Shown piece by piece: positions 1-64,000 of a DNA stretch of 64,000 nt. The notes under the pieces are model-generated. The model saw nothing but the letters and a program-made list of their open reading frames with translations. It was not told the origin of the DNA and did no database searches. The DNA is taken from NCBI GenBank assembly GCA_951406725.2, contig OX597822.1, forward strand, positions 54,870,001 through 54,934,000, in the 5' to 3' direction. Each line of letters starts with the position of its first letter. Position 1 is the first letter of the stretch. Source of the stretch: Octopus vulgaris (Eukaryota). Both the position numbers and the translations under genes were made by a program.

Positions 1-67
1 CAACAACAACAGCAACAACAACAACAACGACGACGACGACGACAACAACAACAACAACAACAACAAC

Positions 68-108
<41 letters not shown>
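1..108. repeat. Compound trinucleotide microsatellite (CAA/CGA then AAT)
   Basis: Directly visible tandem CAA, CGA and AAT units. Confidence 0.95.
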
Positions 109-109
<1 letters not shown>

Positions 110-110
<1 letters not shown>

Positions 111-342
111 GTTTCTGATTTAGGCACATGGTCAGCAATTTTATGGAGAGGGGATTAACCGATGCCATCGAGTTCAATGCTTGAATAATATTTTATTTCA
201 TCGATCCCCGAAAGGGATGAAAGACAAAGTTGACCTCGGCGATATTTGAACTCAGAAATGTAAAGAGCCGGAAGAATACCGCAAAGCACCCCACCACACA
301 TACACAAACAATGCTTTGACGATTCTGCTAGCTCGCTGCCTT
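110..342 (-). mobile_element. tRNA-derived SINE, family B, diverged copy
   Basis: Matches reverse complement of the family B core (..GATGAAAGACAAAGTTGACCTCGGCGATATTTGAACTCAG..) seen in many copies in this window. Confidence 0.8.
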
Positions 343-1329
343 TGAAATAACATTAATGAAAACAATAGCCACTGAGACAGAAACAGTAAACATTAAATTA
401 CTGGCGTGTTCAGTGTTTCGTTTCGTTGACTCCATGATGTACTAAAGAACACGTCTGTAGTTTTGTTGTTGCTTTTTAAGCCAACTCTGTGTTTGGACGT
501 TTGTAAACAATTCGTCTGTACGTGTGTAGGTCGATAAAAAGGAAGAATAGTTGTTGATAAATGATCCCCACTAAAAGTCGAAACGTACGTAGAATCAGTG
601 TCATTTTAAAGCATGGGCATACTAAGAAGTCGTTTAGGGGCAGTCGCTTAGGGGGCCTGACGGCTCTAACGGCTCAGTTCTAACCGATGTTTGGTGTGCA
701 TTGATTTGTCCCTGGCTCTATTCTGTTAATAAGACGGTCCCATGTATAGCTGTTTCCCCATTTTTTTTTTGGGGGGGGGGAGGTTTGTCCGTGTAGAGAT
801 TTGTACAGAAGGATTGTTCACAAATATCGTAACACAAAATGTTAGCTAAAAAAAAAAAAACGACAGCAGCAACAAAAACGGCCTATAGGTTTATATTAAA
901 GTATGTTATAGTTAAAAAAAAAAAACAAAAAAAAACAATGAATACCCATCGGGTGGTTGTTGTCGTCGTTGCTTAGCCCCAGGTCAGGTCCGATCCTAGG
1001 ATGACTTCTGTTTCCACCGTCGCCATTCCGTCTGTCCAATCTAAGGGTTCCTTTGTTTACGACAAGGTGGTTTCAGAGATCTATTTGGCTGCTATTTTTA
1101 GGAGTTCCATCGCCTACGCAGAGGCTCCCACATTAGCTTTGTTTACCTGTCTGTTTCTCTCTCTCTCTCTCTCTCCCCTCTGTCTGTCTGTCTCTCTTTC
1201 TCTCTCTCACACACACACATAACAATAAGAACAAGGACGCTAACTAGCGAGAGTGTGGGTGCGGAGATAGCAACCAAATTTCCCTCAAATCACATTCAAC
1301 TTCCGAAAAAAAAGATGAAAACAAACTTT

Positions 1330-1570
1330 GTAAATACTGTTGTGCCTGGGGAGAGTAATTTTCTTTTTGTGCCTTATGATTTAACACACTCCAAAAATTT
1401 TCGTTGCGTTTTGCAACTTTTTCAAGAGTCAAGACTATTGAAAAGGTTGTAAGACGCAACGAAAATTTTAGGAAAATAAAAATAAGGAATAAGTGGAAAT
1501 TATACAGGTGAGTGTGTTAAATTAGAAGGCACGAAAAGAAAATTACTCTCCCCAAACACAACAGAATATG
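1330..1570. repeat. Inverted repeat, probably Penelope-like element terminus
   Basis: GGGAGAGTAATTTTCTTTTTGTGCCTTATGATTTAACACACTC (~1348-1390) is the near reverse complement of GAGTGTGTTAAATTAGAAGGCACGAAAAGAAAATTACTCTCCC (~1510-1552). PLE origin is inference. Confidence 0.6.
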
Positions 1571-1824
1571 CTTCAACACACGAACACACATAAAGAATCT
1601 TGCAAACCAAATCCAAAAACGAAACTTTGTAGAAGAAACTAACAACAGCTAGGAATACGTTGGAGAATGTAAACCAAGATATATCACAATTAGGAAGAAA
1701 AAATCGTGATGGTCACGGCTAGAGAATCATTGATTCGTAGATCTGGTGAATCGGAGCCGAATGAAGCGTGGGCAGCAGTGGATAGTGTAAGGAATCAACA
1801 CAAAAATTGTAACTTCAAAACTCT

Positions 1825-2175
1825 ACATAGTTGCGTAGTTAACAAGTCTACTTTGTTATTACGTAGTTTCGGGTTCAATTCCACCGTGCGGCATCTTTTA
1901 CTGAATATTTTGTGAGTTTGGTAGACGGAAACTGTGTGGAAGCCTATCTTGCGTGCGTGTGTGTATATGTGTGTGTATGTATGTTTCTATGTATTTCTCA
2001 TTCACTACTTCACAGCCGCTACTGGTTTGTTTACGTTCTCGTAACTTAGCGGTTCTAAAGAAAAAAAAAGATTTCGATAGAATAAGTAAAATAAGTAATA
2101 AAATTGCTTTATAAAACAGAAAGATTTTATCGATTTCAATGTGGTGCCCCAGCATGACCACTGTCCAATGACTAG
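1825..2175 (+). mobile_element. tRNA-derived SINE, family A, diverged copy
   Basis: GGTTCAATTCC B-box, GGTAGACGGAAACTG and CCCAGCATGACC blocks shared with other family A copies. Confidence 0.75.
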
Positions 2176-2483
2176 GACCCCCCCCCCCAAAAAAAAAGCA
2201 ATAAAAGAAAATCATATATAATGAATAACTTGCTACTTACCTCGGAGATTCAAACACTCTCTTTTCACTGCTACCCAGGTACCACAAACGGAAATATAGA
2301 GGAGGGGGAGAAGGAAGGGGAGGGGTTAAAGAACAGGAGTAGGAGGAGGAAGAAGAAGAAGAAGGGGAGGATTGGTAATTGAGGTGTCTGATTCCTTCTT
2401 TCGCCCGTCTTATTTAAATAACCAACTTCTTCCATCCAGTTTGAAAAACCTTCATGTGCACACACGTACACACACCCACACTT

Positions 2484-2485
2484 GC

Positions 2486-2531
<46 letters not shown>

Positions 2532-2624
2532 TCATACACACATTCAGAAATGTATGTATATATATATATATATATAGAAGTGTGTGTGTGTGTATATATA
2601 TATATACATATACATACAGAAGTG

Positions 2625-2675
<51 letters not shown>

Positions 2676-2689
2676 CACTTTTACGTATA

Positions 2690-2743
<54 letters not shown>

Positions 2744-2819
2744 TCACACACATACACATCTAATTGTTATATAGTTATGCAAGTGTGTATGCGGCGTGGG
2801 GGTGGGCGGTTCGTGTTTA

Positions 2820-2893
<74 letters not shown>

Positions 2894-3169
2894 ATATACC
2901 TGGAAAAGTTGTCCATCGCAGTCCCATATCTCGAAGTATGGGAAACAGATATGGTAACCGTGGCGAAAATCTGAAACAAAATAAATTTCTGGAAGGAAAA
3001 AATCCTTTTTTCATAGTTATAATTTCCGTCGTATGAAACAGGAATATCCTTTTCGTCTCCCAGGATGTTTGGGATTTCGAGAGCCAGTTATTCCAAAACT
3101 CCGCCCACGTGTACGTCCGTATGTATGTATGTATGTATGTATGTATGTATGTATGTATGTATGTATGTA

Positions 3170-3213
<44 letters not shown>

Positions 3214-3534
3214 TGTGTGTGTGTGCTTGTATTGCAGCCAGAATGTATATATGCTTGGATGGTTGGTCGGATCATTTTGAACACAGTACTGGAACTGTCC
3301 TCTGGTACATCATAGATATCATCAAGCTGCTTTACTAAGTTAGGTAAAATGGGTATGTATGTATTTATGTATGTAGATATGTATATACGTACGTATATAC
3401 GTATATATGTGTGTGGGTGTGTATGTATATACATACATACATACATATATATATATACATATGTATATATATATATATACATATATATGTGAGTATATGT
3501 ATATATATATATATATGTGTGTATATATATATAC

Positions 3535-3565
<31 letters not shown>

Positions 3566-3685
3566 TGTATGTGTATATGTATATATGTGTGTATATATAT
3601 ATATACACACACATATATACGTATAAATACATACATATATGCATATATATATACATATTACGTATGTATGTGTGTGTGAACACAC

Positions 3686-3757
<72 letters not shown>

Positions 3758-3950
3758 TTCTATGTATGTGTATATTTATGTGTATGTATGAATGTGTTTG
3801 TATATATGTATGAATATATGAATGAACGTATATTTGTGTATGTATACATGTATGTACGTACGTAAGTATATATAAGTGCGTGTACGTATGTATATATTTA
3901 TCTGTGTATATGTATATACACACAAAATGTATGTATGTATGTATGTATGT
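2484..3950. repeat. Dense compound microsatellite block (TA, TG, TATG, CA)
   Basis: Directly visible; source of the IYIY/CVCV/HTHT pseudo-ORFs. Confidence 0.95.
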
Positions 3951-4267
3951 TTAGTATGATGAGCGTGCAGTGTTAAATGGTATATTGTTTTTTGTTGTTG
4001 TTGTTGTTAAATCACATGTGAAGTGTGACAGACCAGATCGATGATCAAAGCCAATCCCAGTGAGTTAAACTATTCAATCTGTACGTCCTTTTTAAAACAC
4101 AAAAAAGCGTGACATTTGAGGTAGATTTGGTTGGTGTTTCTAACAGGATGTGCGACTACGGGAGAAGTTTTCCTGTTCAATAGCATGCGATTTATTGCAA
4201 CAAGGTTTGGTGCTATTGTGATGCACTCAAGTGTGGTTACGTGCATATATGTGGAAGTATGTATGTG

Positions 4268-4420
<153 letters not shown>

Positions 4421-4422
4421 AT

Positions 4423-4710
4423 GTAGGAGTGGCTGTGTGGTAAATAGCTTGCTTACCAACCACATGGTTCCGGGTTGATTCCTACTGCATGACACCTTGG
4501 GCAAGTGTTTTCTACTATAGCCTCGGGTTGACCAAAGCTTTGTGAGTGGATTTGGTAGACGGAAACTGAAAGAAGCCTGTCGTATATATGTATATATGTG
4601 TGTGTGTATACGTTTGTGTGTCGGTGTCTGCCTCCCCCCTCCCTACATCGCTTGACAACCGGAGTAGATTTGGTAGATAGAAACTGAAAGAAGCCCGTCG
4701 TATATATATA

Positions 4711-4741
<31 letters not shown>

Positions 4742-4942
4742 ATATATATATATGTTTGTGTTTGTGTGTCTGTGTTTGTCCCCCAACATCGCTTGACAAC
4801 CGATGCTGGTGTGTTTACGTCCCCGTAACTTAGCGATAGAATAAGTACTAGGTTCACAGATAATAAGTCCTGGAGTCGATTTGCTCGACTAAAGGTGGTA
4901 CTCCAGCATGGCCACAGTCAAATGACTGAAACAAGTAAAAGA
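4423..4942 (+). mobile_element. SINE family A with an internal duplication of its middle segment
   Basis: Head GGAGTGGCTGTGTGGTAA; CORE-like ACCTTGGGCAAGTG; segment GATTTGGTAGA..ACATCGCTTGACAACCG occurs twice; tail GACTGAAACAAGTAAAAGAA. Confidence 0.9.
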
Positions 4943-5344
4943 ATATATATATTAACTATATACATGCACACACGCAGAGAGAAAGTAAGTTAGTGAGACT
5001 GAGAGAGAGGTAGGGAGACGGTATGACTTTGCTATCTTTTGATCTCATAACTTTGTTGTCGATATTATTGTGGTTGAATAATGATCCTATTACTTTTTTT
5101 TTTCTCAAGGAAACAAACGTAGAATTGTTTTTCAGTGAGGTGTGTGTGTCTGAACTACAGAGTTTCAAGAAGAGAGATTGGACGGGCCGACAGACAGGCG
5201 GACAGATGATCAGAAAGGCAGAGGTAGATAATGGAGAAGAGGAAGAGGAGAGAGGGAGAGAGAGAGAGAGAGAGAGAACTGGAAAGTGCCAGAAAGAAGT
5301 AGGAGAAAAGAGGAAATGAGAGGGAGACAGGTGTGTATGTATAT

Positions 5345-5661
5345 AATACATACATACATACATACATACATACATACATACATACATACATACATACATG
5401 CATGCATGCATGCATGCATACATACATACATACATACATACATACATACATACATACATACATACATACATACATACATACATACATACATACATACGTA
5501 CGTACGTACGTATGTATGTGTGTGCAGAAAGGGAGAAGTAGAAGTGAGGGATAGGCTGAGATGTAGAGACGGAGTAAGGAATAAGACAGTAGAAGACTTT
5601 GGAAGTATTGGATTTAAGAGATAAAGCAAGCGAAAGAAAGGGTTGATAGACAGACAGACAA

Positions 5662-5738
<77 letters not shown>

Positions 5739-5992
5739 CAGATATGTAGGTAGGTAAGTATAGAGATAGGCTTGTAGGTAAATTGGTGTAGAGAGATAAG
5801 GAGACAGAGGGAGAGAAAGTTAAAGAGAAAAAGAGAGAGAAAAGAGATTGATAAAAAGGCATATAGATAAGTAGATACGAATATAGGTAGGTAGTTTAGC
5901 AAATAGACTGATAAGCACGCATTATGGGAAGATAGGTAGACAGGTAAAAAAGGAACGGACAAGTATATAAGTAGGTAGGGTGGGAGACAGAT

Positions 5993-6073
<81 letters not shown>

Positions 6074-6172
6074 GGATGGATAGATAGGTTGGTAGATAAG
6101 CAGACAGGTAGACAGGTAGATAGGTAGGTAGCTAGGTAGATAGAGGGACAGAAAGATAGATAGATAGATAGG

Positions 6173-6235
<63 letters not shown>

Positions 6236-6260
6236 AACAATGCATAATACATAGACACAT

Positions 6261-6314
<54 letters not shown>

Positions 6315-6340
6315 AGGGAGAGAGAGAGAGAGAGAGCGAG
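5345..6340. repeat. (CATA)n, (GATA)n, (GTA)n and (GA)n microsatellites
   Basis: Directly visible. Confidence 0.95.
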
Positions 6341-6557
6341 AAATGGGAAGGTGCGACCGAGAAGTAGGCCGGGTGTAAGGAGGGTGGAGGTAGAGGTAGA
6401 GATTGAAGCGATAAGTATTTAGCTGGTGTCTTGGTATGAGTGAATATTGTTTGACTGAAGCGGGACTTTACAACTATTTTACAACTATTTTAGGTGTGTC
6501 AAACGCAAATAGTGTGGTATTTGTGTGTCAATGCATATATATACATATATATATATA

Positions 6558-6973
6558 AGTGGCTGTGTGGTAAGTAGTTTGCTTACCAACCACATGGTTC
6601 GAGGTTCAGTCCCACTGCGTGGCACCTTGGGATGTCTTCTACTATTGCCTAGAGCCGACCAAAGCCTTGTGAGTGGATTTGGTAGACAGAAACTGAAAGA
6701 AGCCTGTCGTGTGTGTGTATATGTGTGTGTATGTATGTGTGTGTGTGTGTGTGTGTGTGTATGCTTGTATGTGTGTTTGCCCCCACCCCCCGACGGCGTT
6801 TGGCAACCGATGCTGGTGTGTTCACGTCCCGTAACTTAGCGGTTCGGCAAAAGAGAACCCATAGAATAAATACTAGTCTTACAAATAATAAGTCCTGTGG
6901 TCTATTTGCTCGACTGAAGGCGGTACTCCAGCATGGCCGCAGTCAAATGACTGAAACAAGTAAAAGGATAAAA

Positions 6974-6976
<3 letters not shown>
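6558..6976 (+). mobile_element. SINE family A
   Basis: Head, internal TG microsatellite and tail as in the 59302 copy. Confidence 0.9.
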
Positions 6977-7030
<54 letters not shown>

Positions 7031-7261
7031 TGTGTATGTACGTCAATATGTGTGTGTGTCTAAAGAGCCCAATCTACTACGTTATAGCATGACCAGGTGT
7101 GTTCTATGATGTGCAACAGTTCGTGTCTGTCTGTTTGTCTGCCTCTGTGTGTGTATTTGTGTGTGCGTGCGTGTGTGGGACAGAGAGAGAAGAGACGATA
7201 AGGAAGTTTATTACAAGGGGTGGGATAGATGGATAATGTCGATGGTGATGAAGACGATGAT

Positions 7262-7357
7262 GGCAGTGGTGGTGGTGGTGGTGGTGGTGGTTGTGGTGGT
7301 GGTGGTGGTGGTGGTGGTGGTGGTGGTTCTGGTAGTTGTAGTAGTAGTGGTGGTGGT
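7262..7357. repeat. (GGT)n microsatellite
   Basis: Directly visible. Confidence 0.95.
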
Positions 7358-7419
7358 AACGTATCTAAAATTTTGCGTTTGTGGGTCTATGACAATGAGA
7401 GACAATGTCATTTGAGAGC

Positions 7420-7580
7420 CACGAACAAAAATAAAACAAAGAATAAATAAATAAAACGTAACCAAAAAAAGTCAAGGAACAATGTCAATAAGTTGTAGAA
7501 AACGATGTCGACGTTTCGAATAATGGCTCTTCGTTAAAATAGAATGAAAAGAAAAATAGAAGGAGAAGATGGAAAGGAAT
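7420..7580 (-). mobile_element. Penelope-like terminal fragment with decayed hammerhead motif (family P1)
   Basis: Minus strand TTAACGA-AGAGC-CAT-TATTC-GAAACGTC, homologous to motifs at 33660 and 54833. Confidence 0.5.
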
Positions 7581-8331
7581 AGAAAAACGATGTTGATTCA
7601 AAAATGTAACATGTATGGACGGAAGGCAGGAATCCCTTCGCTTCCTACAGAATACAAACCATTGAAAGATTTTCATCAATGTTCTCGAATTTGGTCTGTC
7701 TTTTCTTCTATTTTCCAGATGAATCCGTGCATTTCCAGCTCTGCTTTCAATTATTTTTAGGGTATCCAATCTCTTCTGCTTACCTCCTGGATCTCAGATC
7801 AAGGCCTGACGTATCATGTTTTTCTTATTGATTTTCAATTTTCATCGATGCTTTTGTGACTTTGCTTCTTTTTACTTTTCACTTGATTGAGTGTTTTCCT
7901 ACGCAAACCCATTTTTATCTATGGGAAGAGGTGATCCATATGAGTCTGGTCTCTACTCCTTGACCTATTCATCATGAGAGACCCTTCTAGAAGCTTGCGT
8001 TCCGTTGGCATAGCTTCCGCAGTTAATGAAGCATGCAACAAAGATTAGAGTTTGTGGAAAAGCAGAAAGTAATGGAGTAAAAAAATTAATTTTTAGCACA
8101 GAAAATTGATAAAACTGTGCGAATGAATCAAATGAAGTGGGTAGTAAACGTCAATACACATTTCAATTTTTCTTCCTGCGCCTTGTGCAAGCGTGTGCGG
8201 AGGTGAGAGAAAGAAAGAAAGAAAGAAAGGTATATATATATATATACTAGCATTAAAGACTCGTCGTTGCCGGGTCATAGTGCTAGTGCATGTATATATG
8301 TGTATGTATATGTGTACATATTACATGTACA

Positions 8332-8369
<38 letters not shown>

Positions 8370-8370
<1 letters not shown>

Positions 8371-11300
8371 ACACATAAAATACAAAATACAAAGTTATAT
8401 CTTGATATCGCTAGTGATAACAATACTCAAAATATATAACAGACTAGAATTGTTAGCCCGTCTCTTGTAATTTCGATCAATTGTATCTTGTCCTCCCTCT
8501 TGTATAGAAGTGTGGCTACAATCCAGCCTACCTCTACTTCGGGGGGGGGGGGAGGGCATTTTAAATTTTTTTCCGGGACGTCCTACGTCCCAGATATAAA
8601 GGTAAAAATAAAATATTTCCATTTTGCAAGTTCGAGTCGAGTACTCCCTTGCACGCTCCGTTGACTCGAACCTTGCTTCTATTGTGGCGAATTTACCGCC
8701 TCTGATTAGATACCTTTCATAGTCGCACCAAGACACTTTTCGAAGGTGCTTTCCTCCATGTGTTTTATTATTACCCACAAGGGGCGAACGTAGAGGGGAC
8801 AATACAATCTGATGTGGGGTCAGATACACGAATGGGTTTTACAAAAAAGCGAATTTTAAGAATTTGCAAAAAATTACAAAAATAGAAAAAAATCGAATGG
8901 AGAACAGACCGGAAGACATTACGGATGGAGTGGGAGCGGGTTTAGCTCGGACCCCACGAGCCCCGCCTCCCCACTGATACTTTGGTTTCGTTTAGTTTTA
9001 CATTTATGTGGTATCATCCACTCGCAACTTTCGTGCTACATCTTTCCATCGTTCTTCATACACTCTCTTAGTCAGGCATATTCTCTCCAGCCCTATCTTC
9101 CTTTTCAGGTGAAAGATGAAATAATTCATCAAACCAGGGCCGGAGATGAACTTGCTTGACTGTAAACCTTTCATTCTCGTCTTCCATATCACCTCTTTCG
9201 CAATTGCTACTACAACGAGAAAACAAATCTTACCTTCTTTCGCGAGGAAATCTGGTGGGTCAATTTTTGTAATAGACTCAGTCGACAGCTGTACTCTTCG
9301 TGTGCTTGACAACAGCAGTTCGGCATAAACCCACACCTCAGACACGTCCGAACAATGAACAATAGCGTGCGGGACGGTTTCCCTATCCCGCTCGCATCTT
9401 GGACATATCGGACTGTCTTGGCCACCGTGCCTTGCGAGTTTATCCCGAACAGGTAGAGCTCCTCTGTAGCATTGCCATGCTAGAGACTTCTGGAAGTTGT
9501 CCAGTGTCTTCGGCTCGAACGTACGTTGGAACAGACTGGCCAGCTGATTATCGTCGAGACCTAGGGTTTCCCCCAAGGTATCTTCACATTCCGCCTCTAC
9601 CAACCCTCTATAGAAGAATGTGGTGGAACCCCCACCGCAGGCGTTGCCCGAGCGACGGAATAGCAGGAGAGCCTTGCGACACTCCGTGTACCATGTGCCT
9701 AGTTTCGATCTACGATTCAGCCAGGTTTCCCATCCACCGAAACTAGTGAACTTGGGAAACATCAGTTTTGCTAGCGGATACCACACCCGTTCACCATCCA
9801 GGTAGAGCCACATATGTCTTAACCTCAGCGCATGTCTGCGCATCATCAGCCAAGGCATCCCTAGCCCACCCTTTAACGGTTGTTGACAGCAAGTAGATCC
9901 GTTTCACAAGTGGTTTCCCGCCCTTCCACAAGAAGTAGAAGAGCTGTCTTTCCAACTTGATCAACCACGAATCAGGGCAAGGAACGACGGAAAGGCGGTA
10001 GGTGATAACCGATGCGATAAACACATTGGCTACCTCCGCCCTCCCTTTCAGGGATAGCCACCGCCAAGACCAGATCTTGGTTACTGCAGCCACCCTGCTC
10101 GATACCTCGCCCCAATTCTTCTCTATTTGGAGGTCTGGACCGAACCAATCCCCTAGCAACTTAATCGGACCCTCCGTCCAACGTCCCACGACGCTGTCAG
10201 GAGGCATCGACTTGCCTCTCCAGGTGCCGAGTTGCAAGCCGACTGACTTTTCGCGATTAACTTTTGCTCCTGTCACCGTCTCGTAAACCTCTATGGCCTT
10301 GCCTACTTTACGTAGGTGGTCCATTTCGGTTACGATGATGGTGATGTCATCCGCGTACGCTGACACCGATTTTCCACTACCTGGCTGTCTCGGGATGCCG
10401 CTCAGTTTTCGCTGTAATGGCTCAAGAGCCATCACGTACAAAAGCGGGGAGAGCGGACACCCTTGACGAACCGAGCGCTTGATGTTGAACGGCTTCGACA
10501 AGAAGCCGTTCACCCGAACTACCGAGTCGATGTTGTCGTAAATTTGGATAATCCACCTGAGGAAGCCAAGGCACAGCCCGAACTGTGCCAGGGCAGATAC
10601 CAGGTAGCGATGGTCGACCCTATCGAATGCTTTAGATTGGTCTAAATGGACCAGTGCCCCACCCTTGCCAGAATCGCTATTAAACCCCTCTATAGTGTAC
10701 CGCATAAGATGGAGATTATCCTGAATGGTTCTGCCAGGAACGGCACATGTCTGTGCCTCCCCGATCAGACCATCCGCGACACGCGCCAATCTTTTCGATA
10801 ACACTTTGGCCAAAATCTTCAACTCTGTGTTTAGCAGAGTGATGGGCCTGAAATTATCAATGCACTCCCCCTTGCTCGGGTCCTTTCTGACGAGTGTCAC
10901 TACTCCCCGGCGCACAGATCTGGGTATGAGCCCGTTCTGCTGCCAGTTCGCATAGACCTCCGCCAGTAGGTACCCGAACAAGTCTGACATACTCTTATAT
11001 AACTCATAGGGTAGACCATCTAAACCCGGCGCCTTGCCCGCGCCGCAGTCCGCCATCGCCTCAACCACCTCCCCAGGCGTGATTGGCCCTTCACAGCCCT
11101 CCGCATCTCGCCCCGATAAGCGCGGCAGCCCGTCGAAGAGGTCCGTAAAGGCCCTCCTCCTATCCAGTCCGCCGCACTCACCGAAAAGCTGAGCGAAGTG
11201 CTCCTGAAAGGCCTCACACATCTCCTCGGGCTCGTTTATCAACTCACCTTGTTGGTTCGTCATAGATCGAATCGTGGCATCGTTACCACGCTGAGCTTCC

Positions 11301-11396
11301 ACCACTCGGGCCCATCTCACGGCGTTGATTCCTTCACAACCCATTGCGCGGATCCTAGCCCTGACAATGCAGCCCATGTGTTTGGCCTCGAGGTGC
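8370..11396 (-). mobile_element. 5'-truncated Tx1/L1-clade non-LTR retrotransposon (ORF2 3' part plus 3' UTR)
   Basis: RT and C-terminal zinc finger ORFs; GC-richer than flanks; presumed 3' UTR ends against a (TA)n tract. Confidence 0.85.
9004..11396 (-). pseudogene. LINE ORF2 reverse transcriptase plus zf-RVT domain; one frameshift near 9890; endonuclease domain absent
   Basis: Motifs APGLDGL, NFRPITLLN, LDQSKAFDRV, VRQGCPLSPLL, SAYADDIT (ORF 9791-11377); CPRC..ETVPHAIVHC (ORF 9004-9858). Confidence 0.92.
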
Positions 11397-12747
11397 TGGT
11401 TCCTTATACTTCGGGATCAATCTCGATAGCCTGTCCACATGTCCCAAATTCTTCGATTGTAATCGATTGGCTGTATATGTGGGGACGGTGATCTGTCTGT
11501 AAGGTAAATTTTCTGCCGTGCAAGAATTTATGAAATCTCTTCACTGCAAAGGTAATGGCTAGTATCTCTTTCTCTATCTGGCTGTAATTTTTTCCGCCGA
11601 TAGTAATGCACGTAACACATGTGCGATCGGTTTTTACGTTACCATTACCCAACTTATGTAGGATTACTGCTCCGACACCAGACTCGTTAGCATCTGATGC
11701 TACAATTATTTTTAGCTTCGGATTAAAATATGCTAGAGATAGCTCTGACGTTAACATCTTTTTAATCACTCTCTTCGAATGCTTTTTAGCATTCGTCAGT
11801 CCAAAACGATTTCACATCTTTTACAGCAGTTTGTTTAAAGGTGCTCTTAGCTCATGCATTCTTGGAATATACATTTGATAGTAATTCGAAAGACCTAGAA
11901 AAGCTTGTAAGGTTGATATATTAGTTGGAAGACGCATATCTTTAATTGCGTCTGCCTTCCATGAGTCCGGTCGTTGTCTATTCCTGTCGGTAATTTGTGC
12001 TAAATACTTAATTTCAGGTAAGAAAAATTCATATTTTTCCTCACTCAATGTGAAACGGTAATCTCTTATTTTTTCAAAAGCACACTTTACTTGCTCGATA
12101 TGCTGATCACGAGATTCACTTTTATTTAATATATCATCCAGGTATGGAAATGCGAATTCAGTCTGCTAATATTGCATCCATAATCTGTTGAAGAATTGCA
12201 GGTGCAATTTTTATTCCGAAAGGAAGTCGGTTAAATTTGTATAACCCTTTGTGCGTGTTTATCGTTAACAGCTTGGAACATTCTTCGTCTATCTGCAGCT
12301 ATAAATAAGCTTCCGATAAATCCAGATTAGAAAGGAGTTTGCCTCCATTAAGCTTGGCAAAAATCTCCTCTGGGCTTGGTAACGGATAGTTATAAGTTTT
12401 CAGACAATCATCAAACCCCGCCGAAAAATCAGCGCAGACCCTTATTTTGTTCTTTTTCTTTTTTTTATGTACACTATTTATGCTACCCATTCGGAATAGT
12501 TTAATCTTTTGTATTACACCAATATTCTCAAGTCTTTTCAATTCTTTTTCTACTTGATTCAGTGCCGCAAAAGGCACAGCTCCCTTTGGTTTAAAAACTG
12601 GAACGGCATTTTCTTTTATGCGGAATTTCACTTTTGTCTTCGTACATGTACCGAGTTTTTCTGAAAAACATCAGGATACATTCTTTTAACTTCATTTTTA
12701 ACTGGCGTGCGACGCATTCACATTATTACAGAAAATACTTATGGACA

Positions 12748-13111
12748 CAACAATTGCAGCGTAGAAGGTGTTTGTATGCCATTTAAGAAACACACAAAAG
12801 CCGTTCGATTCACTTCAACATTTAAGTTTAATTTGTCAAAATATTCTCGTCGCTTTAAGATCGCGACCTGTTCACTGACAAAAATACGTGCTGCATCTGA
12901 GAAAGTAACAGTTAGTTCGTTATATATATGTACAGGTCGCGATCTTAAAGCGACGAAAATATTTTGACAAATTAAACTTAAATGTTGAAGTGAATCGAAC
13001 GGCTTTTGTGTGTTTCTTAAATGGCTTACAAACACCTTTCACGCTGCAATTGTTTTCCTTTCAGCACACGATCTCAGATCAAATCACTTGCTATGCAAGT
13101 ACATCTCCGTA
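12748..13111. mobile_element. Short non-autonomous Penelope-like insertion with 123-bp inverted arms and 11-bp TSD
   Basis: ACTTATGGACA at 12737-12747 and 13112-13122; removing the insert restores Gypsy LWDLSIS|IFCNN; inverted arms 12749-12871 and 12932-13054; hammerhead-like fold in the arm. Confidence 0.75.
12832..12882 (-). ncRNA. Minimal type I hammerhead ribozyme-like motif with G3-C8 core variant
   Basis: TTTGTCA GTGAACA G GTCGC gatcttaaa GCGAC GAG AATATT T TGACAAA: 7-bp helix I, 5-bp stem II, palindromic helix III. The other arm has canonical GAA. Confidence 0.6.
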
Positions 13112-13169
13112 ACTTATGGACAAATCCCACAATTTAAATGTCTCCATCCAATCTGTACCAAACCGATTC

Positions 13170-13944
13170 ATGGTATTTTCTGTAGTAGAAGGACCACACT
13201 TTGCTCTTAAGTGGCCCTTCTGACCATATTTGAAACAACGAGGTTTCCTCCCCTCGACTTGAATTTTCAACACTACTTCACCCACGTGCATCCTATCAGG
13301 GATCTCCTCCAAGTCCCATGGTGTCGCCTGAATCAACATTTCTACGCTCTGCTCTAGCCAGTTCTGTGGGGGCAGATCTAGTGATTTGCAAGATGTTGAT
13401 TTTTTATTTTCATGCTTTGCACAGAACCGTCACCGCTCAGGCGAAGTCTATCTTAGATGGCACTTCTTGCATTTTATCTGGAACATTCTTCGTCCCAGAT
13501 ATGCAGGCAGAAGTACCACCTCGTCTGTCCTTAGGGTCTGTATCGAGTGCTCACAAGCCTTTTCTTCGTTTATGAAACGTACCTACACAGCGGCAAACTT
13601 TTTGCCTCGAGCCATATATGTAATGTCCTTACTGACCCGAGGCATTTTTCGATCTTCTCCACTGGTATATTTTTTATTATTTTATTTTCCAAAGCGTAAG
13701 ATTTGTACACGATTATTTTGTTCGTCCGAATTGTTATTTCACTCGGTGCGGTGATGCGGACGTCTTCTCCGTTCACCGACAACATCCCGTAAAATGCCTG
13801 ATATTCTGTTCTTGGTATCTTCAAAGATCCATTTTGTACTGCGGCTGCCGCTGCAAAGCTAGCTGTACCTACCATATTTGGTACCTCTTCTATAGTCATC
13901 CATTCGTTGATGATTTCAACTGGTATTATAAAACAAATTGGCAT
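13170..13944 (-). pseudogene. Decayed non-LTR retrotransposon ORF1 (gag-like) with CCHC zinc knuckle
   Basis: ..EEIPDRMHVGEVVLKIQVEGRKPRCFKYGQKGHLRAKC (degenerate CX2CX4HX4C preceded by an L1/Tx1 ORF1-type pattern); broken frames. Confidence 0.65.
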
Positions 13945-14640
13945 TTTTTTTCCAAAAAATTAATTCTCTTCAATGGGAATTTAAATAAATTTATCTCGCA
14001 CAAGAGAGGTGAACAGTTCAAATACTGTCGAGGAAGGAACACAATTCAAACAAGCCTGAAACAGGCTACAGTTCATGAAAACAAAGCAGCACGGATTCAA
14101 ATCCTTCCCCTGTAGGTGTAAGCACAGTTTCAACAAAACCCCTACTAAGCAGGCAACAGTTTACAACATTAGTTTTGAAACACCAATACCTTAGTACAAC
14201 CAAAAATCCTCCAAGCGCATATGACACTCTTCTTAAACTGTTCTGCGCATGCTCATTTATACTAATTAGTATAGTTCACTTAGCTAATCACGGAGATGTA
14301 CAGATTCCCCATACAACTGTCTTGTAAGTCATTATCCAATGTATCCTTGAATTCTTTATGACACTGCAGTGTGGTTAGCGGAACATTTGGCTGGTATTTC
14401 TATCAGTCTGAGTGACTGCATATAGATAGTCTCAATTGTTCGAGTTGTGTCTAAGTATGTTAAGATTGGATATAATGTGTGCGTATGTGTGCGATGTGTA
14501 TGATGTATGTATATAAGTATGAGATGTGTGTCTATATGTAAGGTGTATGTATTTATGAGGAATGTGTGTACACGAAATGTGTGTATATATGAAGTGTACA
14601 TATATGTGCGTGGGGTGCGTGTATATATGAGGTGTATATA

Positions 14641-14857
14641 TTCTTTTATTCTTTTACTTGTTTCAGTCATTTGACTGCGGCCATGCTGTGGCACCGCCTT
14701 AAAGCGTTTCTAGTAGAAGAAATCTACCCCAGGACTTACTCTTTGTAAGCCTAGCACTTATTCTATCGGTCACTTTTGCCGAACTACTAAGTTACGGGGG
14801 CATAAACACACCAGAAACGGTTGTCAAGCGATGGTGGGTGGACACACACACACATGT

Positions 14858-14933
<76 letters not shown>

Positions 14934-15035
14934 GACGGGCTTCTTCCAGTTCCGCCAACCAAATCCACTCACAAGGCTCTGCCCGAGGCTATTGTAGAAG
15001 ACACTTGACCAAGATGCCACGCTATGGGACCGAAC
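14641..15035 (-). mobile_element. SINE family A, 5'-truncated
   Basis: Reverse complement of family A body and tail. Confidence 0.85.
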
Positions 15036-15721
15036 CTACACCTATATGTGTATGAAGTGTTTGCACACCTTTTTCTGTTTTTATATTTTTTACTTGTTTT
15101 ACTCATAAGACTGAAACACCGCTTTGAAGAATTTTTAGTCGAATAAATCGAGTCCGGTACTCTCGTTTTCTTTTTTTTTTTTCGTCTTTAGCCAGATCTT
15201 TGTGGTTTGTATGACTGTCTCCAATTTTGCTCCAATTGTTTTCAGACTTTTATGGATCAAGTTTTGTATACTAACTATGAAGATGAAAACAATTTTTCTT
15301 ATAAATTTATGATTAAAAAGTTATTATCCTTTAAAGATTGCAAAATTTGGGTATCTTAGCCAATCAGAAGCGAGTATTTTCCACACCACTGTAAAGTTCT
15401 GTAAGCAAAGACCCCGGTTTCTATAGTAACCAAGGAGTGTAACCAACAAACATATATGGATATTTGTTTGTTTTCGCCCTTCCACCCTCTCGCTACTGTG
15501 ACAGATAATGGAAGAGCCAGCGAACACAGTTTTTTGATTGGCTGATAATTATGAAAATTATCAAACTTTGAACACTTGTAACATTTTCGCAATATTTTTC
15601 TGGAATAAATGAATAAGAAATTCGGATTCGGCGTCACAAATTACATCTATATGCTATACTCTCTTGATTCAGTCATGTGACTGTGGCCATGCTGGAGCAC
15701 CGCCTTTAGTTGAGCAAATCG

Positions 15722-16265
15722 GCGAATTACGTCGATTATATCGACCCCAGTGCGTAACTGGTATTTATTTAATCGACCCCGAAAGGATGAAAGGCAAAGT
15801 CGACCTCGGCGGAATTTGAACTCAGAACGTAGCGGCAGACGAAATACCTATTTCTTTACTACTCACAAGGGGATAAACACAGAGAGGACAAACAAGGACA
15901 GACATAGGTATTAAGTCGAATACATCGACCTCAGTACATAACTGGTACTTAATTTATCGACCCCGAAAGGATGAAAGGCAAAGTCGACCTCGGCGGAATT
16001 TGAACTCAGAACGTAGCGGCAGACGAAATACCTATTTCTTTACTACTCACAAGGGGATAAACACAGAGAGGACAAACAAGGACAGACATAGGTATTAAGT
16101 CGAATACATCGACCTCAGTACATAACTGGTACTTAATTTATCGACCCCGAAAGGATGAAAGGCAAAGTCGACCTCGGCGGAATTTGAACTCAGATCATAA
16201 CGGCAGAGGAAATACCGCTAAGCATTTCGCCCGGTGTGCTAACGATTCTGCCAGCTTGCCGCCTT
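15722..16265 (-). mobile_element. SINE family B trimer (one head, 184-bp repeated bodies)
   Basis: GAAATA|CC registers at 15847, 16031, 16215. Confidence 0.92.
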
Positions 16266-16544
16266 CGTACTACATGTGCTGCGCCTGCGCCTGCTCCTAA
16301 ATGTGATATCTCTTATGATAATGTATGTATATATGATGTGCGCATGTATGTGAGGTGTGTGGTATACGTGATGTATGTATATGTGTTAGGAGTGTGTATG
16401 TAAATATGTATGAGTTTTATGTATGCGTATGATCGAGGAAGAGGGGGAAGGGGGTGTATGTGGGTAACTTTGTCTCTATCGCTCATTTGACCTTGATGAC
16501 CTTTTTATCATGAGCCATGAAACTAATTAAGATATTCATGAATG

Positions 16545-17359
16545 ATAGTGGTGGTGGTGGTGGTGGTGGTGGAAGAGGGGGAGGAGGAGGAAGAGGAGGA
16601 GGTGGTGGTGGTAGTGATGTTGATGGTCGTGGTGGCGGTGACAAGGATGATGATCATGTTGGTGTTGATGATGGTGATAATCGTGGTGGTGGTGGTGGTG
16701 ATGGTGATAATGATGATGATGATGGTGGTGGTGGTGGTGGTGATGGACGTGATGGTGATGGTGGTGGTGATGATGGTGATAATCATGGTGATGGCTGTGG
16801 GTGGGGGTGGGGGTGATGGTGTTGGTGACGATGATGATGATGATGATGATCATGATGACGATGATCATGATGACGATGACGATGATAGCGATAGTGGTGT
16901 TGGTGGTGAGTGCCTAATAGAAGTGATAATATTCGTTTTAGTGGTAGAGAGAGCAGTAGTAGTTTTGGTAGCGTTGGAGGTGGAAGTGATGGTCGTGAGC
17001 ATGATGGTGGTGGTGGTGGTGGTGGTGGTGGTGGTGGTGGTGGTGGTGGTGGTGGTGGCGGTGGTGGTTGCGGTGGTTGTGGTTGCGGTGGTGGTTGCGG
17101 CGGCGGTGGTGGTGGTGGTGGTGGTGGTGGTGGTGGCGGTGGTGGTGGTGGTGGTGGTGGTGGTGGTGGTGGTGGTGGTGGTTGTGGTGGTGGTGCTGAT
17201 GGTTGCGGTGGTGATGGTGGTGGTGGTGGTGGTGGTGGAGAAGTGATGATGATGGTAACTAGTGTGATGGCATTGGTAGCAATGGTCGTGATGGTAGTCG
17301 TAGTGACGTTCGTGGATGTGCAAGCGACTATGCACTGATACACACACGCACTCACTCAC

Positions 17360-17404
<45 letters not shown>

Positions 17405-17430
17405 CACACACACACACACTCACACACACA
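16545..17430. repeat. GGT/GAT/GGA trinucleotide low-complexity tract followed by (CA)n
   Basis: Directly visible; gives poly-G/V/T/P/H pseudo-ORFs. Confidence 0.93.
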
Positions 17431-17690
17431 TATTCTAAGCTTCATTTAGGAAAACTTCACAACTTTGTAAATCAACCGGACACGAAACTGCAACAATTCA
17501 AATTTATTCAAAGTATGACCAAGTTACCCATTTACATCCTCGATGACTCACATTAAAACTCAAGCACACATACGCACACACACATACGCTCGCGCGCCTG
17601 CACATCTCTACAAGCCAATTTACTACTAAAACGATTCAAATTCATTGCCCATCGCTACTAACCATAACCAAGTTACTCCTTTACATCCTA

Positions 17691-17928
17691 AGGCGGCGAG
17701 CTGGCAGAATCGTTAGCACGCCGGGCGAAATGCTTTGTGGTATTTCGTCCGCCGCTGCGTTCTGAGTTCAAATTCCGCCGAGGTCGACTTTGCCTTTCAT
17801 CCTTTCGGGGTCAATAAATTAAGTACCAGTTACGCATTGGGGTCGATTTAATCGACTTAATCCCTTTGTCTGTCCTTGTCTGTTCCCTCTATGTTTAGCC
17901 CCTTGTGGGCAATAAAGAAATAAGAAAT
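17691..17928 (+). mobile_element. SINE family B, full length with TSD
   Basis: Head GGCGGCGAGCTGGCAGAATCGTTAGC, B-box GAGTTCAAATTCC, central GCCTTTCATCCTTTCGGGGTC domain; flanked by duplicated ..CCTTTACATCCTAA. Confidence 0.92.
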
Positions 17929-18209
17929 AAGTAATCCCTTTACATCCTAAATAATTTACCCCCCCCCCCCCACGGGCCAATTAGTACTCATTCTCAGACT
18001 TCATCTTCTGTTCCGCACTCCTTTCTTCTACAATTACTTGGCAAACAATCATCCACCTCTACTCGGAGTATCTGCCAATTATAACCACAACACACTTCAA
18101 TGAATAAAGCAAAACTCACTTTCTAATCTAGCCCCTAATCTCATTTTACCAACCACCTTTTCTCATTCTTTTTACCCACCCCACCCCATTTTTTCACATT
18201 CTTTAATTT

Positions 18210-18245
18210 TTTTCTGATGAAAGACTAGCGTCAGAAACATCAATA
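18210..18245 (+). ncRNA. Minimal hammerhead-like motif of Penelope-like family P1
   Basis: CTGATGA AA GAC TAGC GTC A GAAACATC; downstream ..CTAATACA(T/A)TTG as in the 54833 copy; helix I weak. Confidence 0.45.
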
Positions 18246-18339
18246 CTCTTTTCCTTGTTTTTAAGTGCTAAACTAATACATTTGTTAAAACTTAGTCCTC
18301 CCGTATTGTCTTCTTTATGTGTTTGTTGCCTAATTTTTT

Positions 18340-19340
18340 TGTAAAGAGTTCCAACAAGAAACAGCATTCAGAGATTCAAATATATCAGGCTTTTGCAACA
18401 CCACAATCACCAACATGAACACTGCAGTAGATTCATTCACTAAAATAATTATAAACGCATCTAAAAACATATCCCAGGGAGCAACATAAAAGGTAGAACA
18501 AAAATTGCAAAACATGAGATATCTAATCGCAAAAGAAACTTGAGCCAGTTTCAAGCACAATTGACCTAAAAGCACAAACAAAGAAATTTCAATGTCAAAC
18601 AACAAAACAAGGATAGAACGTAAATAATCTCTCTATATATAAACGGCAGTTTGTCTGTGTGTCTGTTAGGTTGTACCCTCACCCTGACCACGGCTTTCAA
18701 CCGATTCTGATGAAACTTGACACACACATAGCCCAATGTCATAATTCAAAACTAACGCAGCGAAAATTTTGAAAAGTTCTCCCAGTTCTGAAAAAAATCG
18801 ATAAATTCGACATGGGGTCGAGAATCAGAAACACAAACCACAGACTGTCATGGGGACGCAACTCGACCTTTTTAACTAAAAAAAAAAATTTACCATCGTT
18901 TTTTTTCCATTTTTTTGCTATAACTCTCTAAAAATGCTTTATAGTTATTTCCCTTACAAACCCGAGCAACGCCGGGCGATACTGCTAGTAAACGATAAAA
19001 AAAATCCAGAAAGACATTTGTGTCAAGCTTCAACAACAGAACAAACAGTAAAATATTATGTAGAGTAATAGGTATCAACAACAACAACAACGACTGTCAA
19101 ACTTCACCCAATATTGCAATAATAAAACATAAGAACATCCTCATACATCGATGGCATCATACTCACTCTTTCGAAATTCTCCAAAGACTTTTGGCACAAC
19201 GATCCTTAATCTCCTTAAGTCACCCGGAAACCTGGTTCTACGACAGTCTTAAAGCGCTACCTGTCAAATCCATTGCCTCCCTTGTTACCAACAACATTAG
19301 AGAACATCGTATAGAACCAACCATCACACTCAGCAATATA
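18340..19340 (+). pseudogene. Decayed LINE ORF2 fragment (endonuclease-RT linker), interrupted by a Helitron
   Basis: Peptides AVDSFTKIIINASKNI and TFVSSFNNRTNSKILCRVI resemble I/Jockey-group linker regions. Confidence 0.4.
18628..18988 (+). mobile_element. Non-autonomous Helitron, complete
   Basis: 5' TC(TCTCTATATATAA), GTCTGT repeats, AACCGATTCTGATGAAAC, 3' hairpin CCCGAGCAACGCCGGG, terminal CTAG, inserted between A and T with no TSD. Confidence 0.9.
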
Positions 19341-19347
19341 GACATAC

Positions 19348-19572
19348 CTATTTCTTTATTACCCACAAGGGGCTAAACACAGAGGGAACAAACAAGGACA
19401 GACATAGGTATTAAGTCGATTACATCGACCCCAGTGCGTAACTGGTACTTAATTTATCGACCCCGAAAGGATGGAAGGCAAAGTCGACCTCGGCGGAATT
19501 TGAACTCAGAACGAAGCGACAGACGAAATACCGCTAAGCAATTCGCCCGGCATGCTAACGTTTCTGCCAGCT
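19348..19572 (-). mobile_element. SINE family B
   Basis: Family consensus; ACATACC on both flanks. Confidence 0.9.
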
Positions 19573-19649
19573 CACACATACCGCACACACATACAGGGTG
19601 CTACGTATAGCATCTCTACAGCATTCACAAGACACATTATGGTGAAAGT

Positions 19650-19842
19650 GATCGCGACATCACTGGTGCCAAGCAGTATCAGCCTTTGCCTTTCCCTTCG
19701 ATAACACTGGTGACGTGGAGAGGGGAGGCTAGTATGCATGGGCGACTGCTGGCCTTCCACAAAACAACCTTGCCCGGAGTTGTGCCTTGGAAGGCAACTT
19801 TCTAGGTGCAATCCCATGGTCATTCATGACCGAAGGGGGTCT
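19650..19842 (+). mobile_element. Unclassified interspersed repeat (second copy at 63332-63555)
   Basis: CGACATCACTGGTGCCAAG..GCCTTTGCCTTTCCCTT..GGCGACTGCTG shared between the two loci. Confidence 0.7.
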
Positions 19843-21457
19843 CCTCCTCCGATGGCGCATATAGTTGGGTTTGAGATTATCTTTGTTGAAAGCATAAATA
19901 TAGAGTTAGAGGCGAAGTTGTTAGCGCTGGCGGAGAACTTTTGAACGAGTTTCACTTTTATCAAATTTATGAATTTATTTGATGTAACTAGGCACATTGG
20001 TTTATGGGTCATGCCTCGTCGATCAGTCACCTGCGTACCATAGGACTGAGTAATCACGGCTGATTTGGGCTATATAACAATAACAGTCAAGTTACTTTTT
20101 GTCTCCAGTATAACGTGGTCGTAATTATAACTGTATGCTTAGCCTATCCATTTATGAAATATGAAAGGGTAGAAGTATCCCAAGGAGTTATTTCATTTTA
20201 TAATTATGTAAAAGAAGGCAAAATTGGATTACAAATATAAGTAGAACAGTCAGAGTTACCATATTTGACCAAAAAGAAGGAACAGTAAACATTAGATCCA
20301 TCAAGAACTTCTTGATCTCCCTGGAGCCACAGATCCACAGATCACCGACACCACCGAAGAATAGTATATATTTTTAACCCCCACGGTCACTGTCACTACA
20401 TGATAAATTTCCTCCAAGTACCTGGACACATATACTACACCCCAGAGCACTACAACGCCACCACCACCAACAACAGCAACAACAAAACTTATTCTTTCAC
20501 TTATCCTAGACATGGATAAGGAAATAGCCACAACATCCATACTCTCACTGGATTCAGACACTAGACTGCTACACATACTATGAACAACAAGTGCAAGGGA
20601 GCAGCAAGTGTAATATTCAAACTAAGTCTACCTTGGCCACATCCTGTGAAATTTACCTGGCAATAGAGACAATGCAAGATGTGAAAACTATTTCACTGTA
20701 CGTCATCACCATACTGTTCATGACTACATGTGGGAGTATGCAATATGGAACTCAACTACAGGTAGACATAGTATAACTGGGAACAAGGATTTATGGGATG
20801 CACCTCGTCGTTCACTTAACCAGCAGTAAGTCATAGGACTGAGCGATCACGGCTGACCTGGGGGATACACAGCAATAATAAGGAAGTTATTTTTGTATCC
20901 ATTCTTATGAGATCGTAAAAAAGAAGTAGAGGATCGGCCCATTCATTTAACATTTGCTGTAATTTGAAAACAATATCACCATTTTATTTCGATAATAAGT
21001 GCTGGATCTTTAGAAGTTGACTTAACTATTCTAACTGTACTAATTGTTGATTAATTTTCCTCATAACAAAAGCACTATTACATATAATAACTGTCATATG
21101 TGAACTGTACCCCATGATGTATCTTACTTCAGATTTGTAGAGAACCAACAACTGATGAAGGCCGATGTATTTTTGACTCTAAGAGATTAATATTCTTTAT
21201 TTATTTAATTTTGTGATAAAATTGCAGTGACTGTATATTTGCGGGGCTGACATCACAGATTTTGAAACCTAATGTTTGCAATACATTTTAAGGTTTTAGC
21301 TGTGTGAAAAAGAGACGAGGAACACGATTGCTAGTAACTATGTCTTTGAAATATTGCAGGAGACCAGGTTGTATGTCTCCACTGAAGTATGTCCTTGTGC
21401 CCTTCGTTCCTTGATTCAGTGTAAGGCTGGAAGGAGGCGCTTGTTTTTGCGTATTAA

Positions 21458-23874
21458 CCCTTGGTCTACCTGAGAAAATGAATGTCACTAATTACCAACT
21501 GGGTCTAATGGACTCAATATTTTTCTTTTAATTAAATTTTATTCAAACTACCACTATTTCTTAGCTATATTATATATTCTATCAGGTGAATGAAGAATTA
21601 CCGTTTCTCACAAATTTTAATTAAAAAAAAGATACAACTTACAGAATATAATATAAATCAAAAATTACAAAAATACAGAATCACAGCTCTTCATAAATGT
21701 AGACACCATTGGAATGTTCTTGGCAAACATGGATATTACAATTCTTACATGTAACACAAGTTTTCCTATCTGATTTTTAGGCCACACAAAGAACATCTTC
21801 CTTTTTTCTTTGGCTGAGGAATCTCAAATGAGGCTGAAGATCGTCTTCTTTTCTTGTTTGGTTGAAAAACGTTAGCGGAACTAGAAGATCGTTTATCACT
21901 TTCTTGCTTAGCATTAACTCCAGCAAGCTCCTCTCTTAACTGAATTAGGCACTGTCTTCTTTTATCCTAGAAACTTTGCAAGTGAAGCTGTTTAGCAACA
22001 ATGAAAGCATTCACTGCACTTATATCAATCATGTTGTAGAATATAACCATAGGCCATCTTCGGGTCATTCTTTTGCAAGTGTATGTCCTTACCATCTTAT
22101 CTAGGATATCTACTCCTGCTTTTGTTTTGTTGTAACATGTAATAACTTCAGGTTTCTTTTCAGCACTTTTTGAATCAATTAAAAACTGAGAGTGCATTGT
22201 ACTCATAAGTATGACAGCATAATTTTTCTTGGGACAATAAGATAGGATCATCGAATCCTTTTGAAATCCAAATATTATGCTGTTGATTTCTCTTACTTTT
22301 CCATTTGTGAAATCACTTGGAAGTTCAACTCTGTTCTTTCTAATTGTTCCGACTAAAGTAGTTTTCTTGCTAAGCAGCTTTCGAGCCAATCCTAGACTTG
22401 TAAAAACATTATCACAAATTATATTGCGACCAGTATTTTAAAGTTCTTTTACTAGGTCTTCAACAACTCTTGAGCCTTGTTTTGTCTTTACCCTTTTTAC
22501 TGGGTCTTTTCCAGTGTAGATTTGCATTTTCCAGGCATAAGATGTTTCACTGTCGCATATTGCCCGAATTTTAATTTCATATTTTCCTGGTTTTGAAGGA
22601 ATATGTACCCGGAATGGGCAGCGTCCTCTGAATGAAGCTAATTGTTCATCAGCTGTCATGCATGAACTTGGAACATATCCATCTTGCAAATTTTGATTCC
22701 ACATTTCAAATACTTCTCTTATTGGCTCCAATTTATCATCACTTCTCTTTTTTTCTTCTTGCACTAGCATCATCAAAAACGCAATACTTGTAAAATCTGT
22801 TGAAATCTTCCCCGGCTCATAATTTTGTTGAAGGTAACCACCTTCTTGGCTCCATAACTGTGTGACATTTTCATGTTTAGATTTATAAACACATATAAGA
22901 ATAAACAGTCCAATAAATTTCTTTAGTTCAGAGTGGTCAATTTCCTTCCATTTATCTTTCCGTTTACGAATTACTTCAAGAAGATTCTGGCGCATAAAGA
23001 TAGTAAAACATGTTTGAATGCTATCGCATGACCTTTTAGTAAAACGGGATGGTCTTCATTCTTGGCGCACGATATTGCAAGATGAAGTTCTTACTGCTGC
23101 TTGAGTAAGATGATTAGAATGCCAAATATATCGCTCATTCATAATTGGGTGGCTTGCAGATAATTTTTTTTTTTTAGTATCTTCCTCATCTGATGACACA
23201 GAACCTAAACTGTGCAACATGCAATCACATTCACCATCATCTTCAGATCAATAGAAGGAATAACTGCTATCTTCTTCCCATTCTTCATCTAATTCCAATA
23301 ACCTTTTCAATATTTGGTCTTCACTCAAGTTTTCTCGTCTAGGCATATTGGAAAGCACAACTGAACTATATGAAGCTTGATAGCAGACCAAATGCAGATA
23401 TTGCTCTCTCACATAGTTATACTCTCCTGAAAGATGATGCAATATATTGCAAGGATTGCGTCATCATATAGAAATATTGAATCACCCTATAACCTAGTAG
23501 ATTGAAGGTGATGCATTACCACACAAATTTATAGGAATATTTTCATAATTTTATATAAAATTCAGCAAAGAAATTGAATACAATTTTATCTATTCTATAT
23601 CTGATAAATATCTGTTTAGATATCTGTTTAGAATGACAAAAGTATTGTCTGAATTTAATTCGAGGGTCCAATGGACCCATACGGTAATTGATGTATGAAG
23701 CGGAATTTTCTAGCTTTTATAAACATAGGGAAAATTTCCCATTTGATAGATAAAAGAGAGTCAATAAAAATAAGAGTCACGAGAAATCAGCAGAATCAAA
23801 TAATAGAAACAGTAGGAAAAAGTAACTGAAAAATACTGAAATGGGTCCATTGAACCCATTGGTAGACAGAAGGT
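21458..23874 (-). mobile_element. Full-length decayed piggyBac DNA transposon
   Basis: TTAA at 21454-57 then CCCTTGGTCTACC; right end GGTAGACAGAAGGT then TTAT (decayed TTAA); subterminal GGGTC..TGGAC repeats. Confidence 0.88.
21690..23346 (-). pseudogene. piggyBac (PGBD4-like, DDE_Tnp_1_7) transposase with Cys-rich C terminus; frameshifted
   Basis: CMTADEQLASFRGRCPFRVHIPSKPGKYEIK; RNIICDNVFTS; LVGTIRKNR; YNKTKAGVDILD..RRWPMVIFY; C-terminal CVTCKNCNIHVCQEH. Confidence 0.92.
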
Positions 23875-23878
23875 TTAT

Positions 23879-24045
23879 GACGTTTATATGTGGAAGGTGA
23901 ACGGAAAGGAAAGAAAGTTATGAAATGCATTGGAATGTACGTTGTTAGATGGAGCACCAAGTAGCTTGTCAATACACTGAAGGAAGAGTTTGGGAGATAT
24001 TATTGAACGTTGGGGTTCACCAAAGTCACTAGATTTTTCATTGAC
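23879..24045 (-). pseudogene. Old LINE RT remnant into which the piggyBac inserted (probably continues at ~21300-21453)
   Basis: Minus strand GEPQRSIISPKLFLQCIDKLL resembles the GVPQGSxLSPxLF RT motif. Confidence 0.45.
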
Positions 24046-24185
24046 AAAATCCACAGTGCTACGATTTTACAGAAGCTGCAATGTTGAAATTCTGCCTAGA
24101 TCAACTTTATCGATCAACTAGATCGATAAAATGAAGTGCCGGTCACATACTGAGGTCGATATAATCGACTATTTCTCTCACTCGT

Positions 24186-24263
<78 letters not shown>

Positions 24264-24648
24264 ATTCTCTCTCTCTCTCAGGTCACTTGCCTATATTGCC
24301 GTATCTCGTCATTTAACTTTTCAATCGATTTAAACTGTAGACTTTCTTCCTTGCGTTTCTTGCCAAAAATTGTCATAAAGCTAGGATTTTTGTTTTCGAT
24401 AAAGTTCAGTTGATTTCTATATAACCAGAGTAGCATGCACTCGATGTATATACATCATAAGGCAGGGGTCTCACATATGTAATATCTATGTATGTTGTCA
24501 GGTCTTTTCTTTGATCTCATTTGAAATAATTTTGAACAGTGCAAAACCAGCTGAGGTTAAAAATTATGTTGTAATGTTGTTATATGATTCTATCTCGATT
24601 TTTAGAAGACACGGGAACCAATCTCTAAGCGATTTGCTAATTTTATAC

Positions 24649-24877
24649 GGCGAGCTGGCAGAAACGTTAGCACACCGGGCGAAATGCGTAGCCATATTTC
24701 GTCTGCCGTTACGTTCTGAGTTCAAATTCCGCCGAGGTCGACTTTGCCTTTCATCCTTTCGGGGTGGATTAAACAAGTACCAGTTACGCACTGAGGTCGA
24801 CATAATCGACTTAATCCGTTTGTCTGTCCTTGTTTGTCCCCTCTGTGTTTAGCCCCTTGTGGGTAGTAAGGAAATAG
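24649..24877 (+). mobile_element. SINE family B with TSD GATTTGCTAATTTTATAC
   Basis: Family consensus; duplicated flanks. Confidence 0.92.
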
Positions 24878-25469
24878 ATTTGCTAATTTTATACTGCCAT
24901 TGACAGAATCGATATTCCATCAATTGATACTCCATCAATTTCATCAACACTTTCTAAATGATGCGGATATCAAGTTCACAAATCACCTAAGACTTGGTTC
25001 CTCCACCCCTTGCCATATGCTCCCACTATAAAACATCAAGCACACATTACATAACATACATTGCAACACAACTTTATTTTGTCTCAGGTGGTCTAGCCTT
25101 ATCTAACGTTATCTTGTAATTGAGCAAAAAAAAAGACCCCTATAACATTCAAATGGTACCTAGACAAACAAACCACCGACATCCAGATACATTTTGGCAG
25201 ACACAAGTCCCTACTTGAGTGTGCTTTGATGCCCCTAATACAAAACTTAAAATACCACTCCAGGTGAAGCTTTCAAATTTGACATAGCCAGAACCTGTCT
25301 AAGTTATCTAAGTTTGATAGCTCATAAGGTAGGATCTCACATATATAAAACGAGCAAAACCTATGGACAGTGCTGAGTTGTCCAACATTTAAACCAAATT
25401 TTCTCAAAACAACTTGTCTAACCGTCCCATTTTGTGACATTATTTCAAGCCAACCGGTTCTTTTTGCGC

Positions 25470-25732
25470 AAACTGCACGTGCATTTTTCTCGCGTACGCG
25501 TAGTATCGATCGCAACAGCTGATGTACTTGCGCGTACAAATGCACGTTCCCACGGCTTTATCGATCGCATTCTCATTTGGAATCGATTTTTGTAATTTTT
25601 TCAAGACTTATACACGCCCTGATACCGTCGGTATCTACTTATCAAATTTGAGCGCAATCGGATGGAGGATGGAGGATGCCCGAGACCCTAGAAGACACAC
25701 ACAGACAGACAGAACGGATTTTATATAATAGA
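25470..25732 (-). mobile_element. Non-autonomous Helitron 5' part, 3'-truncated
   Basis: Minus strand A|TCTATTATATAAAATCCGTTCTGTCTGTCTG..CCGATTGCGCTCAAATTTG; no CTAG end found. Confidence 0.65.
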
Positions 25733-26284
25733 TATGTATTATAGCGGTTTGAAAAACTTTGATTAGGCACGCAATTAGTAGACAATCCCCTCCCCATCTA
25801 CGAATAGATTCAAGGCTGTGAATATAGGAATAAGCAACCCCGGACCAAATCACGGTGACCCTTTGGCAAGGCCTAGCACCAAATAACTATCCGAGCCAGG
25901 GTTACGTGAGATCATAGGATGCTGCATGGTGAATGTGAACTATTTCGGCAGATGAGCTTACTGAATCAGTGGCAAATATCACTAGATGCTGAGTGGATGA
26001 ACAGTCAACAAACTGTCAACAGCCAGAAAAGCAGAGAATTACTGCTAATCTGTAGTCGTGGTGTGCACAATGAGATATCATGTATCGAAAGACTAATATA
26101 AGCTGATTCTCCGGGCAAGTTTACCCGTACATATGATGATGATGAGGGCTCCAAATTTCAAAGGAACATTTATTTTCTACCATCAGCACACACCCCATCA
26201 CACTACCAACACTAGCGACCTTACCACACAAATGCTCATACACACCACATATACACCATGCACACGCACCACTCACACACACAC

Positions 26285-26378
<94 letters not shown>

Positions 26379-27064
26379 AATAATATAACGTAAATTACTA
26401 CACCTTACCATGATCACATACCATATCATAGACTTTGGTATATCCTTTCAAAAGAAATTTTATATAGATGTCCTTACCACACCTTAACGTAACGATAGAC
26501 ATTCCTCGCCCTATGCGGTTTATTAAGTCACACACGTGCGCGCACACTTGCACAAAATAAACGACAAATGTATGAATGAATGAGTGAATGGACGAATGAT
26601 AGAATGAATGAATGAGAGGGAGGAAGGAATATGCGTGGAGAAAATAGAGACTTTCCAACGCATTCCAACAAATTCCGGTTTCATTGAAATACAAAAATGA
26701 AAGAAAATAATAAACGAAGATCAACGCAGAGAGCAAACAAGAGAATATTGTAGTATATAATGGATTTTAGCATATTAACAGTTAATACATTGAAAGATAT
26801 TTGGTGTCTAAAATCACTAACTTAATGTATTTTATTATGTAGGTCACTCGTTCGTTCTCGTGTGACAGGATTTCATCTGGAGGGTGTTAGTTAAAGATTG
26901 AGTGAAAGGGGACGGCATTGAAAACTTCTTAACACCAAATCAGTATTGACCGACTTTATTCAGTATGAATTGTTCGATCATTTCTTTTGAAACTTTACGA
27001 GCAGTGATGAAATATAAACGTTTTATATAGATGGCGTCATAAGACTTTATAAATTTTCGAGAGA

Positions 27065-27217
27065 ACGTAGTAAGTAGCTTGCTTACCAACCACATGGTTC
27101 CGGATTCGGTCCCACTGCGTAGCACCTTGGGCAAGTGTCTTCTACTATAGCCTCGGGTCGACCAAAGCCTTGTGAGTGGATTTGGTAGACGGAAACTGAA
27201 AGCCCGTCGTATATATG

Positions 27218-27258
<41 letters not shown>

Positions 27259-27365
27259 TTGTGTGTCGACCTAGGTAGAATTTGAACTCAGAAAATAAAA
27301 ACGGACAAAATACCTCTAAGCATTTTTCCCGGAGTGCTAACGATTCAGCCAGATCGCCGCCTTTA
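27065..27365. mobile_element. 5' half of SINE A (+) joined to a partial SINE B head (-)
   Basis: Family A head and core to ~27265, then AATTTGAACTCAG..GCTAACGATTC..GCCGCC. Confidence 0.8.
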
Positions 27366-28089
27366 TTGGGATAAAATATCAACAAAATTATTAATAGCTA
27401 TTACTAATAGCTTATTTGCTTCGGGAGTCAATGTTCCAAAAAAGAATTATTTCACGTTTTCTCGAAATTTCTAAATTCTTATGACGTCAGCAACACAATT
27501 CTCACTGTTAAAAAAAATATCTAGAATGAACGGAGAAATCCAAAGGAATACTTTGATCCAGTGGTAGACCGTCTGTCATGTCTACAGGTAATTGTGTTTC
27601 TGTGCCACGAGCAGCCTTCGACCTTTTTTCTATAAAAAAAGTTTTTAAACCCAATATTTACACGCTATCATTTATAGCTTATCTTCTTCGAGATCCAATG
27701 TTCCAAAAAAGATAAGTTTTATATTTCAGAACTGATGAACCTAAAAGTCTTGCTTCAGTTTCGGAATTGACTTCTCCAGGAGTTTGGCTTTTATTGATAA
27801 TAGGTTGAGGAGACTTCGCTGAGGTTCTCTCCCGTTCAGGAAAATTGCTTGACTGAGAAACGATATAAAAACGAGAAACAAGTTCTGGTGTAGCCCGAGA
27901 GTCCATTCCAAACAACATGTTATTTTCTTCACCCTTGACTACTTGGTTAACGCGTTCGTATTTGTTACTGCTGTTTAATAAATTTTCTACATAGGTACAC
28001 CCATCCATCCATCCATCCAACCATCCATACATACATACATACATACATACATACATACATACATACATACATACATACATACATACATA

Positions 28090-28375
28090 CAACTGTGTAT
28101 TGTTTTGGAAATCAGCTGCCCAGCGGATGTTAATGTAAAGCTAAAGATCTGTGAAAAAGAGAATACATACGCTGAACTACTGAGGAATCTACACCTACTC
28201 TATCCAGATTACAAGTTCATTCTTATAACTGTAATTATTGGGGCACTGAGATATGTAACACACTGCCAAAATACCAATCTTGAGAAATTAGGCTTCTCAA
28301 CACCAGAAAGCAGAAAGCTGATTTGAAAACTACAAATCCGAGCCATCACTGCAACCGTAAAAAATTGTACAAATT
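28090..28375 (+). pseudogene. C-terminal restriction-like endonuclease region of an R4/Dong-like LINE
   Basis: CVLLEISCPADVNVKLKICEKENTYAELLR..VIIGAL pattern typical of RLE-bearing non-LTR elements. Confidence 0.7.
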
Positions 28376-28504
28376 GTACAGAGGGAATTAACTCCGATAT
28401 ATGAGCAGAATTCTAATATGAGTTACTTATTTCTAGCATGAGCGGGTGATTTAACTTTATAAAGAGTCGACAACTGATCGATGATGGTTTAAAATTCTGG
28501 TAGA

Positions 28505-28685
28505 AGACCAGGAGTTAAGTCGATTACATTGACCTCGGCGTTCAACTAGTACTTATTTTAACGACACCAAAAGGATGAAAGGCAAAATCGACCTCGGCAG
28601 AAATTGAATTCAGAACGTAAAGAGAGACGAAATGCCGCTAAGCATTTTTTTCCGACCTACTAACGATTCTGCCAGCTCGCAGTCT
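28505..28685 (-). mobile_element. SINE family B, diverged
   Basis: Family consensus blocks. Confidence 0.8.
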
Positions 28686-29381
28686 TAATTAAACCTGACC
28701 AATATTAAAGTATTTTCTGTTTACAAAGAAGAGGCTCAGTTCTTTGGAATGCGGTTTTATTAATTTGATATATGTGAGATCACTGCATGAGATCATCAGT
28801 TTTGGAGGCATAACATTCTGGCTATGTTGGGAGTTTTAGTTAAGGTGTGTGATGCAAGGCAGCTTAGGTATTTATCGATATTGCGCCTTTGTATTGTTAA
28901 TAGTAATGTTCGAGATTTCTGTCTGTAGATGCTGTAGATATGTTTGGTATTTAGGTTACGGCTGGGTGCCGCCGGTGCATGGAAAGCTAAGAAGAAATGA
29001 AGGGCGATAGCATTAACAAGTAGGTCATTAATGTAAAATCAAAATAAAAAGATGATAAATGGCGTGGCTATATATTACTTACCTTTTTTTTTATCGCCTT
29101 TGAAATGTTGGAAGTAATAATGATTGGTTGGTGGTGAGCACGGTCAGAGAAGCTGTCTTTCTTTACCATGAGTCATTGTCACGTGTGTCCAAAGGTTGGG
29201 ATAAATCTCTGTAAAGAGATAAATATTTGAAAAATGTGGTGACGAAATGTTCTATTTCAAGGACACACTGAGGGTACTACAAGAAACCCTGTCCACCTCC
29301 AGTCAACTTAGGAGGTTGAAACGATTGGGGAAGATTTGTGCTCAGAAGCTGTGTTTACAGGGTAGGGAGACAGGTACCGTC

Positions 29382-30217
29382 GAGTAAAGGATTTCGAGCC
29401 AACTTCTATTGCTGCATTTAAAATGCGGAGTTAGCAAATGAAGTTACAGCCTGCAGAAGCAATTATTACAGAGCTATCTTATTTCTTTATTGCCCACAAG
29501 GAGCTAAAAATAGTGGGGACAAACAAAGAGATTGGGTCGATTACATCGATCCTAGTCCTTAACTGGTACTTAATCTATCGACCCCGAAAGGATGAAAGGC
29601 AAAGTCGACCTCGGCCGAATTTAAACTCAGAACGTAACGGCAGACGAAGCACTGCTAATCATTTCGCCCGGCGTGCTAACGTTTCTGCCAGTTCGCCGCC
29701 TTGGCTATCTTGGCTGAGGAGTAATAGGTGTAATAATTCTGTAAAAATGGAAGAGAAAGTCTTCAAAGTACCTATTCAGGAGTTCTTCCTGAATCTCAAA
29801 TTGCTGGTATTTTGATTGTTGATTACGCATATGATATCTTCATTTACTCGTTTAGTATTCAACAACTTTTGTCTGAGTGATGCAATGTAGCACTCAAAGA
29901 AATTTAATATCTTTCTAGTCTTGATGTCCGAGTTACAGACTTGTTCAAGCGTGTAGTCTAGTATCGTAAATGTTAGTTCTATCATTAGCTCCGCAAAAAT
30001 TATGGGATATAGTTTTACTGAATGCAGACCCCTTTATCGCCGGAACGTTACTCACAACACCAACGTATGCCACATTCTTATCGATTCCGAGATACTTGTA
30101 GCATTTGTGTATTTGTCAATGGAGACAGTGAAGATAGACAGCATTGACAGCCATATTCCTCATACGATCAGTAATCATTCCTCGATTGTTTACAAAATAT
30201 GAATACTTTTTAAGACC
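29382..30217 (-). pseudogene. R4/Dong-like LINE RT C-terminal fragment (inverted homolog of 32718-33330), containing a SINE B at ~29481-29702
   Basis: ILDYTLEQVCNSDIKTRKIL peptide; nucleotide match to reverse complement of 32718-33330. Confidence 0.7.
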
Positions 30218-31299
30218 AATCATTTGCATTGATTGAAGGAAAGATTTCAAAGTACCACTTGCTAGATTTTGCCTTATTTCTATTCGACACATTCAGTAAT
30301 ACATACAAAACAGTATGTAAAAATGCAGAAATATCTCACATTCCACGGGTAAACACTACTTTTCAATTTGTTTTTTATTTCTGATATTAAAAATCACATG
30401 TAAACCTTCGTTTTGATTAAATTTCAATAAACAAAAGAACATTATATAGTCCTGGTGAAAAATTAAAAAAACTGTGAATACGAGATATCATAGGTAAAAG
30501 TCAAAGTTCGTGACTTTTTGACTTCTGACGCCCTTTTTTACAAAATAAATTTGCTTATCATTTGCATTAACTTGGAGATCTTGCAGTCATTTTATATGGT
30601 CATTTGAAAACTTTTTGCGAAGAGTTGCAAAGTCAGGGCTGTTTGAATTTTCCATACCCCTAATTTTTTACCTCCAGCTATAAAAATGGGTGTGGTCAAA
30701 AAGTCCATGGTGGGGTATCTTCCATCCCAGTTTTTTTTTTTTTTTTGCTGGCAACATCAATTTTCTGACTCGTTGCAACTAAATCTACATGAAAATACCC
30801 ATTAAAGTAAATCACAAAGTAGGGGGGACACGACCCGCCCCCCATCACTAGCCCATGATCTATATGTATGTGTGTTAGCATTTACTTCTGTTTCTAGATT
30901 TCTTGCCGATGGAGAGAGCTGGATTCTCATGTCGATCCAAGGCTCCTTCTTTGGAATATCAACAACAGAAATGGGATGATCGTGCATGTTTATGTGTATA
31001 TGTGCAAGTATTTGGAGTTATTGCATCTGCAGATCTTTTATCTTTTGTTTTATATATGTATACATACTCAAACATATAGCTGCACGCTTAAACATGTGTT
31101 ATGTATGTATATATGTATGTTATAAGCGGAGTCATATAAGTGTTTGAGTGTGAGTGGCTGGAGTGTGTGTGTGTGGGGGGGGGGTGCTTGTATATCCCCC
31201 ACCCCACCTCCATCGATGGAAATTGGACCAGTACGCAGGAAGACGATATCCCTTTTAAAGAATGCTTCACTGTTTACCTCAAGCTTATCCAATGAAAGA

Positions 31300-33330
31300 A
31301 CGATTATGAAAGGAGCCTGTAGAGAATTCTGTTACCTCGTTATAATTTGTAATCGATGAGAGTCTCAGAGATTGTTTGAGAACACAACTTAAACAGACTT
31401 TCCCTCTCCTAAAAACATCGTTGCAGACATCAAACATTGGTCTGGTGGATACTACCATTAGATACAAAATGAATAATGAATTGTCAAATCACCAGCCACA
31501 ACTATATGAAAGACACTACAAAAACCTATGGGAACAACTGGTAAGAGACTCTCACAAGTATGCTGATTGCCATTAAACACGAACAATCAAAAGCTTTGTT
31601 TCCGTAAGAAATTACAGTTTAGCGATATTAACTTCTAGTATATATGACATCATAACTGAAATTCGCCTGATAATAGCAAACAACCAGAAGTAAACTACAA
31701 TGGACATGTCCAACAGTCGGTTATTGGTATAGGAAGTTCACGTTTTAAAATAATGAATCTTGAACCCGGTGTGCTAAACTGATTGATTGTTGCACGGACA
31801 ACACTCGTACCTAAGAACCAAGAGACACATGAGGCCCAAAACTGCAGGCTCACAGTTTTTGGCAACATGTGTCTCTTGATATATGTGTCTCCGAGTACAT
31901 TTAGCATGCATAAATGTACCCAGATTTCTTGAACGTTTTTTTTCTCCAAGATGACTACAAAGTAAACGATGTGTTAAATGGTAAGCAGGTAGGAGGAAAG
32001 AAAGAAATTTTGAGCTGTTTATTAAAGAGTTGTTCTTCAGAAAACGAAGTAGCATGACCAATTTTCACCAACTGTATCGCTAGGCTATGAGAATATATTT
32101 GATTCTATTTTTCACTCATGAAATACTCGAGTCATTATGCCTTACCAAGGATCCATTTGCTTGAGTTATACCATTAAAAGACTGAATACAACTAGGCCCA
32201 CAGAGCTAAAAACTGAATCGGTTACTATGTTCACAAACAGAAAATATTTTATCGACTGGAATGTTGCAGAGTAAAACTTCATTTGTAATGTTGTCCGTCC
32301 TAGCAGTGAATCCTTTTGAGGAAATAGGAAATGAGAAAGCATCACGGTTACACATTAAGATCTATGGAGGAGAAGAAAATTATTTCACCTACACCTTTTC
32401 GTCGATACTCTAAACTTTTATTCGTGTAATAGTCATGACACCAAGAGACCAGCTAGAACTGGTCATAATGCTTCCACATAAACTTAAGATAAGGCAGCAA
32501 GCTGGCAAAATCGTTCGCACGCCGGACTAAATGCTTAACGACATTCCGTCTGTCTTTAAGTTCTGAGTTCAAATGCCGCCGAGGTCGTTTGTCTTTCATC
32601 CTTCCGGCGTCGATAAAACAGGTCGGACACTGGGATTGATGTAATCGACTTACTTCCTCCCCCGAAACTGCTGGCCTTGTGCCAAAATTTGAAACCAGTA
32701 TTTTCACAGGAGTTAGGAATAGTCTTAAAAAATTTTCATATTTTGTAAACAATCCAGAAATGATTACTGACCATATGACGATTATGGCAGTCAATGTACT
32801 GTCTATCTCCACTGACTCCAATGACAAATGCACGAATGCTACAAGTATCTCGGAATTGATAAAAAGGAGGCATACTTTGCTGCTGTGAGTAACGTTACGG
32901 CGATAATGGGGTCTGCATTCAGTAAAACTATATCCCATAATTTTTACGATACTAGAACAAGTCTGTAACTCGGACATCAAGACTAGCAAGATATTAACTC
33001 CTAGAGGTAACTTCTACATCAACATGGACACTGGTAGGAACTATGTAAGAAGAAATATTTAAGGCAGAAGTATAAATTTCTTTGAGTGATATATTATATC
33101 GCTCAGACAAAAGTTGCTGAACAGTAAACGGAAAAATGAAGATATATGCGTACTCAAAAATCAAAATACCAGCAATTTGAGATTCAGGAAGAATTCCTGA
33201 ATAGGTACTCTGAAGATTTTCTCTTCCAATTTTACAGAATTATTACACCTATTACTCCTCAGCTGTAATTCCATTTGCTAACTCCGCATTTTAGACGCAG
33301 CATTAAAAGTTGGCTTGAAATCCTTTACTC
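31300..33330 (+). pseudogene. Decayed R4/Dong-like LINE RT region with SINE B insertion at ~32492-32700
   Basis: HLFVDTLNFY (~HLLFVDDLKLY), DIKTSKILTPRGNFYIN; many stops and deletions. Confidence 0.6.
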
Positions 33331-33344
33331 ATATACATATATAG

Positions 33345-33496
33345 TTGAAATTTACAGAAAAACAAAAGACGAAGACAGGTATATGAACAACAAGCAGGTG
33401 AATTAGTCGAGCCTACGATCTGCAACAGAAAGGAAAGAAAATAAACACAGAGAGAATAAAAAAACTTGTAGATTTAGCGATCAACGACAGCGACTG

Positions 33497-33566
<70 letters not shown>

Positions 33567-33800
33567 AAAGTTAATCCAAACAAGAAACCAAAAACAAAAA
33601 AACAACAACGCAAGGACGTGGAACAAATAAAATATTATTGGACGCTCAGGAAAGAAGGGAAGACGTTTCGAGCGGGGGCTCTTCGTCGGAAGCATAGGAG
33701 AAGGAAAGATCCCGAGAAGGGAAGACAGGGGGGAAAAATCGCTAGTGATACAGACGAGGTCACATACTAAAAGACGGAAGTGGTAAAAATAGAAGAATAA
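33345..33800 (-). mobile_element. Two Penelope-like P1 terminal fragments separated by (TA)n
   Basis: Minus strand CCGACGA AGAGC CCCC GCTC GAAACGTC (~33663-33690) and CTGTTGCAGATCGTAGGCTCG (~33408-33428), homologous to 54760-54990. Confidence 0.6.
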
Positions 33801-33959
33801 TGTTTTTTAAAAGACAGGAGAGCTGTATCAAAGACTGTGTGGTAAAGAAAGTGAGAGGGGGAATGTGTGTGGGTGTAGTGTGTGTGGGTGTAGTGTGTGT
33901 GGGTGTAGTGTGTGTGGGTGTAGTGCGTGCGGGGAGGTCAGCGTGTGCGCGTATATATA

Positions 33960-35237
33960 TATCAATAATAATAAAGGATAAAATTAATTAATTAATAATT
34001 AATAATTCCACCAAGTAGTATTCGGCATGTTAAAAGGACCATTTACGGTAAACGTAAACAATATTTTTTATAATTATAAATATAATCATAATTAGGGTTT
34101 GGCAAAAAAATTTGCTTAACCAGATACCGAACTTTAGAAGTTCGGTATCTGATTAAGCAAATTTTTTGGCCAAACGGTATGTGGTTAAGCAAATTTTTTT
34201 GCCAAAACCTAATTATAATTATATTCATAATTATAACAAATATTACATATATATCGTTTTCTTCGTCTGCCGAAAAAGGCATTTTTTTTCCAAATACGCC
34301 AGCTATACTAAGTTGTACTGTCTATAGTCGTAAGACACCCGCTGTTTTTGTCCTGTTATTATTATTATTGTTTTTTGTATTTATATTCGTGTGGCATCGT
34401 CCGTTTTTCTGTCCTTATTTCGTATACATTCGATCCTTTTTCCAAGAAATCTAATGCTCGTAGCTTAGTTTTTCCTTGGGGCTGGCCGGATCGGAGCGAT
34501 CTCAAGATTAATCAGCCGAAACTGCTTCGAACAGTGGAAAACGCAGCTGGACCGATGCATTGCTTCAAATGGAGAATACTTTGAAAAACGATAAAAGTGT
34601 AAACATGTAAAACGAATTGAATAAAATAATATTGCAATATTCCAGTTTCTTTTGGGTACCCACTTATGCATATATATATATTTGTTCCCCTTCTTTCTCT
34701 CTTCATCTGTCCCTTTCTCCTCTCTTTTGTCCTCACGTGACCAGCCAGCGACTACTGCCTTTTCGCATCCAGCAGTCATTGTGGCCACACGTATTTGTTT
34801 GTTCTCTGTGGCCTTAAGGAACTCTTCTATAGCCAGCTCAAAACTTAACTCGTCCTGTCGAAAAGACGCTTGTCCTGACGTCCTGCTTTTGTTGTTATCC
34901 TTACCATTATTGTTTTTACGTATTTTGTATTCTTATTCGTGCTATCATTATTGTTTTTACGTATTTTTGTATTTTTATTCGTGTAACATCGTCCGTTTTC
35001 CGTCCCTGTGTTGTATACATTCGAGGCTTTCTTCCAAGGAATCTAATGCGTTTGGCTTAGATTTCCCTTGGGGGCTGCCCAGATCGGAGCAATCTCAAGA
35101 TTAATCAGCCGAAATTGCGAAGATGATCCGGTTCTTGACTGATGATTGAGGGCTTCGAATGTCCCGTCCGTGTTTTTTTTTTTGTGTCGTCTTCTAAATG
35201 TTTCACGTTCTTGTCCCAGTTTGTTTATTTTTTTGTA

Positions 35238-35242
<5 letters not shown>
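33960..35242 (+). mobile_element. Composite of Penelope-like termini (family P3): hairpin/inverted segment and two tandem pseudo-LTR-like copies
   Basis: Hairpin AGATACCGAACT-TTAGA-AGTTCGGTATCT (~34122-34150); direct repeat ~34340-34525 vs ~34880-35115; ends at (TA)n. Confidence 0.6.
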
Positions 35243-35290
<48 letters not shown>

Positions 35291-35945
35291 GTTGTCTGTA
35301 TGTATAGACGTTATCAATTTTCCTTGATGGCGCCTCTCTGTAGGATAACGACGACGACGACGACGACGACGAAGAAGAAGAAGAAGAAGAAGAAGAAGAA
35401 GAAGAAGAAGAAGAAGAAGAAGAAGAAGAAGAAGAAGAAGAAGAAGAAGAATTTCAGAAGCAGCAGCAACAACAGCAACACAAAACAACTAAAAATATGC
35501 ATTGTAAGTAAAGAGAAAAAAAAATACAGGTAGATGAGAAATAAGGACGAAGTAAAGAGATGATAGATATCGGGAGAAAATTCGTTAGCTGTGGTCGCGG
35601 TGATGGTAGACATAAGGTATGTGGTAGTGCTTCAAGTGGTGTGATTATGGTGGTGGTGGTGGTGGTGGTGATAGTGGTGTGTATGTTGGGCGATAGCTGT
35701 CCAGTTTGAAATACGAGAAATATGCTATTTATGTAGGTCAGAGAAGTGACAGGTGGAATATGATATGTTGGTGGGGGTGGCGCTGTTGGTGGGAGAAAAG
35801 GTGTTAGTAGTGATGATGGCGGAGAAAGCGGTGGTGGCTGTGGTCGTCATCATCGACGTTCTGTTGATAACGCTGGTGATGATGGTATTTAGACGATCTG
35901 TTTATCTATCTATCTGTCTGTCTGTCTGCCCGTCTGTCCGTCTCC

Positions 35946-35983
<38 letters not shown>

Positions 35984-36016
35984 GCGCGCGCGCACGCACT
36001 CACACACCCACTCACA

Positions 36017-36071
<55 letters not shown>

Positions 36072-36639
36072 CGAAAGTGGGTGTCGAGAAATAAGTCGGA
36101 GGCCAGTGACATGCGAAGACAGTTTATTAAAATCATTTTCGTTTCGAGAAACGGTAAACAAACACCCACTGGAATGTGCAAACGACTCTGAATGAAAAGG
36201 AGAGATAATCTCAAGTAATCAACAATTCTCCAGTTTAACATGCCACGTAAAAAAAAGAGACTCCTTTTTTCTTATTTTTTGTTTTCTTCTGGGGAGGAGA
36301 GGACAGCTGCGGGTACGTGTTTCTACCTCAATATATATGTCACCAGTAAAGCAAATATTCAATAGCATTGTTTTATTCTGTTTGAGGAGCTATCTACACA
36401 TCCAAGAAACTCTAGGGCATTGATTGTCAAACCTATCAAAAAAATTTGTGTGCCGGTTCCCTTACAGTTTTTTCGATGATTCGTAGTCCCCTATAAAACG
36501 CAGAATAATCAACGTGGAAAACAATGACAAACATTCGTGTACCATAATTTCTGGACTATGAATTGCACTACCCATAGGTCTGCAATCCCGAAAACCACAA
36601 CTTGATCTAGGCTATGCACCATTGGGATACACTGAAAGC

Positions 36640-37265
36640 ACATGAAAAGAATGTTCTCTAGAGAAATTCAGCGAACACCAGAACATAAACGGGTAAGACA
36701 GATGAAAATATACAAAATATAGAATTAATAGTAGACCGATTTCGCCACTAACGATTTTACTTACGTAATCATCTTCTGTGAACTCTTCAGTACGATCGTT
36801 CCAATTCACTATAATTTATAGAACTATACACGAGTTGTCCTCATAAAATTAGACGAGTGTATAGTTCTACCGATTACATTGGGGTTATTTTCAAATGTCT
36901 ATGTTCTGGCGCGCCAAATCCCGGAAAGAGTTCCGCAGTAGATAATTCACTGCAGTTAATGTCGCTGGTTAGAGAACATAATTATTTAAAATTTAAATAA
37001 TGAGGGTGATAAATTGAATATTAATTTAATTAACATCAATTTAAAACCAGTAGCCTAGCATATAGAAAAATCTGAGAATTCAGAAAAATTGTAATACATG
37101 CGTATAATAAGGGATGACCACTAAGTGGACATTCAATATGCTAGAAGAAGATCATATACGATCTAACCACAAAGAAAGAATGTTCTCTAGAGAAATTCAG
37201 CAAACACCAGAACATAAGCGGGTAAGACATGTTCTAGTGTTTGCTGAATTTCTCTAGAGAACATT
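36640..37265. mobile_element. Penelope-like fragment with direct and inverted terminal repeats and a decayed long-stem hammerhead
   Basis: AAAGAATGTTCTCTAGAGAAATTCAG..CCAGAACATAA at ~36646 and ~37175, inverted copy ~37230-37265; TAGAACTATACAC..GTGTATAGTTCTA stem. Confidence 0.55.
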
Positions 37266-37414
37266 GATGAGAGCGGTGAGAGATTTAGAAGACAAGACAA
37301 CGACCTCAATTCACTAACATAACAGAAGCAGGAACAACGACAACAACGATAGCGTATCACCGACAGGGGCTTGGCCTGTTAGAAATAACAACCAAATCTC
37401 CCACAAATCCTATA

Positions 37415-37648
37415 CCTATTTCTTTATTACCCACAAGGGGCTAAACATAGAGGAGACAAACAAGGACAGACATAGATATTAAGTCGATTACATCGACCCC
37501 AGTGTGTAACTGGTACTTAATTTATCGACCCCGAAAGGATGAAAGGCAAAGTCGACCTCGGCGGGATTTGAACTCACAACGTAATGGCAGACGAAATACC
37601 GCTAAGCATTTCGCCCACCGTCCTAACGATTCTGTCAGCTCGCCGCCT
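37415..37648 (-). mobile_element. SINE family B with ~24-bp TSD CAAATCTCCCACAAATCCTATACC
   Basis: Duplicated flanks visible. Confidence 0.92.
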
Positions 37649-38249
37649 TACAAATCTCCCACAAATCCTATACCACCATTCTAAAATATCTGGGATGTAC
37701 ATTAGATAATGTAGTCCTAAATAATACTCTAATTAGGATGGTCACGGGAGGAATACCTTTAGCCACAGATTTACTCGATCAGAACAAATATGAGTGACAA
37801 ACAACACCAATTACAGTAGCAATAGCACCAGCAGCAGCCGTTCAAGAATTTGGATCTCCATTTCCAGCGACTTCGAGGGCCACCTCCCAGTGGTGTCGGG
37901 CGTCAACGAAGAACCCTCGACTACAACAAGACGACCAAAGTTTTTTTTTGCCAAGGTCTGGGGTATCCCGCCCCTAAGCCCTAGACCATCACCTAATCAC
38001 CCTTACCCGTCTTGTTGCTTAACAACAACAACAACAACAACAGCAGCAGTAGTAGTAGTAGTAGCAGTAGTAGTAGCAGTAACAGTAGTGACATATCAGT
38101 GTAGTTATATGTAACGGCTCATTCTGCTAGAAATACTAACCAAACTTCATTTAAACTTGACCAGACTGTCGTAGCATAAGAAGGACACATTGTAATTCCA
38201 CACATACAGTCTCGTAAATAAGACAGAACGTCTTTGACTTTACAGAAGC

Positions 38250-38838
38250 GGTCTTGACTGTAGTTAAGAAGCCCGCTTTGCAAACAGGTGATTTTGAGTT
38301 CAGTTCCACTGCACGTCACCTTAAGAGTAAATTTGGTAGATGGGAAACTGTATGGAATCCCGTCAAATATATTTGTGTGTTTGTTCCCTCCTCCAGCCAC
38401 CACCCTTAAGAACTATTGGTGGTTAGTTTACGTCCTCGAATTCTATCATTCAGCAAAAGCGAATGATAGAATATGTACCAATTTCTTTTATAAAAAATAA
38501 ATAAACTAAGTACTTGGGTCGAGTTGTTCAGTAAAATCTCCCTTCAAGGTGGCGCCCCAGCATGGCCGCAGTCCAATGACAGGGGCAATAAATCGATAAT
38601 ATACATATTTCTTTATTGCCCACAAGGGGCTAAACATAGAGGGGACAAACAAGGACAGACAAAGAGATTAAGTCGATTACATCGACCCCAGTGCGTAACT
38701 GGTACTTTATTTATCGACCCCGAAGGGATGAAAGGCAAAGTCGACCTCGGCGGAATTTGAACTCACAACGTAACGACAGACGAAATACGGCTACGCATTT
38801 CGCCCGGCGTGCTAACGTTTCTGCCAGCTCGCCGCCTT
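38250..38838. mobile_element. Diverged SINE A (+) with a SINE B (-, ~38605-38838) at its tail
   Basis: Family consensus blocks. Confidence 0.8.
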
Positions 38839-38991
38839 ATAAATTTATAATATATACGCCTGTTCGTCCCAGGTCGACCTCGGGCTAAGCAACAACATCA
38901 AAAATAAACAAAGAACAGCAGCAGCAATATGAGCAGTAGCGACAACAACAATAACAACAAGAGCAGTAACCGCCGCCGCCGCCGCCGCAGT

Positions 38992-39023
<32 letters not shown>

Positions 39024-39132
39024 CACGGGTTCCAGTTACCGACTGTATGATTAGAATTCACCATGAACTACTTGGTATCATGATTGAAATTCCAGCACTG
39101 GCAAACAGGTACGACCAGTGATTATGTATGTG

Positions 39133-39183
<51 letters not shown>

Positions 39184-39228
39184 GTATATATATGTATATA
39201 TATGTATATATATGTATATATATGTATA

Positions 39229-39294
<66 letters not shown>

Positions 39295-39513
39295 CAGAGA
39301 GAGAGAGAGAGAAACAGAAACGGTCATATATATATACATATATATATATATATGTATGTATCACTGAGATGTGCAATCCCTCATACCCACGTACACACAT
39401 TCATTCACACATATATATGCTACTACAGACATCTGTGTATGTATAATTATATATCGTATCTTTTATCTTTTGTTTCAGTCATTAGACTGCGACCATGCTG
39501 AGGCATCTATATG

Positions 39514-39554
<41 letters not shown>

Positions 39555-39612
39555 GGGCGCGCGAGTGCGTGCAGATGAACATATATATACATATTTGTAT
39601 TTATATACTTAC

Positions 39613-39658
<46 letters not shown>

Positions 39659-39838
39659 TATATACATACATTTAAACATACATTTATATGTGTATGTATA
39701 TTATATACATATATCCTCATATATTCATACGAACACACACGCGCACACGCAGAGAGAGAGAGAGAAAGAAAGAGTGAGAGAGAAGAGACAGACAGAGAAA
39801 TGAGAAAAATAAGAGATGGAAAAAAAGAGAAAAGAAAT

Positions 39839-39876
<38 letters not shown>

Positions 39877-39906
39877 CAAAATAAGCAAGAAGAATATCCA
39901 AAGGTA

Positions 39907-40000
39907 ATGCAGTACGATCGTTTCATACGACTCCATTTGATTGAACAATGCAATCATTTTATTGCATCAATTCAAAATGTAAAGCAATCTTCAGCTGCAC
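39907..40000 (-). ncRNA. Type I hammerhead ribozyme motif with extended stem II
   Basis: GTGCAG CTGAAGA [63-nt hairpin] GAA ACGATCGT A CTGCAT: intact core, 6-bp helix I, palindromic helix III, GUA cleavage triplet. Confidence 0.7.
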
Positions 40001-40189
40001 AAAGACATAGAATTTAATTAAATTAGAAGGACACATTAGTATAATTTTACCCAAGATCTCCAAGAGGATAAGGAGATAGACAAAGAACATGTTTTACCAA
40101 CATCATAGTTGTAACTGAAACTTTTTTCAAGAAGTCTCTGCCTATCACTGATATTTCTGTTATTTAGATTTATTACGTAATAAATCTAA

Positions 40190-40950
40190 AATCCCCAATT
40201 GCTGACCACTGATCAGAAAGGAGGACATCACTTCGAAGTCGGACAAGATTTTCGTCAGTATGCCACTGATGACTCATCCTTCATGTCGAAGATCATCACC
40301 GGTGTTGGTCTACGGGTCAATCATGAGACGATGCAGCAGTCGTCACAATGGAAGAGTCCTTCATTTTCACGACTGAAGAAGGCACAAAAGAGCCGCAGCT
40401 GAATCAAGAACATGCTCATCGTTTTTTCTTTTTCGACATACGCGGTATTGTACATCGAGAATTCGTACCCAGGGCCAGGACGTCAATCGTGAGTTCTACT
40501 GCGACGTTTTGAAGCGTTTGAGGGAGGACATTTGGTGAAAGCGACCGGATCCATGGCGAGCGAAGAATTTGATCCTTCACGACGACAATGCACCCTGTCA
40601 CCAAGGTCTCCTCACTCGAGAGGTTCTCTCCAAAAACAGCATGGTATCGCTTCCGCACACGCCTATTCACCAGATTTAGCACCTGCGGGCTTCTATCTCT
40701 TCTCCAAGATGAAAATGCTGCTCAAAGGTCACCGTTTTAAAACCAATGTCGAGATCAAGAGGGAAGCGCAGAAGGTCCTCGACTCACTTACGGAAAACAA
40801 CTTCCAGGCCGGATTCCGAAAGTGCTAGAAACGGTAGGACCGATGTATTGCCCAAGGTTATTATTTTGAAGTAGATGATGTTAAAACTAAGGTAAACAAA
40901 TTAATTTTTATTAAACATAACTTGCCTGAGAACTTTGTGATACCACCTCG
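40190..40950 (+). mobile_element. 5'-truncated mariner transposon (DD34D transposase pseudogene plus right TIR)
   Basis: KIITG, MLIVFF.DIRGIVHREF, ILHDDNAPCH, YSPDLAP..YLFSKMK..LKGHRF; end ACTTTGTGATACCACCTCG|TA. Confidence 0.92.
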
Positions 40951-40954
40951 TATG

Positions 40955-41021
<67 letters not shown>

Positions 41022-41022
41022 A

Positions 41023-41075
<53 letters not shown>

Positions 41076-41342
41076 CCACTGCGCAATGGCCCAGTGGTTA
41101 GGACAGCGGACTTGCGGTCGTAGGATCGCAGTTTTGATTCCCAGACCGGGCGTTGTGTGTGTTTATTGAGCGAAAACACCTAAATGCTCCACGAGGCTCC
41201 GGCAGGGGTTGGTGATCCCTGCTGTACTCTTTCACCACTCTTTCTCTCACTCTTTCTTCTGTTGGCCTGCTCACTTAGCCAGCGGGGTGGCGTCATTTGA
41301 AGGCTAAAACAATGCGAACGCATTGTGACTAGCGATGTGTCA
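41076..41342 (+). mobile_element. tRNA-derived SINE, family C
   Basis: A-box TGGCCCAGTGG, tRNA-like arm GGACTTGCGGTC, B-box-like GTTTTGATTCC, long non-tRNA body. Confidence 0.75.
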
Positions 41343-41346
41343 CGTG

Positions 41347-41404
<58 letters not shown>

Positions 41405-41690
41405 GCGCAGACGTGGCTGTGTGGTAAGAAGCTTGCATCCCAACCACATGCTCAGTCCCACTGCGTGTCACTTTAGGAAAGTGTCTTCTACTATAGCCTC
41501 GGGCCAACCAAAGCTTTGTGAGTGTATTTGGTAGACGGAAACTGAAATAAGTCCATCGAACTTAGCGGTTCGGCAATAACTGAATGATAGAATAAGTACT
41601 AGGCTTGCAAAAAATAAGACTAAAAACCCTTAAAGACAGTGCTCCAGCATGGTCGCAGTCAAATGACTGAAACAAGTAAAAGAATAAAAG
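41405..41690 (+). mobile_element. SINE family A, internally deleted
   Basis: Head and tail consensus. Confidence 0.85.
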
Positions 41691-42098
41691 ACTATGTATT
41701 AAGCCATACAGATAGGTATTCTCCGATAGTTGTGGCCATAGTGGGAGTAGTCGCGTAGTTGTGGTGTTGCTATACTGTAGGTCGTGGTAATCCAAGATGA
41801 GTTGGGGGTAGTTGAGGTAAGTGCGACGGTCCTGCATTTCCTAGGTCAGTAAATAAGATCATGAAGATAGCGAAAATGATTTGGTTAACTCAGGAAATAA
41901 GTACCAATTAAAATGCAACTGACACATATGCAGGTATAAGTACACACACACTCACACTCGTGCGCACGCACGCACGCATGCACACACGCACCCATGCATG
42001 CACACACACACAGACAGATATATTCATATATACAAATACAGATATATACATACATAAACTGATTTATACACACACATATCTATCTATCTATCTATCTA

Positions 42099-42143
<45 letters not shown>

Positions 42144-42164
42144 GCATACTTATGTAGGTATATA

Positions 42165-43120
42165 TATATTATATTAATAAATAAAACATATGCATATATA
42201 TAAACATATATGTACGTACCTACCTCTACATGTACATATACACGCATATATGAGTACATGACACCAAAAAGACGTTGAACACAATGAGAAACGAAAACAC
42301 AGACACAAACCCAAGGAACTGGACATTTTTTTAAACAACAAAAAAATAGAGTACAGGACAATTAACACAAAGAAAAAAACCCTTCTTCAGTCGCTATGGT
42401 TTCATCTACTCTACGTTTCGAAGGTGAAAGCGAGACGTATCTTCGACAAGAAACTTTCCTTCCTGCGAAAAGCAAATCAATTAAAATTTTGAGATCTTTT
42501 CGCAGAGGGGTAAAAAATGGTAACAAAAACAGGACAGTAACGACAGTACAAATTATAAACAGTAAAAGACAGGACAAGGAAAAACAAGATAAGAAGGGCT
42601 GTTAACGCCGAACGAAAAAAAGTATTACGAACGCGGATTTTTTTGTGAACGACGAACGGAGCAAAAAGAATTGCCGTCCACACCTCGAGAGGGTTAGGCT
42701 AGAAAGACAGTAGCGGAAGTCTCGTCGCGGGTCAACGACGGGAGGGGGAGGAGGAGCAAGAGAAAGGGAGAGAAGAAGGGGAATGGTTGTGAGGAAACCA
42801 TGAAGAATGAGAGAGGGGGAGAGAGAGAGTGCAGAATGAGAGAGAGGGAGAGACAAGTTAAGTAGAGGTAAAGGAAATCAAAGAATGAAGGCTGAGAAGG
42901 GGATGGGACAGAAAGGTTAAGAGTGCGCATCAAAGTTAATATCAAGAACAATCTTACTTAAAAAGGGATGCGTGCGTTTCGTCATATAATATATTAATAA
43001 ATAAAACATATGCATATATATAAACATATATTACGTACCTACCTCTACATGTACATATACACGCATATAAGAGTACAGGACACAAAAAAGACGTCGAACA
43101 CAATGAGAAACGAAAACATA
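42165..43120 (-). mobile_element. Non-autonomous Penelope-like element with ~130-bp terminal direct repeats
   Basis: ATTAATAAATAAAACATATGC..GAGAAACGAAAACA at ~42172-42299 and ~42993-43118; decayed hammerhead-like TTGTCGA..TTCGAAACGTA at ~42410-42450; TA-rich flanks. Confidence 0.6.
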
Positions 43121-43161
43121 TATATGTGTGTGTGTATATATGTGTGTGTGTGTGTGTGTAT

Positions 43162-43485
43162 GAAGGCGAATGACTTACGTGGTTAAGGCATTCGGCTCAT
43201 GATCTTAAGGTCGTGAGTTCAATTCCCAGCGACGCGTTGTGTCCTTGAGCAAGACACTTTATTTCACGTTGCTCCAGTCCACTCAGTTGGCAAAAATGGA
43301 TTGTATCTGTATTTCAAAGGGCCAGCCTTGTCACACTGTATTTCACGCTGAATCTCCCTGAGAACTATGTTAAGGGTACACGTATCTGTGGAGTGCTCAG
43401 CCACTTGCACGCTAATTTCACGAGCAGGTTGTTCCGTTGATCGTATCAGCTGGAACCCTCGTCGTCGTAACCGACGGAGTGCTCC
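43162..43485 (+). mobile_element. tRNA-derived CORE-type SINE, family D
   Basis: B-box GAGTTCAATTCC then TGTGTCCTTGAGCAAGACACTT CORE-like block; minus copy at ~44865-45110. Confidence 0.8.
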
Positions 43486-43528
43486 TTATATATACATACA
43501 TACATACATACATATATACACACACACA

Positions 43529-43599
<71 letters not shown>

Positions 43600-44864
43600 A
43601 AGATATACAGAATACTGTTTTAATTTGCAACAGTTGTTTCCATTGTTATCGAAAGTCAACGATTTTCAACACATAACAGCGTCTGTTACTGAAATTGTAA
43701 TTATTTCAAATTACAGCTGTAGTAATTTTATAATGTCTAATTCTGATCAAAAAGATAACACCAAATTATTAATTAACTAAAATAGTTAAATACTTGTATA
43801 TCAGTGCCGTAAAAAAAATAATGTCATTTTTAAAAGAAGCAATCGGAAAATATTTAAAAGATGTACTGACAAAAAAAGCAATTCCATATATATTAAGATA
43901 CAGACTTGTATTGTTAGAATAGTTAAATTTTTATGAAAAGGAACCAAACTGCCAGGTCTTGATGTTGCATTGAACGAAGGATTAAGGCTGCCTCTCAAGA
44001 ACTCGGAACCCAAAGAGCTGAAACAAACACTACAAGGCATCACATCTTGCCCAATGTTCTAACAGTTCCGCTAATCCACGGCTCTACATTGAACTCCCCT
44101 CACCCTACCAAAATAAATGAATTGTGAAGTCGATTTAAGCTCAAAATACTGAGAACCGGCTGTAATACCACAAAGCATTTTGTCTTACGCTCTCGTGAAC
44201 CTGCCAGTTCGCTGTTGATAAATCTATATTTGTGAGTATGTCAAAAATCAGTCTAGCAGTAACACTTTTTTTGTCTTATTCTCAGTCTCAGTTGAAGGCT
44301 TAAGACCAAGAACATTCAAAAACGTAAATTGCTTTCAATTCTTGTTGAAAATTAAACATATCAGCTTCTTTTATGAACTCGTTTTCTGATTAATTGCTGC
44401 CGACACTAACCATTGTCAAATCTTTTGTTTCCAGATTTTACACAACGAATATGATAGGTTATTCTGACACAGCTAGAACTGTTAATGTATCCAAAAAATG
44501 TAAGCAAGTTGGATTTCTAATTCAGTTTTGATTATTGCTGGCATGCGTTTTATTTCACCGCTTTTCTATCTCCATTTCGCTTGTGAAAACTTGTGAAAAA
44601 CTTCCACTTTCGCACATAAACGCATCAATAAATCCATCACATCATATATCTCCACTTTTATACGCATTCATATCCTTGCGTTCTTTCAAAATTCGTTATG
44701 CAATGTTCTAATATCCCATAATTCCTCCACCCCCACTCCTTAACAATCATCGCGTATTGCCTATCTAATATCAACCCTGAGATTTTAACTTTAGCATCGA
44801 TTTCTACAGCGATCTACAAGTCATTGACTTTACTATGAAAGGAAACCATGTTCTAGATTTATTC

Positions 44865-45110
44865 CGAACAGCAGAATAGCTTGCTCGTGAAATTAATCTG
44901 CAAGTAGCTGATCACTCCAGAGACAAACGTACCCTTAAAGTCATCCTCGAGAAGATTCAGCATGACACAATGTGACAAGGCTGGCCATTTCAATTACAGG
45001 TACTCATTTTGCCGACTGAGTGGACTGGATCAGCGGGAAATAACGTGCCTTGTTCAAGAACACAACGCGCCGCTGGGAATTGAACGCGCAACCTTACGAT
45101 TGTGAGACAC
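44865..45110 (-). mobile_element. SINE family D, diverged
   Basis: Reverse complement match to 43162-43485. Confidence 0.75.
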
Positions 45111-45402
45111 AACAAAAATATCTTACAAAAGAGACACACGATAAGTATCAGCACAGAAGTCCCAAAAACATTATCACTACACAAATATTAAAGAAATACA
45201 CGATGCTACACCATCACAAAACTAAAATCTTTAGGTCATTTGTCTGGAAATCTTTCGTCACACATCCTGTGACCTCCCCAGCGACTCTCCGTCCCATGTG
45301 TCTCCACCTGTTTTGTTTAGTCCATTCGGTTATTTCTCCATCAGGTTAATATCTTTTTTTCCAATGGTTTTTACGGTGCAAAGCGAACGGTCAAATTTGG
45401 GG

Positions 45403-45604
45403 AATAAAGCAGCGACTTAGCGGAGGATAAAGCAGCGACTTAGCGGAGAATAAAGCAGCGACTTAGCGGAGGATAAAGCAGCGACTTAGCGGAGAATAAA
45501 GCAGCGACTTAACGGAGGATAAAACAGCGACTTAGCGGAGGATAAAGCAGCGCCTTAACGGAGAATAAAGCAGCGACTTAGCGGAGGATAAAGCAGCGAC
45601 TTAG
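45403..45604 (+). repeat. 23-bp minisatellite, about 9 units ((A/G)ATAAAGCAGCGACTTAGCGGAG)
   Basis: Head-to-tail units without spacers, followed by a SINE B body. Confidence 0.95.
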
Positions 45605-45944
45605 ATACAATATTTTGCAGTATTTGTTCCGATCCTCTAGATTCTGAGTTCACATCTCACCAAAGTCAACTTATCTTTCATTCTTTCGGAGATTGATAAA
45701 CAACCACCAGTCCAGGACGGTAGAAAGGCGGGAGTGCTGGAGCGTCAGAAGGGGGGGTGGTCTCTTGCAATACCTCTTCTGGACCAACGCCTGCAACGAC
45801 GCTAATGTCAAACTGTGTCGGCCTTAAGGCGAAGATTTTTTTCCCTGGACATCAGTAGCGTGGAGAATGCTAGGGTCTGCGCATACAGAAGCAGATAAAT
45901 AGTCAACCTTGACCGAACCAACGAAGGCTCCACGTGGTTGTTTA

Positions 45945-46310
45945 GTCAGAAGTTTCTTTCTTTACTACATGGTTCTGGGATCAGTCCCACTGCGTGGCAC
46001 TTTTGGGTGAGTGTTTTTTTTTTTATTGCCTTGGGCTGGTTGAATTTGGTTGTCAGAAACGGAAACTGAAATAGGCCCGTCGAGTGTGTGTGTACACGCG
46101 CGCGTCTTTGTATTTGTCTCTCACTACCACTTGACAACCGGTGTTGGTTTGTATACGTCCTGTAACTTAGCAGTTCGGCAAAAGTTACCGATAAAATAAG
46201 TACCAGACTTTTAAAAATAAGTACTGGGGTGGATTCTTTCGACTAAAACACTACAACGCGGTGCCCCAACATGGCCGCAGTCCAATAATGGAAACAAATA
46301 AAATATAAAA
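45945..46310 (+). mobile_element. SINE family A, diverged
   Basis: Consensus blocks CAGTCCCACTGCGTGGCAC, CTTGACAACCG, CATGGCCGCAGTC. Confidence 0.8.
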
Positions 46311-46406
46311 AATTCCTACAAAAGTTATCCAATCTAACGTGTTAACTGAATAGTAAACTCCGATTGTTCTGGTTTCGAATGTCGCTTAAAGATATAATGG
46401 TACTAC

Positions 46407-46758
46407 ATTGGCGTGTGATCCACAACTTCAAGGGCGATTACTTTAGGTTAGCTTTTAGTTTCTTTACGTTACAAAACTCGCAGCTGCCAAATTTTTGTGA
46501 TTTACCCTCTTATTTTAATTATTATATTGTTTACCCTTGGTTTCTTATTATTATTTATTAAGACATAAATGAAACATGGTTTTATTATTATTAAAATAAC
46601 AAGAATTTTGAAGAAATACTTTTACAATGCTAATTATGTACAAAAGAATTCATTGTCAACAATCTTTTGCCAACATCTTAAGGGCTTTTAGAAATTGTAA
46701 AGTAAACTAAAAAAGTAACCTAAAGCAATCACCCTTTAAGTTGTAGATCACACGCCAA
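46407..46758. mobile_element. MITE with ~60-bp terminal inverted repeats
   Basis: TTGGCGTGTGATCCACAACTTCAAGGGCGATTACTTTAGGTTA.. vs ..TAACCTAAAGCAATCACCCTTTAAGTTGTAGATCACACGCCAA. Confidence 0.7.
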
Positions 46759-46789
46759 ATAAACACCGATATAATTTAATGATATTGTA

Positions 46790-47341
46790 TTGGGTTGTCC
46801 GGAAAGTTCGTGCCGATTTTTAAAGGAAAGAAAAAAGTCAATAGATACTTGCCATTACATTTTTAATCAACCAAATATGAACCATTTTGTTGCACAATGC
46901 GTCTCCATCTTTCCTTTGGCTTGAAAATACCTTCTTCCCAGAATTGAGGTGGTTTCATGGCAAAGAATTCATCAAGGTATCTTTTTACGTCATCCAAGGA
47001 ATTGAAATTTTTATCATTAAGACTATTCTGCAGAGACCTGAATAAGTGGAAATCCGAAGGAGCAATATCTGGTTAATATGGAGGGTGGGGTAACACATCC
47101 CAGCCGAGCTGCAGCAATTTTTGTCTGGTTCCCAAAGTACGAAGTGCTGAAAAGGAATTTTCTTATCTTCCATTTTAAAGGGTTACAGAATTAACACAGG
47201 TTATAGGAACATAAACCTTCTTCCACGAAAAGATAGCTTAAACTGTGCTCTAAATGGCGGTGTAGTCGAATCCTATTTTATGGACTCAACTATGTTCTAA
47301 AGTAAGTCGAAATGTAAGCACGAACTTTCTGAACAACCCAA
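46790..47341 (-). mobile_element. Internally deleted mariner with both TIRs and TA duplication
   Basis: TA|TTGGGTTGTCCGGAAAGTTCGTGC .. GCACGAACTTTCTGAACAACCCAA|TA; MEDKKIPFQHF fused to QKLLQLGWDVLPHPPY.PDIAPSDFHLFRSLQNSL. Confidence 0.93.
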
Positions 47342-47806
47342 TATTATGCTTGAAACAAACATGACCCTCAGACAAACTTATTGATATCACCCATACATAA
47401 ATAATCTCTAATTAGACTCGAATATTTGTGATCTACTAAATATACCAATAAATTCAGAGCCTCCCACCGAATGAAAAACGAAAGATATTTAATGCAGTAT
47501 TACATAGTTGAATAAGAATATATATGTTGTGCGACAAAACAAAAATTATATTAATCTGTAACTAATATTGTTTTCGCGTCTCTGGTTAGTACAGGAGACA
47601 ACTCTGTACATGCATTAGTATTATTCTGTTCTCGTTAGCAACGCATATTCGTCCTTTGCCGAGGAAGAAACGAATTACATATTAATCATTTTATAAGATT
47701 GTATATTTGTAGATGTAGAACAATTGGCTTCTTCACAGAAGAGGACATTTTTTCCTACCTGTAATAAACAATACTTAAATTGCTGTTCATATATTTAATG
47801 CTAGCA

Positions 47807-48185
47807 AGGCGGCGAATTGGCAGAATCGTTAGCACACCGGGCGAAATACTTAGCGGTATTTCGTCTGCCGCTACGTTCTGAGTTCAAATTCCGCCGAGGT
47901 CGACTTTGCCTTTCATCCTTTCAGGGTCGATTAAATAAGTACTAGTTACGCACTGGGGTCGATATAATCGACATAATCCGTTTGTCTGTCCTTGTTTGTC
48001 CTCTCTATGTTTAGCCTCTCCTATTTCGTCTGCCGTTACGCTCTGAGTTCAAATTCCACCAAAGTCGACTTTGCCTTTCATCCTTTCGGGGTCGATAAAC
48101 TAAGTACAAGTGAAAACCCTGGGGTCGATGTAATCGACTAGCCCCCTCCTCACAATTTCAAGCCTTGTGTCTATAGTAGAAAGGA
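47807..48185 (+). mobile_element. SINE family B dimer with TSD (ATATTTAATGCTAGCA)
   Basis: Second body begins at TATTTCGTCTGCC (~48022). Confidence 0.88.
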
Positions 48186-50294
48186 TATATTTAATGCTAG
48201 CATGGGCAACATTTTCCAGGAAGCAGGTTGCATGAGACATAGCTCATCATCATTAGAAAGTTCTGCGGGCCACAGTTTGCTTATGATAGATTTAATGTAA
48301 GTGTCATCAAAAACTAAGTAGAGACAAGGATACTGTGAGAAAAATCATTGCATATGCATGCGTATTTACAACTGTTGCACATATTATTTATAGAGGTGCT
48401 GATAATGCAAATGAACTGTGCATGAAAAAAATATAAAGAAAAAGCGGAGAAGCAAAAAAGTTAAACTTACCGTCGTTATTTTGTGATTTACATATGAAGG
48501 CGATTTGTAAATTAAGAAAGAAAATAATAACCCAAAGCGAATTACTGACAACTTGGTTTGTGAAGAAGCAATCTTGTGGCAGGTTATATCTATATATATA
48601 GAGCAGTATTGGTGGCTACGTGACATCGTATGTAAAGAGAGGGCTCAACTGTCACGGCAGATCACAGAAATGATAGAAAATAAAGCACATGTGTATTCTT
48701 CGTGATCAGTCTTCTCATCTAAGAATTTCCAGAAACTTCCTCGTTTTATTTTGATCATTAAATAGAAATGATAACAATTATAGCTCACGATTATGAGCCA
48801 TATCTGAAAATATGTTTCGCAGGCGAATACTAAAAGCGTCTATATGAATCTATATGAATTTTTGTGGGGATTTTTTTGGGGTTGGCGGTGCGGAGTTGGT
48901 TTTTTTTTAGTTTGTTTGTTTTTAAACATATACGTACTTATATCAATAACTTGAACGAAACGTTTTAAAGGTAGAAAGTTTGTGTTCATATTCTGTGTCG
49001 ATTGCTAAAATATATTTCAAACATTTTAAATAAATTACTTCGACAGAAAGAACATCAAATTCATTATTTTTCTCAAATGTATAAGGCGAAAACATTATTT
49101 TTTTAATGTAGTTCCTAGAATCTAAAGAAAATGGGTCTTAGTAAAAGCGTGGGGTACCAAGAAATAGTAAACATACCATAAAGTTTTGGTATAGTGGTGG
49201 CTGTTGCCTCATAGGTGTAACATGGATGTATAGGGTACGCAGGCCTGACAGAGCAGCCGTTTTATAGCTTGAGTTTGTTGAAGTCGAAGGTATGCTACTT
49301 TCAAGAAAGAAGATGGCCAATTTGGCAGTAGTGTATAAATAGGGGAGTAAGGGGAATAAGGGGAGCGACCGTTCCTCGCGCGCACATTTTTCAAAATTGG
49401 CGCTTTTTCAACAACCGTTTAACTCTTTACTTGTGCGATGAAATACGAATCTTTTTTTTTTTCTGTTAATCCCATGGTCTTGGAAGAACTTTGTGGAGTC
49501 ATGACTATTTGACCAACCTCCCGTGTTTTTGAACTGTCTGCTGAATCTCTTATGATGTGTTAGTGGCCACTGACAACAGAAGAGCCAAAACAAACCTTGA
49601 CGTCATAACCTCTCGACATTGGACGATCCCATGGAGTTTCATCTTTTTTCATGTGACACCTATATCAATAGTTGTTTCAAACATAATGACATTGTTATTG
49701 ATACATGAAATTAATGAATGTAGAATACAATTACATATAACTAATGAAATACTTCGCCTAATATAAGAGAAATGGGTTCTAATAATTCTTTCCAATTTCG
49801 ACTCAAACCTACCAGTTTTAGAAGAAGGGGTCAGTTGATGACGTTGACCCCCTAGTATTTGACTGGTACTTTATTTTATCTACTCCTTAAAAGAATGAAG
49901 GAAAGGTATGTGTCACGGCACCTTTTCTTTTATGTGTTAGCTGCCCCTAACTTTAGAACCTGGCTACACCTCTGAGTATAGGGCCAAAATCCTCGCTACA
50001 CATCTGCGTATAGGGCAGCCGAAACCTGGCTACGCCTTTGGTTTGCTGGTTCCTGAACACAGACACAGTTCCATAGATAAAGAAAATCATAAATATTGTA
50101 ACTTCTGTTTCCTCCTTGTTAATGGATACCACCGACTCACAAACAGAAAGAAAATGGTGATAATTTAACAATAGTGCATCTGTGTTGCTTAACCTCAGGT
50201 CAGTTCTGGTCAAGTTGGTTTATGAGCAAACGGAATTCTAGTCATGACCATCTTGACATTTATTTATATGTTTTTCAGACTGAATATTTTTTTC

Positions 50295-50864
50295 TGCTCT
50301 AGGCATAAGGCCCGAAATTTGGCAGGGGCAGTCAATTACATTGATCCCAGTACATAACTGGTACTTTCTTTATCGACCCCGAAAGGATGAAAGGCAAAGT
50401 CGACCTCGGCAGAATTTGAACTCAGAACGTAACGGCAGACGAAATACCTATTTTTTTACTACCCACAAGGGGCTAAACACAGAGAGGACAAACAAGGACA
50501 GACAAACGAATTAAGTCGATTATATCGACCCCAGTGCGTAATTGGTACTTATTCAATCGACCCCGAAAGGATGAAAGGCAAAGTTGACCTCGGCGGAATT
50601 TGAACTCAGAACGTAGCGGCAGACGAAATACCTATTTCTTTATTACCCACAAGGGGCTAAACACAGAGATAACAAACAAGGACAGACATAGGTATTTAGT
50701 CGATTACATCGACCCCAGTACATAACTGGTACTTAATTTATCGACCCCGAAAGGATGAAAGGCAAAATCGACCTCGGCGGAATTTGAACTCAGAACGTAG
50801 CGGCAGACGAAATACCGCTAATCACTTCGCCCGGCGTGCTAACGTTCTGCCAGCTCACCGCCTT
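50295..50864 (-). mobile_element. SINE family B trimer (184-bp period)
   Basis: GAAATA|CC registers at 50447, 50631, 50815; flanked by duplicated TCAGACTGAATATTT. Confidence 0.92.
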
Positions 50865-51049
50865 GTCAGACTGAATATTTAAGATCATTTTATCCAATAT
50901 TTTGCAGACGGTAGAATGAGATTTGAGAAAGTTGAGGAATATTTAGCTGTTATTTCTAGGAATTCACGTCACCACGTAGAAGTTCCTTCAGTTGTTGGTT
51001 CCTGTCTTTGTTACAACAGTGGAAGAAACAATAGTTTTTACATAAACAA

Positions 51050-51590
51050 GAGGGTTCTAATTCTTTCTAATTTCGTCTGAAACCCACCAATTTTCGAGAG
51101 AGGGGTCAGTCGATTATATTGGTCCTAGTATTTCACTGATACTTTATATTATTTACTCCTTGAAAGAATGAAAGGTGAAGTTGTTGTTGGAGGATTTTGA
51201 ACTCAGAATATAAAGAGCCGGAAGAAATGCCGTTGAGCATTTTATTCGACACGCTAACGATTCTACCAGGTCGTCGCCCTAGAAAGCTCTAATAATGATA
51301 TCGAAAATTAATTCTGTTGTATGTTCTTATCTAAACATATTTCTTACGTCTTCGTATGTTGATTGGATAGTTGTTATAGTCATCACAGAATCGTTACAAC
51401 ATTGGATGAAATGGCTTGCAGTATTTGTTCCAACTCTTTACGGTCTGAGTTCAAATCCCCATGAGGTTAGCTTTATCCTTCAGCTTTTCGGGGTCGGTGG
51501 AGTAAATTACCTGTTAAGTAATGGAGTCGATGGCATTGACTGTCTCTTATTACTGGGCCTTGTACCTAAATTAAAAACAATTATTGATAA
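51050..51590. mobile_element. Two old SINE B-related copies in opposite orientation
   Basis: Diverged family B blocks. Confidence 0.6.
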
Positions 51591-51910
51591 CTTGTGCAAT
51601 GATTCACGTAAGATTAAATTTTTTTCTTCATTCTATGAGAATAACCCTTGCGGAGGGATTTTGTCATTTCTATACTTTTAATCTTATAATTTGCTATTAT
51701 CCTAAGATATAATGCTTCTTCTATATCTAAGGATTTTATCATCTCTTCATCTGCAAAATCCTCTCGAGTACTTCCTACGATTTTCATTCGCTTTATCGTC
51801 ATCGCAGCAATTTTTTTATACTAAAAGCCATCCTAAGCTACAACTAAATATTTGTTTGTATCCAGTTGATTCTCCCTTTGCTTAAAACTTTAAATCATCC
51901 ACGTCAAATG
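51590..51910 (-). pseudogene. R4/RTE-like LINE RT fragment
   Basis: EEMIKSLDIEEALYLRII (~IKSL..YKYLGI). Confidence 0.5.
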
Positions 51911-51929
51911 CACACAGCCTCATACAAAT

Positions 51930-52340
51930 CGGACTGTGGGGTCGGAAGAAGATCGCTTTAACCAGTATCGAGAGTGACTACGTTCTCGGAGAAACTCTGG
52001 GCATCAACATGAATGAATTAGTTTGGCAGATCTGGAGGACTTAAAGACCGGTGACTATCATGGATAACTTTCAGAATCTTTAGTCCGGCAGTGCTACCAA
52101 AGAGCATCATTGACAGGACACAAACTGCACAGAGACGAAAGTGCTGTCGATCGGGTCTGTTCGAGATGCGTACGGAACGACGAATCCGTTCTGCACGTAC
52201 TTGCTCAGTGTCTCAGCACTACTGACCTCCTGTGGAATTAAGTAAGACAGTTGTTGCCTCATGTAGGATGAATCTGGCAATCGGCTAAGTCAATCATACT
52301 ACTTTAATAGGGCAGAGCAGGCAGTTCTTCTGCTCCATAT
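51930..52340 (+). pseudogene. Old Tx1-like ORF2 zinc-finger fragment
   Basis: ESDYVLGETLGI..DNFQN..CSRCVRNDESVLHVLAQC parallels the C terminus of ORF 9004-9858. Confidence 0.7.
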
Positions 52341-53070
52341 GTGTGCACATTGCTTGAACCCGCGTCTCCATAGCAAGAAACTGTTAGTAGCTCGTATCTT
52401 TATACTGTATACATTAAATGGTATACATGCATATATATAACTTTGAGAACTTTGGTATGTTTCGGCCAGTATAGGCCCAGGTGATGTCTAACTCAATAGC
52501 ACCACCTGGTAAAATATATAAATTTTATTCAGTAGAAGAAGCAGAGTTCATGACCCTTTACAGGGCCTCCGAGATTATTGAGGAGGCGGGAGGCAGGCAT
52601 CATCAAACCGGAAGCCAGTCCCGAATGCTATCAACAGAGTAGACTCTACTACTGGTACCCCAAAATATCAGGTGGTGGTGCTAAACCAGGTGACGGATTA
52701 AGTCTTCCACACAAGTAGGCCATTGTGGGATTTAAACTCAGAACACAAAGAACCAGAATAAATACTGCAAGACACCCACCCGGTCCAATGTGGCTACTGA
52801 TCCGACTATCCACCGAATGCATTTATACATTTTCATCAGCGTCAGAAAGATGACCTTCGTGAGAAACTATTTCTTTCTCATGAATTTCTACTTTTGTTAT
52901 CAAACCGATCCAAAATACGTTGGTAGATTTCAAAATGATTTGGCTAAGTTCTGTGAGTCGTTTTGAAACTCATCTCATCGGAACTTACTCAAGGTAGGTT
53001 TGCAGCAGATAATCTTTTAAGCATGATTGGAATAAATTGTCTCTCTATTCGCCACATCAGTCACAGCCAT

Positions 53071-53139
<69 letters not shown>

Positions 53140-53283
53140 TATATATCGGCCGAAACTGCTAAGATCATCTGGAACTCGACTGAGGATGACCCGTCGTTGT
53201 TTTTTCTTGTCCTTTTTTGTATCGTCTAACTGTCCGGATGTTTTGTTGTCGCCTGTTACGTACTTGTTCCATTTTTTGTTTTC

Positions 53284-53320
<37 letters not shown>

Positions 53321-53974
53321 TGTATGTATGTATGTATGTATGTATATATTCGTACTAGTTCTGTAGCGCGGCAGCATCAGAGAGCTAGCAGTCATCATTG
53401 CTGTTGTTGTTGTTCTTGTTATAGTAAAACCCTAGGGCATCCGTGATTGACCAGACCTATGAGGAAAAGTTTCCCGACCATGACCATCACGGGCTTCTAT
53501 CGAACACTCTGTATCTAGACATACGTTACAGAATAAGCACCCACAACCGCACACGCTCTTTTTTTTCTTTTCGAGATAGCGTGGTACGATTTTAGGAAGT
53601 TCTGGTTGTTATTTTTAACAGATCGGGCAACCACATAACGTTTCTTTGGTTAAACAAAACAGATTGGTATTTATAATTTTATATCTAAAATATCATCGTC
53701 ATACTCGCAATGAATACTACTAATCAAAGCGAGTGGCATGCTTTAGCGTCCGTTTTCTTTTAACGACCAGCGGCCAGCTGACATCTGTAAGCTGCAGGTA
53801 TCATGCCTGTCTTGTGGCGACTGTTTATTCAAGAATTTCGTGCCTGGTCGTCATTTATTTGCGTAGCCAGCTACGACAGAGTAACGTGAAGTCATCACAA
53901 CTGTTAATCAATTTATTAAAAAGTCATGGTTGTTGAATTGGTAATCCTTTAAGCTGACATTTGCTAAGAATACT

Positions 53975-54600
<626 letters not shown>

Positions 54601-54832
54601 TATATTTATATATAGCGACGCCCGTACCCTTTTTGGTCTGATATGTAAGTATATATACACACACACTCTTATGTTGGAGCGAGGTCATTTAACCCTATCA
54701 TCTCCCCTAATTTCGCTCTTGCGTCTCACGTTTGATCTTTGACTTCTGGCCGAAATCAGATCGCCATGTTGATTCGCTAGCCTCTGCACGCATTTTTTTT
54801 CTCTCCTTCTTTCTGTGTTTCTTCTCTGTGTA

Positions 54833-54870
54833 TCTTTCTGGTGAAGAGCGTAGGCTCGAAACGTTAAAGA
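54833..54870 (+). ncRNA. Minimal hammerhead-like motif (family P1) within a PLE-like fragment (~54700-55000)
   Basis: TCTTT CTGGTGA A GAGC GTAG GCTC GAA ACGT T AAAGA; helix I TCTTT/AAAGA; A6 replaced by G. Confidence 0.55.
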
Positions 54871-54998
54871 CTTGTTTTATTTATATTTCCTGAGCGCCAT
54901 ACTAATACAATTGTTTGTTTGTATTCCACCTGCCTTCGTCTTTTGTTTATTTCCGTCAACCTGCCTTCGTCTTTTGTCTATTTTCATAAAGCTTCCCG

Positions 54999-55117
<119 letters not shown>

Positions 55118-55120
55118 TAC

Positions 55121-55165
<45 letters not shown>

Positions 55166-55229
55166 CATACATACATACATATATACATACATATATATAT
55201 ATATATGCATACATACATATATATATATA

Positions 55230-55615
55230 GCCGCAGGAGGTGGGTGTGTGGTAAGAAGCCTGCTTCTCAACTTTATGGTTCTGGGTTCAGTCCCACTGCG
55301 TGACACCTTAGGCAAGTGTCCTCTACTATAGCCTCGGGCCGATCAAAACTTTGTGAGTAGTTTTGGTAGGCGGAAACTGAAAGAAGCCCGTCGTGTATAT
55401 GTATGTATTTGTGCGTTTGTGTCTGTTCCCCAACCATCGCTTGAGAATAGATGTTGGTGTGTTTACGTCCCCTTTTCCCCTTTCGGCAAACGGGACCGAT
55501 AGAATAAGTACTAGGCTTACGAAGAAGTCCTGGGGGCGGTTTGTTCGACTAAAGGTGGCGCTCCAGCATGGCTACAGTCAAATGACTGATGAAAGTAAAA
55601 GAATAAAAGAATAAA
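55230..55615 (+). mobile_element. SINE family A
   Basis: Family consensus. Confidence 0.88.
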
Positions 55616-55617
55616 AG

Positions 55618-55667
<50 letters not shown>

Positions 55668-56149
55668 TGTGTGTTGGTGTGAGTATAACTTTGTTGTGCT
55701 ATCCTCTACGGGTTACACAAACACGCACACGCTCACAAACATACACGCATGCGCGCGTGCACACACATACAAACACAATACGAATGGATTAGGTTATCAC
55801 TCGCTGAGTATATGGAACCATCATAAGCATTGTACTATTCTGTTTTCGAGACCAAAGTGTTTAAATTTACTTACCTGAGTTGAACTAATTAGTAAACAAG
55901 CAAGGCTGAACTGTGAAATCCTAGAATTTTTAGCAGACACTATAAGAAGTGAATTTTTTATCTGCTTATGATCCGACAGAAACAGAAATCAACTCCTGGT
56001 TTCTAAGAGTGAACTAAAACTGAAGCCACTCTCTAACATCCTTCTAACAACTAACATCCTTCTGCTCAGCAGAAGTGACAACTGACTTTTAACATTTTTG
56101 TATATGGAGGTAATTTGTTAGAAAGTGCAAAAGGAAAAGTTAAAAGCTT

Positions 56150-56530
56150 GGTTAAGTAGTTAAAAAGCTTTCCTTGCAGCTACGTGGTTTCGTGTGCAGT
56201 TCCATTCCACGACACCTTGGGCAAGTGTCTTCCGCTATAGCTCCTAGCCGGCGGCCAACACCTTGTGAGTGAATTCGGTTTGGTGGAAACTGTGTGGAAG
56301 CCCTTCGTGTGCATGTGTGTGTGTATGCGTGCGCGCGCGCGCGTGTGTTTCTTTTCCTCACCCACTGCTTGATAACCAATGTTTGTGCGTTTACTTCTCC
56401 GTAACCTGGCAGTTCGGCAACACAAACCGATAGAATAAGTACCAGAGTTTTAAAAATAATGATATCAGTACTGGGTTCGATTCGTTCGACTAACCCACTC
56501 AGAGTTGTGTTCCAGTATGACTTAAACAAG
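56150..56530 (+). mobile_element. SINE family A, diverged
   Basis: Family consensus. Confidence 0.8.
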
Positions 56531-56694
56531 AAGTAACGAATACAGAAAGCATAAACAAAATACACCTAAACTTTAATGTCGAGAATGAAGACACGGATAA
56601 TCCAAATGGTTTTGGCACTGGTGTGTTTCTTTTGTTATTGTTTAACCACAAGTCGGCCTTGATCTAATAGACCAGTTATAATGCGAGGTCACTG

Positions 56695-56870
56695 TAAGTG
56701 GTCCCCAACCTTTTAGTACGAAGGACTCCTTTAATTTTAATTAAATTTTCCTGCAGACCCCAAGCTTTTGAAAGGTTTCTCAATTCGACAAATTCTGAAC
56801 TTAGCTCACAGATCCCCATTATTACCTTCGTGGAACACCGGGGGTCTGTACATCCCAAGTTAAGGACATA
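56695..56870. mobile_element. Possible hAT/Charlie-type MITE
   Basis: TAAGTGGTCCCCAACC left end resembles hAT TIR CAGTGGT(T/C)CCCAACC; right end decayed. Confidence 0.4.
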
Positions 56871-58077
56871 TTAATTTTGAAGATTCCATAAAATGTATAA
56901 TATACGAAATAAAAAGAAATCCCAAGAAGCTAACCGCAACATCGACAGCTACCCAAGACTCAAATGCTGCATCATCATCCTCTTCCGACTGGATTTCATT
57001 TTTTTAATGATTTAGTTAGTAGAGGAAAGACTGTACCAGTGTCCTTTGGGAGTTTTAATGGGAAATGAGGGGAACTCCGACATACCATTTATAGGCCATC
57101 CAACAGCTTCCGTTTAGTTTCCATCAACCCAATTTTCATCACAATTTAGATTGAGTAGATGTCATAGTAGAATTAATTTGTCAAATGTGCCTTGCAGTAG
57201 GATGGGATCCGGAACTGTTTGATTTAGAAGTAAACTTTTTAACTACACAGTCATATGTGCTCGAGAATTGAGTCTAGGACCGATACTACCTTCGATCTTT
57301 CAATCCTACGATCACTAATGTGAAATATTTTGGTTTTAACACTGGTCATACATCCCGGAATGGTAAAGCGAAGAACTCAGTATATCAAGGGAAGCAAATC
57401 TTAGGGCTTATTCTTCTCTGTATATTATTAGTTTCACTATTCTACAACAATAACAACAATAATTATAACCCGAGTCAGTGTGTGTGCCTCTACGTAGGTG
57501 CTCAAACTACTAAATATAGCAGCAAATCTTTTTCAGATTATACCTTACCATTTTAAAAAGTGAGAGAAATGTGCCTTAGTATGCGACTCCCCACTCCTTT
57601 GTTTAAGCATTGAATAAGAAGTTCTGAAATAAATTTAAATATTTGAAAGCTTCAGCAGTGATAATGAACTATATAAGAATGTAACAGCATTCTTTCTATG
57701 CCTTCACTGTACTTTAGGGCACAAATATGCAAATTAAGCTCTCAATCACGGGCAGTTTCGACTTTATTTATCCAATGGGTTTTAATCCAATATTTCCACG
57801 CTTTTATCTATAGTTTCATTTGCTTTGAGTTTTACTGTTCCAAAAAATAGTATTTCACGTTCTCTCAAAGTTTCTAAAATGGATAGAAAAGTTCGAAGAA
57901 TTGCTTCGGTCCAGTGGCAGAACGTCTGTCATGTTTATAGATGTGGGTTCGAAACCTACAGACACTTTTCGACTATTTCTCTCCAATATTTACGTGCAAT
58001 TATTTATAGCTTCATCTACTTCGAGTTTCACCCTCCCCACCCAAATTATACATATACATACATACACACACATATAA

Positions 58078-58142
<65 letters not shown>

Positions 58143-58183
58143 TAATACACTATGCTAGCGGTTGGAGAAGGTTACTGTGTACA

Positions 58184-58231
58184 TCTTCTCTGAAGAGAGA
58201 CCAACAAATTGTGAAACGCTCCGTCAAGAGA
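58184..58231 (+). ncRNA. Type I hammerhead-like motif
   Basis: TCTTCT CTGAAGA gagac-caa-caaa-ttg-t GAA ACG CTC CGT C AAGAGA; intact core and GUC site; stem II weak. Confidence 0.5.
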
Positions 58232-58820
58232 CTTACATTCTTGTTTCCGCACATCAAAAGCAGAAAATGAATGTGTTTTCATTCTTACATAATTCATTAT
58301 CACAATTATATAGTATTTTAATTGTTTAAGTTATCTTTTTCTTTTTCGATGAAACTGTGTTTATTGTTCGTACTAGGAACTCTAAACCATCAAATATTTC
58401 TCCGGTCATCCGATTTCCGAGTAAATCTTTCATAGATTTTGTAACCTGTTCCCTTAATGTCCTCTCACTCTTCGAATTTGTGGGAATAAAAAACATCATC
58501 ATCATCATCATTATTATTGGATACAATGTGACTGATCTAGAATGAGGACGTGTCGTTAATGAGATAGTGAATGGCGATGAAAGAACAAACCAGCAGACTA
58601 TTGATTGACCAAACAAGCAATCGATTAATTAATTGGTTAATTATATATAAAATTGACTAACAACAAAAAAAGAACTGAAATAGAGCCAACATGTGTAATT
58701 TTATTGGTAAAATAACATTCCCAAGACACAGCAGCATCTATTCCAATACAGGATTTCACATTAAAAATCGTACAAAGCAAGACAAAAACGATATTGTTAT
58801 TATTATTATTGTTATTATTA

Positions 58821-58872
<52 letters not shown>

Positions 58873-59148
58873 GACCCTGTTGGTTTTTTCATCTATTTTC
58901 GTTCAGTTGATATCACTCATCTATGATAAGATCATTTCCGTATGAAAATATTCGATCTGCCAGCTTTTAAGAGCACTCCTCCGAAACAGCAATGGCCTCT
59001 TCATCTGTTGAGTACACGAATAAAACAGAAATGACTGCTAACTTTAAATCAAACATGGACAACAACATTTCAAAGTCGAGATTGTTTTATTCACACAGCC
59101 TAATTCACACAATTCTCTCTTTTCCTTTCCTCTTTCGCTCTTGCACTC

Positions 59149-59705
<557 letters not shown>

Positions 59706-59817
59706 GTATATATGTATGTATGTATATGTATATATATATGTGTGTGTGTGTGCATGTGTGTGTGTGCATGTGTGTGTGTGTCTGTGTGTATGTATGTGTG
59801 TGTATTTGTATGTATCT

Positions 59818-60190
59818 TTGTAAGTAGCTTGCTTACGAACCACATGGTTCCGGGTTCAGTCTCACTTGGGCAAGTGTCTTCAACTATAGCCTTGAGCCGA
59901 CCAAAGCCTTGTGAGTGGATTTGGTAGACGGAAACTGAAAGAAGCTCGTCGTATATATATATATATATGTGTGTGTCTGTGTGTCTGTGTTTGCCCCCCC
60001 CCCCCCCCCAACATCGCTTGACAACCGATGCTGGTGTGTTTACGTCCCCGTAACTTAGCGGTTCGGCAAAAAGAGACCGATATAATAAGTACTAGGCTTA
60101 CAAAGAATAAGCCTTCAGGTCGATTTGCTCGACTAAAGGCGGTGCTCCAGCAAGGCCACAGTCACATGACTGAAGCAAGTAAAAGAGTAA
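59818..60190 (+). mobile_element. SINE family A
   Basis: Family consensus. Confidence 0.9.
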
Positions 60191-61299
60191 CTATATTCTA
60201 ACGATAGAGCTTTGTACCTTTGTTAGAAACCAGATCCTTCTATATCGAAAGACTTCGAATAATTACAAACAGAACAGAACATACATATATGTTCATCCAT
60301 ACATATGTTCATCCATACATGCATACGTACGTATGTATTATGTACGTACGTACATGCATAATAAATGAATTTATATATGTATATATGTGTATATATTTGT
60401 GAGGTGGGAGTGATACACGCACCAAAATGTTACTTCTACTCTATAGTTATTTAAGCGCGGTATATACAGCGAGATTATACTTCCGCTTGAGATCCTTAAC
60501 ATATGTGAGAAAAGAAGCATAATATTAGTCAGCAACTAATATCATTATTTTTATCTATGTAGATAACAGACATACATTTCTATGTCCACTATCACATCTA
60601 CTATCTCATCTCAGTTTACTTCCACACAGAGTATTTCTCTCACAAATACTCAATATGAAATTCAAAATTTATTAAATTAATCGTTTGTAAACAAAATAGA
60701 AGACATAATCTCAATTATAACATGTAAGAGAGATATATGTGGAAATAACTCTTCCATAGGATATTCTGCATTATTGAAAATCATTGGCGTAGCGCAAAGT
60801 CTTAACCCAGTGATTGATTTCATTGTTTTATATTGAGATGCGTTTCGATGTAATTTTTTCGAAGAAAAAGAAAACCAAAAGGGAACAATATAACCTGTCA
60901 TTAGCATGAAAATAAAACACTTGCAGTACCCCGCCACAAGCACACATATGCACACACTACAACCTGTATCATAAATACACGGTACATGCAGTTCAGTTTA
61001 TGTACATAACATCATTTGAAGAGAAACACATTTAGGAATAAATATATAAATAAAAAACATTAATATTGTACTACAGATGGTACTCACCGGATGGTAGTGC
61101 ATTGAGATTTACAGAGAGGAAGAGATGCACTATCCTCTTCCTTGTAGATCATCCTTGTTAACAGCTTCTGCTTTAAGGGTGAGGAGCTTATCCAAAGCTT
61201 TACAGTGCAGTATCCCATTGAATCATTCAGTATAGGAACTGCTTATTATACTATACTATATTATATATTACATTATGTTATATTATATCATATTGTTTT

Positions 61300-62480
61300 C
61301 ATAATTAGGGACGATCAGCAACGGTTTGTAGTGGCTTCCATTCTTTGCTCTCATTTCAAATGGAATGGATGAGCTTCTATTTGCTCTTCCTGTCTTGCAG
61401 TTTTCTTGTTTAAACATCATCGGTTCCTTATTGGATTAACTTTCTCACCCTAACAAGTCAAACATCGCATATTCTACGACTTTTTCAAACACTACATCAT
61501 TTGAGGATGTAACATCTTGCTAAACTTGATGTACACATTCTGTTAGCAGAAAACCTGTAATGTCACGGATATATGCTAGTCGTATTTTTTCCCAAACACT
61601 ATTCATAATTCAGGATTTCGCTCCAACCCTTGATTCAGCATTTTTTATCCGCTGCATCCACAATGATAAACTTTTGTAGAAGTCTTAACTGCAGGTTTCT
61701 CCTTTCCACATGTTTCAAAGTTCTATGATAATATGCTATGAAGTTAGTCATTACATCATGATCCGTCGGCTAGAAGTGTTTTTCGGAATATATTACATTT
61801 TAATTTCACTGAGCAGCCTTGTGCATTGTCTAAAAGGAGCAATGCTTTATTGGAAATATTACGACTGACACTATACTTTTTCTACATCAGGATAAAAATA
61901 CTTATAAACCAGTCTTGAGAAAAACTCATAGTTATCCAAGCCCAAGGAAATTGAGAGTGATACACGAATAGGAGCTCTAATTTCCTATCACCAGCAGCAT
62001 TTCTTACCCCAAGAACCGTCGGATGATTTTTGGAAGCTTTAATGTCTAGAACTGAGTTCTCATTACTAGAAATAAAGTCCTAGTAGGTACACTCTTCCAG
62101 AAAATCTCAATTTAATCAAAATTATTGAGCTGATGTATAGCCTTCATAAGTAACAATTTTCTTCACTTTCTCCTTCATAATTAGTAGCAGTTTCTGTACC
62201 ATCACTGGCAGTTTCACTGGTAATTTTATATTTCAAATTTTGGCACAAAGCCCTCAATTTCGGGAGAGAGATATGTCGATTACATCGATCTCAGTGCTCA
62301 ACTGGTACTTATTTTATCGACCCCGAAAAGATGACAGGCAAAGTCGACCTTGGCGACATTTGAACTTAGACGGACGAAATGCCGCTAAGCATTTTGCTCG
62401 ATGGCAGATGTGGTCGAATCATTTGAAATGATACTACGGATTACTTGAGCCATAAGTTTGATGTTTCCCCCGGGAATGAA
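61300..62480 (-). pseudogene. Tigger/pogo (DDE_1) transposase relic, interrupted by SINE B at ~62236-62400
   Basis: Minus strand KITSETASDG, EGYTSAQ..IFWKSVPTRT, NAAGDRKLELLFVYHS, NKALLLLDNAQG, MNSVWEKI..DITGF. Confidence 0.8.
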
Positions 62481-62902
62481 GATGTGGGGTTGTCACTGGG
62501 TCCAACAATATAATTTTAAGAATGCGTCTGAAACACCTTTAAACAACGCCTCTATGTGGCGAAATTCTGTAACCATGAGGGAATCACGTTTCACAGACAT
62601 GAAGGGGCAGTTAGGGTATGAGATTCAGATATACACGGAGCTTGATTGGTGGATATAATATCACATGGATTCCATGGCAACAATAGAGTCGTGATTTTCT
62701 CAGGGATCCGATCGGTTGGCAGAATGGAGGACCCCAAGATATACTAAGTTCTTTACTTCTTGAAGGAGTTCGGAATCTAGGGTAGTAACTTACTTGTTAT
62801 CGGCAAGAGAGGAAAACGTGACAATTGCTTTGCTGACATCAATCTGTAGATCGAGTTGTAATATATATATCGTCGTCTCACACACACACACACACACACA
62901 TA

Positions 62903-62984
<82 letters not shown>

Positions 62985-63099
62985 CACACGCGCACACACG
63001 CACACACATGCTCGCACGCACGCACAAACACACACACACATGCACATACGCACACACATGCTCACACGCACGCACAAACACACACACACACACACACAT

Positions 63100-63295
63100 A
63101 TGTTTCATGTTCGTCTCTGTTGCGTTGAATTCTTTCCTTCTGTGGCTGGCTGATTCAGAGCGGATCTCAGAATTAAACAGCCGAAATCTGCGATGAGGGA
63201 TCAGTTTCTGACTGAAGAACGAAGGCTTTGAATGACCCGTTGTCTGTTATGTTCGTCCCTTCATGTATTTCACGTTATTTATTTATGTAAAGGTT

Positions 63296-63300
<5 letters not shown>
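63100..63300 (+). mobile_element. Penelope-like P3 terminal fragment
   Basis: GGCTG..CAGCCGAAA..GACTGAAGA..GAAGGCTTTGAATG homologous to ~35060-35240; ends at (TA)n. Confidence 0.6.
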
Positions 63301-63336
<36 letters not shown>

Positions 63337-63580
63337 CATCACTGGTGCCAAGGTGTATCGGCCTTTGCCTTTCCCTTGGATAATATAGGTGGCGTGGAGA
63401 GGAGAGGCTGGTATGCATAGGCGACTGCTGATCTCCCATAGAAAAAACAACCTTAGGTTGTGCGTTCGATGGTGAGGCGACTTTCCGCAAAGAATTGTAC
63501 TCTGGAGGGGAACCACTTAGGTGCACTCATGATTATTCGTGACCGACGGAGTCGAGCATTTATATATGTATGTATAGAAA

Positions 63581-63797
63581 GGCGGCGAGCTGGCAGAGAC
63601 GTTAGCACGCCGGGCGAAATGCGTAGCCGTATTTCGTCTGCCGCTACGTTGTGAGTTCAAATTCCGCCGAGGTCGACTTTACCTTTCATCTTTCGGGGTC
63701 GATTAATTAAGTACCAGTTACGCACTGGGGTTGATATAATCGAATTAATCCGTTTGTTTGTCCTCTCTGTGTTTAGCCCCTTGTGAGTAGTAAAGAA

Positions 63798-63800
<3 letters not shown>
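63581..63800 (+). mobile_element. SINE family B
   Basis: Family consensus followed by (TATG)n. Confidence 0.92.
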
Positions 63801-63828
<28 letters not shown>

Positions 63829-64000
63829 TGTATGTATGTATGTATGTATGTATGTATGCATGTATGCATGTATGTATGTATGTATGTATGTATGTATGTA
63901 TGTGTGTGTGTGCGTGTGAGTGTGTCTGTGTGTGTGCGTGTGTGCGTGTATGTGTGTGTGCGTGTGTGTGTGTGTATGTAGAAAGAGAGAAAAAGAGAGA

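What the first reader, a model, noticed from the sequence alone, without database searches (positions are those of the whole stretch)
12748..13111. Short fold-back retro-insertion carrying a hammerhead ribozyme with a compensatory G3-C8 core swap
Seen: a 364-bp ORF-less insert with an 11-bp TSD inside Gypsy pol and 123-bp inverted arms. The minus strand of the left arm reads UUUGUCA-GUGAACA-G-GUCGC(loop)GCGAC-GAG-AAUAUU-U-UGACAAA; the right arm keeps the canonical GAA but has lost its 5' core. Known: the hammerhead core is CUGAnGA..GAAA..UH, C3 and G8 form a tertiary pair whose double swap partly rescues activity, and Penelope-like elements carry minimal type I hammerheads with palindromic helix III that cleave as dimers. 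Inference: both C3 and G8 are exchanged while helices I-III are intact, which suggests selection on a functional variant ribozyme that CUGAnGA-based searches would miss, in a mobile non-autonomous PLE family.
Basis: partly seen in the sequence, partly recalled or inferred. Interest (0 to 1): 0.8.

Follow-up and report, generated by a model that had tools for sequence, protein, structure and literature searches.

The report
Jumping-gene ribozyme with swapped core pair
This 364-base insert is a broken head-to-head fragment of a Penelope-type jumping gene whose thousands of copies carry a hammerhead-shaped RNA with its central C-G pair flipped to G-C, a natural variant predicted, but not tested, to cut itself slowly.

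Summary
The insert is real: 364 bp, an 11-bp target duplication (empty Gypsy sites found) and 126-nt inverted arms. It is a head-to-head pair of 5'-truncated copies of a Neptune-type Penelope-like element (PLE). I found the autonomous partner in the same genome (RT plus C-terminal GIY-YIG, 1,025 codons open). The minimal type I hammerhead sits in its leader, 92 nt before the ATG. The G3-C8 swap is family-wide: 5,094 exact copies of core plus helix II plus GAAA, and 0 of 100 sampled copies are canonical. Sister PLE lineages have C3-G8 or U3-A8 at the same place, so the swap is derived and keeps the pair. Corrections: neither arm of this copy is intact (left has a private A14G, right lacks its 5' core), and it is not a separate non-autonomous family. 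Selection for cleavage is only partly supported. About 240 G3·G8 mismatch copies exist, the sister family with intact ORFs carries A9C, and insertions show no pile-up at the cleavage site. Natural U3-A8 and engineered G3-C8 are published; I found no natural G3-C8, but key papers were unavailable. The scan once noted an unresolved G3:C8 motif in another genome.

The parts
12737..12747 (+). Left copy of the 11-bp target-site duplication
   Evidence: empty sites in Gypsy paralogues
13112..13122 (+). Right copy of the target-site duplication
12748..13111 (.). Whole insertion: inverted plus direct 5'-truncated copies of a Neptune-type PLE end, joined head to head
12749..12933 (-). Left arm (sense on minus): pLTR end, hammerhead and first ORF codons, ending at the inner RT start site without tail
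12899..12933 (-). pLTR sequence upstream of the usual 5' boundary ((TA)n, branch/acceptor-like CTAAC...TTTCTCAG); kept in only 2 of 100 sampled copies
12894..12898 (-). AGATG: commonest 5' boundary of family copies, often preceded by an extra G; inferred capped transcription start
12832..12882 (-). Left-arm hammerhead: G3 at 12875, C8 at 12870, private A14G at 12846, palindrome AAUAUU 12845-12840, predicted cut between 12839 and 12838
12932..12972 (+). Right-arm hammerhead remnant: helix II, canonical GAAA (12955-12958), helix III and 3' strand of helix I; positions 3-6 and 5' helix I lost at the junction
13021..13111 (+). First 30 codons of the PLE ORF; this frame runs on into the RT ORF in L104 and is homologous to the sister family's N-terminus
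13055..13111 (+). 57-nt PLE 'tail' present on one arm only, between the two inferred RT start sites
   Evidence: bimodal 3' ends; concept from PMC8557442 and PMC11167929
11404..12736 (-). Host: decayed Gypsy-type pol (RT motifs, RNase H)
   Evidence: Pfam RT_RNaseH_2 E 6e-18; RT motifs in translated frames
13123..13182 (-). Last 60 bp of the Gypsy remnant beyond the insertion

Best explanation
The insert is a dead head-to-head pair of truncated copies of a Neptune-type Penelope-like retroelement whose family carries a minimal hammerhead with the 3-8 core pair swapped to G3-C8, predicted to cleave slowly as a dimer and likely kept by weak selection. Shown: the element, its RT+GIY-YIG partner, the family-wide swap, C3-G8 and U3-A8 in relatives, and the broken state of both arms here. 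Inferred: the endonuclease cut both strands 11 bp apart; RT started at the two PLE start sites 57 nt apart in the ORF's first codons and copied towards the RNA's 5' end; the two cDNAs were joined head to head. Most short copies would be complete copies of the first ~200 nt of a capped, uncleaved transcript (extra 5' G), often taken from two different RNA molecules. The ribozyme lies between the inferred cap and the ATG, so cleavage would remove the cap and curb expression or cut tandem precursors; it is not needed for insertion.
For: Partner ORF with RT motifs, CX4CX2C linker, GIY-C-C-YIG and HxxxxH, ending in the same unit; L104 joins the unit to the ORF at its 5' end. 3' ends are bimodal (93 at about 130-154 nt, 126 at 195 nt or more, of 226 units). 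TSDs of 7-14 bp in 9 of 31 scored ends; 16 of 31 lie in (TA)n. G3 and C8 together in 94 of 100, canonical 0 of 100; 5,094 exact core+helix II+GAAA copies, control 0. The sister clade (100 support) has C3-G8 in 94 of 100 and G3 in 0. Outgroups: L250 and L269 C3-G8, L249 U3-A8. Helices I, II and III change in a compensatory way between families. The only common within-family change in the ribozyme is U-A to U·G in helix I. No listed variant at 3 or 8 in contigs of four other organism labels. Extra G in 19 of 23 copies ending at AGAT, p=1e-8. Arms differ in loop II class in 8 of 23 scorable pairs (5 of 23 with a stricter parse). In an Anolis PLE hammerhead the C3G/G8C double mutant partly restores cleavage (PMC11167929).
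Against: No cleavage assay. Within-family constraint is not significant: 1 of 38 ribozyme columns polymorphic against 9 of 74 other non-coding columns, p=0.16, on partly core-selected loci. About 240 G3·G8 copies outnumber C8>T (about 178), C8>A (about 53) and G3>C (about 35), and some fold-backs carry G8 in both arms, so a mismatched template was mobilised. The sister family with intact ORFs has C9 in 85 of 100 and a broken palindrome. No pile-up of 5' junctions at the cleavage site (3 of 100 in a sample that left out most standard copies). Hammerhead mutants did not affect insertion in vitro (PMC11167929). The cap reading rests on one extra G; a short spliced exon ending in G is not excluded.
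Confidence: 0.6

Rival explanations
1. Same element, but the hammerhead is catalytically vestigial. The fold or palindrome is kept as an RNA pairing or protein-binding site, or merely inherited, and G3-C8 arose by drift in a relaxed core.
For: Excess of G3·G8 copies; A9C in the sister family with intact ORFs; C9 also in L249; no cleavage footprint in insertion ends; within-family test p=0.16; PLE hammerheads are weak in vitro (PMC4209133) and dispensable for insertion (PMC11167929).
Against: The two core changes against the canonical CUGANGA hit exactly the two paired positions with complementary bases; by my arithmetic about 1 in 230 for two random changes among 13 core bases. Three different Watson-Crick pairs occur at 3-8 across the clade. 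G3-C8 outnumbers G3·G8 about 25-fold.
Confidence: 0.28
2. The short fold-back is its own non-autonomous family (retrozyme- or SINE-like) that is transcribed and copied as a unit by the PLE enzyme.
For: Short copies far outnumber long ones (7,414 core matches against 221 exact upstream junctions). One tandem array of five units exists (L032). Retrozymes derive from pLTRs (10.64898/2026.07.22.740005).
Against: The centre of the fold-back differs in nearly every copy. Arm lengths run from about 40 nt to kilobases. Arms of one insertion often come from different subfamilies. The same haplotypes flank ORF-bearing copies.
Confidence: 0.09
3. A MITE or foldback DNA transposon, or a miRNA-like hairpin, with a chance hammerhead look-alike.
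For: Long inverted arms; Rfam gives only sub-threshold miRNA-precursor hits.
Against: Variable 7-14 bp TSDs, a one-sided tail, solo units, continuity with an RT+GIY-YIG ORF, and canonical hammerheads at the homologous place in sister families.
Confidence: 0.01

Closest known systems
Minimal type I hammerheads of metazoan PLEs (Cervera & de la Peña 2014, PMC4209133; read parts 1-2 of 4 and searched 2 supplement files, one file not searchable)
   Same: In the pLTR of a PLE; extra base between 9 and 10.1; G10.1-C11.1; palindromic minimal helix III; many solo and opposite-strand copies
   Different: Core is GUGAACA (G3-C8). That paper's consensus is CUGANGA and its one reported core swap is U3-A8 in Schistosoma. 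The extra base here is G, against H in its consensus.
Natural U3-A8 hammerheads (Perreault et al. 2011, PMC3088659; read section 8 and passages)
   Same: Watson-Crick covariation at 3-8 in nature
   Different: Only U3-A8 is named there; G3-C8 is not mentioned in the passages read
PAc (Poseidon, Anolis) PLE and its engineered C3G/G8C hammerhead (PMC11167929; read main text part 2 and passages)
   Same: Two internal RT start sites that define a tail; AT-rich targets; hammerhead near the ORF start; double swap partly active
   Different: PAc is Poseidon and its swap is engineered. Its hammerhead overlaps the start codon; here it lies 92 nt upstream. The tail here is 57 nt against the usual 30-40.
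Neptune-clade EN+ PLEs (PMC8557442; passages)
   Same: RT followed by C-terminal GIY-YIG, CX2-5CxxC linker, CCHH, pLTRs, inverted 5'-truncated copy, one-sided tail, microsatellite targeting
   Different: DKG motif reads DKS. Placement against named Neptune or Nematis references was not tested.
Non-LTR retrozymes (10.64898/2026.07.22.740005; read part 1 of 5 and passages)
   Same: Short pLTR-derived units with a type I hammerhead
   Different: Mostly solo or head-to-head rather than tandem; includes ORF start codons; no evidence here for circles

Membership tests
EN+ Penelope-like element | Single ORF with RT and C-terminal GIY-YIG endonuclease linked to this end | tested here: met
   L105 1,025 aa open with RT motifs and GIY-YIG; Pfam GIY-YIG E 4.6e-4, below its cut-off
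EN+ Penelope-like element | pLTR repeated at both ends, inverted 5'-truncated copy, one-sided tail, variable TSD | tested here: met
Neptune clade | CX2-5CxxC linker plus CCHH endonuclease at the C-terminus | tested here: met
   motifs at aa 871, 892 and 940 of L105; definitions from PMC8557442
Neptune clade | RT phylogeny groups with named Neptune elements rather than Nematis | not tested
   The tree holds no named reference
Minimal type I hammerhead (PLE type) | C3 and G8 literally (CUGANGA) | tested here: not met
   0 of 100 canonical; filed as a variant, not a canonical member
Minimal type I hammerhead (PLE type) | Watson-Crick pair between 3 and 8 | tested here: met
   G3-C8 in 94 of 100
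Minimal type I hammerhead (PLE type) | U4 G5 A6 A9, G12 A13 A14 A15.1, U16.1 H17, G10.1-C11.1, helices I and II, palindromic helix III, in the family | tested here: met
   each position 89-99.5% in 204 units; 5,094 exact copies; fold
Minimal type I hammerhead (PLE type) | The same features in this window's copy | tested here: not met
   left arm A14G, right arm lacks its 5' core
Minimal type I hammerhead (PLE type) | Self-cleavage 3' of H17 as a dimer | not testable with these tools
   no raw RNA reads offered; needs an assay
Rfam hammerhead models | Covariance-model hit | tested here: inconclusive
   No hit in the window or in L035, but none in canonical relatives L151, L174, L250, L269 either, so the miss is not due to the swap
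Non-LTR retrozyme | Head-to-tail tandem units each with a hammerhead | tested here: not met
   This insert is head to head; tandem arrays are a minority (e.g. L032)
Non-LTR retrozyme | Circular RNA intermediate | not testable with these tools
   only contigs of runs guessed to be RNA

The most novel reading that the evidence does not exclude
This PLE family holds the first natural, selected G3-C8 hammerhead. It was reached from C3-G8 through a G3·G8 stage whose copies are still in the genome, and its palindromic helix III pairs two capped leader RNAs so that one RT complex inserts them together as a head-to-head pair.
Probability: 0.25. Interest if true: 0.72.

Novelty: new variant of a known kind. 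Interest (0 to 1): 0.47.

Why it matters
A G3-C8 core has been seen working in engineered ribozymes; a natural family of over 5,000 intact copies would complete the natural 3-8 covariation set, and CUGANGA descriptors would miss it. One genome also offers matched natural controls (C3-G8, G3·G8, G3-C8 and A9C in sister PLE lineages). That makes an open question directly testable: whether PLE hammerheads need to cleave at all, and whether their palindrome pairs two template RNAs. The element type and the insertion itself are ordinary.

Tried and rejected
Coding constraint on the core: a 70-codon open frame runs through the unit in some copies, but it is broken in the ORF-linked subfamily and the true ORF starts 92 nt downstream; rejected. 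A small MITE around the insert (15-nt inverted repeat): rejected, the flanks are continuous Gypsy sequence in five paralogues. A clean basal G3·G8 clade: not found; 26 G8 rows of 107 need 20 changes against 23.6 for shuffles (5 of 300 as low), so only weak clustering towards older copies. Rfam: no hammerhead hit, also none in canonical relatives. Expression: no RNA holder listed; the runs are contigs guessed to be RNA and showed no splice joint or shared end, which is no evidence either way. One search was flawed: its first letter excluded most standard copies, so it gives only a rough upper figure for junctions at the cleavage site. Of 72 metagenome loci I scanned the first 26; three gave a hammerhead. 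Literature on natural G3-C8: searches found none; one search found no octopus PLE hammerhead study. PMC5785218 (Lünse et al.) and PMC3334697 (Hammann et al.) are not held, and Seehafer 2011 and Przybilski & Hammann 2007 were seen only as references; any of them may already list it.

Full report
Observation. The 364-bp insert at 12748-13111 lies between two copies of ACTTATGGACA and has 126-nt arms that are 96% complementary. Five paralogous Gypsy loci carry the flanks joined with one copy of that region, so the duplication is real. The host is a decayed Gypsy-type pol on the minus strand (RT motifs). Its GAG is A14G, private to this arm in the alignment, and the right arm starts inside the core. 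A descriptor allowing any Watson-Crick 3-8 pair finds no intact motif in the window. This copy is dead; the question is the family.

Family and partner. The insert has 2,754 candidates in the 2.8-Gb genome, 40 scored. Copies occur as solo units of about 200 nt, head-to-head pairs, a few tandems, and long inverted pairs. [quoted passage not shown] That is the Neptune layout in PMC8557442; I did not test it against named references. L105 has 1,025 codons open. In L104 the unit's end runs into the ORF, in a frame homologous to the N-terminus of a sister family with intact 1,312-codon frames. So 13021-13111 are the first 30 codons, and the hammerhead lies 92 nt upstream of the ATG, outside the coding frame. 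The best database hit (58%) is named Octopus vulgaris by its source and is encoded in G000 at 100% identity, so the host is probably an octopus.

How the insert likely formed. 3' ends of 226 units fall at two places (93 at about 130-154 nt, 126 at 195 nt or more). This matches the two internal RT start sites and tail shown for PAc (PMC11167929). TSDs of 7-14 bp are visible at 9 of 31 scored ends and 16 of 31 lie in (TA)n. 5' ends cluster at or just 3' of AGATGCAG; only 2 of 100 sampled copies keep the upstream ACTTTCTCAG (counted by hand). Of 23 copies ending exactly at AGAT, 19 have a G before it (p=1e-8 against 25%). I infer copying of a cap, a signature I recall from LINE elements; a short spliced exon ending in G is the alternative. 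The two arms of one insertion differ in loop II class in 8 of 23 scorable pairs (35 found, 12 unscorable; two of the 8 are one duplicated locus), or 5 of 23 with a stricter parse. One template predicts none and random pairing about 11, so two RNA molecules are probably often used; gene conversion is not excluded. Inverted pLTR pairs with TSDs are known (PMC3846280, passages).

The swap. A pattern blind to the core gives 7,414 matches (control 17). Of the first 100, 85 read GTGAACA, 94 have both G3 and C8, and none is canonical (hand count). 5,094 copies match core, helix II and GAAAATA exactly (control 0). Contigs from four other organism labels show no listed variant at either position. The sister clade (support 100) has C3-G8 in 94 of 100 and G3 in none. 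Its older subfamily has a canonical core and a different palindrome (L150-L152), and a third family (L165, L174, L176) has C3-G8 behind the same helix I strand. Among 26 metagenome loci scanned, L250 and L269 are canonical and L249 is U3-A8. By parsimony G3-C8 is derived from C3-G8. Helices change in a compensatory way between families. Position 17 is U, which would avoid the inhibitory G3-C17 pairing implied by a passage in PMC3884650 (inference).

Evidence against strong selection for cleavage. G8 copies number 302; the first 100 are 83 G3, 9 U3, 5 C3 and 3 A3, i.e. about 240 G3·G8. That exceeds C8>T (about 178) and C8>A (about 53) and G3>C (about 35); background C>G is 0.25% in a sample biased to close copies. 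Four neighbouring opposite-strand pairs have G8 in both arms, while several other pairs are discordant. These copies are more diverged (7.8% against 3.3%) but only weakly clustered (20 changes against 23.6, 5 of 300 shuffles). They may be remnants of an intermediate spread by recombination, or a hotspot. Single C3G mutants are inactive in PAc (PMC11167929), so a probably dead template was mobilised. The sister family with intact ORFs has C9 in 85 of 100. Subfamily polymorphism avoids the ribozyme (1 of 38 columns, and that one keeps pairing, against 9 of 74) but not significantly (p=0.16). 5' junctions show no peak at the cleavage site (a flawed sample), which fits uncleaved RNA being the template, as reported in vitro.

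Comparison with what is known. Minimal dimeric hammerheads in PLE pLTRs and a natural U3-A8 swap are described (PMC4209133; PMC3088659). Partial rescue by C3G/G8C is described for engineered ribozymes (PMC11167929; PMC8495972, one passage). Searches found no natural G3-C8. Lünse 2017 and Hammann 2012 could not be read, and one supplement of PMC4209133 was not searchable; they may bear on novelty. Rfam misses these motifs with or without the swap. An earlier scan note (e1-7353390) describes an unresolved G3:C8 motif with an insertion behind a PLE in another genome; I did not test it.

Verdict. An ordinary PLE insertion product from a family whose hammerhead is a real, derived G3-C8 variant. Activity is untested and the evidence for selection is mixed. 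New variant of a known kind; interest 0.47.

Noticed in passing
L183-L188 (e.g. L184 2263-6198), L239-L248: A second Neptune-like PLE family with many 99%-identical intact 1,312-codon frames; its hammerhead has A9C and a broken palindrome, while an older subfamily (L150-L152) is canonical. 3,881 pattern matches.
   Followed up: partly
L165, L169, L174, L176; L155; L177, L179: Further PLE-like leader families with C3-G8, U3-G8 or G3·G8 cores behind the same TTGTCA strand.
   Followed up: partly
L032 1480-2626: Five head-to-tail units separated by (TA)n, a retrozyme-like array; L137 holds a similar cluster.
   Followed up: no
L047 1290-1500: Three tandem 64-nt repeats of just the 5' half of the hammerhead at a fold-back centre.
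   Followed up: no
window 12899-12933 (-); L104 1450-1830: Branch-point and acceptor-like sequence directly before the inferred start, after a (TACA)n tract, with a donor-like GTAAG about 320 nt upstream: possible pLTR intron.
   Followed up: partly
L249 2497: Related PLE from a metagenome contig with a U3-A8 core, C9 and the same AUAUAUU-type helix III.
   Followed up: no
L022, L051: Copies with core GTGAGAA (G3·A8), in both arms of L022.
   Followed up: no
window 9004-11416 (-); 22438-23055 (-); 13183-14200: A LINE-type RT with zf-RVT next to the Gypsy remnant, a piggyBac-like DDE_Tnp_1_7 fragment, and a different repeat with a zinc-knuckle-like frame right of the Gypsy break.
   Followed up: no
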